Position numbers and translations under genes: made by a program. A model generated the notes under the pieces. That model was not told the origin of the DNA and ran no database searches. It saw nothing but the letters and a program-made list of their open reading frames with translations. Positions 1 through 33,642 of a stretch of 33,642 nucleotides of DNA are shown one piece after another. The stretch is from Eubacteriales bacterium (GTDB taxonomy: Bacteria; Bacillota; Clostridia; Oscillospirales; JAAYXM01), in NCBI GenBank assembly GCA_045629985.1, contig JAZQSI010000196.1, positions 1 to 33,642 on the forward strand, read 5' to 3'. How positions within the stretch are numbered: position 1 is the stretch's first letter; every line of letters begins with the position of its first letter.

Positions 1-501
1 TCCGCCGCGCTCAACCTCGAAAGAACCTGCTCTCTGTACCGTCTTATCAAACCTTGCGCCGTCGATTGTTCCAATCGGAGTCATGCTCTTGAGGTCGGAC
101 GCGTTGACAATGTTAAAGTCTCCCTTCGGGAAGACATATACGTCCGCAAGAGAGCCCGTCGCTTCAGGACGGATTTCGATATCTACATTGTATAATCCCT
201 TTACAGGAACACGTACCTGTATTACGAAGATTGAGCCCTTTGCATAGTCTGCAGGCTTCGGGCAGAGCCACATTGAGTTACCTGCGAGAACGGGCCATGT
301 GACGTTTGCAACGTTGTTTACGCACCAGAGGTCTGTTTCTTCCTCGTTCATCTCCTCGTAGCTGTCTGCATACGAGGTATCACGGAGGATGCCGCCTTCG
401 TCAAGACGGCTGTTATGCGGATTATACTTCGTCTGGTCTTTCAATGAGAATGTGCCGATGTTGTACTGGAAGCGGACTCCGATGTTGTCTGCGTTCGGGT
501 C
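1..501 (-). pseudogene. In-frame continuation of the large surface-protein gene beyond the TAG at 502-504; runs off the window edge
   Basis: Manual translation gives 167 stop-free codons (DPNADNIGVRFQY...ETDLWCV...FVIQVRVPVKGLYNVDI...ADVYVFPKG...GSFEVERGG). These match the repeat module of 502..3726 (TDKWA, VLRVAVEAAGEY, AVHFFKEG). No signal peptide or usable RBS/start of its own. Confidence 0.7.
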
Positions 502-3500
502 CTAAACTTCGACCTTGTACTCGCCCTTAAATTCAGGCGCGCTCTTCTTTGTAGCAGTAATCGTTACTTTGCCCTGTGAAACAGGTGTAACAATACCGTT
601 CTCGGAAACGGTTGCAACAGCTTCATCAGAGCTTTCTAAGATGAGGTCAGAGAATGCGATTTCCTTGTTCTGTGCATATTCCCAAACTTCTGTGATATCA
701 AGCTGGAGGCTCTCGCCGTAGTAGATAATATCGGTCTCTGCCGAAATTGCAAGATGCTTTAAGAAGTCAAGGTCAGACGGAATGAGCTCTACTCTTGAGA
801 GTGAGAACCACTGATACGGAACACTTCCCTGATTGAGGGTTGCTGTATTGAGTGTCTTTGAGTTTTCATCCGTAACAAAAGCGATGATGTAATTTCCAGG
901 CTCATCAATGGTGACCTTGCCGATGTAGTCGTAATTTGCTGCCTTTGCTACGTTATAATATCCGAGCTTTGAAGCGGCAGGATAGGTTGCGGGAACTGAC
1001 GCCGTGACGCCTGCCGTATCTTCCTTGAAGAAGTAAACTTGCGGAACTGCGCCATTTGTGCGGTTTTCGCTCTTTCCTCGGACGAGGTATTCGCCCGGAG
1101 CTTCGACGTTAAGGCGGAGAACAACGTAGTTGTCATCCACGCCGTAATCGCTCGGTCTGAACTGGTGGAGGATTGAACCTGAGACATAAAGTGCACCGAG
1201 GTCGCGGCCGCGCTTTTCGGCAACGAGTGCCCACTTATCGGTCTTCTTTTCGTCGCCGTCTTCTTCGGTTGTGTCCATCGCCATAAATGCGACACCGTCT
1301 TTTGCAAACTCTGCCGGAACTTCGTAGTTCCAGTCAAACATTCCCTGGAAGTAGAGACCGCTTGTTGCAGGTCTTACGACCGGGGTGGTTGTGTAGTTTG
1401 AATCTGACGAGGTCAGGTTGTCTGCCTCAAAACCTGCTTTCGATGTGAGGTATGTATGAATTCTTGCCTCGCCCGGGACAAAAACTTTGATTTCGACAGT
1501 GTTTACCTTTGTCGGGTCAGCCTTGAGAGTTGCGGTGATTGTAACCGTACCTGTGCTGATACCTGTTACAACGCCATCGTCAGAAACTGTCGCGATATTG
1601 TTGTCAGAGCTTTCGTATGTAACGTCTGAAACTTCGAGAGCTTCTTCGCCCATAACTGTCCAGATGAGCTTCGGGGTGAGATTTGCTTCCTTTCCGACCA
1701 TAAGAGAGGACTTTGAGGTCTCTACCGTAAAGCTCTCGACAACGTTGTCCTTTGACGGAACAAGCTCGATGCCGCGAAGCTCCATGCTCTGCGCGCTCTG
1801 CGGAGCGAGGTCTTTTGATGTGCTGTCGCAGATGAGCGCAACGATGTAGTTGCCCTCTTCCTCAACGGTAACCTCGCCGATGCCCTTATAGTCTGCACTT
1901 GCGCTATTGAAGTATCCGACAAGCGAGGTAGCGGGGTATGTTGTCTGATTCATGCTGTCAACGCCTGCGGTTCCTTCTTTGAAGAAGTGAACTGCAGGAA
2001 CCATAGTTCCATTGCTTGTTCCCTTTACGCGGAGAATATAGTCACCCGGGGCTTCAACGTTTACGCGGAAGTATGCAGCGGCAACGTCTGCACCGTCACC
2101 GAAGTATGTCTTCTCCGCTTCCATAAAGAAGTGGCCTTTATGAAGTCGTGCGGCGCTTGCAAGCTTTTCCGTTCCGACAAGTGCCCACTTATCGGTTGCA
2201 GAAAGGTTCATAAACGGATTTACTTCCGTGTTGTCCTGAGTAAATTCTGCAGGAACAGAGTAGCTCCAGTTCATAGCGGTCTGGTAGTAGAGAACGAGAT
2301 CGCTTCCCGCAATACGAAGTGTCGGTGCGCCCGTGTTTGCGGAGGACTGAGTATTCAATGTAGCATAGTTGAATGCTTCAAGCTGTGTTTTGTATTCGTG
2401 CTTTCTCTGGTTTGGCATCGCCTTGACGGTAATCTGCAAGGTGTCCGTAAGGGATGCGTTTTCTTTATGTGTTGCAGTGATGGTAACCGTACCGACATCG
2501 ACGCCCGTAACAACGCCATCTGCCGAAACGGTTGCAATATCGCTATCAGAGCTTTCAAAATCGAACTTGTCATTCGGAATTTCTGCACTCGGAGAAACCG
2601 TCCAGATTCCGTTAACGGTGAGGTTTGCCTCGCCATCGGGGTAGATGCTGATTCTGTCAGCCGCAAGCTCGATTTCCGTAAGAGTATCAATCTCAACTGT
2701 TATGTTTGTTGTCGCAGTCTTTGTTCTGTCAGCCTTAAGCGTTGCGGTGATAGTTGCCGCACCCGTCGCAAGCGCCGAAACGACACCGTCTGCCGTGACA
2801 GAAACTACGCCGTTCGGAGAAACGGTAAATTCAACCTCATCTGCACGGAGATCCTTTTCACCCGTAACTGAATAGACTGCCTTGCTCGAGAGCTTGGCAC
2901 TTTCGTTTTCGGAAAGCTTTGCCTTGTCGCTTGTAAGCGTGATGCCCGTGAGTTTGTCCTCGGGCTTTGGAACGAGTTTGATTCCCGAAAGGTGGAATAC
3001 CTGCATTGCTGTAGTTGAATCAAACTCCAGAGAGCCGGAATCTGAAACAAATGCAACGATATAGTTTCCTGCCTCCGTTACATTGACAGTTCCTATATTC
3101 TCATATGAAGAAGAATTGCAGTTAAAGTAGCCTGTCTTTGAGTTTGCGGGGAAAGTCGTCTGGTTTGTGCTTGTAACCCCCGAGAGTCCTTCCTTGAAGA
3201 AGTGAACCGCAGGATGTGCGGAAGCACCGCTCTGACCCTTGAGTGAAAGAACATATTCACCCGCAGCTTCAACTGCGACACGCAACACTACATACGGAGC
3301 ACCGGCAGTTTCTCCAAAGTAAGTCTTTGGCTGATCCTGCCAGATGTATCCCTTATGCAGACGGAGCGAGCTGTTGAGATCGCGCGATCCGACAAACGCC
3401 CACTTATCAGTCACGGAGAGATTCATAAACGGATTTACTTCCGTGCTGTCCGTCGTGTACTCTGCAGGGACAGTGTAGTTCCAATTCATCGCCGGCTTAT

Positions 3501-3726
3501 AATACAAAAGTCTGTCAGAGCCGGAGATACGGATAGTCGGAGCACTTGTGTTCGCCGAATTCGTTGCCGTTACTGTCGAGTAGTTAAACGAGTCAAGGCC
3601 GATAACATACTCGTGCTCCCGCGGTTCCGGTGTCGATGTCATATCCCCATCTGCGGCAAAAACCGTTGCAGGGATGAGTGACACCACCATCACGAGCGCG
3701 AGAATGAAAGCTAAATGTTTTTTCAT
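502..3726 (-). CDS. Large secreted/surface protein: Sec signal peptide, three copies of an unknown ~215-aa module and four Ig-like (Big_2-type) domains
   Basis: N-terminus MKKHLAFILALVMVVSLIPATVFA|A with RBS AGGAGGAG. Big_2 signature such as ESSDxxIATVSxDGVVTGxxxGTVTITAT occurs four times. Repeated NPFMNLSxTDKWA/GNYIVA modules. Confidence 0.85.
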   Translation of the reverse strand: MKKHLAFILALVMVVSLIPATVFAADGDMTSTPEPREHEYVIGLDSFNYSTVTATNSANTSAPTIRISGSDRLLYYKPAMNWNYTVPAEYTTDSTEVNPFMNLSVTDKWAFVGSRDLNSSLRLHKGYIWQDQPKTYFGETAGAPYVVLRVAVEAAGEYVLSLKGQSGASAHPAVHFFKEGLSGVTSTNQTTFPANSKTGYFNCNSSSYENIGTVNVTEAGNYIVAFVSDSGSLEFDSTTAMQVFHLSGIKLVPKPEDKLTGITLTSDKAKLSENESAKLSSKAVYSVTGEKDLRADEVEFTVSPNGVVSVTADGVVSALATGAATITATLKADRTKTATTNITVEIDTLTEIELAADRISIYPDGEANLTVNGIWTVSPSAEIPNDKFDFESSDSDIATVSADGVVTGVDVGTVTITATHKENASLTDTLQITVKAMPNQRKHEYKTQLEAFNYATLNTQSSANTGAPTLRIAGSDLVLYYQTAMNWSYSVPAEFTQDNTEVNPFMNLSATDKWALVGTEKLASAARLHKGHFFMEAEKTYFGDGADVAAAYFRVNVEAPGDYILRVKGTSNGTMVPAVHFFKEGTAGVDSMNQTTYPATSLVGYFNSASADYKGIGEVTVEEEGNYIVALICDSTSKDLAPQSAQSMELRGIELVPSKDNVVESFTVETSKSSLMVGKEANLTPKLIWTVMGEEALEVSDVTYESSDNNIATVSDDGVVTGISTGTVTITATLKADPTKVNTVEIKVFVPGEARIHTYLTSKAGFEADNLTSSDSNYTTTPVVRPATSGLYFQGMFDWNYEVPAEFAKDGVAFMAMDTTEEDGDEKKTDKWALVAEKRGRDLGALYVSGSILHQFRPSDYGVDDNYVVLRLNVEAPGEYLVRGKSENRTNGAVPQVYFFKEDTAGVTASVPATYPAASKLGYYNVAKAANYDYIGKVTIDEPGNYIIAFVTDENSKTLNTATLNQGSVPYQWFSLSRVELIPSDLDFLKHLAISAETDIIYYGESLQLDITEVWEYAQNKEIAFSDLILESSDEAVATVSENGIVTPVSQGKVTITATKKSAPEFKGEYKVEV

Positions 3727-3809
3727 TTTTCTCCTCCTGTTTTCTTCTCTATATTTGTTTTTTATATCATAATGTCTCTAAAAACACCTTTTTAGGCATT
3801 TATAGTGAC

Positions 3810-3838
3810 ATTATAACACGTTACTCTCTTCCCGTCTT
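3810..3838 (-). promoter_or_regulatory. Putative extended -10 promoter of the surface-protein gene
   Basis: TGTTATAAT on the minus strand (3810-3818); the -35 position is poor (AAGACG). Confidence 0.45.
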
Positions 3839-3926
3839 GTATAAAACTCTCATTTAAAAAGGACAATGGCTGTTTTTCCCTTGTATTTATTTGGAGTTTA
3901 CCTTCGTCTCCGATGGGTGCAAAGGA

Positions 3927-3971
3927 AAGTTTACGGCGGAGCTTCTTGCATCGAAACTCCGCCGTAAACTT
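3927..3971 (-). terminator. Hairpin/terminator after the AraC gene
   Basis: 15-bp perfect inverted repeat AAGTTTACGGCGGAG...CTCCGCCGTAAACTT at the AraC stop, followed by a short pyrimidine tail on the minus strand. Confidence 0.65.
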
Positions 3972-4911
3972 ATCTGTTTTTCATTGTTGTTTTTTTGTTT
4001 CTCGGTTTTCTTTTTAAAGTCAGCTCGATTTCCCTTGGGCCATCCTCACAAACGATGCAGATATCGTCGAAAATCGTTTTGTTTTCCAGGCGATACTGTG
4101 TGGGCGTAATTCCCATGCTCTCCGAGAAGGCATGCGTAAAGTGCGCCTCGTCATAAAAGCCTGCTTCGCCCGCTATTGAAATCATTTTCTTATCCGTCCT
4201 CGCAAGCTGGAGGCAGGCGTATCTCACTCTCATATTGAGGAGCATCTGCGCGAAGGTCGTACCCGTAACTTTCTTGAAGTTTCGCATGAACGCCGCCTGC
4301 GATATGTTAAGAACATTGCAGATTCCGTCAATCGTCATCTTCTCCGAAATATCCTCTGCTGCATAAGAAACGACTTGCGTGATTTCATTTATTCGTCTTC
4401 TTTTCGTTTGTGTCAGCTTCTTCGCTTCATCTGCCGAACTTATTTTTTTGAAAACGCGCACAAGCAAGGATGTAAGTCTTGAGACGTTTCCGCCCCTGGG
4501 TCTTGCACATTCTGCTTTTATTGCCGATATAAGCTCACCGAACTCATGTTTTTCCTCTCCTTCGAAGTGTGAGAAAAACTCAATGCGATGACCGAACGCA
4601 TACGGCTTGTCCCCCAGGAGGAGAACGTCATCTTCAACACTTGCAAACATTGCTTCCGTAAACGAAATTGAAATGACTTCGGAATCTGATCCTTTCGGCG
4701 TGGCGTGAGGGCAAAACGCAGGAATGAATATGCACGAGCCTTCCTTCACTCTGCAGGTATCTTTTCCTACAGTGTGAAGAAATTCGCCACGAAGAACATA
4801 CCATATCTGCGGGAAGTTATGCCAATGCATCATTGCTCCCTCACCCGTAATTTCCGTTACGGAGCAGGGAGGCTTCATGATCGCGGCATGCACCTCGACT
4901 CTATTTGTCAT
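3970..4911 (-). CDS. AraC-family transcriptional regulator with N-terminal cupin domain
   Basis: Cupin motif MHWHNFPQIWYVLRGE...PAFCPH; C-terminal double HTH (FKKVTGTTF...IAGEAGFYDEAHFTHAFSESMGITPTQYR). Confidence 0.9.
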   Translation of the reverse strand: MTNRVEVHAAIMKPPCSVTEITGEGAMMHWHNFPQIWYVLRGEFLHTVGKDTCRVKEGSCIFIPAFCPHATPKGSDSEVISISFTEAMFASVEDDVLLLGDKPYAFGHRIEFFSHFEGEEKHEFGELISAIKAECARPRGGNVSRLTSLLVRVFKKISSADEAKKLTQTKRRRINEITQVVSYAAEDISEKMTIDGICNVLNISQAAFMRNFKKVTGTTFAQMLLNMRVRYACLQLARTDKKMISIAGEAGFYDEAHFTHAFSESMGITPTQYRLENKTIFDDICIVCEDGPREIELTLKRKPRNKKTTMKNR

Positions 4912-5009
4912 TTTCTTCTCCCCTTTTCAATCAAAACGACGGTGGTGTTGACAACACATTCATCTGCACTTTGATCAAATAAATCCGGTCTCATCACCAG
5001 CGTTGATTC

Positions 5010-5042
5010 TTCGGGGGGAGAGAGGCAAACTCTCCCCCCGAA
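5010..5042. terminator. Strong GC-rich hairpin downstream of the ASRT gene (terminator or mRNA stabiliser)
   Basis: 13-bp stem TTCGGGGGGAGAG/CTCTCCCCCCGAA; no clear U-tract on the minus strand. Confidence 0.5.
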
Positions 5043-5063
5043 TGATGCAAAGTTTAGCTTATC

Positions 5064-5429
5064 TTACTTTGCGCAGTAGCCTGTTGAGTAGTAACCGAGG
5101 TCGTTGCGGCGGTCAAGACGTCCGAAGCTTGCGCAGATAGCGATATCTGACTCAAGCTCGAGTGAGTACTGACCGAACGGAATCTGGAACTGCTCTTCGC
5201 AGAACGGAAGGTCAACTCTCCAGCACATAACTCTCTCAGCCGGAACAACGAGGTGGAGACCCTTTACCGGTTCCTTGTCTGAGAAGTAGATGTTTACGAG
5301 AATGTGAGCATCCTTCTTGTTCTTGTTTGTGATCATGAGAGCTTCATGACCCGGAAGAGAAGGATCGTTGCCTTCGCCCGGGATGTCGCCATCAATAAAC
5401 ATATAGTTCTTATATCCGAGTGTGCTCAT
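5064..5429 (-). CDS. ASRT (Anabaena sensory rhodopsin transducer)-family small beta-sandwich protein
   Basis: 121 aa with DGDIP...HEALMITN...DAHILVNIYFSDKEPV...VPAERV...ESD...RLD, collinear with the recalled ASRT pattern (EGYIP, HETVCILN, DAHVEITIYYSDKEPV, VPARRT, RLD). Confidence 0.85.
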   Translation of the reverse strand: MSTLGYKNYMFIDGDIPGEGNDPSLPGHEALMITNKNKKDAHILVNIYFSDKEPVKGLHLVVPAERVMCWRVDLPFCEEQFQIPFGQYSLELESDIAICASFGRLDRRNDLGYYSTGYCAK

Positions 5430-5464
5430 TGTAGTTTCCTCCTATGTTATGTAATTCTTACCTA

Positions 5465-6637
5465 TTAAAGATCCTTGGAGAGGTAAGCATCCATCTTCGG
5501 GGACATCGGACGGCAGCCGTCTTCTGTGATGATGTAGCCTGTCTCGATACGTCCGCCGTGGAGCTGCGGGTGACCGAAGAAGCTTACGTCAACCATAACT
5601 GTCATACCCGGAACGAGAACGAAGTCGCCGTTCGGGCCGAAGAACGGAGCTTCAGCTTCCATAAGACCGATTGAGTGAGCAAACGGGCAAACGATGTAGT
5701 CTGCAAGGCCGTGCTTCTCGTAGTACTTACGTCCCGGAACGTCGATTTCCTTACCTGTCATGCCGGGCTTGAGCATCTCGCGTGTGAGGCGCAATGTCTC
5801 ACGCATGTGGTTGAGGAGATCCTTCTGTGTCTGTGTGTAAACGCCGTTAACCGGAAGAGTATCGCCGAATGTTCCGGCGTAGCCGTTGTATCTCGGAGCG
5901 ATACCGATCATAACGAGCTCGCCGTCTTCCATAACCTTGTCTGTTGCTGTCGGAACAACTGCCTTTGCGCGCTCGCCTGAACCGACGATGCAGGAGTAAG
6001 CAAAGCTTGTTGCGCCGTTGATGCGGCAGATAGCTTCACCAGCTGCAGCAACTTCAAATTCGCGTGCGCCCGGCTTGATTGCCTCTACCATCTTGTCGTA
6101 TGCGATGTCGCAGAGGTTTGTAGCCTTGATGATCTGCTCGCCTTCCCAAGCTGACTTCCATGCGCGGAGGTCTTCGTACTCATCTGTGATGTCAACGAGC
6201 TCGATGCCGCCAAAGCCTTCCTGGAAATCGCAGTAAACCTGGTGCGGGATTGTAGCTGTACCTACGAAGCCGATACGCTTAAGGTCTGTGCCTTCAGCCT
6301 TGAGTTCTTCGTAGAGCTGCTTGAAGTCGATGATTGTAGCGTTCGGATACTCTTCTTCCGGAACCATGAATACCGGGAAGCAACGAACCTTAGTGATAGC
6401 AGAGCTCATCTTTGCAAACGGCTCTGACTCCGGACCACCGAGGAGGATCGGCTCGCCTTCGAGCGGAACGAGAACTGAACCCTTCTCAAACTGTCCGCAC
6501 CAACCGGTGAGGTACCAACCGTTAGCTACGTTAAGCTCATCGAAATAAATGAGAGCTGCGTCAAGGCCCTTAGCCTTAAGGATTTCTCTGACCGCTTTAA
6601 TTCTTTTTTCGGTCTCTGCAGGATTGTAGTATGCCAT
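5465..6637 (-). CDS. M24 (pita-bread fold) creatinase/Xaa-Pro peptidase-like hydrolase, non-canonical active site
   Basis: Creatinase-like N-domain, LRAWKSAWE linker, AIKPGAREFEVAA, IVGSGER, AHSIGL, GGRIETGYIITEDG. Confidence 0.85.
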   Translation of the reverse strand: MAYYNPAETEKRIKAVREILKAKGLDAALIYFDELNVANGWYLTGWCGQFEKGSVLVPLEGEPILLGGPESEPFAKMSSAITKVRCFPVFMVPEEEYPNATIIDFKQLYEELKAEGTDLKRIGFVGTATIPHQVYCDFQEGFGGIELVDITDEYEDLRAWKSAWEGEQIIKATNLCDIAYDKMVEAIKPGAREFEVAAAGEAICRINGATSFAYSCIVGSGERAKAVVPTATDKVMEDGELVMIGIAPRYNGYAGTFGDTLPVNGVYTQTQKDLLNHMRETLRLTREMLKPGMTGKEIDVPGRKYYEKHGLADYIVCPFAHSIGLMEAEAPFFGPNGDFVLVPGMTVMVDVSFFGHPQLHGGRIETGYIITEDGCRPMSPKMDAYLSKDL

Positions 6638-6665
6638 TTTCTTTTTCTCCTTTACAATTTATTTT

Positions 6666-8081
6666 TTACATGAAGTTATCATCCAACGGGAACATCGGAC
6701 GGCGGATATTCTTAAGACCCATGTCTTCAAGACGCTCGCACGAGCTTCCCGGTGTGAATGCAAGAATGGAACGTTCTGCGATTTCGGCAAGTTCGGGGAA
6801 AAGATAGCCGAGCTTTACTACGATTATCTTAAACTTTGAAATGTCGATATCGACAGATGCGAAGATGTCGCGACGGCACATTGATGCGCGGTTTTTCGTT
6901 ATGACGACTGTCATATTTCCGCAGTCAAGCGTCGCGGACGGGCCTTCGTTACCGCCCGTGTAGGAGAGAATGTCTCCTTTATGTATGAGCTTACCTGTGA
7001 TGTGGGCAGTCTCGCTGTTTTTGTCAAGCGTACCGCCGACATCAAGTGAGAGCACGTCGCCAATCTCTGCCTCGTAGCACTTTGCGCAAGCCTTCTCGTC
7101 AGCGATACCTGCGATAAGGACGTTTTCTGCGCCCATGTCGAGGATGCGGTTAATCATAAACGCATTGTCGCCCGATGCGCCTGCCGTTGTGTTATCGCCC
7201 GAGTCGGAGATAAAGACCTGACGCTCCTTATCCTCCATCGCACGCTTGATTGCCTCAAGTGGCTCAACTGCTTCGATGAGGAACTTGAACTCGTGGCGGA
7301 TGTCGTAGAACTTCTTTGCGATGTCCTCTGCAATCTTCTTCGCAAGAGCTGTATCACTCTCGTGAGTAACAACAATGCTCGGACCCATATAAGGCTCGTC
7401 TATCCACTGGTCGCCGCCGAAGACCTGAACACACATAACACCCGGAGTATTCTTCTCGTACTCCTCTGCAAGCTCCATTATGCTACGAAGCGGCTCAAGC
7501 GCCGTCTGGACAGCATCACCCGGAGCGCAAACGTCAACTCTTGCCATCTGCGGAGACGGGAGAATCTTCTTTTCTATGCATTCGAAAAGAAGCTCAAGGG
7601 CATGAAGCTGTGTTCTTGCATGGTCACAATGCGGAGCAGTTCTGAACGCTGCCATACAGTTTGAAAGAGAAACTATTTCGTCTGTGTTGTTTGCGTGAAA
7701 GTCCATCGCAAGGGAAATCGGAATGTTAGGGCCGACTTTCTTTCTTACTTCGCGGATGAGGTATGCATCGCCCGAGCCGATCTCCTCGACATACATCGTG
7801 CCGTGGATGAAGAGCCAGACGCCGTCAATACCCTCTGACGGGATACCGTCAACAATCTCGCCTGCGAGACGGAGGAAGTCTTTCTTCACAACCGCACCGC
7901 CCGGGAGAGCGTGGGCATAAATCGTCGGCACGACCTCAACTCCCTTTTCGCGGAGACGGTCACCTATCGCGATTTTCTCAAGCATCGCCTCGCCGACAGC
8001 ATAGTCGAAATCTTCAAATCTCGTATGTATCGGGGAGATGCTGTTACCCTCACACTGGAGAGAACCGATAGCAATTCTCAA
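6666..8081 (-). CDS. M81-family (MlrC-like) metallohydrolase
   Basis: MRIAIGSLQCEGNSISP, FIHGTM, MDFHAN, FRTAPHCD, DSGDNTTAGA, IIVVKLGY; TTG start after RBS AAAGGAG. Confidence 0.88.
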   Translation of the reverse strand: MRIAIGSLQCEGNSISPIHTRFEDFDYAVGEAMLEKIAIGDRLREKGVEVVPTIYAHALPGGAVVKKDFLRLAGEIVDGIPSEGIDGVWLFIHGTMYVEEIGSGDAYLIREVRKKVGPNIPISLAMDFHANNTDEIVSLSNCMAAFRTAPHCDHARTQLHALELLFECIEKKILPSPQMARVDVCAPGDAVQTALEPLRSIMELAEEYEKNTPGVMCVQVFGGDQWIDEPYMGPSIVVTHESDTALAKKIAEDIAKKFYDIRHEFKFLIEAVEPLEAIKRAMEDKERQVFISDSGDNTTAGASGDNAFMINRILDMGAENVLIAGIADEKACAKCYEAEIGDVLSLDVGGTLDKNSETAHITGKLIHKGDILSYTGGNEGPSATLDCGNMTVVITKNRASMCRRDIFASVDIDISKFKIIVVKLGYLFPELAEIAERSILAFTPGSSCERLEDMGLKNIRRPMFPLDDNFM

Positions 8082-8221
8082 ACAAACTCACTCCTTTCTC
8101 AATTGAAATATTACAAAAATGTAAAATAGCCTACTTATATTATATTATCTATATATGCGTTTCGGAATACATTTTTGTGTTGTAAACATATCTAATCGTA
8201 AACAAAATTTTCTATAAATTA

Positions 8222-8250
8222 TTGCAACGCCTTATCTTCTGTGTTATACT
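8222..8250 (+). promoter_or_regulatory. sigmaA-type promoter of the divergent AraC gene
   Basis: TTGCAA-17 bp-TATACT with TG extension. Confidence 0.65.
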
Positions 8251-8268
8251 AAAACCGAGGTGATGGTA

Positions 8269-9159
8269 ATGGAACTTGCTCATAATCATTCGGAATATGT
8301 GTCACACCAGCTGTCAAACATCATAAACATACATAAAATCGTTACGCTCAACTACTTTGAGTTCGAAAACACCTTCCAGTACCGCGGTGAGCGGCACAAT
8401 TTCTGGGAGCTTGTCTATGTCGATAAAGGAAATCTTCTTGTCGAAACGGAATCGGGCGAGATTAAGCTCACGCGAGGTGAGTGTATTTTCCACAAGCCGA
8501 ACGAATTCCATTCGCACAAGGCCGACGGCGCCACTGCGCCGAACTACTTTGTTCTCGGCTTTGTCTGCAACTCCTCGCATATGCAGTTTTTCCGCAAAAA
8601 CCGTTTTAAGCTCTCTCCCGTCACACGCGGCTACGTTTCAAATATCCTGATTGAAGCGAAGAACGTTTTTGAACTGCCCGTCAACAACACGGGCGGCCGT
8701 GAGCTCAAGGTTGCAGAGCACGAAACAATCGGCGGTCAGCAGATGATACGCACATACCTTGAACAACTCCTCATCACTCTCATCCGCGAGCAGTACATAA
8801 AAACAAACTTCACTCTCGGTGAAGAGTCCACAGAGGAAAACCTCGTCGGTCAGATGAGGAAGAAGCTTGACATGTATATCTACCGCAAGATAAGCGTTGA
8901 GCAGTTCTGCAAGGAAATGAACTACTCAAAAGCATACCTCTCGCGAATTTTCTTAAACGCCTGCGGTTGCACAATACATGACTATATAATCAACGCGAAG
9001 GTAAAAGAGGCAAAGACCCTCATCCGTGAGCGCATCTATAACTTCACGCAGATTTCCGAGATGCTGTGTTTTACAAACCCATTCTATTTCTCCCGCGTTT
9101 TCAAGCAGAGGACGGGAATGAGCCCATCGGAATACAAAAACTCGGTAAAAGCAGATTAG
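8269..9159 (+). CDS. AraC-family regulator (cupin + HTH), divergent from the M81 operon
   Basis: GERHNFWELVYVDKG...HKPNEFH cupin; ISEMLCFTNPFYFSRVFKQRTGMSPSEYK. Start moved to ATG 8269 on RBS GAGGTG spacing. Confidence 0.92.
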   Translation: MELAHNHSEYVSHQLSNIINIHKIVTLNYFEFENTFQYRGERHNFWELVYVDKGNLLVETESGEIKLTRGECIFHKPNEFHSHKADGATAPNYFVLGFVCNSSHMQFFRKNRFKLSPVTRGYVSNILIEAKNVFELPVNNTGGRELKVAEHETIGGQQMIRTYLEQLLITLIREQYIKTNFTLGEESTEENLVGQMRKKLDMYIYRKISVEQFCKEMNYSKAYLSRIFLNACGCTIHDYIINAKVKEAKTLIRERIYNFTQISEMLCFTNPFYFSRVFKQRTGMSPSEYKNSVKAD

Positions 9160-9173
9160 AATTAAACGAAAAC

Positions 9174-9206
9174 AAAGGGGCTTCTTCGTAAGAGGGAGCC
9201 TCTTTT
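9174..9206 (+). terminator. Intrinsic terminator after AraC
   Basis: AAAGGGGCTTCTTC...GAGGGAGCCTCTTTT stem with G-U pairs and a T tail. Confidence 0.65.
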
Positions 9207-9218
9207 GCACAACAAAAC

Positions 9219-9391
9219 CGAATGTTTTTTTACCGTCGGCTTGTAGCCGAGGTAACTTTTTGCGAAAAGATAACCTCGTAGCCCTCCGCTACGCATCGCC
9301 GCAAGTTTCTGCAATGTGTCAGTTGTTCAAAATAACAAAAAAGAGCCAATGTTTGGCTCTTTTTTGTGTTCCGGAGTTTTTTAACATCCGC
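9219..9391. repeat. Hairpin-rich element sharing its right end with the three-way-junction repeat
   Basis: Right part TAACAAAA-hairpin-TTTTGTGTTCCGGAG..TTTTAACAT matches 23946-23995; several further short hairpins lie to its left. Confidence 0.5.
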
Positions 9392-9393
9392 GA

Positions 9394-9522
9394 AGCGGAT
9401 AGGTAAAACGTTTTGCAACGTGCAAAAGACGCCCGAAGTAGTACCGTGTGTACGTCAAGGGTGTCTTTTGTGCGGAGCAAAAGGACTTTCCTTTTGCGGT
9501 GCGGAGCGTTTTAACATCCGCT
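9394..9522 (+). repeat. Structured dispersed repeat (MITE/REP-like or ncRNA), copy A
   Basis: Shares GGATAGG, CCCGAAGTAGTAC-loop-GTACGTCRAGGGTG and CGGAGCGTTTTAACAT with 23862..24001; same fold. Confidence 0.8.
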
Positions 9523-10618
9523 ATTTTATATACTTTTTTATCATTGCGTAAGCATCATCTTTTGTCGGTTCATATATTCCGCGCATTGTGCTTCCGCCCT
9601 CATATCCTACGCGCATATACTTCATTGCGCGCTCGCGCTCGAATCTTCTGTCGCAGGGGACTGCTCGCTCGATAAGCGCGCGGAACTCTTCGGCATTCTT
9701 CACTCCGCAGAGGCGGTATGCGCGCATAACCTTATCCTCGTTCACGCGGGCGGCGTATTCCACAAAATCAGGGAGGAAGTACGCATTCGCCTCGCCGTGA
9801 GACATATGTTCAAAATACGTAAGCGGATAACCAAACGAGTGGACAAAGCTTGTGCCTGTTATGGAAATTACCATACCTGCAAGCATTGAGCCGTAAAGAA
9901 GCCTTTCGCGCAGGTTTTCATCAAGCCTTCCTTCCGCAAGGGCGCGAAGACCGCGTCCGACATAAACCATCGCCTTTTCCGCAAGAGCATCGGAGACAAC
10001 CGTTGCCGCCTTTGCAAAATAGCCCTCAATCGCATGAGAAAGGGCATCGACAGCAGTTGCGTTTGTTGTGCTCTGCGGGAGAGTTACCGTATATGATGCA
10101 TCAAGAAGCGCGACTTTCGGGAAGAGTTTTTCGCCCTTGAGGGTCTTCTTGTTCTGGATTCTGTGATAAGTGAGGACGGAATACTGCGTGACCTCGCTAC
10201 CCGTTCCCGCCGTCGTCGGGATTGCGATAACGGGAAGGGGCTCACTCTTGCACTCACCATCGTAAAGCGTTTCGGGGGTAAGATGCGGATTTGCGGCAAA
10301 ATATGCCGCCGCCTTTGCCGCATCGAGCGGACTTCCGCCGCCGATTGCGATAACAAAATCGGACTTTTCCTCGCGGGCAAGCTTTCCTGCCGCATAGCAG
10401 GTCTCAACCGTCGGATTCTGCTCTACCTTGTCAAAAACAGCCATTTTGATTCCCTGGCTGATGAGTGCGCCCTTGACATCGTCAAATGCGCCGCACAGAC
10501 GCGCAGAACGCTCACCGCAGACGATAAGTGCGCGCTTGCCAAACTGCGAATAGTCAAACTCCGCCGCTATTTTCTTTCCCGAATATACCTTGACGGGATT
10601 AAAGAACAAACTTGTCAT
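9521..10618 (-). CDS. Iron-containing alcohol dehydrogenase family protein
   Basis: AIGGGSPLDAAK, IPTTAGTGSEVT, DALSHAIEGY, HSFGYPL, HGEANA. Confidence 0.92.
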   Translation of the reverse strand: MTSLFFNPVKVYSGKKIAAEFDYSQFGKRALIVCGERSARLCGAFDDVKGALISQGIKMAVFDKVEQNPTVETCYAAGKLAREEKSDFVIAIGGGSPLDAAKAAAYFAANPHLTPETLYDGECKSEPLPVIAIPTTAGTGSEVTQYSVLTYHRIQNKKTLKGEKLFPKVALLDASYTVTLPQSTTNATAVDALSHAIEGYFAKAATVVSDALAEKAMVYVGRGLRALAEGRLDENLRERLLYGSMLAGMVISITGTSFVHSFGYPLTYFEHMSHGEANAYFLPDFVEYAARVNEDKVMRAYRLCGVKNAEEFRALIERAVPCDRRFERERAMKYMRVGYEGGSTMRGIYEPTKDDAYAMIKKYIK

Positions 10619-10633
10619 ATTTTCTTCCTCCTT

Positions 10634-12691
10634 TTATGCCAGAAGCGAGCCTTGCTTGATTCGTGTATCGCCCTCAAAGCTTGCCGAGAAGTACGCATCA
10701 AACACAGCTTTTGCAACGCCCGGAATTCGGCTTCCCTGACCGCCGTTTTCGACAACGACAGCTACTGCAACCTCGGGGTCATCTGCAGGCGCGAATGCAA
10801 CATAAACCGCATGAGAGCCTCCCGGAGCCTGCGCCGAGCCCGTCTTACCTGCAACGGCTACGGGGTATGTTCCGAATACGGAATATGACGTTCCGCCCGA
10901 CTCCTGCGCACCGCGACGCATACCTTCTACAATCGCGCGGTATGTCTCGTCGGACATCTCAACTTCTCCTGCAAGTTCAGGGGATGTCACCATTATTTCC
11001 TCGTTCGTTTCGGGGTCTCTTACGCTCTTTAAGAGATGCGGCTTATAGCGCACACCGTGGTTTGCAAGCTGGGCAATGTAGTTTGCAAGCTGGATTGGGG
11101 TTACCATAGTATCGGACTGACCGATTGCGGCGGAAAGTGTCTCGCCGGGATACCATACCTTTCCGTTTGCCTCTCGTGCTTCTGCTGATGCAACCTGACC
11201 CGAGACCTCGCCCGAGATTTCAACCCCGGTCTTCTCTCCGAGACCGAAGCGGTGTGCCCAGTCGGAGAGGTTTTCAATTCCCACGCGGCGTCCGACGTCA
11301 TAGAAGAAGTAGTTGCACGAAACCTTTATCGCCTCGGCAACGTCTATCTCGCCGTGGGTTTTTCCGTACTGTCTGAAGATGTCGCACATAGGTGTGGTGC
11401 TTGGTGCATAGTACATATATTTACCCGTCGTGAGCATCTTTTCCTTTGGCTCTATGATATCTTCCTCAAGTCCTGCCACTGCGGTAACCATCTTGAACGT
11501 TGAACCCGGGGGATACGCGCCCTGAATCGCGCGGTTGAACATCGGAAGGTATTTATCATTTTTCATTGCATTGTAATTTTTGCTGTACTGTGAAATGTCG
11601 TATGTCGGATACGATGCGGAAACGAGAAGTCCGCCCGTTTTTACGTCTATCGCAACAACCGCCGCGCCCTTGGCATCTGCGCCGCCCCAGCGCGAGTTGG
11701 TCGCGCCTTCACGCCTGAGCCTCGGAACAGTCTCCGCAAGCGCCGCTTCTGCCGCTTCCTGCATCTTTAAGTCAATCGTCAGGACGCAGTTCTTGCCGAG
11801 CACGGGGGGCTCTTCATAGAGGACGGTTGTCGTCTTTCCCGTTACGGTAGTTTCTGTTGTTTTTGAGCCGTCGATTCCTCGGAGATAGCTCTCGTATGCC
11901 TTTTCGATACCGTCTTTTCCTACAAGGTCTGTCTGCTTGTATCCAAGTTTTTTAAGCTCGGCATACTCCTCGCGGTAGATGATTCCGACGCGACCGAGGA
12001 TGTGCGCGGCAGAAAGCGTCTTATACTCTCGTATCGGCTCGACCTCGACCATAACTCCGGGAAGCGAGCGCGACTGCTCTTTTATCTTCGTGATGAGATT
12101 TCGCTCTACATCGCGGGCGAAAACGTACGGCGAGGACTTTGAAAATCCTCTTGTTTCCATTTCGAATATTACTCCGCAGAGCTTGCGGAGAAGAACGCGA
12201 TCGGATGTTTTTATTTCGTATCTCTCTGCAAGGAGTGTGAGAAATTCGTCAGCTGTCGTATTCTCATTCCATTTTCTCGTTTTGAGATAATCCTTAACAG
12301 CTCTTTCGTCTGCCGAGTTCTCGCCGACCGTGTATGTATATGAAATCGGCTCGGTCTTCGTGACGGGGAATGTATCAATATACTCCTGACCTGCGCCCTC
12401 GCAGAGGGAGATGAGATGCCCGAGCACCTCTTCACGGCGGGACTTGTCCCACGTTGTCGCATCAAACACGAGAGAGAAGCTCATGCGGTTTGTGACGAGA
12501 GGACGGCCGAAGCGGTCGAGAATTTCGCCTCGCGGAGCTGTAACCGTAAGAGTTCTTGAGGTGCGCTTTGCGGAACGCTCGAGATACTCTTCGCCCTTTA
12601 CGGCCTGCAAAAAATAAAGGCGCCCGATGAAAATTACTGCAAAAGCTATCGCAATCGCACAGAGCGACCATACGCGTTTGCTGTTTTTCAT
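10634..12691 (-). CDS. mrdA: Penicillin-binding protein 2 (class B transpeptidase)
   Basis: N-terminal TM, APRGEILDR, GKDGIEKAYE, STFK (SxxK), SCN (SxN), KTG; follows mreCD. Start moved to the ATG at 12691 by RBS AAGGAGGT. Confidence 0.92.
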   Translation of the reverse strand: MKNSKRVWSLCAIAIAFAVIFIGRLYFLQAVKGEEYLERSAKRTSRTLTVTAPRGEILDRFGRPLVTNRMSFSLVFDATTWDKSRREEVLGHLISLCEGAGQEYIDTFPVTKTEPISYTYTVGENSADERAVKDYLKTRKWNENTTADEFLTLLAERYEIKTSDRVLLRKLCGVIFEMETRGFSKSSPYVFARDVERNLITKIKEQSRSLPGVMVEVEPIREYKTLSAAHILGRVGIIYREEYAELKKLGYKQTDLVGKDGIEKAYESYLRGIDGSKTTETTVTGKTTTVLYEEPPVLGKNCVLTIDLKMQEAAEAALAETVPRLRREGATNSRWGGADAKGAAVVAIDVKTGGLLVSASYPTYDISQYSKNYNAMKNDKYLPMFNRAIQGAYPPGSTFKMVTAVAGLEEDIIEPKEKMLTTGKYMYYAPSTTPMCDIFRQYGKTHGEIDVAEAIKVSCNYFFYDVGRRVGIENLSDWAHRFGLGEKTGVEISGEVSGQVASAEAREANGKVWYPGETLSAAIGQSDTMVTPIQLANYIAQLANHGVRYKPHLLKSVRDPETNEEIMVTSPELAGEVEMSDETYRAIVEGMRRGAQESGGTSYSVFGTYPVAVAGKTGSAQAPGGSHAVYVAFAPADDPEVAVAVVVENGGQGSRIPGVAKAVFDAYFSASFEGDTRIKQGSLLA

Positions 12692-12709
12692 AGCGGACAC
12701 CTCCTTATT

Positions 12710-13231
12710 TTAGTCTTCTTCCATAATCTGAAAGAATTTTGTTGTTTTCTTGACTGCAATGTATAAAATCGGGGTAAACGGCAATGTCGTGAGAAGCTCA
12801 CCTGGGATGATATACAGAAGAGAAGCGGCACTTCCTCTTCCTGCCGCGAGCATATAGATGCAGTAGCGCACGAGGTGAAGAAGGCAAATCATAACCGCCC
12901 AGTCAAGCACCGCCATACCGAAATTTTTCCAGTACATAATCGTATTCATAAGGCAGATAAGCACGGCAAGAATGGGGAGCGTGACTGTGTAAAAGCCTTC
13001 ATAGCCCGAGTACAGCGCATCGCAAAGGAAACCTGCCAGAAGTCCTGCCACGACACCCTCTTCAGGCCCTTCAAGAAGCGCCGCTGCCGCAACTATGAAC
13101 GGCAGGAACGCAGGGGACGAACCAAGCAGGCGAAACTCTGAAAAAAACGTTGTTTCGATAATGATTGAGAGAAACATAATCACAAACAGACATGCGTATT
13201 TGTACAGTTTTCTCTTGAAGTTGTTATCCAT
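12710..13231 (-). CDS. mreD: Rod shape-determining protein MreD
   Basis: Multi-TM ~173 aa with GLLAGFLCD, located between mreC and mrdA. Start moved to the ATG at 13231 by RBS GAGGTGA. Confidence 0.8.
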   Translation of the reverse strand: MDNNFKRKLYKYACLFVIMFLSIIIETTFFSEFRLLGSSPAFLPFIVAAAALLEGPEEGVVAGLLAGFLCDALYSGYEGFYTVTLPILAVLICLMNTIMYWKNFGMAVLDWAVMICLLHLVRYCIYMLAAGRGSAASLLYIIPGELLTTLPFTPILYIAVKKTTKFFQIMEED

Positions 13232-13241
13232 ACCCGTCACC

Positions 13242-14081
13242 TCATTCCGTCGCGGTGAAGGACTTTATAATCATAACGTGATTTACGCGGTCAAGGTCAC
13301 ACACGGGGGAAACGACAGCGTATTTCGAAATGCCGTGGGTTTCGTTTCTTACCTCTTCGACATATCCGAGAACTATTCCTTTCGGGAAGAGACCGCCGAC
13401 ACCCGATGTCTCGATAATGTCGCCCTCGAGCACCTGCGTATCCTTTGAGAGGTAGGATAAGCGGAACTTTCCCTCGCTCATAAGCTCAAAGTCACCCTCG
13501 GCACTTGCGACGTCTCGCGTGCGCGATGCTATCGCCGCGGCTTCCATCGTCGTATCCGTGACAGCCGTGACGGTTGCCCACGTGTTTCCGACTTCGCTTA
13601 CATAGCCTATCATTCCCTCGGCCGTGACAACGCAGTTATTTACCTCTATCCCTGCGCTTGAGCCTTTGTTTATCGTAAATGAACGGCTCCAGTTATCTGC
13701 ATTCTTCGCGACAATCTCGGCAGACTCAAAAACCATCGAAGCGTCTCTTTCTCGGAGACCGAGCGCCGAGCGAAGCTCGATATTCTCTTTTTCCATTGCC
13801 TCGCGCTCGCGGACTGCCGTTTTAAGGTCTGCAACCTGGCGACGAAGCTCCTCGTTTTCCTTTTCCATCTCATCATAACGGAGAGCGCGGTCTGCACGGT
13901 CCTCAAAAAATCCGCCGATTGCATTTCCTGCACTCTGCAAAGGCTTTGCAATGATGTTGACAAGCGAGCCCACGGGGGAAATCTTACCGCCCGACACTGC
14001 CGACAGAATGGCAAGCACAAGAGCTATGAGAACGGCAACAAGGATAGTTATTACCGTCTTTTTTGAATAAAAACCATTCAT
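13242..14081 (-). CDS. mreC: Rod shape-determining protein MreC
   Basis: TM + coiled coil (ENEELR...ENIELR), TINKGSSAGI, TSGVGGLFPKGIVLGYV. Confidence 0.93.
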   Translation of the reverse strand: MNGFYSKKTVITILVAVLIALVLAILSAVSGGKISPVGSLVNIIAKPLQSAGNAIGGFFEDRADRALRYDEMEKENEELRRQVADLKTAVREREAMEKENIELRSALGLRERDASMVFESAEIVAKNADNWSRSFTINKGSSAGIEVNNCVVTAEGMIGYVSEVGNTWATVTAVTDTTMEAAAIASRTRDVASAEGDFELMSEGKFRLSYLSKDTQVLEGDIIETSGVGGLFPKGIVLGYVEEVRNETHGISKYAVVSPVCDLDRVNHVMIIKSFTATE

Positions 14082-14085
14082 TTTT

Positions 14086-14655
14086 TCACCACTCCGAATG
14101 TGATTTTAAAACCTCATCTAAAACTTCCGCCGTCTTTTTCATCGGAAGTCCTATTACGTTGAAATAGTCGCCCTCGACGCGGTTTACAAACTCTCCCGCT
14201 CCGCCCTGGATGCCGAAAGCTCCTGCCTTGTCAAGGCTCTCACCCGTGGCGATATAATCGTCAATTTCCTTTTCGGAAAGAGAGCGGAAGGAAACATACG
14301 TCTTCTCAAAAAAGCAAATCTTCTCTCCCCGCGAGATGATGCAGACGCCCGTATATACCTCCTGCGTGCCATCCGACATCGAGGTGAGCATCTCTTTTGC
14401 GTGGGCTTCATCCCTGGGTTTTCCCAGCACCTCACCATTAAAGGCAACTACCGTATCGGCACCGAGCACTGTATCATCCGGATGCGTCTTTGCAACTGCC
14501 GCGGCCTTTAATGCGGCGAGAGACATTACGTAATCCGAGACTTCGCCGCCGCAAAACGGCCCCTCTTCACACTCTGCGGTGAAGACTTCGTAGTTTTCGG
14601 TAAAAAGCGCGAGAAGTTCGCGCCGTCTCGGTGATTTTGAAGCAAGTATAAGCAT
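14086..14655 (-). CDS. maf: Maf-family nucleoside triphosphate pyrophosphatase
   Basis: ILASKSPRRRELL, GADTVV, LGKP, DKAGAFGIQG, NVIGLP. Confidence 0.93.
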   Translation of the reverse strand: MLILASKSPRRRELLALFTENYEVFTAECEEGPFCGGEVSDYVMSLAALKAAAVAKTHPDDTVLGADTVVAFNGEVLGKPRDEAHAKEMLTSMSDGTQEVYTGVCIISRGEKICFFEKTYVSFRSLSEKEIDDYIATGESLDKAGAFGIQGGAGEFVNRVEGDYFNVIGLPMKKTAEVLDEVLKSHSEW

Positions 14656-15092
14656 TATTTTCTCCCTGTTGAACCAAATCCGCCGCTTCCGCGCATTGTA
14701 TCAGAAAGCTCATCTGCCACAATGAGTTCGGGCGTTTCCACGGGCATGATGAGCATCTGCGCAATCCTCTCGTCGGGATTTATAACAAAATCCTCCTGCC
14801 CGAGATTTATGAGCCCGACTTTAATCTCGCCGCGGTAGTCGCTGTCGATTATGCCGACGCTGTTTGCGAGAGTTATGCCGTGCTTAATTGCAAGCCCACT
14901 TCTCGCGCATATCACAGCGACAAGGTTTTCCGACGGAAGTTCTATTGCAATACCGGTCGGCACCGCAAAAATCTTTCCTTTCGGAAGTGTTATAGGCTCA
15001 TCGATACAGGCGCGAAGATCATATCCCGCCGCACCGCTTGATGCGCGGGTGGGAAGATGTGCCTTTTCGTTTAAAAGCTTAATCTTTACCAT
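14655..15092 (-). CDS. dut: dUTP diphosphatase
   Basis: AAGYDL, ARSGLA, GIIDSDYRGEI, RIAQ, RGSGGFGSTG. Confidence 0.96.
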   Translation of the reverse strand: MVKIKLLNEKAHLPTRASSGAAGYDLRACIDEPITLPKGKIFAVPTGIAIELPSENLVAVICARSGLAIKHGITLANSVGIIDSDYRGEIKVGLINLGQEDFVINPDERIAQMLIMPVETPELIVADELSDTMRGSGGFGSTGRK

Positions 15093-17189
15093 TTATTCTA
15101 CACCTCTGTAGTACAATCCTCTTGTATAAACTGACGGGATAAAATCATTCCTGCCAAGATATGCATCAAGCACCGTCACGCACTCTCTCTCGTTTTCCGT
15201 CGTAAAGGAAATGCGCGCAAAGGAAACTCCGAGCTTTTCATAATCCCGCTTCTTATCCGCGAGGAAAAGCTTCTGCGAGTTTAAGATTACCGTTCTGCAG
15301 CCGAACTCCTTTGCAAGAGGGAAGGATGTTCCCGTGCGGTCCGTTAAAAACTGGCGGTTTCCGCAAACGCAAGAGCCTGTCTGCGAAGATATGACGCAGT
15401 TTTCGCATATCATAAGCGGAAGACGTCCGTACACTATGATTTCCGTTTCCATTATCTTTGAAACATCACGTATCTGGGGGAAGGTAAGCTCGGGAGAAAG
15501 AAGAGCAGAAGCGGCTCCCATGCGGCGAAGCTCGCGGAGAGCGTGGGAATTTGTGATGTTTATTCCGAAATCGCCGCGCACGGTAAAGCCAAGGCTTTCC
15601 GCAAGCGCGATGTGTCCGCAATTTCCAACAGAGGCGTGCGTTACGCCGCACTCGCGAGCAATAGCCGCAAGGCGAAGGGCTTCTTTTTCTTCCGTATCCT
15701 TTATGATTCTCGGAAAAGCGGCAACGAGCGTTGCCTTTGATGCAACCTCGGAAAGTCTTTCCCTGTTCTTTTCAAATTCCGTAATCGGGACGTATATGTA
15801 TTCGGGGTTTCTTGCAAGAAGCTCATCGCTTATCTGTGATACCGAAAGCACCGAAACCGTATATTTCGGAGCTTCTTTGCTGTTTATAAGCTTAAATCCT
15901 ACCTTGAAATCACCCTCGGGACGCTTCTTTTCTTCGATTGTGTAATTTCGCTCAAGCTCTTCAATGCACTCGCGGCGCATCGCATTGAGCGCCGAGAGAG
16001 GAAGGGCAAGCCCCTCTGAGAGCTTTATGTTTATTTCGCGGGGGGTAAATCTCGTTCCTCCCGTTTTTTGAAGCTGGGTTCGCACTGCCTCTTCGGTAAG
16101 CGCAACATTTCTTGCGCGCTCGGGTATCTGTCCCTTTGCCATTGCACGGTTTCCTTTTCCGTCAATAGCGGCAAGAAGAGCCTCGCGACCCTCTTCTATG
16201 ATGCAGAAAAAATCAACCTCTTCCGCGGGGACGGGGACTTCGGCATACGTTGCTGCCGCTTCCTCAAGGAGAGCGCGCGGGGCTTCCGTTTCGGTACGTA
16301 TTCCAAACATCTCGCGGCCTTTTTTGTTTTTATAATAACCGTCCGTAAAGCCGTCACGCGAGAAAATCTCGTGAAGCTTGCGCTTTTCTGCCTCGGTCGG
16401 TGCTCTTCCTTCTTTCAGAACCTTTGAGTATATACCCGTAACGACGGCGACATACTCGGCTCTCTTCATTCTGCCCTCAATCTTGAGCGAGGCAACGCCC
16501 ATATCGGACATCTCACATATATAGTCTGCAAGGCAGAGGTCGCGAAGAGAGAGCGGATATGCGACCGTTCCTCTCTCGCCGAGCTTATACTGCATACGGC
16601 ACGGCTGGGCACAGAGACCGCGGTTTCCGCTTCGCTGACCGATTACGGCGCTCATTTCGCACTGCCCGGAATAGCACATGCAGAGCGCTCCGTGGACAAA
16701 CACCTCAATCTCTATCGGGCTTTCCTTGCAGATGTATTTTATCTCCTCACGCGAAAGCTCACGGGCAAGGACAACTCTCGTAAATCCAAGCTCTGCCATC
16801 TTTCTGACACCCTCGAGGTTATGCACCGTCATCTGGGTTGAAGCGTGGATGGGAAGAGAGGGGCACACCTCGCGGATAAGCCGCGCGATACCGAGGTCTG
16901 CAACTATGACCGCGTCTGCTCCTGAACGGTTTATATCGCGGCATACCTTCTCAACAGAAGAAAGCTCACGGTCGTTTGCGAGGGTGTTGACCGTGACGTA
17001 AACCTTAACGCCGCGGGCATGGCAAAATCGGCAAGCATCAACAAGGTCGCTTGCCGTAAAGTTCTTTGCCAGGCGTCTGGCGTTGAAGTCGCCATAGCCG
17101 AGGTACACTGCGTCCGCACCGTTCGCAACAGCAGCGCGAAGCGCCTCGGGCGAACCTGCAGGGGAGAGAATCTCTGCTCGCTTTGACAT
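15093..17189 (-). CDS. Long U32-family Fe-S protein (RlhA/YdcP-like RNA hydroxylation protein)
   Basis: EILSPAGS, GADAVYLG, HASTQM, HGALCMCYSGQC, NRGLCAQPCR, KIEGRMK plus a long C-terminal extension. Start moved to the ATG at 17189 next to the zapA stop. Confidence 0.88.
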   Translation of the reverse strand: MSKRAEILSPAGSPEALRAAVANGADAVYLGYGDFNARRLAKNFTASDLVDACRFCHARGVKVYVTVNTLANDRELSSVEKVCRDINRSGADAVIVADLGIARLIREVCPSLPIHASTQMTVHNLEGVRKMAELGFTRVVLARELSREEIKYICKESPIEIEVFVHGALCMCYSGQCEMSAVIGQRSGNRGLCAQPCRMQYKLGERGTVAYPLSLRDLCLADYICEMSDMGVASLKIEGRMKRAEYVAVVTGIYSKVLKEGRAPTEAEKRKLHEIFSRDGFTDGYYKNKKGREMFGIRTETEAPRALLEEAAATYAEVPVPAEEVDFFCIIEEGREALLAAIDGKGNRAMAKGQIPERARNVALTEEAVRTQLQKTGGTRFTPREINIKLSEGLALPLSALNAMRRECIEELERNYTIEEKKRPEGDFKVGFKLINSKEAPKYTVSVLSVSQISDELLARNPEYIYVPITEFEKNRERLSEVASKATLVAAFPRIIKDTEEKEALRLAAIARECGVTHASVGNCGHIALAESLGFTVRGDFGINITNSHALRELRRMGAASALLSPELTFPQIRDVSKIMETEIIVYGRLPLMICENCVISSQTGSCVCGNRQFLTDRTGTSFPLAKEFGCRTVILNSQKLFLADKKRDYEKLGVSFARISFTTENERECVTVLDAYLGRNDFIPSVYTRGLYYRGVE

Positions 17190-17190
17190 T

Positions 17191-17502
17191 TTATCTGCCG
17201 CCGAGTCTTGCAATTTCGCGCTTTAAGTCTGCTATTTCAGACTTTGCACGGCTACCCTCTTCGAGGTAGTCGCGAAGCTGTGTACGGAGGTTTTCAGCAG
17301 TCTCAAGAGCCTTGTAATATTCGTCAGAGATGTTGATTGCAGAGAGAAGTGCCGCCTCAACAATCGAGAAACTGCCTGCCTTGAGAACTTCTCCGACCTT
17401 TGCATCTACATGAGATGCGACGCGGCGTGTGTACTCCTCATTCTCGCCGCTGATAAGGCGAAGCTCCACTCCTGCAATATTTACATTGATTGCGTTTTTC
17501 AT
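17191..17502 (-). CDS. zapA: Cell division protein ZapA
   Basis: INVNIAGVEL...ENEEYTRRVASHVD...AALLSAINISDEY followed by a coiled coil. Confidence 0.88.
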   Translation of the reverse strand: MKNAINVNIAGVELRLISGENEEYTRRVASHVDAKVGEVLKAGSFSIVEAALLSAINISDEYYKALETAENLRTQLRDYLEEGSRAKSEIADLKREIARLGGR

Positions 17503-17582
17503 ATCTCATTCCTCCAGAATTGATTAAGCCGAAGGGAATAAAACCCCTCAATCCTTAAACTTGTTAAATTTTATATGTAATA

Positions 17583-17611
17583 ATTATATCATATTACTTT
17601 CTCTATTGGAA
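17583..17611 (-). promoter_or_regulatory. Promoter of the zapA...mrdA operon
   Basis: TTCCAA-17 bp-TATAAT with TG extension on the minus strand. Confidence 0.6.
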
Positions 17612-17664
17612 CAGTTATTTTATAAAAGTTAACAACTTTTTTACTCGTTTCTTTCTTTATTATG

Positions 17665-17693
17665 TTGACCTCGATTTGATTTGGATATATAAT
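17665..17693 (+). promoter_or_regulatory. Promoter of the P-type ATPase-like/CYTH genes
   Basis: TTGACC-17 bp-TATAAT. Confidence 0.7.
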
Positions 17694-17727
17694 TTATTTA
17701 AGCTGATATATCCCTTTACTGGAGTTG

Positions 17728-19971
17728 ATGAAATTGTATCATAAATTGAGCATAGAAGAGACGCTTTCTGCTCTTGATGTTAATCCCGAAGACGGTCTTT
17801 CTTACGAAGAGGCCGCTTTTCGTCTTGTAAAAGATAATAAAACTACGAAAAAGCCGTCGTTCTTTAAGTTTGCCGCGAAAGGTTTTTCGCGACCGCACGT
17901 CTGGCTTCTTCTTGTTGCCGCGGCTCTCTCGCCGTTTCTCGGCGGAGGTCTTGTTTCGGCAGGGCTGATTCTCGCGGTAATAGTTGTCTGCACCATCTTC
18001 TCCGCAGAGTGCAAGAGACGCGGACTCAAAACCATCGAAGGCTCCGTCCGCACTTCCGTCACCCACGCGATTGTTCTCCGTGGCGGTGCGAAAATGAAAG
18101 TCCCCTCTGATGAGCTTGTCGTCGGTGATATTGTTTCGCTCAAACCCGGAAGAATCGTGCCTGCGGATTTGCGCCTTATTCGCACAGACTCTCTCGTGAT
18201 TGACGAAACCGCTCTCACGGGCGAAGGTAAACGCATGAAAGATGCGACCGTCACTGTTCCGATAAACACTCCGCCGGAGCGACGCGAGAACTGCGCTTTC
18301 GAGGGCACAGTTGTCCTTGAGGGCAGGGGAGACGGTGTTGTCGTTGCTACCGGTATGTCCACCGAAATGAGCAGGCTCTCCGTCCCGAGCGACACTCCTG
18401 CGCGCGATCCTGCGCCGGCGCTTTCGAGAATCAGGAAGCTTTCTTCGCGCCTTACGCTTATCGCAAGCCTCGTTTGCGTTGCAATATTCATAATCGGCCT
18501 TATCTACGGCGAGAAATTTATAAGCAGCGTTGCCATCTGCATCGCCCTCGCCGTTGCCGCAATCCCCGAGGGAATATACACGGCGTCTCTCACCGCTCTT
18601 GCAAAAGGAGCGTCGCGCCTTACGAGAAACGGCTATTCACTCCGCACAATAGATGCGGTTGAATCTCTCGGCGAAATTTCGGCATACATCACCGACATCC
18701 CCAAACTCGGCGTTGCCGCAACTTACACAAACGGCAGAATAAAAGCTCCTCACGAAGAAGACACCGTTCCGTTTATCGACGGACTTCTCCTTTGCGAGCT
18801 CGATAACCCGTCGCTCTCATCTTACGCATCAAATCTCTGCGAGCCCGAAGAAGTCCGCGCCGCTTTCCCGAAAATCGGTGAACTCTCGGGCGAGGTATAT
18901 ACAACTCTTCACAGAGCAGGAAAGACAACACTCTCCTATACGGGCGGCGACCCGTTTGAAATCCTCAAGCGTTCGGACCGCATATGGGAATTCGGAAGCA
19001 TCCGCTCCCTTACCGAAAGCGACCGTGATGAGATTTCCTCATGCATACGTAATTTCGAAGAGCAGGGGTTTTCCACCACCGCGCTTGCTATGCGTTCGGG
19101 AGACGAAGTCCCCTGTGACACGAATCTCGTTTTTGTCGGTATTGCCGCAACAAGTGCGGAGTGCGACCGCGCAGAAACTCCCGACACCGCCGCACTTTCA
19201 GAGCTTGGCGTTCGCACGTATCTCCTCACATCATCCGATGCCGCACGCGCAAGGCTTGGCGCAACCACACTTCGTATCCCCGAAAAAAACATTCTCTGCG
19301 GCAGGGATATTGAGCGCATGAGTGATATTGAGATTTGCTCAAACCTTTCGACCACTTTCGTCTTCGCAGGCCTCTCGCCGAAGGATAAAGTTCGTATAGT
19401 TCTCGCTCTTCAGAGCCTCGGTAACCGCGTTGCGGTACTCAGCTCATCACTTTCCGATTCTGCGCTTCTTGAAACTGCTGATGTCTCTCTCACATCCTCA
19501 CGAAGCGAGGACGCCGTCAAGGGCTCGTGCAACGTTATATACGACGGTGAAGTAAGTGCGGATCAAGCAATCCTTTTCGGAAAAATAACACGCGGCAGCA
19601 TTTCGCGCGTTATAACATATCTCACAGCCGCGAACCTCGCAGAGCTTCTTTGCGTAGGGCTCTCCGTCCTCTTCGGTTTCGGCTATCCCATGACTCCTTT
19701 TGAGATTCTCGCGATAAACCTCATTACCGATATTTTCCCCGCAATGCTTCTCGCGCTTTCGTCGCGCCACTTTATCCGCCATCGCAAGAATCTTATTCTG
19801 GCTCTCGGCGCAGTCATCGGTATTATTTCCGCCGCCGCAAGCGTGCTCTTCTCTCGTCTTTCAGTAACAGAGCCGTATTCGGGACTTCTCACGTGCGCGC
19901 TTCTCGTTTTTCTTGAGCTCGTGCTCGCTTGCCCGACATATTTTTCGGGAGGTAAGATAAATGCCCGCTGA
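17728..19971 (+). CDS. P2-type (Ca2+-like) ATPase homologue with degenerate catalytic motifs
   Basis: GLSYEEAAFRL, ELVVGDIV, VPADLRL, IDETALTGE, ALAVAAIPEG, SPKDK, INLITD present; DKTGT, TGD and GDGxND motifs are not intact. Start uncertain (17725, 17728 or 17734). Confidence 0.85.
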   Translation: MKLYHKLSIEETLSALDVNPEDGLSYEEAAFRLVKDNKTTKKPSFFKFAAKGFSRPHVWLLLVAAALSPFLGGGLVSAGLILAVIVVCTIFSAECKRRGLKTIEGSVRTSVTHAIVLRGGAKMKVPSDELVVGDIVSLKPGRIVPADLRLIRTDSLVIDETALTGEGKRMKDATVTVPINTPPERRENCAFEGTVVLEGRGDGVVVATGMSTEMSRLSVPSDTPARDPAPALSRIRKLSSRLTLIASLVCVAIFIIGLIYGEKFISSVAICIALAVAAIPEGIYTASLTALAKGASRLTRNGYSLRTIDAVESLGEISAYITDIPKLGVAATYTNGRIKAPHEEDTVPFIDGLLLCELDNPSLSSYASNLCEPEEVRAAFPKIGELSGEVYTTLHRAGKTTLSYTGGDPFEILKRSDRIWEFGSIRSLTESDRDEISSCIRNFEEQGFSTTALAMRSGDEVPCDTNLVFVGIAATSAECDRAETPDTAALSELGVRTYLLTSSDAARARLGATTLRIPEKNILCGRDIERMSDIEICSNLSTTFVFAGLSPKDKVRIVLALQSLGNRVAVLSSSLSDSALLETADVSLTSSRSEDAVKGSCNVIYDGEVSADQAILFGKITRGSISRVITYLTAANLAELLCVGLSVLFGFGYPMTPFEILAINLITDIFPAMLLALSSRHFIRHRKNLILALGAVIGIISAAASVLFSRLSVTEPYSGLLTCALLVFLELVLACPTYFSGGKINAR

Positions 19972-20554
19972 AACTGAACTCAAATACGCGCCGCCGGCCG
20001 ACTTTTTGGCAGAAGACCTCTTTTCGCTCCCCGAAATCGCACCGTATATAGGGGATATGGAAAAGTTTACAATGCAGACAGACTACCTCGACACTCCGTT
20101 TTCCGATGCGAAATCGCGCGGAATAACCCTCCGCCGCAGATACGAGAACGGAAAAAGCATTCTTTATGCAAAAACCTCGCGTCTGCGCTCAAATGAGCTC
20201 TCCATACGCGGCGAGTGGAGCGTTGAGTCGGGCGATATTACAAATGCCGCAAAGCTTCTTTATGACGTCGGCGCGCCGACGAGTGAGCTCGTGGGACTTC
20301 CGCTTGAAGTCTGCGGAAAAGTGACATTCACAAGATATGAAGCATACCTTACGCTTCCCGAGTTTTCCGCATCGCTTTCCTTTGACGAGGGGACTTTCGG
20401 TGAGAGTGTTCCGTTTTCTGAAATTGAGCTCGAGCTTGTCTCAGGAGACACGGAAGAGCTTCTCCGCTTCGGTCGTGAGCTTTCGATGAAGTACGCTTTC
20501 AAAGCAGAAACTGCTTCAAAATACGCACGCGCTATTCTCTATACAACAAAATAG
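19961..20554 (+). CDS. CYTH (triphosphate tunnel metalloenzyme) domain protein
   Basis: ETELKY (ExExK), YLDTP, TLRRRYE, RGEW, FTR, DEG, EIELEL, SKYARA. Confidence 0.9.
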   Translation: MPAETELKYAPPADFLAEDLFSLPEIAPYIGDMEKFTMQTDYLDTPFSDAKSRGITLRRRYENGKSILYAKTSRLRSNELSIRGEWSVESGDITNAAKLLYDVGAPTSELVGLPLEVCGKVTFTRYEAYLTLPEFSASLSFDEGTFGESVPFSEIELELVSGDTEELLRFGRELSMKYAFKAETASKYARAILYTTK

Positions 20555-20571
20555 AACTTTGTCGAATTTCC

Positions 20572-20600
20572 TTGACAAAGGTCGCAAAGTAAACTATAAT
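20572..20600 (+). promoter_or_regulatory. Consensus sigmaA promoter of the uracil permease
   Basis: TTGACA-17 bp-TATAAT. Confidence 0.85.
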
Positions 20601-20616
20601 AGCATACAGTAAACGA

Positions 20617-20706
20617 CCTTTAAAAACGGTACCGAGATGCCGACAAGGAAGAGAGTTTCAAGTGTGTCAGTTACGCCTTGCCGATATTTCGGTAGGGCGT
20701 TTTTTT
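20617..20706 (+). promoter_or_regulatory. PyrR-binding leader/attenuator
   Basis: CCTTTAA...CGGTACCGAGATGCCG...AAGG binding-loop pattern, then terminator ACGCCTTGCCGA/TCGGTAGGGCGT-TTTTTT, upstream of a uracil permease. Confidence 0.8.
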
Positions 20707-20742
20707 ATGGTCAAAATTAAAAAATGGAGGAGTAAAGACATT

Positions 20743-22107
20743 ATGAAATTGATTTTTGATGTCGAATCTAAACCCAAGTTTGGCCAGATGATAGTTTTTG
20801 CTATTCAGCAGCTTCTCGCTATCATGGCGGCTACAATCGCAGTTCCTGCCATCGTCGGCAACGGTATGAGCGCATCAGCTGCTCTCTTCGGCGCAGGTGT
20901 CGGAACAATCGTTTATCAGCTTTTCACTAAGTTCAAGAGCCCGGTTTTCCTTGGTTCGTCGTTCGCATTCATCGGTTCGATGTGTGCAGCATTTGCAGGC
21001 GCGGCTTCTGCATCTCTCGGCTTCCTCGGACTCATCATCGGTGCGCTCCTTGCAGGTCTTGTTTACGTTGTTATCGCTATCATCATCAAGCTTGTCGGCG
21101 TTAACTGGATCAACAAGCTCATGCCGCCGGTTGTTATCGGCCCGACCGTTGCTCTTATCGGTCTTTCTCTTGCAGGCGCTGCAATCAACGACGTATTCTC
21201 ATACGGTCCGGTTGACGGCAACGGTGCATTTATCATGACAGGAAACATCTGGGTATCTCTCATCTGTGCCCTTGTTACTTTCTTCGTCGTTGTTCTCTGC
21301 TCGGTTTACGGCAAGAAGATGGCTCGTCTCATCCCGTTCATCATCGGTATCCTCGCAGGCTATGTAGTTGCTCTCATCTTCACCATCATCGGCATCAAGA
21401 CAGGCAACGATATGCTCAAGGTCATCGACTTTGCTCCGTTTGCAGCTCTTGTTGAGGGTGGCGTTTCACTCAAGACATTCCTCTCTGTTCCGGACTTCAC
21501 ATTCGTAGAAGCAATCAAGGAATTCAAGAACCTTGACGCTTCTTACGTCGCAACTGTTGCAGTTGCTTACATCCCGGTTGCATTCGTTGTTTTCGCAGAG
21601 CACGTTGCTGACCATAAGAACCTCTCTTCAATCATCGAGCGTGACCTCCTCACAGAGCCGGGTCTCCACAGAACTCTCCTCGGCGACGGTGTCGGTTCTT
21701 TCGTTGGTGCGATCTTCGGCGGTTGCCCGAACACTACATACGGCGAAAGCGTTGGCTGTGTTGCTATCACAAAGAACGCATCTGTCGTAACAATCACAAC
21801 CACTGCTATCATCGCTCTTCTCATCGCATTCGTTTCCCCGTTCGTTGCATTCCTCGATTCTATCCCGGGTTGCATCATGGGCGGCGTTTGCATCACTCTC
21901 TACGGCTTCATCGCAGTATCAGGTCTTAAGATGATTCAGAAGGTTGACCTCGAGGACAATGCAAACCTCTTCACTGTTGCAGCTATCCTCATCCCGGGTA
22001 TCGGTGGCATGGCAATGTCTATCGGTAAGGTTACAATCACCGCTATTGCTTGCGCTCTTATCTTCGGTATCATCACAAACGTAGTTCTCTCAAAGAAGAA
22101 GAACTAA
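20743..22107 (+). CDS. uraA: NCS2-family uracil permease (UraA/PyrP)
   Basis: PVFLGSSFAFI, PPVVIGP, AEHVADH, GLHRTLLGDG, PNTTYGES, LYGFIAVSG. Start moved to ATG 20743 after RBS GGAGG, downstream of the attenuator. Confidence 0.9.
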   Translation: MKLIFDVESKPKFGQMIVFAIQQLLAIMAATIAVPAIVGNGMSASAALFGAGVGTIVYQLFTKFKSPVFLGSSFAFIGSMCAAFAGAASASLGFLGLIIGALLAGLVYVVIAIIIKLVGVNWINKLMPPVVIGPTVALIGLSLAGAAINDVFSYGPVDGNGAFIMTGNIWVSLICALVTFFVVVLCSVYGKKMARLIPFIIGILAGYVVALIFTIIGIKTGNDMLKVIDFAPFAALVEGGVSLKTFLSVPDFTFVEAIKEFKNLDASYVATVAVAYIPVAFVVFAEHVADHKNLSSIIERDLLTEPGLHRTLLGDGVGSFVGAIFGGCPNTTYGESVGCVAITKNASVVTITTTAIIALLIAFVSPFVAFLDSIPGCIMGGVCITLYGFIAVSGLKMIQKVDLEDNANLFTVAAILIPGIGGMAMSIGKVTITAIACALIFGIITNVVLSKKKN

Positions 22108-22123
22108 TCGCAAAATAAAACTC

Positions 22124-22158
22124 AAAGAGCAGGTTTCATTTTGAAACCTGCTCTTTTT
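22124..22158. terminator. Bidirectional terminator between uraA and the GNAT gene
   Basis: AAAGAGCAGGTTTCA/TGAAACCTGCTCTTT perfect stem between convergent genes. Confidence 0.85.
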
Positions 22159-22167
22159 ATACTCTTT

Positions 22168-22632
22168 TTACAATATTGTTTCCATATACGTCTTCTGTGG
22201 ACGCATTCCGAGCTTCTCATAGAAGCGTTCTGCCGACGGATTGCACGCCCAGACGTTGAGCGTTACGTTATAGCATCCGCTTTCCTTTGCAAACGAAAGC
22301 GCCGCCTCATAAAGCTCACGCCCGATGTGGCGACCGCGGAGAGCTTCGTCAACGCACAGATCGTCGATATAGAGCGTCTTTCTGTCGCATAGGACGGAGT
22401 TGTTTATGACTTCCTCGAATATACAGAAGCAATACCCCATAACCTCGTCCGCCTCATTGACGGATACGAGAATCGGGCGCCTCTTATCTGCAAGAAGTTC
22501 TTTTATCTCCTCTGCGTTGTATTTCTGCCCGATTTTAAAGATATCGGGTCTGCCATTGTGATGCACAAGGTCAACCTGCGAGAGCAGGTCTAAAATCTTT
22601 GCGATGTCCTTTTCTTTTGCAAAACGTATCAT
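22168..22632 (-). CDS. GNAT-family N-acetyltransferase
   Basis: IDDLCVDEALRGRHIGRELY, LNVWACNPSAERFYEKLGM. Confidence 0.92.
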   Translation of the reverse strand: MIRFAKEKDIAKILDLLSQVDLVHHNGRPDIFKIGQKYNAEEIKELLADKRRPILVSVNEADEVMGYCFCIFEEVINNSVLCDRKTLYIDDLCVDEALRGRHIGRELYEAALSFAKESGCYNVTLNVWACNPSAERFYEKLGMRPQKTYMETIL

Positions 22633-22645
22633 ATTTTTACCTCAT

Positions 22646-22677
22646 AAACCAAACGCCCGAGAAATCCTCGGGCATTT
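22646..22677 (-). terminator. Hairpin after dnaJ
   Basis: GCCCGAG/CTCGGGC stem followed by GTTTGGTTT on the minus strand. Confidence 0.5.
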
Positions 22678-22680
22678 GCT

Positions 22681-23826
22681 CTATTTTTTCTTCAGTTTTT
22701 CAAAAAAGCTCTTGCGTTCGGTGTACGATTCGTCTCCGACAGATTTTGCAAACTCATGCAAAATGTCTTTCTGCTTTTTGCTTAAATTCTTCGGAACTTC
22801 GATATTCACGCGCACGAGCTGGTCACCGCGCCGCGAGGAATTAAGCACGGGTACGCCCTTGCCGCGGAGACGGAATACCGTTCCCGTCTGCGTTCCCTCG
22901 GGGATAGAATACTTGACCTTACCGTCAAGCGTCGGAACTTCGATTTCAGCACCGAGAACTGCCTGAGTGAATGTAATCGGAACTTCGCAGTGGATGGTCG
23001 TGCCGTCGCGCATGAGGATGTGATGCGGGCGGATAGAAATCGTAACGAGAACGTCACCTGACGGGCCGCCGTTTGAGCCGGCATTTCCCTCGCCGCGAAG
23101 CGGAATGGTCTGTCCTTCATCAATTCCCGCAGGAACTTTGATGGAGAGCTTCTTTGAAACCCTCTCTTTTCCCGAACCGCCGCAGGATTTGCACGGGGTC
23201 TTTATAATCTTTCCCGAACCGCCGCACGTGGGACATACGCTTGAGCTTGAAATAACACCGAGCGGGGTGCGGCGCGTTGTCTTTACCGAACCCGCACCGT
23301 GGCAGGTGGAGCAGGTCTCGGCAGTTGTTCCTGCTTCTGCACCGCTTCCGCCACACTTCGAGCATTTATCCGTCTTTGTTATGTTGATTTCCTTTGTACA
23401 GCCGAACGCCGCCTCTTCAAACGAGAGAACGAGGTTTACGCGAAGGCTCTCGCCGCGCTGGGGAGCGTTTCTTCTCGATGCTCCGCCACCGCCAAAACCG
23501 CCGCCAAAGAACGAGCCGAAGATATCGCCGATATCAAAATCATCAAATCCGAAACCGCCGCCATATCCTCCATATCCGCCACCTGCGCCGAAGTTCGGGT
23601 CAACGCCCGCGTGACCGAACTGGTCGTACTTCTGACGCTTTGAGGAGTCGGAAAGGACTTCGTATGCTTCGTTGACTTCCTTGAACTTCTCTTCAGCTTC
23701 TTTATTGTCTTTATTAAGGTCGGGGTGGTACTTCTTTGCAAGCTTGCGGTAAGCCGACTTAAGCTCGGCATCAGTAGCTGTTTTCGCCACACCCAACACT
23801 TCATAGTAATCTCTTTTATCCGCCAT
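22681..23826 (-). CDS. dnaJ: Chaperone DnaJ
   Basis: J-domain with HPD, G/F-rich linker, four CxxCxGxG repeats. Confidence 0.98.
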
Positions 23827-23861
23827 AGTTCATCTCCCTGTTCCTTGGGGGTTTCTATTTT

Positions 23862-24001
23862 TCGGGGATAGGAAAGACGCTTTGGAATGGGGAAACCGCA
23901 CCCGAAGTAGTACATATAGAGTACGTCGAGGGTGAGGTTTGCCCATAACAAAAGGCATTTTTCAATGCCTTTTGTGTTCCGGAGCGTTTTAACATTCCCG
24001 A
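23862..24001 (+). repeat. Structured dispersed repeat, copy B (dnaK-dnaJ intergenic)
   Basis: Same conserved loops and fold as 9394..9522 with different stem sequences. Confidence 0.8.
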
Positions 24002-25897
<1,896 letters not shown>

Positions 25898-26419
25898 CTA
25901 ATTTGCAACTTTTACGATTGCGGGGCGGATAACGCGCTCACCGAGCTTGAAGCCCTTCTGGAAAACTTCTGAAACCGTGTTTTCGCCGAATTCTTCGTTA
26001 TCCTCGTGCATTACCGCGCTGTGGAAGTTCGGGTCAAACGCCTCACCCTGCGGTGCAATCACTTCAACTTTGAGTTTTTCAAGAGTTGAGTTAAGCTCAG
26101 CGAAGATAAGCTCGACGCCCTTTTTGTAGTTTTCATCGGTCGAGGGAGTTGCTATCGCGCGCTCCATATTGTCATAAACTGCGAGGAATGCCGAAATCGT
26201 TGCCGCCGTAGCGTCACCGAAGAGCGCTTCTTTCTCGCGGGTAGTGCGCTTACGGAAGTTGTCATACTCTGCAGCGAGGCGAAGGTATTTATCGCGCTCC
26301 GCCGCGAGCTCCTCTTCCTTTTTTTCAAGTTCGGTTTTCTCGGGAGCTGCTTCTGCTTCCTTTTCCTCTGTCTCCGGAGTTTCAGGCGCAGTTTTTGCCT
26401 TTTTTTCTTTTTCTGCCAT
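25898..26419 (-). CDS. grpE: Nucleotide exchange factor GrpE
   Basis: RLAAEYDNFRKR, FDPNFHSAV, QKGFKLGERVIRPAIVKVA. Confidence 0.97.
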   Translation of the reverse strand: MAEKEKKAKTAPETPETEEKEAEAAPEKTELEKKEEELAAERDKYLRLAAEYDNFRKRTTREKEALFGDATAATISAFLAVYDNMERAIATPSTDENYKKGVELIFAELNSTLEKLKVEVIAPQGEAFDPNFHSAVMHEDNEEFGENTVSEVFQKGFKLGERVIRPAIVKVAN

Positions 26420-26434
26420 CTATTTTATACCTCC

Positions 26435-27490
26435 TCAGATGTCGTTAAAGAAAGAATCGCGAAGAAGCTTGTTAAAGCCTTCTATAAAATAGCTCAAGTT
26501 CGCCGCGACTTTTGCGTAATCCATTCGTCTCGGACCGACGATTCCTATAACGCCCTGCTTCTTTCCGCCAAGGTCATACTTGCCGTAAACGATTCCTGCG
26601 TCTTTTAAGACGTCATCGTCATTCTCCGTTCCTATCGAGAAGCGAATCTGTGCAGGGTTTTCCTCTTCCGCGAAATGCTCTTTCGTGTGGCGTATGATGC
26701 CTTCTTTATCCGTAAGATAAGAAAGAAGCTCCTGCGCCTTTTCGGGATCGCGGTATTCGGGGTGATTGAGGATTCTCGGAATGCCGTCGAGATAAACGTC
26801 TCCGCCCTGGTTTTCGTCAAGCACCTCGCCTGCAAAATCAGAAACCGCGCTCACAAGCTCGGAAAGCCTTCCCGCTTCGCTCACCAGCCTCTTTATAAGA
26901 GAAAGGGAAATCTCGTCGAGCGTTTTTCCCGTGAGCGTGTGGTTTAAAAGATGCACAACTGCCGCAAGCTCTGCTTCATCGGGCGAGAACGAAAGGCGAA
27001 TCCTCTTATTTCTTATAAGACCCGAGCTCGTTACTATAACCGCGATTGCCACGGTAGGCTCAATGAGGAAAACGTCAAACTTCTTGACCGTCTCCGAGGA
27101 GATTGTCGGCATAAGCGTATAAGTAGTATAATTCGTAAGCTGTGAAACGAGCCTTCCGAACTCGCGAAGCATTCTCTCAAGCTCGCGCATCTGCGTGTTG
27201 AGAGCGGTGTTTATCGCATCCGCCTCGCGTTGGGAGAGCGCGTAGTTCTGCATAAGCTCGTTTACATATAAGCGGTACCCTGCCGTTGACGGCACGCGAC
27301 CTGCGGAAACGTGCGGCTGTTCGAGGAAGCCGAGCTCCTCGAGCTCCGACATCTCGTTTCTGATGGTCGCAGGGGAGATATCAAGACGGCTTCGCGCCGC
27401 AATGATTTTCGAGCCTACCGGCTCTGCGTTTTCGATGTATTCATCAACAATGGCCTTGAGGATTCTCTTCTTTCTGTCGCTCAGGCTCAT
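26435..27490 (-). CDS. hrcA: Heat-inducible repressor HrcA
   Basis: EPVGSK, SPATIRNEM, QPHVSAGRVPS, GIVGPRRMDY. Confidence 0.97.
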   Translation of the reverse strand: MSLSDRKKRILKAIVDEYIENAEPVGSKIIAARSRLDISPATIRNEMSELEELGFLEQPHVSAGRVPSTAGYRLYVNELMQNYALSQREADAINTALNTQMRELERMLREFGRLVSQLTNYTTYTLMPTISSETVKKFDVFLIEPTVAIAVIVTSSGLIRNKRIRLSFSPDEAELAAVVHLLNHTLTGKTLDEISLSLIKRLVSEAGRLSELVSAVSDFAGEVLDENQGGDVYLDGIPRILNHPEYRDPEKAQELLSYLTDKEGIIRHTKEHFAEEENPAQIRFSIGTENDDDVLKDAGIVYGKYDLGGKKQGVIGIVGPRRMDYAKVAANLSYFIEGFNKLLRDSFFNDI

Positions 27491-27514
27491 CGCGGCACCT
27501 CCTTGAATTTCGTT

Positions 27515-27541
27515 TTAGCACTCACCACTCCCGAGTGCTAA
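27515..27541. promoter_or_regulatory. CIRCE operator (HrcA site)
   Basis: Perfect TTAGCACTC-N9-GAGTGCTAA just upstream of hrcA. Confidence 0.97.
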
Positions 27542-27546
27542 TTTAT

Positions 27547-27574
27547 ATTTTACTCATTTTTTCTTTCTTGTCAA
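27547..27574 (-). promoter_or_regulatory. sigmaA promoter of the hrcA operon
   Basis: TTGACA-16 bp-TAAAAT immediately upstream of CIRCE. Confidence 0.7.
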
Positions 27575-27720
27575 TACTTTTTTCTGAAAATGTAACATTT
27601 TATTAACAAGAAGCCGTTTTTCGGCGTTTTTTTATGTCAAAAAATAGTTTTTATAAAAAATCGGTTGTGCCAAAATTTACCTCGGTTTTAGCACTCGCGA
27701 CGCCGATTTGTCAACTCTGA

Positions 27721-27737
27721 TGCATCGGTCGTGCCAA
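27721..27737 (-). promoter_or_regulatory. Candidate sigma54 (-24/-12) promoter facing hrcA
   Basis: Minus strand TTGGCACGACCGATGCA: GG-N10-GC, one mismatch to YTGGCACGRNNNTTGCW. Confidence 0.4.
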
Positions 27738-27794
27738 ATTCAGGGTCGGTCAAGGCAGATTTTGTGCAAACTTTGCGTTTTTCGGAGTTGAGAC

Positions 27795-27825
27795 AAAAAC
27801 AGAGCAAGGGAAATCCCTTGCTCTG
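27795..27825 (-). terminator. Terminator of the XRE-membrane gene
   Basis: CAGAGCAAGGG/CCCTTGCTCTG stem followed by TTTTT on the minus strand. Confidence 0.8.
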
Positions 27826-27887
27826 CAGGTGTGTGAAAGAAAGCGTTTAAACCTTTGCTATTTCTTTGCTCCCTCGGTCTGTGTTTA

Positions 27888-28490
27888 TTATTTTTTCGTC
27901 TTGATTCTCGACCATAGGACGATTATAATCTGCCCCGGGATACCGAGGAGAATAAGGAACCGGACGGAAACGCCCGCAAAAACCAGAAGCGAAACAAATA
28001 TAGAGACGAGCGTTGACCACATAAGAAGAGAGATTATCAAGAAGTTCATCTTCTTTGCAAACCAATGCGCGTTGAAAACGAGCCACACTATGAACGAAAC
28101 GGGAAGCGCATACATAAACACAAGCCAGTGGTGAAGCGCCGCATACTCGCGGAAAACATCACCGACAACAAAAACGGCAAGCGCAATAAGCCACACAAGC
28201 GTAATTGACATTCCCGTGATGAAGACGTGGTTTTTCATCTTTATGCGCACGCTCTCGCCAAATTTTTTCTTTTTCGGATGTTCTTCTTCAAGAAGAAAGT
28301 CAACCGTGACGGAAAAAATATCCGCGATTGCTTTGAGAACAACTATATCGGGCACGGACTCTCCGCGCTCCCATTTCGACACGGCTTTATCCGAATAGTT
28401 GAGACGTTCCGCAAGCTCAAACTGCGTCATCTGCGCCTCGCGCCGAAGCTCTGCTATATTTTTCGCAATTATAGTCTTTAACTCTGCCAT
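27888..28490 (-). CDS. XRE-family HTH protein with C-terminal transmembrane helices
   Basis: NIAELRREAQMTQFELAERLNYSDKAVSKWERGESVPD plus about four hydrophobic segments. Start moved to ATG 28490 after RBS GAAAGGA. Confidence 0.88.
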   Translation of the reverse strand: MAELKTIIAKNIAELRREAQMTQFELAERLNYSDKAVSKWERGESVPDIVVLKAIADIFSVTVDFLLEEEHPKKKKFGESVRIKMKNHVFITGMSITLVWLIALAVFVVGDVFREYAALHHWLVFMYALPVSFIVWLVFNAHWFAKKMNFLIISLLMWSTLVSIFVSLLVFAGVSVRFLILLGIPGQIIIVLWSRIKTKK

Positions 28491-28721
28491 AACTGTCCTT
28501 TCATATGTAAAAATTGGATTTTCTTCTCTATATGCGCTATTATAGCATAAAATCTTTGTCAAAACAATGTATTTTTTGTTAATTCTCCCTCGGGTAGAGT
28601 AGATTTTCTCACGCTCTACCGCGCCGCTTTTCGGTGAAGAATTCTATTTATTATCAGTAGGTTGAAACTAATTCTTTTTGTGGTAGAATAATATTATAAA
28701 AATCACGGAGGTTTTTTACCA

Positions 28722-29585
28722 ATGAACGAATACGTTATTTACACCGATACCGCTTGCGATATTTCAAGCGAGATTCTCGAAAGCTGGGGCGTGAAGTATG
28801 CTTCTCTTTCTTTCCAGTTTTCAAACGATGAAACGGTTTATAAAAACAGCATGATTCCCACGGGCGAAATCTACTCCAGAATGCGTGCAGGCGAAACAGG
28901 AAAGACTTCTGCTATAAATATGGAAGAGTTCAAGGACGTTTTCCGTCCCGAGCTTGCGGCAGGGCGCGATGTTTTGTATCTCGCGTTCTCGTCAGGTCTT
29001 TCAAACACATACAACGCGGCGCGCCTTGCTGCCGAGGAGCTTCTCGAAGAGTTCCCGAAAAACCGCGTTATCGCAATCGACACACTCTGCGCATCCGCAG
29101 GCGAGGGTCTTATCGTCCACCTCGCAGCCGAGAAAAAGGCTTCGGGTGCTCCGATAGAAGAGGTTGCACGCTATGTTATGAATATAATCCCGAACCTCTG
29201 CCACTGGTTCACGGTTGATGACCTTAAGTACCTCAAGGCAGGAGGACGCGTCAGCGCGGCTACGGCGCTTCTCGGCGGTATGCTCAATATCAAGCCCGTT
29301 CTCCACGTTGACGACGAGGGTCACCTCATCAGCATGTCGAAGGCGCGCGGAAGAAAGGCGTCTCTGGAGGCACTTATTTCAAAGTACGACGAGCTTGCTC
29401 TCGATAAGGCAGGGGAAATTTTCATCAGCCAGGCGGATTGCCTCGATGATGCAAACTATCTCAAAAAGGAATACACCGAGCGTTTCGGCGCAAACGTTTC
29501 GATAATCGCGGACATCGGACCCGTTATCGGTCTCCATTCAGGTCCGGGAACGATCGCCGTCTTCTTCCTCGGAAAGAACAGATAA
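28722..29585 (+). CDS. DegV-family fatty acid-binding protein
   Basis: IYTDTACD, KTSA, FSSGLSNTY, LKYLKAGGRVS, NIKPVL, IGLHSGPGT. Confidence 0.95.
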   Translation: MNEYVIYTDTACDISSEILESWGVKYASLSFQFSNDETVYKNSMIPTGEIYSRMRAGETGKTSAINMEEFKDVFRPELAAGRDVLYLAFSSGLSNTYNAARLAAEELLEEFPKNRVIAIDTLCASAGEGLIVHLAAEKKASGAPIEEVARYVMNIIPNLCHWFTVDDLKYLKAGGRVSAATALLGGMLNIKPVLHVDDEGHLISMSKARGRKASLEALISKYDELALDKAGEIFISQADCLDDANYLKKEYTERFGANVSIIADIGPVIGLHSGPGTIAVFFLGKNR

Positions 29586-29594
29586 GAAATATAC

Positions 29595-29637
29595 AAACAG
29601 CTCTGCAAGAGATTCTTGCAGAGCTGTTTTCTTTTTT
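29595..29637. terminator. Bidirectional terminator between degV and the repressor gene
   Basis: AAACAGCTCTGCAAGA/TCTTGCAGAGCTGTTT perfect stem. Confidence 0.85.
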
Positions 29638-30226
29638 AGAACCTTGCTCGGAGCTCGCAGACACGGCCAAGCACTTCTATCTTCGTTTGCGCGAGCTCTT
29701 CTTCCGAGAAAAACATCGGCGCATACTGCGGATTCAATGACACGAGGCTGATCCCCTCTTTATAGCGGTAAAACCGCTTGCAGGTTGCCTCTTCCTGACC
29801 TACGAGCACGATTGCAATCTCGCCGTTTTCAACACATGGCTGACGACGGACGATTACAATATCGCCGTCCTTCATTCTCGGCTCCATGCTCTCACCGTTT
29901 ATGCGAAGAGCGAAAAACTCACCCGTTCTTGAAACCTCAGGTGAAATCTCCTCATAGCCTATAACGTCCTCCGTGGCACTGCGCGGCGGCCCTGCCGCAA
30001 CACGCCCAAGAACCGGTACCTTTGTAATCGCTTCTTGTTCACCGCAAAGAACATCCACGCCCACTCCGAAAAAGTCGGCTATTCTGATAAGCATTTCATA
30101 CCCGGGGTTATTCTTTCCGCTTTCCCACATCGCAACGGTCGATTGGCGCACTCCGAGGCTTCTCGCGAGGGAAGTCTGCGAAAGTCCTCCCTCAAGTCTT
30201 AAGCGCTTAATTTCTCTGGCTATCAC
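29636..30226 (-). CDS. CI/LexA-like repressor: XRE HTH + S24 autopeptidase
   Basis: LSQTSLARSLGVRQSTVAMWESG HTH; VPVLGRVAAG (Ala-Gly cleavage site); GESMEP (Ser); ATCKR (Lys). Start moved to GTG 30226 by spacing from RBS AAGGAG. Confidence 0.92.
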   Translation of the reverse strand: MIAREIKRLRLEGGLSQTSLARSLGVRQSTVAMWESGKNNPGYEMLIRIADFFGVGVDVLCGEQEAITKVPVLGRVAAGPPRSATEDVIGYEEISPEVSRTGEFFALRINGESMEPRMKDGDIVIVRRQPCVENGEIAIVLVGQEEATCKRFYRYKEGISLVSLNPQYAPMFFSEEELAQTKIEVLGRVCELRARF

Positions 30227-30265
30227 AACCGCCACGCTCCTTGTTTACAAATTTATCTGTATTTG

Positions 30266-30380
30266 AGTATATCATTTAATATGTTAATTTTCAAGCGTTT
30301 TAAATTTTTTGTCGAAAAAAGAAATATTAATCTTGTTGACAGAAAATCGATTCGGTGATAATATATCATTACAAATGATA
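30266..30380. promoter_or_regulatory. Back-to-back promoters with 17-bp palindromic operators
   Basis: Leftward TTGAAA-17-TATACT (30294-30266); rightward TTGACA-17-TAATAT (30336-30364); TATCA-N7-TGATA-like sites at 30270, 30325 and 30364. Confidence 0.7.
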
Positions 30381-30434
30381 ACTTGACACGTTACGACAAC
30401 AATGAACTCAATCTTTAAGGAGGCGACAAATTGT

Positions 30435-30644
30435 ATGAACTATCCGGGCATTTTGCCGCGGGCGGTGTGCGGCAGTCCGGATTTTCAGACTCTGCCTGAG
30501 TACTTCTGCCCTGTATGCGGTGCGCAGCTTGACGGGGGAGACCGACTCGCAGAGAACAAGGACGGGGATACGGTAGGGTGCGACTACTGTATTCGGTATT
30601 ACGAAATATGGGAGACAAACAGCAATGATAATTACAGACATTGA
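30435..30644 (+). CDS. Small Zn-ribbon protein, phage-early-gene-like
   Basis: CPVCG...VGCDYC pair of CxxC motifs; RBS AAGGAGG at 30417-30423. Confidence 0.7.
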   Translation: MNYPGILPRAVCGSPDFQTLPEYFCPVCGAQLDGGDRLAENKDGDTVGCDYCIRYYEIWETNSNDNYRH

Positions 30645-30975
30645 AAGAGAGATTAATGACATTCTCGGCATCAGACCCGAGGATAAACCGCCGGCAACCC
30701 CACAGCGACGTGGAAGACCGCCGCTTGAAAAACAACCCATCTGGTCGCTCAACTTCTATGAGCCGACGAAAAACATTACATATGCAGTTATTTCCATGTG
30801 CATCAAGGAAGACTTCGCCCAAAGCCTCGACGAGCTCGCAACGCGGGTTTCGCGATGTAAGGAGCGCCCGAAGAACGAGTGTCTCAAAGTTCTCCGCGAG
30901 CTTCGCGAATGCGGTAAGCTGGGGTATTACGACGATTATACACTGCGTTTTCACACCTGGAAAGGTAGGTTCTGA
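30625..30975 (+). CDS. Hypothetical protein with AT-hook-like RRGRPP and possible C-terminal winged helix
   Basis: RBS GGGAG; overlaps the upstream gene and ends 4 nt before the next start. Confidence 0.6.
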   Translation: MIITDIEREINDILGIRPEDKPPATPQRRGRPPLEKQPIWSLNFYEPTKNITYAVISMCIKEDFAQSLDELATRVSRCKERPKNECLKVLRELRECGKLGYYDDYTLRFHTWKGRF

Positions 30976-30979
30976 GGTT

Positions 30980-31399
30980 ATGGACTGGAGGCTATGTGCC
31001 GAAGACGACCTTCGGCGATACAAACAAATGAAAATCGGCATCCTCAACTCAAAAGACCGCCTTCGCCTTATCTCCGAGACTATCCGCTCACCAAAGGCGA
31101 GCTTTTCCAAGCACAGTAAGAGAATGGATTCTGACCTCATAAACGCTATGGTTGAGAAGGAGCGTCTTGCAAATAACATAAATTCCGCAGAGAGGCTTCT
31201 CGCTATCATTGATCGGGGGCTTGACTCTTTGACGGATGAGGAAAGGCAGCTTCTTGAGAAGTTTTATATGTCAAATTCCCCCTCAAAAATGCGGCATCTT
31301 TCCGAAGAGTTCGGTTATGATCCGCGCACGCTTTACCGCATGCGCGATCGCGCACTTGCAAATTTCACTATCGCTATGTACGGCCTTGAGCTGTCGTAG
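30980..31399 (+). CDS. ArpU/RinA-like phage transcriptional activator
   Basis: N-terminal DLRRYKQM helix, coiled coil, then sigma-region-4-like IDRGLDSLTDEERQLLEKFY...LSEEFGYDPRTLYRMRDRALANF; 139 aa from ATG 30980. Confidence 0.78.
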   Translation: MDWRLCAEDDLRRYKQMKIGILNSKDRLRLISETIRSPKASFSKHSKRMDSDLINAMVEKERLANNINSAERLLAIIDRGLDSLTDEERQLLEKFYMSNSPSKMRHLSEEFGYDPRTLYRMRDRALANFTIAMYGLELS

Positions 31400-31443
31400 A
31401 TATAATATTTCTCCTTTATTTTTTCAACTTTTTTGCTAAAGGG

Positions 31444-31474
31444 AAAAGGCGAAGCATTGTGCTTCGCCTTTTTC
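31444..31474. terminator. Bidirectional terminator closing the phage-like module
   Basis: AAAAGGCGAAGCA/TGCTTCGCCTTTT stem between convergent genes. Confidence 0.85.
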
Positions 31475-31476
31475 TC

Positions 31477-33642
31477 TTATTTGCTGTAGATTACGCCATC
31501 CTTAAAGATTGCATACGCCTTCGGGATAAGCCCCGTATCGTATGTCATCGTAAACGATGTTGCATCAGTCTTCATCGCGTATTTGTGCGTTGCATCCTCA
31601 ACGCCCTCGCCATCAAATATAAAGCCTTTCTCAAGTGCATTTTCGCAACCGATAAACTCTGCTACCGTTGCGTTGTCGCCGAGAGCTGAAACGATGATTT
31701 TGCATACACGTTCAGCGGCTGTCGGTAAAAATCCTGCATAAACCGCCGTGACAGTCGTACTCGTTGCCGCATTGAAGGTGTATTCGCGGCTTGTGCTTAC
31801 AATTTCACCGTTCTTCTTCCAACCAACGAAGATTTTATATCCGCCGCCGTTCTGACGGTACGGAGCCGTGAGGGTAACAACATCGCCGAAGACATATTCT
31901 CCTGCGCCCGTTATGCCTTCACTTCCCTCTGCGGTAATAACGACGTTCTTGTTTGTAGCGACTTCTTCCTCATCGTATGCCGCAGTAAACATCATTATTG
32001 TGTTTACCGCGATAATTTCGTCATCGGGAGTGAATGTCGCAGGCTCTTCGATGCCGTTTATGTATCCTACCCAACCGATAGACTCTCCGACACCTGTAAG
32101 CGACGGAAGTTCAGGGATATCTATCACGTCGCCCTTTTTGTAGAGCTTTCGTGAAACGAGCTCACGGTTTGCATTGTAGAACTCAACAACAGAATCTGCA
32201 GACTCGTTGTATGAATAGAATGCAGAGATAAAGGTGTTTCCTTTCGGCGCCTTGAAGCTGAATTCCGTCTCTGTGGAAACGGGCATCATCATTCTGCCAA
32301 GTCCTATTCCCCAGTAGCGGAAGGTGTATCCATCAATCTCGGGAGCTTCAACCGTGCAGATATCTCCCGCTTTTTCAACGTGTGTCTTCTCAATAACGCG
32401 CTCAAGGAGTTCTTTGTCTTCGGTATGCTTATCGCTTGTTTCGCGAGCAAGCACCGTAACGGTCGCCGAAGTGTCCTGGACCATTGAAATCGTCGGGTTT
32501 TCAGGAGTAAATGTTCTTTCCTGCTCTTTCAGGAGTGTTTCATCAGTCTTTGAAACAACCGCAGGACCTGTCGCCGTAAGCGTGAGTGACCTTATGTCAA
32601 CATCCCATCTGCCGACATCGGGTGTTGTTGTACTGTCGGTCTTGAAGCTTTCGAAGATGAAGTAATATTCTCCTGCCGTATATGCGGTGAACTTACCTGT
32701 CTTTAAATTCTCATCCCACTTGCCGACTGCAATCTGATACGGCTCTCTCTCCGCATACGTCTGCGGAAGCCTCTTTGTAGCCGGGAGCAGATATGCCGCA
32801 AAGCCTACGTCATTGCCGTTTTTCATTGTATCAATCGAGAAGTCATACTGCGCCGCTGTCGGAATATCAATCTTGAGTATCGTGCACTCATTTCCCTTTC
32901 CGAGGTCGCGGAGACCGTTTGCCTTGATCTGGTTGTGCATTCCGCCGCTGCGTGCATATGTCTGAGCGGAGTCAAGGTTGCCTGTTCGGGCAATAAACTG
33001 CCACTTATCCGTTCTGGCGAGGTTTAAGTAGTCGTAATTTCTCTCAAACACGCCGTCATATCCAAAGTAAAGATACGGGTTTATTGTGCTTCGGAGCCAC
33101 AAAACGTGTCCGCGCTCTGCATCCGAAAGGCTCTTTGCCGTCCACGGGATGTATTTATCGCGTGCCTTTGCCTCCGCGCTCTGGTCAGACCACGTATTGA
33201 GCGGCTTTTGGAAGTTGGCAGGAGGCTCCTCCCCGATTGCCGCATAGTAGGCGTTGATGTTCTGCACCGTGTCGCCGAAGTACCAGGTCGGAGTGTCGGA
33301 GCCGTTTTCATAGACCTTGTTTGCCGAGTTGAATGACTCTGCGCCGAGGGCGTACTTTACCTTTCCGTCGTCTCCGAGCGCATCGGGGTTGTAGGGGTCT
33401 GTGTCTATAATCTCAACGGGGTCGAGGTGGAAGGACTGCGGCTGGAGATAAACCTGACCCATATTCTGCGAGCCCGTCTTTGCGCCATGTTCTACGGGAA
33501 CGAATGCAAGATAATGCGTTCCTGCCGTGAGGTCGCAGTCTGCAAACTTCTGCAAACCGCCGACAGATGAGTCGTATGCGCCTATACGGTCATCAAGCGA
33601 AAGCTTTGCTCTTATGTTCGCTGCCGCAAGCGTCTTATTCGC
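31477..33642 (-). CDS. C-terminal part of a second large surface protein (5'-partial), paralogous module plus InlB-B/Flg_new-like repeats
   Basis: Frame is open from the window edge (ANKTLAAANIRAKLSLDDRIGAYDSSVGGLQKF...). Contains LNLARTDKWQF, AGTHYLAF, AGEYYFIF, then APEIDGYTFRYW and FVGWKKNGEIVST...TVTAVY. Confidence 0.82.
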   Translation of the reverse strand, partial: ANKTLAAANIRAKLSLDDRIGAYDSSVGGLQKFADCDLTAGTHYLAFVPVEHGAKTGSQNMGQVYLQPQSFHLDPVEIIDTDPYNPDALGDDGKVKYALGAESFNSANKVYENGSDTPTWYFGDTVQNINAYYAAIGEEPPANFQKPLNTWSDQSAEAKARDKYIPWTAKSLSDAERGHVLWLRSTINPYLYFGYDGVFERNYDYLNLARTDKWQFIARTGNLDSAQTYARSGGMHNQIKANGLRDLGKGNECTILKIDIPTAAQYDFSIDTMKNGNDVGFAAYLLPATKRLPQTYAEREPYQIAVGKWDENLKTGKFTAYTAGEYYFIFESFKTDSTTTPDVGRWDVDIRSLTLTATGPAVVSKTDETLLKEQERTFTPENPTISMVQDTSATVTVLARETSDKHTEDKELLERVIEKTHVEKAGDICTVEAPEIDGYTFRYWGIGLGRMMMPVSTETEFSFKAPKGNTFISAFYSYNESADSVVEFYNANRELVSRKLYKKGDVIDIPELPSLTGVGESIGWVGYINGIEEPATFTPDDEIIAVNTIMMFTAAYDEEEVATNKNVVITAEGSEGITGAGEYVFGDVVTLTAPYRQNGGGYKIFVGWKKNGEIVSTSREYTFNAATSTTVTAVYAGFLPTAAERVCKIIVSALGDNATVAEFIGCENALEKGFIFDGEGVEDATHKYAMKTDATSFTMTYDTGLIPKAYAIFKDGVIYSK

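Follow-up and report, generated by a model that had tools for sequence, protein, structure and literature searches.

Two segments, A and B, of a 33,642-nt contig of a Eubacteriales bacterium (the window, i.e., the whole stretch of DNA that was analyzed) are copies of a multi-copy non-coding repeat, which lies at gene ends in uncultured gut Clostridia, in or beside a terminator hairpin. The family multiplies within genomes, is patchily distributed among close relatives, and retains its fold through compensatory base changes. Its target sites are intrinsic terminators at gene 3' ends, which brings the R end up against the convergent gene's stop codon. The repeat is new, yet of a kind already known from the small structured repeats of other bacteria. 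Probably, it is a non-autonomous mobile repeat of the REPIN/BOX/SPRITE type that colonizes terminator sites by means of a putative mobilizer reading its structure.

An earlier note on this DNA had described A and B as two copies sharing one three-way junction on the + strand. Both copies were found at their places (Table 1), and minimum-free-energy folding recovered all of the stems and loops that had been described. The unit is (R')-L-P3-H2-R, in which L and R are imperfect inverted repeats closing the three-way junction. In the + strand folds of both copies we found an AGG/AAC internal loop, a G-U-rich stem P2 of 13–14 bp, and a long P3 arm with a tip of the form CCCGAAGTAGTAC-loop-GTACGTCRAGGG. 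The energies of these folds were −67.2 (A) and −73.7 kcal/mol (B), with z of −9.5 and −11.2, respectively; shuffled sequences gave −35.9 ± 3.3 (A) and −34.7 ± 3.5 (B), and none of 200 shuffles equaled either copy. Folds of the minus strand were weaker (−47.5 kcal/mol for A and −57.0 kcal/mol for B). Between A and B, 8 of the 48 predicted pairs were altered on both sides.

Strict placement at terminators and stop codons, a terminator-like second hairpin (H2), and a half-copy (R') upstream of A are points that the earlier note missed. H2 of A was not flagged in the terminator scan. The scan did flag hairpin H1, with its 15 pairs and T-rich tail, on the minus strand, where it would be expected to end the Fe-ADH transcript. 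R' also turned up as a partial match in sequence searches of the source genome; when it was added to the folded sequence, the three-way junction stayed the minimum-energy fold.

Table 1. Copies A and B, their parts, and the adjoining genes in the window.
Feature	Coordinates	Strand	Description and evidence
H1	9335–9367	both	resembles a bidirectional terminator (hairpin stem between an A-run and a T-run); upstream of A
R'	9366–9391	+	extra 3'-half copy (GTGTTCCGGAGTTTTTTAACATCCGC), 2 nt before A; 2 mismatches to the 18-nt R motif
Copy A	9394–9522	+	full element L-P3-H2-R; covariance model, 136.6 bits, E 5.6e-33
Closing stem P1 of A	9394–9400 with 9516–9522	+	AGCGGAT/ATCCGCT; fold
P2 of A	9404–9417 with 9500–9513	+	fold
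P3 arm of A	9419–9474	+	fold
P3 internal loop of A	9435–9440 / 9454–9458	+	GAAGTA / GTCAA; fold
P3 tip stem of A	9441–9444 with 9450–9453	+	GTAC/GTAC; fold
H2 of A	9477–9497		GCAAAAGGA-CTT-TCCTTTTGC, weak terminator-like hairpin; fold
Fe-ADH gene	9521–10618	−	its TAG stop and the final bases of copy A overlap
dnaJ	22681–23826	−	follows copy B when read along the operon
Copy B	23862–24001	+	full element L-P3-H2-R without R', in the dnaK-dnaJ spacer; covariance model, 141.6 bits
Closing stem P1 of B	23862–23869 with 23993–24001	+	TCGGGGAT/ATTCCCGA; fold
P3 arm of B	23887–23946	+	loop GAAGTA 23904–23909 / GTCGA 23925–23929; fold
H2 of B	23948–23975		ACAAAAGGCATT-TTTC-AATGCCTTTTGT, terminator-like on both strands; fold
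dnaK	24002–25825	−	TAA stop adjoins the R end of copy B

Structure is kept over sequence, as had been proposed from A and B: covariation was strong in the alignments of both paralogues and relatives. In an unfitted MAFFT alignment of five source-genome paralogues, 96.4% of the cells pair, compared with 38–55% when the partners were slid; 20 of the 51 pairs were changed on both sides, a number reached in none of 500 shuffles, and L and R pair in 100% of the cells of helix 1. Among 36 distinct model-fitted sequences from relatives, 92.8% of the cells pair and 43 of the 51 pairs were changed on both sides. The claim that G-U pairs favor the + strand was also borne out, with 216 G-U/U-G against 66 A-C/C-A combinations in 95 distinct sequences, counted on alignments that were fitted to the + strand model and contained many near-identical rows. 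Because of this excess, the + sense is taken as the favored strand; the same excess is the one observation that suggests recognition of the repeat as a single strand.

The P3 tip was invariant in the five aligned full copies of the source genome. The core CGA(N)G/CGAG is kept even in distant subfamilies, in which Watson–Crick pairs take the place of UA/GU in the P3 loop (by eye); as read by eye, this core may form tandem G-A pairs with one bulged base. Loop A of the hairpin ribozyme, the sarcin–ricin loop, and the k-turn were compared with the P3 loop, and none of them fits fully; no ribozyme match in Rfam was found for the window. Coding potential was rejected by eye: the minus strand starts with ATGTTAAAACG in some copies, frames and lengths vary, and the stems covary. 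Most of the matching assembled metatranscriptome contigs from four runs were dnaK of other organisms; two short RNA contigs (23976–24135 and 23982–24135) reach the R half of B, and none spans the element.

Members of the family were sought with BLAST and nhmmer and with a covariance model derived from five copies of the source genome, an assembly of 1.74 Mb in 219 contigs with 85% completeness. Further copies, for which the earlier note had proposed a covariance model search, were found both in this genome and in its relatives. Seven full + strand copies were present in the source genome (A, B, and one on each of the contigs C140, C98, C33, C24, and C81); they were only about 70–78% alike, and the source genome thus gives no sign of recent movement. 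The covariance model had matches in 13 of the 18 other genomes of the genus (up to 35 per genome), in none of the 13 genomes of other genera in the family, and in 3 of the 29 genomes of other families in the order. Many of the matches in relatives were at contig ends, with equal scores. The pattern of the P3 tip occurred in 96 stretches of species-representative genomes, and the 80 listed of these were all on contigs titled as Oscillospiraceae, Eubacteriales, or Clostridia MAGs. No match was found in viral contigs, plasmids, or phages, and a phage, plasmid, or viral origin was rejected on these grounds. No Rfam family matches the A/B fold: Rfam 15 gave no matches at the gathering threshold across the whole window, and at E ≤ 10 there were sub-threshold chance hits, mostly to the H1 hairpin beside A, with a few across parts of B.

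Both copies in the window are located at minus-strand stop codons, in agreement with the earlier note: according to the ORF list and Pfam, A overlaps the TAG of the Fe-ADH gene and B abuts the TAA of dnaK. The C-terminus of Fe-ADH (MIKKYIK) is unchanged relative to that of a relative without the element (MIKKYIR), and thus the element starts exactly behind the stop codon. The region 22681–27490 on the minus strand is an ordinary hrcA-grpE-dnaK-dnaJ heat-shock operon, the sole oddity of which is copy B. By ORF scan, six of the seven full copies in the source genome have their R end −2 to +4 nt from a stop codon on the opposite strand; the seventh, at a contig edge, has the same placement by eye. 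In the first alignment, the R end was at an opposite-strand stop codon in 18 of 28 rows, i.e., at 12 of 21 distinct sites after our grouping of orthologous rows; in the remaining rows, the stop codon was 25–180 nt away or there was no ORF of 100 aa. Six of the seven source-genome copies come after a hairpin and a T-rich tract on the + strand (by eye). The spacer between convergent genes is little more than a bidirectional terminator, so that an insertion just behind it abuts the stop codon of the other gene.

Many terminator-like hairpins of the genus share the stem AAAGAGCCG...CGGCTCTTT, with contigs C98, C81, and C24 among the loci. This stem occurs as H2 in the element and also in apparently native terminators; therefore, the hairpin itself may be a dispersed module.

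Filled and empty sites were compared, and the element was present in some relatives and absent from others at the dnaK-dnaJ, Fe-ADH, and C81 sites. The dnaK-dnaJ spacer holds the full element in six genomes, H2 and R only in three, and unrelated sequence in ten. Full copies orthologous to B thus occur in five other genomes of the genus, and H2 of B is retained together with R in relatives without L and P3. At the Fe-ADH site, no element was found behind the stop codon in the 10 relatives shown, and the two read in detail (G005 and G013) have plain terminator hairpins there. At the C81 site, one relative is empty and has the native terminator, a T-run, and then the stop codon; the source genome has the same native terminator followed by R'-L-P3-H2-R; and a third genome keeps a remnant in which R' is partial and L is cut down to its first 20 nt. 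It follows from this comparison that R' belongs to the inserted block at C81. R' precedes the unit in four of the seven source-genome copies (A, C140, C24, and C81), and R' and R of one locus share local variants (C24, by eye). Partial forms were also found: H2 and R without L and P3 at position 5932 of C24, and R preceded only by a hairpin, past a stop codon on C191. In the A/B subfamily, neither a target-site duplication nor a direct repeat was seen by eye at the flanks, and there is no conserved terminal sequence, the outer P1 pairs differing between copies. An IS-derived MITE was rejected, given the variable outer P1 bases, the lack of direct repeats at the flanks, and the lack of a recurrent transposase nearby.

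The dnaK-dnaJ spacers of other congeners (loci L147, L149, L154, and L155; L150 and L152) hold different repeats. One such spacer type contains runs of GCAGAAT/GCATAAT-like units, and another contains a long palindrome on AAGGCTTCCCCTTGAGGGGAAGC; additional repeat families of this genus may be represented here.

Two related families, X and Y, share P3 with the A/B repeat. Family X is 266–268 nt long at 26 of the 28 distinct sites found, the other two being shorter forms of 154 and 166 nt, and has the inverted termini GGGRYTGTAGC...GCTACAGCCCC (15 nt, with 12 of 15 matching by our count). In all three filled/empty comparisons (L096, L101, and L085 against L208/L206, L228/L229, and L232/L233/L234/L235), the 267-nt element sits exactly at the position of the native terminator stem-loop of the empty allele: the A-run and the T-run are kept, the native hairpin is gone, and no target duplication was found. 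At one family X site, the native hairpin of the empty allele itself resembles the L/R stem of the element. Family Y is 277–280 nt long; at about 24 of its left junctions, a terminator hairpin precedes it (by eye). It comes after the terminator of a co-oriented gene, and one congener has about 30 near-identical copies (L094, L102, L106, L099, and L081 among the loci). Three of the five complete Y copies are flanked on both sides by a direct duplication, 23–30 nt long, of the whole terminator hairpin, and its length tracks the size of the hairpin; in the other two, the two flanking hairpins differ. The downstream hairpin of one Y copy (L099) closely resembles a flanking hairpin of another Y locus, with a few mismatches, and the likeness stops at the T-tract. 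Such precise replacement or duplication of the hairpin points to structure-guided targeting of terminators.

No mobilizer of the repeat was identified among the ORFs of the window, the neighbors of the copies, or candidate genes across the genus. The ORFs of the window are housekeeping genes: 27 were scanned against Pfam, 26 were assigned to a family, one (30418–31209) had no match, and no transposase, reverse transcriptase, or integrase was found among the matches, as the earlier note had concluded for the window. Among the neighbors of the copies, the only recurrent protein families were AraC paralogues, along with false reading frames that run through the repeat. The proposed search for HUH/RAYT, IS, and reverse transcriptase genes was fruitful in that a RAYT-like gene and a group II intron were found in the source genome; neither, however, tracks the repeat. 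An IS200-type Y1 transposase was rejected, its strong matches being mostly in genomes without the repeat, as was a TnpB/IS605 element with omega RNA, for which PF07282 had no match in the source genome (85% complete). The reverse transcriptase of group II introns was rejected as a mobilizer, with homologues in only 2 of the 19 genomes of the genus. The intron of the source genome (contig C68; L236:593–2460, minus strand) encodes a 422-aa reverse transcriptase/maturase in which no endonuclease domain was seen. Immediately before it are a hairpin and TTTTTT, and a convergent ORF has its stop codon right at the 3' end of the intron. This placement looks like the target behavior of class C introns. 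The group II intron models of Rfam match C68, whereas they gave no hit in the window.

One candidate for a mobilizer is the single RAYT-like Y1 HUH gene of the source genome, which encodes 168 aa on the minus strand of contig C132 (14376–14879; L171:1447–1953) and is preceded by a small HTH gene. That the repeat is a REPIN proper, moved by this transposase on single-stranded DNA, is a special case of the mobile-repeat reading, and one that we regard as decidedly unlikely. It would account for the L/R inverted repeats around a hairpin-forming spacer, the singlet half-copies, and the A/T runs at the flanks, which are known features of REPINs (PMC3337134), and the RAYT-like gene is present in four of the five genomes with the most repeat matches. 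However, the score of this gene to NF047646 (REP_Tyr_transpos) is 64 bits, below the family cut-off of 80 bits, and the gene is flanked neither by the repeat (no covariance model match beside it at E ≤ 0.01) nor by any other: its flanks had no match elsewhere in the genome, only a 36-nt inverted self-match being found in the upstream flank. Among 10 RAYT-like loci, one has a copy of the repeat 1 kb away, beyond another gene. Homologues were found in 7 of the 19 genomes of the genus, and their distribution does not follow that of the repeat: five genomes have both, two have the gene without the repeat, nine have the repeat without a RAYT-like gene being found, and three have neither; IS200-type Y1 genes, as mentioned, are strongest where the repeat is missing. 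In congener G004, there were about 10 matches to the RAYT-like gene, several of them at contig ends, and thus it seems to be multi-copy there. The orientation of the copies also speaks against a REPIN proper. By the usual skew rule, the C-rich strand is the leading-strand template, and IS200/IS605 elements use the lagging-strand template. The folded strand of the window is the C-rich one; over the source-genome copies, the folded sense was on the C-rich strand in five of seven contigs and the skew was near zero in two, a sample that is too small in number and length of contigs and is confounded with gene orientation.

Alternatively, selection could maintain the repeat at each site as an RNA module acting in cis within 3' UTRs and operon spacers. 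Its fold and H2, co-transcribed with the upstream gene, would then set termination or read-through (e.g., the dnaK:dnaJ ratio) or guard the 3' end of the mRNA, and mobility would matter only for the arrival of the module. We consider this rather unlikely, though several observations fit it. Copy B is kept in the dnaK-dnaJ spacer of six genomes with compensatory changes, H2 and R stay where L and P3 were lost, the element starts 0–4 nt past the stop codon, and H1 is terminator-like in the sense of the Fe-ADH gene, so that copy A would be inside that 3' UTR; in addition, REP-type repeats are reported to be attenuators and to influence co-transcribed genes (PMC3049150). Against this reading, the strand that folds better and carries the G-U pairs is antisense to the adjacent gene, L and P3 are dispensable in three genomes, the Fe-ADH site lacks the element in the 10 relatives shown, and the number of matches ranges from 0 to 35 between congeners. 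The preference for the + strand fold would suit a family of trans-acting small RNA genes on the + strand, with L-P3 ending at H2; the T-rich sequence behind H2 could end such an RNA, and the P3 tip is invariant. This explanation is highly improbable: no sigma-70-like promoter was found at A or B, the partial forms and the pile-ups at contig ends are typical of repeats, and R lies beyond H2 yet covaries with L, which means that R must be part of the folded molecule.

The earlier note had posed a non-autonomous mobile element and an unannotated ncRNA as alternatives; of the two, it is the mobile element that is supported by the number of copies, the covariation, the lack of an Rfam match, and the filled and empty sites. 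As a mobile repeat, the element would be copied or moved as a folded + sense single strand of RNA or DNA, and a putative trans-acting factor would read its hairpin structure, not its end sequence. Once placed, it would be part of the neighboring gene's 3' UTR or inter-cistronic RNA, where H2 could act as a terminator or attenuator. Copy B persists at one site in six species with compensatory change, a pattern equally compatible with neutral persistence and with selection for a host function.

As for the route of spread, we tentatively suggest copying from terminator to terminator, guided by the hairpin structure and the A/T tracts of terminators and not by end sequence, although we would not call this route likely. 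It is suggested because family X swaps the stem-loop between the A-run and the T-run, family Y duplicates the hairpin, and the hairpin of L099 resembles that of another locus. Such copying might be performed by an integrase cutting both feet of the palindrome, like in the duplication of CRISPR repeats, or might proceed without a transposase, by template switching at stalled forks or transcripts with the A/T tracts serving as microhomology.

Small structured repeats (REP, BIME, BOX, Correia, and SPRITE) are common, and the way in which most of them spread is unsettled. The family described here offers clean filled and empty alleles in which a repeat precisely replaces or duplicates an intrinsic terminator hairpin. 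It also matters for the annotation of gut Clostridia MAGs: such repeats break assemblies, sit in 3' UTRs and inside the dnaK-dnaJ operon, and could be misread as riboswitch-like elements or sRNA genes.

Among known systems, the class C-like intron on C68 resembles A/B-type copies in its position behind a hairpin and TTTTTT with the 3' end abutting a convergent stop codon; it differs in that the window contains no intron RNA domains and the A/B repeat has no ORF. REPINs, as described by Bertels and Rainey (2011, PMC3337134), are extragenic and multi-copy, with two imperfect inverted repeats closing a hairpin, the spacer of which folds. The A/B repeat is likewise extragenic and multi-copy (seven copies in the source genome), has two inverted repeats closing a hairpin, and shares with REPINs decaying half-copies and flanking A/T runs that suggest use as attenuators. 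Unlike that of REPINs, the A/B spacer branches into a three-way junction that includes an invariant arm; in addition, the repeat does not flank the RAYT-like gene, which does not follow its distribution, and the copies keep a constant position with respect to stop codons and terminators.

Pneumococcal BOX elements are modular composites in which the end modules pair and the inner module folds alone (Croucher et al. 2011, PMC3049150). BOX modules may be missing, the elements are co-transcribed with neighboring genes, and there is no linked transposase, all of which recalls the A/B family; the tandem boxB modules and IS-like terminal inverted repeats of BOX are both absent from it. The pneumococcal SPRITE repeat is described in that text as resembling a Rho-independent terminator and as showing strong enrichment where convergent genes end. 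The likeness to BOX and SPRITE, as given in these descriptions, is one of architecture and placement alone. With SPRITE, the A/B family shares a terminator-like repeat at the 3' ends of convergent genes; however, SPRITE as described there consists of one 18-bp duplex and a U-rich tail, whereas the terminator-like hairpin of the A/B family lies inside a larger junction, and a relative of the A/B repeat, family X, replaces the native terminator.

Follow-up and report, generated by a model that had tools for sequence, protein, structure and literature searches.

A conserved P-type ATPase homologue with degenerate catalytic motifs, encoded together with a CYTH enzyme in a gut bacterium

A gut bacterium of the Eubacteriales encodes a P-type ATPase homologue that retains all four domains of the pump fold (A, P, N, and M) and in which substitutions have, lineage-wide, removed the residues that bind ATP and that form and hydrolyze the aspartyl phosphate. 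The gene for this "pseudo-pump" is almost certainly functional, and the protein, as judged from its residues, very probably runs no phosphoenzyme cycle. Because it is strictly conserved beside a CYTH gene despite its lost ATP chemistry, it has probably taken on a new, non-pumping job. On balance, we lean toward the explanation that it is a functional, catalytically dead descendant of an LMCA1/SERCA-like (type IIA) pump that serves as a CYTH-linked sensor or scaffold. Few membrane enzymes are as well understood as P-type ATPases, whose signature motifs are regarded as invariant.

The two-gene unit and the fold of the pseudo-pump

The window (the whole analyzed stretch of 33,642 nucleotides, contig JAZQSI010000196.1) contains the features listed in Table 1. 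The pseudo-pump is encoded by one unbroken ORF (17725–19971; 748 amino acids counted from the first TTG), as stated in the first-pass annotation of this DNA. That annotation had set the start at ATG 17728, where the frame is indeed open. However, the gene call on record (P0002, 745 amino acids) and many relatives open with MYHKL, which corresponds to TTG 17734, and a GGAG lies 9 nt before this codon. TTG 17734 is the likely start. Of the near-consensus promoter proposed upstream, the site itself is present, but it has to be regarded as a consensus match only, because the count of such promoter-like sites in the whole region (5) is near that in shuffled sequence (2.9 ± 1.8). The proposed coupling to the next gene holds: the ATG of the CYTH gene (19961) falls 11 nt within the ATPase ORF and is preceded by a Shine-Dalgarno-like sequence. 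The two-gene unit ends at 20572–20707, where the promoter candidate and PyrR leader of a downstream permease are located. RNA-library contigs from two metatranscriptome libraries (two studies) map to the ATPase and the CYTH gene, and one of them (19883–20032, 1 difference) spans the stop/start overlap. These contigs give a weak hint of expression, with contaminating DNA as a possible source.

Table 1. Coordinates of features of the pseudo-pump–CYTH unit and its surroundings (positions in the window)
Feature	Position	Strand	Remarks
Sigma-70-like promoter candidate	17665..17693	+	TTGACC-17-TATAAT; 11/12 matches; precedes two-gene unit
Pseudo-P-type ATPase gene	17734..19971	+	745 aa from TTG 17734; type IIA P-type ATPase homologue
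Cation_ATPase_N domain	17737..17931	+	PF00690, E 1.3e-08; residues 5–69 of the 748-aa reading
E1-E2_ATPase region (A domain and M3–M4)	18061..18630	+	PF00122
TGEG for TGES	18217–18228	+	
M4 PEG	18565–18573	+	
Degenerate phosphorylation loop	18694..18714	+	DIPKLGV for DKTGTLT
Shortened N-domain-like insert	18715..19221	+	without canonical ATP-binding residues
TGGDP for KG(A/G)P / KGAPE	18937–18957	+	
Clade-specific loop MRSGD	19090–19104	+	in N-domain insert
Second half of P domain	19222..19458	+	LLTSS, SPKDK, LSSSLSD
LLTSS for MITGD	19222–19236	+	Thr kept
SPKDK	19375–19389	+	Lys kept
LSSSLSD for TGDGVND	19438–19458	+	last Asp kept
M5–M8, four helices	19561..19968	+	M9–M10 absent
M5 NLAE	19633–19644	+	
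M6 INLITD	19714–19731	+	
Glu in last helix	19915–19917	+	
Shine-Dalgarno-like GGGAGG for CYTH gene	19947..19952	+	inside ATPase gene 3' end; read from sequence
CYTH / triphosphate-tunnel metalloenzyme gene	19961..20554	+	197 aa; PF01928, E 6.9e-12
Next promoter candidate	20572–20600	+	TTGACA-17-TATAAT; 12/12; belongs to downstream uracil/xanthine permease (PF00860)
PyrR-binding leader	20613–20707	+	RF00515, 46.8 bits, below gathering score of 54; E 1.9e-4; serves the same permease

By homology and fold, the pseudo-pump belongs to the P-type ATPase superfamily. Its best sequence match is LMCA1 from Listeria (E 2e-56 over residues 4–324 and 372–681), and it passes the TIGR01494 model (90.5 bits versus a cutoff of 62.3). 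The type II models of NCBIfam all score far under their cutoffs (e.g. 219 versus 798 bits for the PMR1 type), and of the Pfam domains only Cation_ATPase_N and E1-E2_ATPase match, with no hit to Hydrolase, Cation_ATPase, or Cation_ATPase_C at E 0.01. Structure prediction against SERCA and LMCA1, which the first-pass annotation had suggested as a check, shows the fold to be retained. The AlphaFold2 model (pLDDT 83.9, pTM 0.69) aligns in Foldseek with LMCA1, SERCA, Na,K-ATPase, and MgtA at E ∼1e-40, and its best TM score is 0.72, to SPCA1 in the CaE1 state. A protein-cluster search with residues 300–620 retrieved ordinary P-type ATPase cytoplasmic-domain clusters (0.89–0.93).

Like LMCA1 (PDB codes 6zhf and 6zhh), SERCA, and SPCA, the pseudo-pump possesses the A/P/N/M architecture with the PEG motif in M4, N..E in M5, and N..TD in M6. 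In contrast to the type IIA Ca2+-ATPases, it has 8 rather than 10 helices, as seen in both the model and a hydropathy scan. Helices M9–M10 are missing, as had been proposed, because only 79 residues follow the Asp of M6, compared with 163–175 in canonical relatives.

The Ca2+-type membrane ligands, earlier described as preserved, are all present in this protein and in most relatives. Among 34 aligned relatives, the M4 Glu position is occupied by Glu (28), Asp (3), or Tyr (3); Asn and Glu of M5 are each kept in 31; and M6 retains its Asn in 30, its Thr in 33, and its Asp in all 34, which makes this Asp the only invariant ligand of M4–M6. The Glu of the last helix is found in 33. However, both the M4 and the M5 ligands are gone from an early-branching subclade (P0034–P0036 and L021), so ion sensing cannot be universal in the family, and for the pseudo-pump in general we regard it as doubtful.

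The same ligands would suit a passive cation pathway, in which the retained M4/M5/M6 site would let the M domain work as a uniporter, an exchanger, or a channel-like leak. The subclade without M4 and M5 ligands speaks against this reading, as does the distribution of conservation: mean column identity is highest in the A domain (0.765) and the N domain (0.761) and lowest in M7–M8 (0.47), and dN/dS peaks in M5–M8 (0.045–0.29). Moreover, a strictly conserved cytoplasmic headpiece of ∼450 residues would be superfluous for a pure carrier, and we consider the passive pathway quite improbable. That conservation is concentrated in the A and N domains and weakest in the membrane helices suggests that the headpiece matters for function alongside any ion site. 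For a sensor or scaffold, the A/N headpiece would be the likely output or docking surface.

Catalytic motifs of the P and N domains

We checked the motif readings of the first-pass annotation against a residue-by-residue alignment to LMCA1, against 15 canonical relatives from this bacterial family, and by coordinates, and all of them were confirmed. Unlike type IIA Ca2+-ATPases, the pseudo-pump is devoid of DKTGT, TGES, KGAPE, DPPR (replaced by SAEC), TGD, and GDGVND. None of the 34 aligned relatives escapes this loss, and it is likewise seen in 22 of 22 genus-level sequences and in an intermediate form from another genus (L034).

The N domain is ∼25 residues shorter than its canonical counterpart, in line with the first description: the acceptor Asp and the Thr of TGD are separated by 178 residues, compared with 201–206 in canonical relatives. 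For ATP binding, we inspected the residues that we take to be the equivalents of SERCA Phe-487, Arg-489/Lys-492, Lys-515, and Arg-560. In the pseudo-pump, the Phe segment is deleted, RK is changed to GE, KGAPE to TGGDP, and RVLA to STTA. This loss is common to all 22 genus-level sequences, and the intermediate form has lost each of these motifs with letters of its own.

In the P and A domains, the 34 aligned relatives show a consistent pattern of replacement. The acceptor position (321) is always acidic, with Asp in 27 and Glu in 7 sequences, and the phosphorylation loop follows the consensus D/E-[ILMV]-P-x-[LMI] with invariant Pro and Gly, the Pro taking the place of the Thr in DKT. The Glu of TGES is retained in 6 sequences and absent from 28, and its Ser is retained in 9. 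The Lys of KGAPE is Thr or Ser throughout, the Gly-Asp of TGD is retained in none, and GDGVND keeps its first Asp in 13 sequences and its Asn in 1. In contrast, Thr-499 (TGD Thr), Lys-552 (SPKDK Lys), and Asp-575 (last Asp) are invariant. Thus, none of the features of an aspartyl-phosphate cycle (DKTGT, TGES, the N-domain ATP residues, and TGD/GDGxND) is intact. The HAD core is likewise incomplete: motifs II and III remain, but motif I has become D-I-P (or E-L-P), and motif IV has a single invariant residue, its last Asp.

With a Glu at the acceptor position in 7 of the 34 relatives and the TGES Glu surviving in just 6, a phosphoenzyme cycle is unlikely, and the case is stronger than that made in the first-pass annotation. 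As had been pointed out, four canonical P-domain residues do survive in this protein (the acceptor Asp, the Thr of TGD, the Lys of SPKDK, and the final Asp), so phosphate or metal binding by the P domain, or unorthodox catalysis, is still conceivable. A pump that is still energized, drawing on another phosphoryl donor or route through these residues, would account for their invariance, for the always acidic position 321, and for the strongly conserved headpiece. It would, however, have to work without any of the canonical N-domain ATP-binding residues, with an invariant Pro for the Thr of DKTGT, and mostly without the TGES Glu. Moreover, HAD-type phosphotransferases do not sustain an aspartyl-phosphate cycle when their nucleophilic Asp is exchanged for Glu. 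In a study of a Toxoplasma P4-ATPase–cyclase, the D-to-E exchange in DKTGT is reported to yield non-viable parasites (PMC13466520). An energized pump thus appears very unlikely. We favor instead that the pseudo-pump would have stopped pumping and would act as a membrane-anchored, probably cation-binding conformational partner, i.e. a sensor or scaffold.

Distribution, selection, and origin

The search for relatives yielded 35 intact sequences with 44–100% identity, after which identity drops to 29% or less. Within the genus, all 18 other genomes examined carry the degenerate form, and profile matches were obtained in 32 of 32 genomes of the bacterial family. All complete copies examined are intact ORFs of 733–772 amino acids, and 119 columns are invariant among 34 sequences that reach down to 44% identity. 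Stops seemingly inside the copies of genomes G017 and G020 had suggested broken genes; they are natural gene ends, since the ORFs (744 and 743 amino acids) are intact and the profile simply read through them.

The dN/dS ratio (NG86), put forward earlier as a check, is far below 1, namely 0.046–0.059 in five unsaturated pairs (dS 0.12–0.66), all of which come from one subclade (L025, L026, L028, L029, and L030) other than that of the protein studied here. Pairs under ∼77% identity were left out because their dS of 1.4–2.4 is near saturation. In the five pairs, the degenerate P/N region by itself gives 0.043–0.058. Their overall range of 0.046–0.059 compares with 0.042–0.079 for canonical CYTH-linked pumps and 0.044–0.067 for the other canonical paralogue. 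Purifying selection on the pseudo-pump is as strong as on working pumps, and the earlier view of an intact gene that is maintained rather than decaying stands. That almost every catalytic motif and two helices have disappeared, and that all records stem from metagenome bins, might point to a decaying pseudogene or an assembly artifact. This explanation is refuted by the intact ORFs, the dN/dS of ∼0.05, the invariant columns, and the recovery of the gene from independent bins and sequencing runs of many studies, and its residual probability is negligible.

In five sister genera, the same operon position is occupied by a canonical ATPase (862–875 amino acids where complete), and a sixth genus carries the dead intermediate form, which still has 10 helices. 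Like the pseudo-pump, the canonical CYTH-linked pumps (L035–L044, L065, and L070; representative P0098) belong to one clade with the same CYTH operon; L065 and L070 are C-terminal fragments that we class as canonical solely because the canonical query matches them much more strongly. The 10 complete canonical copies differ from the pseudo-pump in that all of them possess the full set of catalytic motifs and M9–M10.

The tree unites all CYTH-linked ATPases in a single clade (SH-aLRT 99). This clade contains another (100), made up of the intermediate and the 22 pseudo-pump sequences, whose stem measures 0.87 substitutions per site. The pseudo-pump is nested among canonical type IIA pumps whose best matches are Ca2+-ATPases, and a single change on the tree accounts for the label of catalytic loss. 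The loss is therefore one event on a long stem. A 7-residue deletion in the N domain with an (A/G)MRxGD loop is common to the canonical, intermediate, and dead CYTH-linked forms, whereas the non-CYTH paralogues compared lack it. Conservation specific to the pseudo-pumps was seen at 38 positions. The pseudo-pump descends from a canonical pump that was already paired with the CYTH gene in a two-gene unit. The catalytic motifs were lost first, as the surviving 10-helix intermediate demonstrates, and M9–M10 were lost subsequently in this genus. One bacterial family thus offers a natural series from a working pump through a dead 10-helix pump to a dead 8-helix pump, all in one operon type, with the same partner gene, and under strong purifying selection. 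This series makes the question of what a pump fold does without its chemistry experimentally accessible, with built-in positive controls.

A search for a canonical paralogue, also suggested in the first-pass annotation, revealed a Ca-type (type IIA) pump elsewhere in the same genome. Because pseudoenzymes often pair with and tune active relatives, the pseudo-pump might regulate this paralogue in the same cell. Relatives of the paralogue (at least 63% identity) occur in 13 of 19 genomes of the genus, this genome included. However, the paralogue belongs to a different clade of the tree, and it was not found with this query in the other six genomes (G012, G015, G016, G017, G023, and G027; completeness 64–95%, two at 90% or more), all of which retain the pseudo-pump. 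We regard such a regulator as decidedly unlikely.

The CYTH partner and possible functions

The gene that follows the pseudo-pump encodes a member of the CYTH/triphosphate-tunnel metalloenzyme family (46 bits to PF01928 versus a cutoff of 23.2); NCBIfam models gave no match. Its catalytic residues are intact: Glu-4, Glu-6, Lys-8, Arg-58, Arg-60, Lys-71, Glu-85, Arg-125, Asp-142, Glu-154, Glu-156, Glu-158, Lys-187, and Arg-190 are the same in all 26 sequences compared. By sequence, the closest PDB entry is YgiF (E 6.8e-05), and the model (pLDDT 95.5) is also closest in fold to YgiF with tripolyphosphate (TM 0.79). Plant and archaeal triphosphatases come next, and class IV adenylyl cyclases rank lower (TM 0.52–0.54). 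Like Escherichia coli YgiF, Arabidopsis TTM3, and Sulfolobus SaTTM, the partner features invariant ExExK, RxR, Lys, ExExE, and C-terminal Lys/Arg residues, whereas it differs from these enzymes in having no CHAD domain.

We also considered a class IV adenylyl cyclase (CyaB type). An N-terminal HFxxxxExExK motif is called necessary for cyclase activity in a preprint (10.1101/2024.09.24.614635). The partner starts with MPAETELKY, and the only 3 residues ahead of ExExK leave no room for this motif. Together with the lower rank of the cyclase structures, this speaks against a cyclase; the partner resembles a hydrolase of inorganic triphosphate or nucleotide triphosphates.

The CYTH gene lies directly 3' of the ATPase in 15 of 15 contig loci that extend beyond the ATPase and directly after it in 26 of 26 loci (26 genomes), plus two further genera. 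Altogether, the pair is adjacent in all 28 judgeable loci of the family, across 7 genera, with stop and start mostly overlapping and otherwise abutting. The flanking genes vary, with ZapA, U32 peptidase, and dUTPase present in only part of the loci. Neither the CYTH partner nor the canonical pumps at the same position in sister genera figured in the first-pass annotation, relative to which the conserved pump–CYTH linkage is new.

Gene order and coupling give a functional link between the pseudo-pump and the CYTH enzyme what we would judge an even chance, and the two co-expressed proteins would then act in one pathway. Complex prediction for the two proteins (score 0.00, mark 0.32, run without controls) speaks neither for nor against binding. 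Alternatively, the pseudo-pump might have an independent non-pumping role, e.g. as a membrane scaffold or in protein–protein contacts of the envelope, and the adjacency might merely be inherited operon structure. Of 301 genomes sampled across the order, 77 carry a CYTH homologue, and a type II ATPase was found beside such homologues in 0 of 12 loci of other families; the enzyme can therefore act pump-free, and the adjacency may reflect co-expression. At one CYTH locus (L071), a P-type ATPase of another type, P1B, was noted. Where the pump degenerated, the CYTH tree shows no matching burst (stem branch 0.31 versus 0.87 for the pump). One genome (G011) even carries a CYTH gene reduced to its last ∼87 residues next to an intact pseudo-pump, which may be an assembly fault because G011 is a metagenome bin. 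The adjacency throughout the family while the flanking genes change argues against this independent role, which we consider improbable, though less so than the passive pathway.

The most far-reaching form of the CYTH-linked sensor is a pump turned receptor. In this case, the dead P2A ATPase would report membrane or ion status through its cation site and mobile A/N headpiece and would thereby switch the hydrolysis of inorganic triphosphate or a nucleotide by the CYTH enzyme. We put this forward as a speculation of low probability. If true, it would be the first P-type ATPase transceptor in bacteria and a two-gene bacterial counterpart of the eukaryotic P4-ATPase–guanylate cyclase chimeras (P4GC) of alveolates and stramenopiles, and the canonical pump–CYTH pairs would show that working pumps already signal to CYTH enzymes.

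Similar to the pseudo-pump, the P4GC proteins join a P-type ATPase module with an enzyme whose substrates are nucleoside triphosphates. The DKTGT Asp and the LDGET Glu are described as altered in P4GC of Cryptosporidium, in P4GC-beta, and in gregarines and Tetrahymena, and the authors consider that the module may have lost its ATPase activity and may play a supporting part (PMC13466520). Whereas P4GC is eukaryotic, of the P4 (lipid flippase) type, and a single fused polypeptide with a class III cyclase as partner, the pseudo-pump is bacterial, P2A-derived, and encoded by a separate gene, and its CYTH partner has no cyclase-type N terminus.

To our knowledge, most bacterial CYTH proteins have no known physiological role. 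Passages of two papers on triphosphate-tunnel enzymes in operons (PMC10602874; 10.1101/2024.09.24.614635) deal with YjbK-type CYTH proteins and mention no pump. We found no description of the pseudo-pump or of a pump–CYTH operon in the literature searched, outside which most subscription journals lie, and flag the gene pair for attention. A search for inactive P-type ATPases without DKTGT brought up work apparently on laboratory mutants or P5A pumps, one for pseudoenzymes among P-type ATPases yielded nothing relevant, and one for prokaryotic functionally uncharacterized P-type ATPases (FUPA) only a mycobacterial survey. In the sequence records, relatives of the pseudo-pump are named "HAD family hydrolase" or "hypothetical protein," and annotation transfer by homology would mislabel pseudo-pumps as calcium pumps.

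Motif erosion and predicted fold of the pseudo-ATPase

The ATPase gene is a single uninterrupted ORF, as stated in the first-pass annotation. The ATG chosen there (17728) is in frame with a TTG at 17734, located 9 nt past a GGAG, at which the recorded gene call (P0002, 745 amino acids) and many relatives start with MYHKL. The claimed near-consensus promoter exists as a consensus match only, whereas the claimed coupling to the next gene, which encodes a CYTH triphosphate-tunnel metalloenzyme, is evident from the overlap of the two genes.

Features of the ATPase–CYTH region (window positions unless marked as residues)
Feature	Position	Strand	Basis or remark
Promoter-like TTGACC-17-TATAAT	17665-17693		11/12 match
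Pseudo-ATPase ORF	17725..19971	+	ORF reading of window
Cation_ATPase_N	residues 5-69		Pfam
E1-E2_ATPase	residues 113-302		Pfam
TGEG for TGES	18217-18228
DIPKLGV for DKTGTLT	18694-18714
TGGDP for KGxP	18937-18957
LLTSS for MITGD	19222-19236
LSSSLSD for TGDGVND	19438-19458
CYTH domain protein gene, downstream of ATPase	19961-20554		Pfam; GGGAGG ahead of start; start 11 nt within ATPase ORF
Promoter TTGACA-17-TATAAT, downstream boundary	20572-20600		12/12 match; belongs to permease
PyrR-binding leader of permease	within 20572-20707		RF00515, 46.8 bits (gathering score 54), E 1.9e-4

We checked the motif readings in three ways: by alignment with the Listeria Ca2+-ATPase LMCA1, by alignment with 15 canonical relatives, and by coordinates. 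The reported erosion of DKTGTLT, TGES, KGxP, DPPR (replaced in both alignments), MITGD, and TGDGVND was borne out throughout, as was the survival of the SPKDK lysine and the final TGDGVND aspartate in the window's protein. Compared with the canonical relatives, the N-domain segment that bears the ATP-stacking Phe and an Arg–Lys pair has been deleted or substituted, and the RVLA arginine is lost. The shortening proposed for this stretch shows in the span between the acceptor Asp and the TGD threonine (178 residues versus 201–206). Only 79 residues follow the M6 aspartate, versus 163–175 in canonical pumps; the protein therefore has eight helices and lacks M9–M10, again as proposed. The window's protein has all the SERCA-type membrane ligands: PEG in M4, NLAE in M5, INLITD in M6, and a glutamate in the final helix. 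Most family members retain them, but one subclade has lost those of M4 and M5.

No match to the Pfam models Hydrolase, Cation_ATPase, or Cation_ATPase_C was found at E 0.01. The NCBIfam type II models (PMR1-, SERCA-, Mg-, and Na/K-type) match mainly residues 1–324, far under their cut-offs, and the generic TIGR01494 is the sole NCBIfam model above its cut-off. LMCA1, the best solved relative (E 2e-56), aligns in two stretches (4–324 and 372–681). An AlphaFold2 model built from a 34-sequence alignment (pLDDT 83.9, pTM 0.69) comprises eight membrane helices and recognizable A, P, and N domains. With E values near 1e-40, Foldseek matched it to LMCA1, SERCA, Na,K-ATPase, MgtA, and SPCA1; the top TM-score, 0.72, was for SPCA1 in the CaE1 state. 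The predicted structure thus retains the pump fold despite the motif erosion.

Conservation, selection, and possible function

A search with residues 300–748 found 95 proteins among 7998 candidates scored. The top 35 (P0002–P0036) share 44–100% identity and span 733–768 amino acids, save for one 596-residue fragment (P0009); at the next-best match, a canonical pump, identity falls to 29%. The other 34 relatives align with 119 invariant columns and share the motif loss. In all 34, the DKT threonine is Pro, whereas the acceptor is Asp in 27 and Glu in 7. The TGES glutamate is kept in 6 and the first GDGVND aspartate in 13, and the KGAPE lysine is Thr in 31 and Ser in 3. The TGD threonine is invariant but never followed by Gly-Asp; the SPxxK lysine and the last GDGVND aspartate are likewise invariant.

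Each of 32 family genomes has a protein that the profile matches, and all 18 further genomes of the genus carry the degenerate form. Two relatives flagged as broken copies by internal stops were rejected as such, both stops being natural gene ends. The profile matches 59,002 proteins among 1.84 billion library representatives; of the best 3 of 150 matches listed, the first two are degenerate (the cluster containing the window's protein, and P0097 with 824 amino acids) and the third is canonical (P0098). Near-identical DNA is present in gut metagenome runs from many studies, several with a bovine label.

Five pseudo-ATPase pairs with unsaturated dS (0.12–0.66), all from one subclade other than the window's, gave dN/dS of 0.046–0.059 (Nei–Gojobori). 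The values are similar throughout the protein (N terminus/A/M1–4, 0.038–0.045; P/N, 0.043–0.058; M5–M8, 0.045–0.122) and resemble those of working comparators (canonical CYTH-linked pumps, 0.042–0.079; the other canonical paralogue, 0.044–0.067). For the window's protein, the closest pair to be had (76% identity) gave 0.127 at a dS of 1.36, which is near saturation. The lost motifs might be read as a gene in decay, but the loss is shared and dN/dS is far below 1: the pseudo-ATPase is a conserved family rather than a dying gene, and it is almost certainly functional.

Because the ATP-binding residues are absent, DKT carries a Pro, the acceptor is Glu in a fifth of sequences, and the TGES glutamate is mostly missing, the protein very probably forms no phosphoenzyme and would neither run an E1P/E2P cycle nor pump; a less likely rival reading is unorthodox catalysis. 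The A and N domains are under the strongest selection (mean column identity 0.765 and 0.761, versus 0.47 for M7–M8), which argues for a job of the cytoplasmic headpiece and against a bare membrane pore; a passive carrier is a further, less likely reading. This headpiece job might be partner or ligand binding, or conformational signaling. Cation binding is plausible from the ligands retained in most members, one subclade lacking them. Ion sensing is rated less likely than not.

The genome, a 1.74-Mb bin (85% complete), holds two further P-type ATPases, a Cu-type P1B pump and a canonical 890-residue type IIA pump that has every motif and no CYTH neighbor. Modulation of this canonical paralogue is another candidate role; its relatives (at least 63% identity) occur in 13 of 19 genomes of the genus, including the window's, and were not found with the same query in the other 6 (completeness 64–95%).

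By homology, the pseudo-ATPase belongs to the type IIA lineage of the P-type superfamily, but it fails the defining catalytic features, and annotating it as a Ca2+-ATPase would be wrong. The nearest functional analogy documented is a eukaryotic P4-ATPase–guanylate cyclase chimera, in which the DKTGT aspartate and LDGET glutamate are altered in some lineages and a supporting role of the ATPase module is discussed (PMC13466520). Within the literature library searched, neither a dead P2A pump from bacteria nor a pump–CYTH operon was found described. The constant CYTH partner gene and the canonical ancestor are the new points beyond the confirmed motif loss.

Origin from CYTH-linked pumps

In four other genera of the family (g3, g5, g6, and g7), the ATPase ahead of CYTH is canonical (862–875 amino acids), with TGES, DKTGTLT, KGA, DPPR, MITGD, and TGDGVND intact in 10/10. 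A partial copy from g4 (L065) matches a canonical query far more strongly than a degenerate one. The g2 ATPase (L034, 837 amino acids; also P0097) has degenerate motifs (CTDIPKAS, TGNQ, RGD, and TCQ), yet ten helices. In both g2-type proteins, the conserved P-domain Lys is Arg (SPIERAR/SPLTRAR), whereas it is invariant in the eight-helix form; the two dead lineages therefore diverged in the residues they kept.

In a maximum-likelihood pump tree (45 rows, quick search, LG+G4), every CYTH-linked ATPase falls into one clade (SH-aLRT 99), and non-CYTH canonical paralogues form a separate one (100). The former splits into a group of canonical rows (93) and another in which the intermediate L034 joins 22 degenerate rows (100) on a stem of 0.87 substitutions per site. 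Long branches meet at that stem, a caveat on this grouping. A 7-residue N-domain deletion with an (A/G)MRxGD loop is common to CYTH-linked ATPases and independently supports their common origin. The CYTH tree broadly matches the pump tree and groups g1 (the window's genus), g2, and g4 (96); because its stem is only 0.31, the CYTH protein underwent no burst of change to match that of the pump. Judged by these sequence relationships, the degenerate ATPase descended from a canonical CYTH-linked pump, so that the pump–CYTH operon came first, followed by loss of the catalytic motifs and then of M9–M10.

The CYTH partner and surrounding genes

CYTH directly follows the ATPase in 15/15 genome-contig loci reaching beyond the ATPase gene (three more stop within it), in 26/26 loci from 26 family genomes, and in two further genomes (L065 and L070), one representing a previously unsampled genus. 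The remaining neighbors (ZapA, U32 peptidase, dUTPase, and permease) occur only in some of these loci. The co-translated CYTH enzyme would be the most economical partner of the pseudo-ATPase, and we give a functional link between them an even chance; the alternative is a role independent of CYTH.

ExExK, RxR, Lys-71, Glu-85, Arg-125, Asp-142, ExExE, Lys-187, and Arg-190 are invariant in 26 CYTH sequences, beside canonical and dead ATPases alike. The CYTH model (pLDDT 95.5) is nearest to Escherichia coli YgiF with tripolyphosphate (TM 0.79), followed by plant TTM3 and Sulfolobus SaTTM, with class IV adenylyl cyclases ranking lower. According to one preprint, cyclase activity requires HFxxxxExExK (10.1101/2024.09.24.614635), a motif that is impossible here because the protein starts just three residues ahead of ExExK. 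We read the CYTH protein as a putative triphosphate hydrolase.

CYTH homologues occur in 77/301 genomes sampled across the order and in 17/17 of the window's family, but 0/12 loci from other families place one beside a type II ATPase. Based on gene order, the pump–CYTH link therefore appears specific to the window's family. In another family of the order, the end of a CYTH gene (L071, 1483–2154 of 1483–3609) overlaps by 11 nt the start of a heavy-metal (P1B-type, HMA-domain) ATPase ORF (2144 onwards), a second, independent adjacency of CYTH and a P-type ATPase in reversed order.

In one genome (G011; L025:1320–1583 = L018:8135–8398), CYTH retains only ∼87 C-terminal residues and lacks the first ∼111, next to an intact 739-residue pseudo-ATPase; the missing part may have been lost naturally or misassembled in the metagenome bin. 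In the window's CYTH (20059–20066), two DNA metagenome runs carry a 1-nt deletion and, 6–7 nt away, a 1-nt insertion, a compensated frameshift rewriting about two codons among strains.

Downstream, the perfect sigma-70 consensus promoter, the sub-threshold PyrR site, and a terminator-like hairpin within its region (20673–20700) suggest that the Xan_ur_permease gene probably encodes a PyrR-attenuated uracil permease; the GTG listed as its start (20662) falls within the leader and is probably incorrect. Upstream, head-to-head with the ATPase gene, lie dUTPase, a 706-residue U32-family peptidase-like ORF, and ZapA (14655–17502, minus strand), a block conserved in part of the genus only; ZapA was run against Pfam, the other two were named by eye. 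Contigs from two metatranscriptome libraries, which may contain DNA, cover parts of the ATPase (18036–18257 and 19676–19826), CYTH (20241–20475), and their junction (19883–20032).

Follow-up and report, generated by a model that had tools for sequence, protein, structure and literature searches.

A stand-alone phage-type switch as a candidate DNA-damage regulator of dispersed particle genes in a LexA-less clade of rumen bacteria

What does a complete phage-type genetic switch do in a bacterial chromosome when no phage surrounds it? The question is raised by a cassette at positions 29636-31399 of the window analysed here, i.e., the whole 33,642-nt stretch of contig JAZQSI010000196.1 (assembly GCA_045629985.1) from an Eubacteriales bacterium. 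The initial annotation had described an intact autocleavable repressor, divergent promoters and three coupled open reading frames, and had proposed a domesticated, damage-inducible cascade acting in trans on an unlinked particle locus or on host genes. All four genes are indeed intact and lie where they had been placed. On the evidence of the genes and promoters described below, the cassette is probably the DNA-damage master switch of a clade that lacks LexA, and would drive a set of dispersed particle genes.

The cassette consists of the repressor gene, two divergent promoters and an operon of three coupled genes. A terminator hairpin (29595-29629, 16-bp stem and T run), which degV and the repressor gene have in common, was called on both strands. 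Of the two bidirectional terminators originally claimed, only this one is shown to be such, since the operon terminator (31441-31475, again a 16-bp stem and T run) was called on the forward strand alone. The repressor gene (29636-30235, reverse strand) is preceded by a sigma-70-like leftward promoter, TTGAAA-17-TATACT with a TG (30266-30294, reverse strand, 10/12), the -35 element of which, TTTTCAAG, is kept across the aligned intergenic regions. Within this promoter lies operator O2, the imperfect palindrome ATCATTTAATATGTT (30271-30285), found at the same position in 18 intergenic regions. The rightward promoter of the operon, TTGACA-17-TAATAT with a TG (30336-30364, forward strand, 10/12), is likewise kept in 18 intergenic regions, and its -10 element is abutted by operator O1, the perfect 6-3-6 palindrome ATCATTACAAATGAT (30365-30379). 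The neighbouring genes code for DegV (Pfam match, 1.4e-68) and, convergent with the operon, for a host protein of more than 721 residues with an InlB B-repeat (Pfam). As had been noted from the DNA, there are no integrase, replication, terminase, structural or lysis genes in or beside the cassette. Rfam gave no match at the gathering score, the best being rli61 on a terminator (33.4 versus 50 bits).

The 199-residue repressor combines an XRE-type helix-turn-helix (HTH_3, 4.3e-17) with a Peptidase_S24 module (PF00717, 2.9e-30) that covers profile positions 1-116 of 116, and it also matches phrog_4 (1.2e-45). Its cleavage site is Ala81-Gly82 and its catalytic residues are Ser116 and Lys153; all 18 orthologs inspected by eye keep (A/Q)-A-G or Q-A-G, G-x-S-M-E-P-R and C-K-(K/R)-F. 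Orthologs at 17 loci are 60-81% identical to it, and the repressors of 611 phage records 33-38%. By the criteria of a canonical LexA, the protein lacks the PF01726 DNA-binding domain and carries HTH_3 at its N-terminus in its place, and its score against TIGR00498 (87 bits, aligned over residues 56-192 only) is below the cut-off of 110.95. It is the sole full-length S24 match in its own genome and in each of five relatives that are 95-99% complete.

The first operon gene codes for a 69-residue Zn-ribbon protein (30435-30644, forward strand; CPVCG...CxYC) and was called from its open reading frame and ribosome-binding site. Its true start is most likely the ATG at 30435, with AAGGAGG 11 nt upstream, in favour of which a start at 30402 was set aside. 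The CxxC...CxxC protein has 15 orthologs with 27 invariant columns. A stretch within the gene (30510-30630, forward strand) has frozen synonymous sites, with a dS of 0.08-0.45 versus 1-2.5 in the neighbouring genes, and shows the highest DNA conservation of the cassette (0.86-0.90); it contains a hairpin (30566-30576 / 30584-30594) and was also inspected by codon view and RNAalifold. Having no copy elsewhere in the genome, this stretch is ruled out as a dispersed binding site.

The second gene (30625-30975, forward strand, 116 residues) overlaps the first by 20 nt. Its product has no match in Pfam, PHROG or NCBIfam; the AlphaFold model (pLDDT of about 90 at residues 51-111) shows an H-H-H-beta-beta fold, and an RGR motif is invariant, together indicating an AT-hook and winged-helix DNA-binding protein. 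The family is rare: a search at E<=1e-3 yielded 70 representatives out of 1.84 billion, and no relative turned up in IMG/VR. Within the order, 6 of the 201 genomes scanned have the gene, and these belong without exception to the genus or to one sister genus (g5, see below).

The third gene (30980-31399, forward strand) codes for a RinA/ArpU-like activator of 139 residues, which matches phrog_248 (2.8e-12) and phrog_36 (3.5e-12), PHROG having no curated cut-off. It has no Pfam match and scores below the NCBIfam cut-offs for phage_arpU (TIGR01637, 33.8 versus 43.1 bits) and phage_rinA (TIGR01636, 26.1 versus 31.9). Its model (pLDDT 88) is a long helical hairpin followed by a sigma region-4-like helix-turn-helix, with local Foldseek matches to sigma region 4 (probability 0.99, E 0.3-1.5). 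Against the PDB, Foldseek gave no match at E<=0.001 for either this model or that of the winged-helix protein, only weak local likeness to sigma region 4 and winged-helix regulators, and a sequence search that used a profile of the RinA-like protein had no match below E 0.2. Complex prediction for the three operon proteins, with the Zn-ribbon protein as partner, scored 0.00 and is uninformative either way. In IMG/VR, 16 loci have genes that show 29-37% identity to the RinA-like protein. Its phage relatives adjoin the terminase genes (terS/terL) on their upstream side, whereas the cassette gene is followed by a terminator and the convergent host gene.

Is such a cassette anything more than the residue of a lost prophage? 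It was followed through 19 genomes of the genus, including its own (g1, rumen bacteria), and two further cassette-bearing sister genera (g3 and g5, one genome each). With the RinA-like gene as probe, the four-gene unit was found in 17 of the 18 other species of the genus, the one genome without a match being 64% complete, and in both g3 and g5 (1/1 each). In the 20 loci fetched, the four genes are adjacent and intact, contig ends aside. The dN/dS of the cassette genes is 0.06-0.38 (12 species pairs per gene where dS is unsaturated), and both the genus-wide conservation and the dN/dS below 1 called for at the outset are thereby borne out. The initial annotation had named a full prophage or an empty site in relatives, with signs of decay, as the outcome that would speak for a recent deletion. 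Instead, the flanks are housekeeping genes in all 13 relatives checked, with no integrase or gene debris, and independent metagenome contigs from other studies bridge degV, cassette and surface gene across the same junctions, with neither prophage nor empty site. That each of the four proteins either has relatives in phages or folds in a phage-like manner, as the identities of the repressor and the RinA-like protein illustrate, fits a recent remnant without a function of its own; against it stand the intact genes in so many species, dN/dS values of 0.07-0.38, the clean flanks, and a drop in identity that follows the same species order as in the capsid gene and DinB. We thus regard a remnant as very improbable and the cassette as almost certainly a conserved host module under selection.

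A regulatory setting for this module is suggested by what the clade lacks. The LexA DNA-binding domain (PF01726) is absent from all 21 cassette-bearing-clade genomes (0/19 in the genus, 0/1 in g3 and 0/1 in g5), and present in all 11 genomes of four sister genera that are without the cassette (g2, 1/1; g4, 5/5; g6, 2/2; g7, 3/3). The candidate operator of the repressor, ATCATT-N3-AATGAT, overlaps both cassette promoters. Its exact palindrome occurs twice in the own genome versus 0.19 expected, and 37 times in 18 of the 19 genus genomes versus once for a reversed control. Seventeen of the 37 sites are in cassettes; the other 20 are at dinB (7), another Y-family polymerase gene (1), collagen-repeat fibre-like genes (4), beside tsaE (2) and elsewhere (6). 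Of the 13 dinB promoters of the genus that could be used, 7 have the operator at -34 to -38. At the same dinB position, the LexA-bearing genomes (n=11) carry the Firmicute LexA box GAAC-N4-GTTC, exact in 4, with one mismatch in 3 and with two in 2; at dinB this box was found only in those sister genera, while in the genus the new operator stands instead at the promoters of the cassette and of dinB. The proposal that the cassette acts in trans on host genes is thereby strengthened. Since the operator is absent at dinB in the other 6 of 13 genus genomes and in g3 and g5, the dinB link belongs to one subclade only.

Upstream of recA, neither operator nor LexA box was found in any of 29 family genomes examined, and recA is therefore useless as a test. 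In the own genome the only convincing operators are those at the cassette and dinB (18 other intergenic sites with two mismatches look like chance), so that, with recA outside control, the direct regulon is tiny. The single RNA run with part of the window covers degV only. Taken together, the distribution of PF01726, the sole S24 protein and the operator make it likely that the cassette repressor substitutes for LexA, a role not foreseen in the earlier reading.

What, then, might the operon control? The postulated unlinked particle genes were found across the genus as two loci without a regulator gene, one with a terminase and portal and the other with scaffold, capsid and lysis genes (names assigned by PHROG). 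Locus 1 comprises scaffold, capsid, holin and lysin genes. Locus 2 comprises an M23 peptidase gene, TerS-like, TerL, structural and portal genes, and lies between ychF and tsaE in the genus, g3 and g5. Synteny was seen in 17 locus-1 and 11 locus-2 regions, with fixed flanks (ychF/tsaE; a tRNA and a host gene). Every one of the 19 genomes of the genus has the capsid gene, at 71-89% identity to the own copy (77-78% in g3 and g5), and the portal gene is present in the own genome and 16 of the 18 others; their dN/dS is 0.07-0.12 and 0.06-0.10, respectively. Searches by tblastn with the Rep, RinA2 and TerS of a mobile element (contig C50) revealed no Rep, integrase or RinA-like match in the 17 and 11 loci, nor did PHROGs in one genome (G017). 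The own assembly is fragmented (219 contigs, 85% complete); contigs C41 and C152 each carry a part of locus 1, locus 2 breaks off where C55 ends, and an extra copy on C80 carries an integrase. Related capsid and portal genes also occur in the LexA-bearing g4 and g6 (65-70% identity), at least two of them inside complete mobile elements; particle genes are thus not confined to genera with the cassette.

Two elements of the own genome, a prophage on C194 (integrase, endolysin, portal, TerL) and the element on C50 (Rep, RinA2, TerS, capsid), were also weighed as targets, but were dismissed as ordinary mobile elements that bring along regulators or repeat words of their own. In the particle loci we find the traits by which gene-transfer agents (GTAs) are recognized, namely vertical inheritance and purifying selection together with an absence of replication, integration and regulatory genes. 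The chances that the output would be a GTA-like DNA-packaging particle, rather than another phage-derived particle, appear about even.

Both loci are headed by one unusual promoter type, tandem 11-bp TTGKCA repeats with an extended -10, visible in 15 of 16 locus-1 and 10 of 11 locus-2 upstream regions. The repeat variant (TTGTCA, TTGGCA x4-6, TTGGCAC or TTGGGA) co-varies between the two loci of each genome. A pattern scan found 56 such promoters in 18 of the 19 genomes and none in a reversed control; the own genome has only three, on C41, C80 and C204. Terminator-like hairpins follow almost every one. In all seven mobile relatives or phage contigs examined, a promoter of this architecture, with two or three 11-bp-spaced direct repeats and a TATAAT-like -10, lies directly behind the RinA-like gene that the element itself carries. 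The repeat word is particular to each element (TGAGACA, GTGGAA, GCGGAA) and unlike the chromosomal TTGKCA. As a genome-wide probe phrog_36 is unspecific, matching 14 of 14 control genomes through sigma region 4, and counts were restricted to matches that span most of the model. So counted, the cassette gene is the only full-length match in three genomes that are 96-99% complete (G017, G004 and G016); the own genome has two further matches of RinA-like size, on C50 and C137. In several species, fibre-like and cargo-like members of the particle regulon have repressor operators as well. The cargo-like proteins have an N-terminal motif in common and differ in their C-termini, one of which includes a ribonuclease domain; small immunity-like genes come after them. 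On comparative grounds, we consider it fairly likely that the cassette proteins drive the TTGKCA promoters, with the RinA-like protein as the presumed link to the particle genes.

The favoured mechanism would run as follows. In the resting cell, the repressor would bind ATCATT-N3-AATGAT at O1 and O2, limiting its own synthesis and shutting off the operon, because O1 abuts the rightward -10 and O2 is inside its own promoter; in this species an operator just behind the dinB -10 would shut off the Y-family polymerase too. Upon DNA damage, RecA filaments would elicit self-cleavage of the repressor at the Ala-Gly bond by the Ser/Lys dyad, and dinB and the operon would be derepressed. In a second tier, the RinA/ArpU-like protein would bind the tandem repeats centred near -41 and -52 of the extended -10 promoters and turn on the dispersed, domesticated podovirus-like particle genes of both loci, along with genes at other sites of the genome that code for an amidase and for fibre-like and cargo-like proteins. 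The winged-helix and Zn-ribbon proteins probably assist it; they may bind A-tracts between the repeats, or carry RNA polymerase past the terminator-like hairpins, and anti-termination is suggested by these leader hairpins.

The second tier is where other readings diverge. The cassette may be a minimal SOS module only, composed of repressor, divergent unit and dinB, with operon proteins that act elsewhere and TTGKCA promoters read by the housekeeping sigma factor or an unlinked regulator. The operator indeed gives no firm link from the repressor to anything beyond its own gene, the operon, dinB and a handful of accessory genes, and the Francisella repressor FddR, with its divergent gene of unknown function, provides a precedent (PMC13148647, as far as its available text goes). 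Moreover, the near-consensus extended -10 and the downstream hairpins mean that control of the TTGKCA promoters could lie elsewhere; these could be constitutive, with control at leader terminators or by an unlinked factor. We nevertheless hold this reading to be rather unlikely, in view of the same promoter architecture behind the RinA-like gene in seven of seven mobile elements, the absence of a second full-length RinA/ArpU-like match in three near-complete genomes, and the operators at fibre-like and cargo-like genes. It is less probable still, and indeed improbable, that the cassette is aimed at incoming or resident phages, either in defence, by premature firing of their late promoters, or in cooperation, by helping their induction, with the conserved structural loci a separate matter. 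The genus is rich in related elements equipped with RinA-like genes and tandem-repeat late promoters of their own (C50, G002:C20, G009:C36); their repeat words, however, differ from the chromosomal one, and genomes in which a search found no second RinA-like gene keep the cassette as well.

The master-switch reading can be set against several known systems. HdiR of lactococci and streptococci is an S24 repressor with a CI/XRE-type N-terminus that serves as SOS regulator where there is no canonical LexA. The non-canonical LexA proteins of Bacteroidetes share this arrangement with the cassette repressor, but govern a broad canonical SOS regulon (available text of PMC8565304), whereas the direct regulon here is tiny and the main output apparently a second-tier activator. 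The nearest parallel is FddR, a co-opted phage S24 repressor acting as DNA-damage regulator. According to the accessible part of its description (PMC13148647), both systems occur in a genus without a working LexA and have a CI-like S24 repressor kept genus-wide, a palindromic operator in the repressor's own promoter, control of self and a divergent unit, dinB recruited in some species only, and recA outside control. The operators differ (GTG-N11-CAC for FddR), as do the phyla, and FddR binding and induction were demonstrated by EMSA and RNA-seq, while the cassette is known from sequence (PMC13148647, same part). Unlike in FddR, the divergent unit here comprises three genes in an operon, one of them for a phage late-gene activator, and the swap from LexA box to new operator at dinB is directly visible against sister genera.

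PBSX of Bacillus subtilis is a defective, SOS-inducible, DNA-packaging and lytic particle driven by an Xre repressor and the sigma-like factor Xpf. The likeness, drawn here from genes, is that of a repressor and a small sigma-like positive factor over a domesticated particle. PBSX keeps its regulators within a single contiguous element, in a host that has LexA, whereas the present switch is unlinked to structural genes that occupy at least two loci, and its repressor is the only LexA-type protein. The late-operon activators RinA and ArpU of Gram-positive phages are, like the cassette protein, of about 140 residues (PMC3152322 and PMC3753634, in the portions available). Superfamily and cassette gene have in common the two PHROG families and the C-terminal sigma region-4-like helix-turn-helix. 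Unlike the phage genes, that of the cassette stands alone in the chromosome, far from any terminase, and is coupled to Zn-ribbon and winged-helix/AT-hook genes, neither of which was found in the 16 IMG/VR loci.

Among GTAs, the Caulobacter CcGTA (RogA, GafYZ) and the multi-locus RcGTA resemble the present case in their dispersed particle loci and dedicated activator, in terminators inside or before the cluster, and in two-tier activation with anti-termination, at which the leader hairpins hint in the present case; their proteins and phylum are unrelated, and their input is stationary phase or quorum sensing rather than an autocleavable repressor (PMC11150451 and PMC5026251, in the parts available). 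FpGTA of Faecalibacterium prausnitzii is, like the genes described here, podovirus-like, arranged in two operons, vertically conserved and found in gut Oscillospirales-type anaerobes (available text of PMC12946183, which also names PBSX as GTA-like). Compared by description, both have a TerS in which no DNA-binding domain is obvious, along with TerL, portal, scaffold, capsid, holin and lysin, divided differently between the two operons; for FpGTA, particles with packaged DNA were demonstrated, while the present loci are known as genes (PMC12946183, same text). That text names no regulator, the string 'regulat' occurring in it twice, and our literature search found none for Gram-positive gut GTAs.

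A report of 2026 describes GTA-like packaging as a prominent feature of gut Ruminococcaceae and Oscillospiraceae (PMC12946183, in the part available), and the cassette locus offers a concrete regulatory model for such GTAs, with a defined operator, a promoter word that varies between species and three small candidate factors. For the annotation of metagenome-assembled genomes, cassette and TTGKCA promoter may serve together as a signature of domesticated particle regulons. For SOS evolution, one dinB promoter position with either a LexA box or the operator of a captured phage repressor provides a clean natural experiment in regulator displacement, and the swap supports the route proposed for Francisella, by which SOS networks are rebuilt from self-contained divergent units (PMC13148647, available text). 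In its widest form, which as a whole we hold to be rather unlikely, a rumen Oscillospiraceae-type clade would have dropped LexA and used a lysis-lysogeny switch captured from a phage to rebuild its damage response; the CI-like repressor of this switch would guard dinB and, through the RinA-like activator and its two partners, a multi-locus GTA-like particle, in a regulon that would include lysins, collagen-like fibres and polymorphic cargo proteins. If this is true, DNA damage in these bacteria would lead to altruistic lysis and the release of particles with DNA and, perhaps, toxins.

The window is one entire contig (C196) of a metagenome-assembled genome (219 contigs, 1.74 Mb, 85% complete), and gene sets and counts given for this genome rest on a fragmented assembly. 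Fourteen studies of bovine or sheep gut metagenomes contain its DNA, and the nearest database relatives of its RinA-like and capsid proteins are labelled 'Oscillospiraceae bacterium' MAGs. Four intact genes lie between the degV terminator (29595-29629) and a further terminator (31441-31475). The repressor gene (29636-30235, minus strand) encodes 199 aa with HTH_3 and Peptidase_S24 domains and the residues Ala81-Gly82, Ser116 and Lys153; the facing operon encodes a Zn-ribbon protein (69 aa, likely start ATG 30435), an AT-hook protein (30625-30975, 116 aa) and a RinA/ArpU-like protein (30980-31399, 139 aa). The last of these matches phrog_248 and phrog_36 at about 1e-12 and scores under both NCBIfam cut-offs. 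The four-gene cassette is thus intact and as described in the initial annotation, save that the Zn-ribbon start needs to be shifted to 30435 and that, of its two bidirectional terminators, only the first is called on both strands. In structure models, the AT-hook protein starts with a helix, continues with a disordered linker that carries the AT-hook, and has a winged helix modelled with confidence; the RinA-like protein forms a long helical hairpin with a sigma region-4-like HTH, for which the Foldseek E-values are weak.

Two features in and near the cassette deserve mention. At 30510-30630, in the 3' half of the Zn-ribbon gene, synonymous sites are frozen among 15 orthologs (dS 0.08-0.45 vs 1-2.5 in the three adjoining genes). 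This stretch holds an 11-bp hairpin (30566-30576 / 30584-30594); no compensatory changes were seen among the 15 orthologs, and neither an Rfam family nor a second genomic copy was found. Upstream, between hrcA and degV, a 224-aa XRE-HTH protein with a C-terminal membrane part (27888-28562, minus strand) is 66-76% identical across the five nearest relatives.

The genus-wide conservation that the initial annotation had proposed to look for is borne out: the RinA-like gene is present in 17 of the 18 other species genomes of the genus (g1), the sole miss being 64% complete, and no cassette gene exceeds a dN/dS of 0.38 (repressor, 0.06-0.17; Zn-ribbon, 0.00-0.38; AT-hook, 0.07-0.29; RinA-like, 0.08-0.32). 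Sister genera g3 and g5 also carry the RinA-like gene. The cassette genes are adjacent and intact in 20 fetched loci, contig ends permitting. The hrcA / HTH-membrane / degV flank is confined to the nearest relatives; elsewhere the cassette sits amid housekeeping genes (PrmA, malic enzyme, Fe-S subunits, H+-PPase), near which no phage genes were seen. The junctions of degV, cassette and surface gene are bridged by contigs of other studies, one of which covers 29484-32400 with 45 differences. Only one RNA run contained any of this sequence, and its coverage is limited to degV. The AT-hook/wHTH family is rare, with 70 representatives (E<=1e-3) among 1.84 billion proteins and no relatives found in IMG/VR; within the order, the gene occurs in 6 of 201 genomes, every one of g1 or g5. 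The genus-wide intact unit, the low dN/dS values and the phage-free flanks of the relatives compared argue strongly against phage debris, and judged from sequence the cassette is almost certainly a conserved host module.

The LexA DNA-binding domain (PF01726) was not found in the genome of the window, nor in the 18 other genus genomes or the single genomes of g3 and g5; it is present in every genome of the sister genera g2 (1/1), g4 (5/5), g6 (2/2) and g7 (3/3). Within the family, this distribution is the mirror image of that of the cassette. The cassette repressor is also the sole full-length S24 match in its own genome and, likewise, in five relatives that are 95-99% complete. These patterns make it likely that the repressor, derived from a captured phage switch, serves as the LexA stand-in of the clade.

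Two conserved predicted operators emerge from 18 aligned divergent intergenic regions: O1, ATCATT-N3-AATGAT, abuts the -10 of the rightward promoter, and O2, an imperfect copy of this palindrome, lies within the leftward promoter. In the genome of the window the exact palindrome is found at two places (0.19 expected), the second copy being on contig C126, 24 bp ahead of the Y-family polymerase gene dinB. Over 19 genus genomes there are 37 exact palindromes, compared with one for the reversed control; they are distributed among cassettes (17), dinB (7), another Y-family polymerase (1), collagen-repeat, tail-fibre-like genes (4), sites beside tsaE (2) and elsewhere (6). In 7 of 13 usable g1 dinB promoters the operator lies at -34 to -38, and it is absent from dinB in six g1 genomes and in g3 and g5. 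At the equivalent position in 11 LexA-bearing genomes, GAAC-N4-GTTC is exact in four, with one mismatch in three and two mismatches in two. This comparison of predicted sites at dinB across the family is the strongest single result. Upstream of recA, neither the operator nor a LexA box was seen in any of 29 family genomes, including those of LexA-bearing genera (loci L112-L140). The predicted direct operator regulon is small and subclade-dependent. In all 29 of these genomes, recA sits behind an upstream gene after a short spacer.

The collagen-repeat, tail-fibre-like genes (221-260 aa) stand solitary among host genes (L064, L065, L069 and L073, in relatives G009, G001, G002 and G018), with the exact operator directly behind their -10; that of G001 faces a second XRE-S24 paralog of 210 aa. 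Their only relative in the genome of the window is weak, C-terminal and located in the prophage on contig C194. A recurring module was also noted, consisting of an ORF end, a terminator hairpin, an exact operator, about 60 nt and a TTTACA-17-TGTAATAAAAT promoter; it occurs beside tsaE in G004 and G016 and in two other places (L072:1636, L077:2546, L078:2284, L070:2052).

The genus was searched with the capsid protein of a small mobile element (contig C50) and a prophage TerL. Homologs were detected in all 19 genus genomes, and two syntenic chromosomal loci emerged that answer to the unlinked particle locus predicted in the initial annotation. Locus 1 follows tRNA genes and a host gene that is itself conserved; it was seen 17 times, g3 and g5 among them, and in the genome of the window it is split between C41 and C152. 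It specifies a scaffold-like protein (phrog_14606), the major head protein (phrog_422), a protein of 135 aa, a holin (phrog_1129) and a lysin-like NAGPA/SH3 protein of 264 aa. Locus 2 is placed between ychF and tsaE-tsaB and was seen 11 times, again with g3 and g5 represented; in the genome of the window it is on C55, where the contig end truncates it. It specifies an M23 peptidase, a protein of 100 aa called TerS-like on positional grounds only, TerL, a structural protein of 706 aa (phrog_3287), two proteins of 271 and 65 aa, and a portal (phrog_156). Neither locus was found to contain a Rep, integrase or RinA-like gene; a locus-2-related copy on C80 is accompanied by an integrase. Capsid identity to the copy of the window's genome is 71-89% in the genus and 77-78% in g3 and g5, declining in the species order of the repressor, and the capsid and portal genes have dN/dS values of 0.07-0.12 and 0.06-0.10, respectively. 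In g4 and g6, related particle genes occur at 65-70% identity, at least two copies belonging to complete mobile elements that encode Rep and RinA-like proteins of their own. In general kind, the predicted particle loci resemble FpGTA of Faecalibacterium, described in PMC12946183 as an experimentally shown, two-operon, podovirus-like GTA.

A common promoter architecture was seen at 15 of 16 loci ahead of the scaffold gene and at 10 of 11 ahead of the TerS-like gene: an 11-bp unit, AAgTTGkCAaa, is directly repeated two to six times, and then come about 20 nt and an extended -10, TGnTATAAT. The repeat word is species-specific, yet identical at both loci within one genome: TTGTCA in G017, G004, G006, G016 and G013, TTGGCAGAAA x4-6 in G001, G009, G011 and G012, TTGGCAC in G008 and G002, and TTGGGA in G020. 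A pattern scan retrieved 56 such promoters, spread over 18 of the 19 genus genomes; the reversed pattern gave no hits. Three belong to the genome of the window, at locus 1, the C80 copy and C204; the last (C204:1778-1821, minus strand) is placed some 240 bp ahead of dnaA and is followed by no ORF, and in G006 a similar promoter (G006:C20, L233) is found 2.5 kb upstream of dnaA, followed by small genes. Additional promoters in relatives head genes for an Amidase_2 lysin, fibre-like proteins and, in one case (L241), a 107-aa protein with a ribonuclease domain. Others stand before genes of a protein family (250-570 aa) whose members have an N-terminal motif in common (YYYDFGTG..K or ..DPF..GFN..) and vary at the C-terminus; these genes are trailed by small ones of DUF7674, DUF5050 or no family (L230, L231, L232, L234, L236, L238, L239, L240, L242, L076 and L176:7580-9218); from their sequences, these look like polymorphic toxin/immunity pairs or particle cargo.

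The same layout occurs directly behind the resident RinA-like gene, ahead of terminase, in all seven mobile relatives and phage contigs compared (C50, G002:C20, two g4 elements, a G009 prophage and two IMG/VR contigs), each with two or three 11-bp-spaced repeats of its own word and a TATAAT-like -10. The cassette supplies the sole full-length RinA/ArpU-like match in three near-complete genomes of the genus. On the strength of these two observations, we infer that the TTGKCA repeats are recognised by the cassette activator, perhaps jointly with the wHTH/AT-hook and Zn-ribbon proteins. By eye, all TTGTCA genomes keep R-(D/E)-R-A-L in the predicted recognition helix, and its arginine differs in most TTGGCA genomes, a comparison confounded by shared ancestry. 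Alternatively, a different factor could read the promoters, or they could be constitutive with control at leader hairpins; a terminator-like hairpin lies within about 60 nt downstream of most of them. The locus-1 leader (about 330 nt long, ahead of the scaffold gene; e.g., C41:11229-11465) holds a conserved stem-loop, with ...CGCTTTAGCGCGCAAAGAC... in its loop in most of 16 species.

Several mobile or stand-alone relatives were observed alongside. The small element of C50 (L059) and G002:C20 (L170) carries Rep, RinA-like, TerS, scaffold and capsid genes, encodes 709-aa and 440-aa structural proteins, uses the late-promoter word TGAGACA and shows a further tandem repeat (ATGTTGA x2) ahead of its RinA-like gene. 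The integrated prophage on contig C194 (L080, L081) is an ordinary one; it encodes integrase, endolysin, internal virion protein, portal, TerL, TerS and a RuvC-like resolvase and has an ORF of 3526 aa. In G055, a LexA-bearing genome of another family of the order, a second kind of stand-alone switch (L158:7980-10586) separates hemN from hrcA. Its XRE-S24 repressor (269 aa) faces a cro-like HTH of 77 aa, a gp3/TerS-like ORF and a RinA-like gene whose 147-aa product is 37% identical, and no other phage genes were seen nearby in L158.

The damage-inducible cascade acting in trans, as envisaged in the initial annotation, thereby gains support and a sharper form, with LexA replacement, the dinB operator and a shared particle promoter. 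A captured phage repressor would take the place of LexA in the clade; DNA damage would relieve it and switch on dinB, and the RinA-like second tier would switch on a multi-locus, GTA-like particle regulon. The cassette thus probably couples DNA damage to dinB and, via the RinA-like tier, to this regulon. The overall pattern of repressor, operator and dinB agrees with that of the co-opted phage repressor FddR of Francisella, as described in PMC13148647, and the Bacteroidetes (PMC8565304) offer a larger-scale counterpart of LexA replacement. Precedents exist for each component, namely co-opted S24 repressors, RinA-type activators and multi-locus GTAs with an activator and an anti-terminator; what is new is how they are combined, together with the replacement of one operator by another that is visible at dinB and a promoter word that differs by species. 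Within the literature searched, including the available text of PMC12946183, this is the first testable regulatory model found for GTA-like elements of Gram-positive gut anaerobes.
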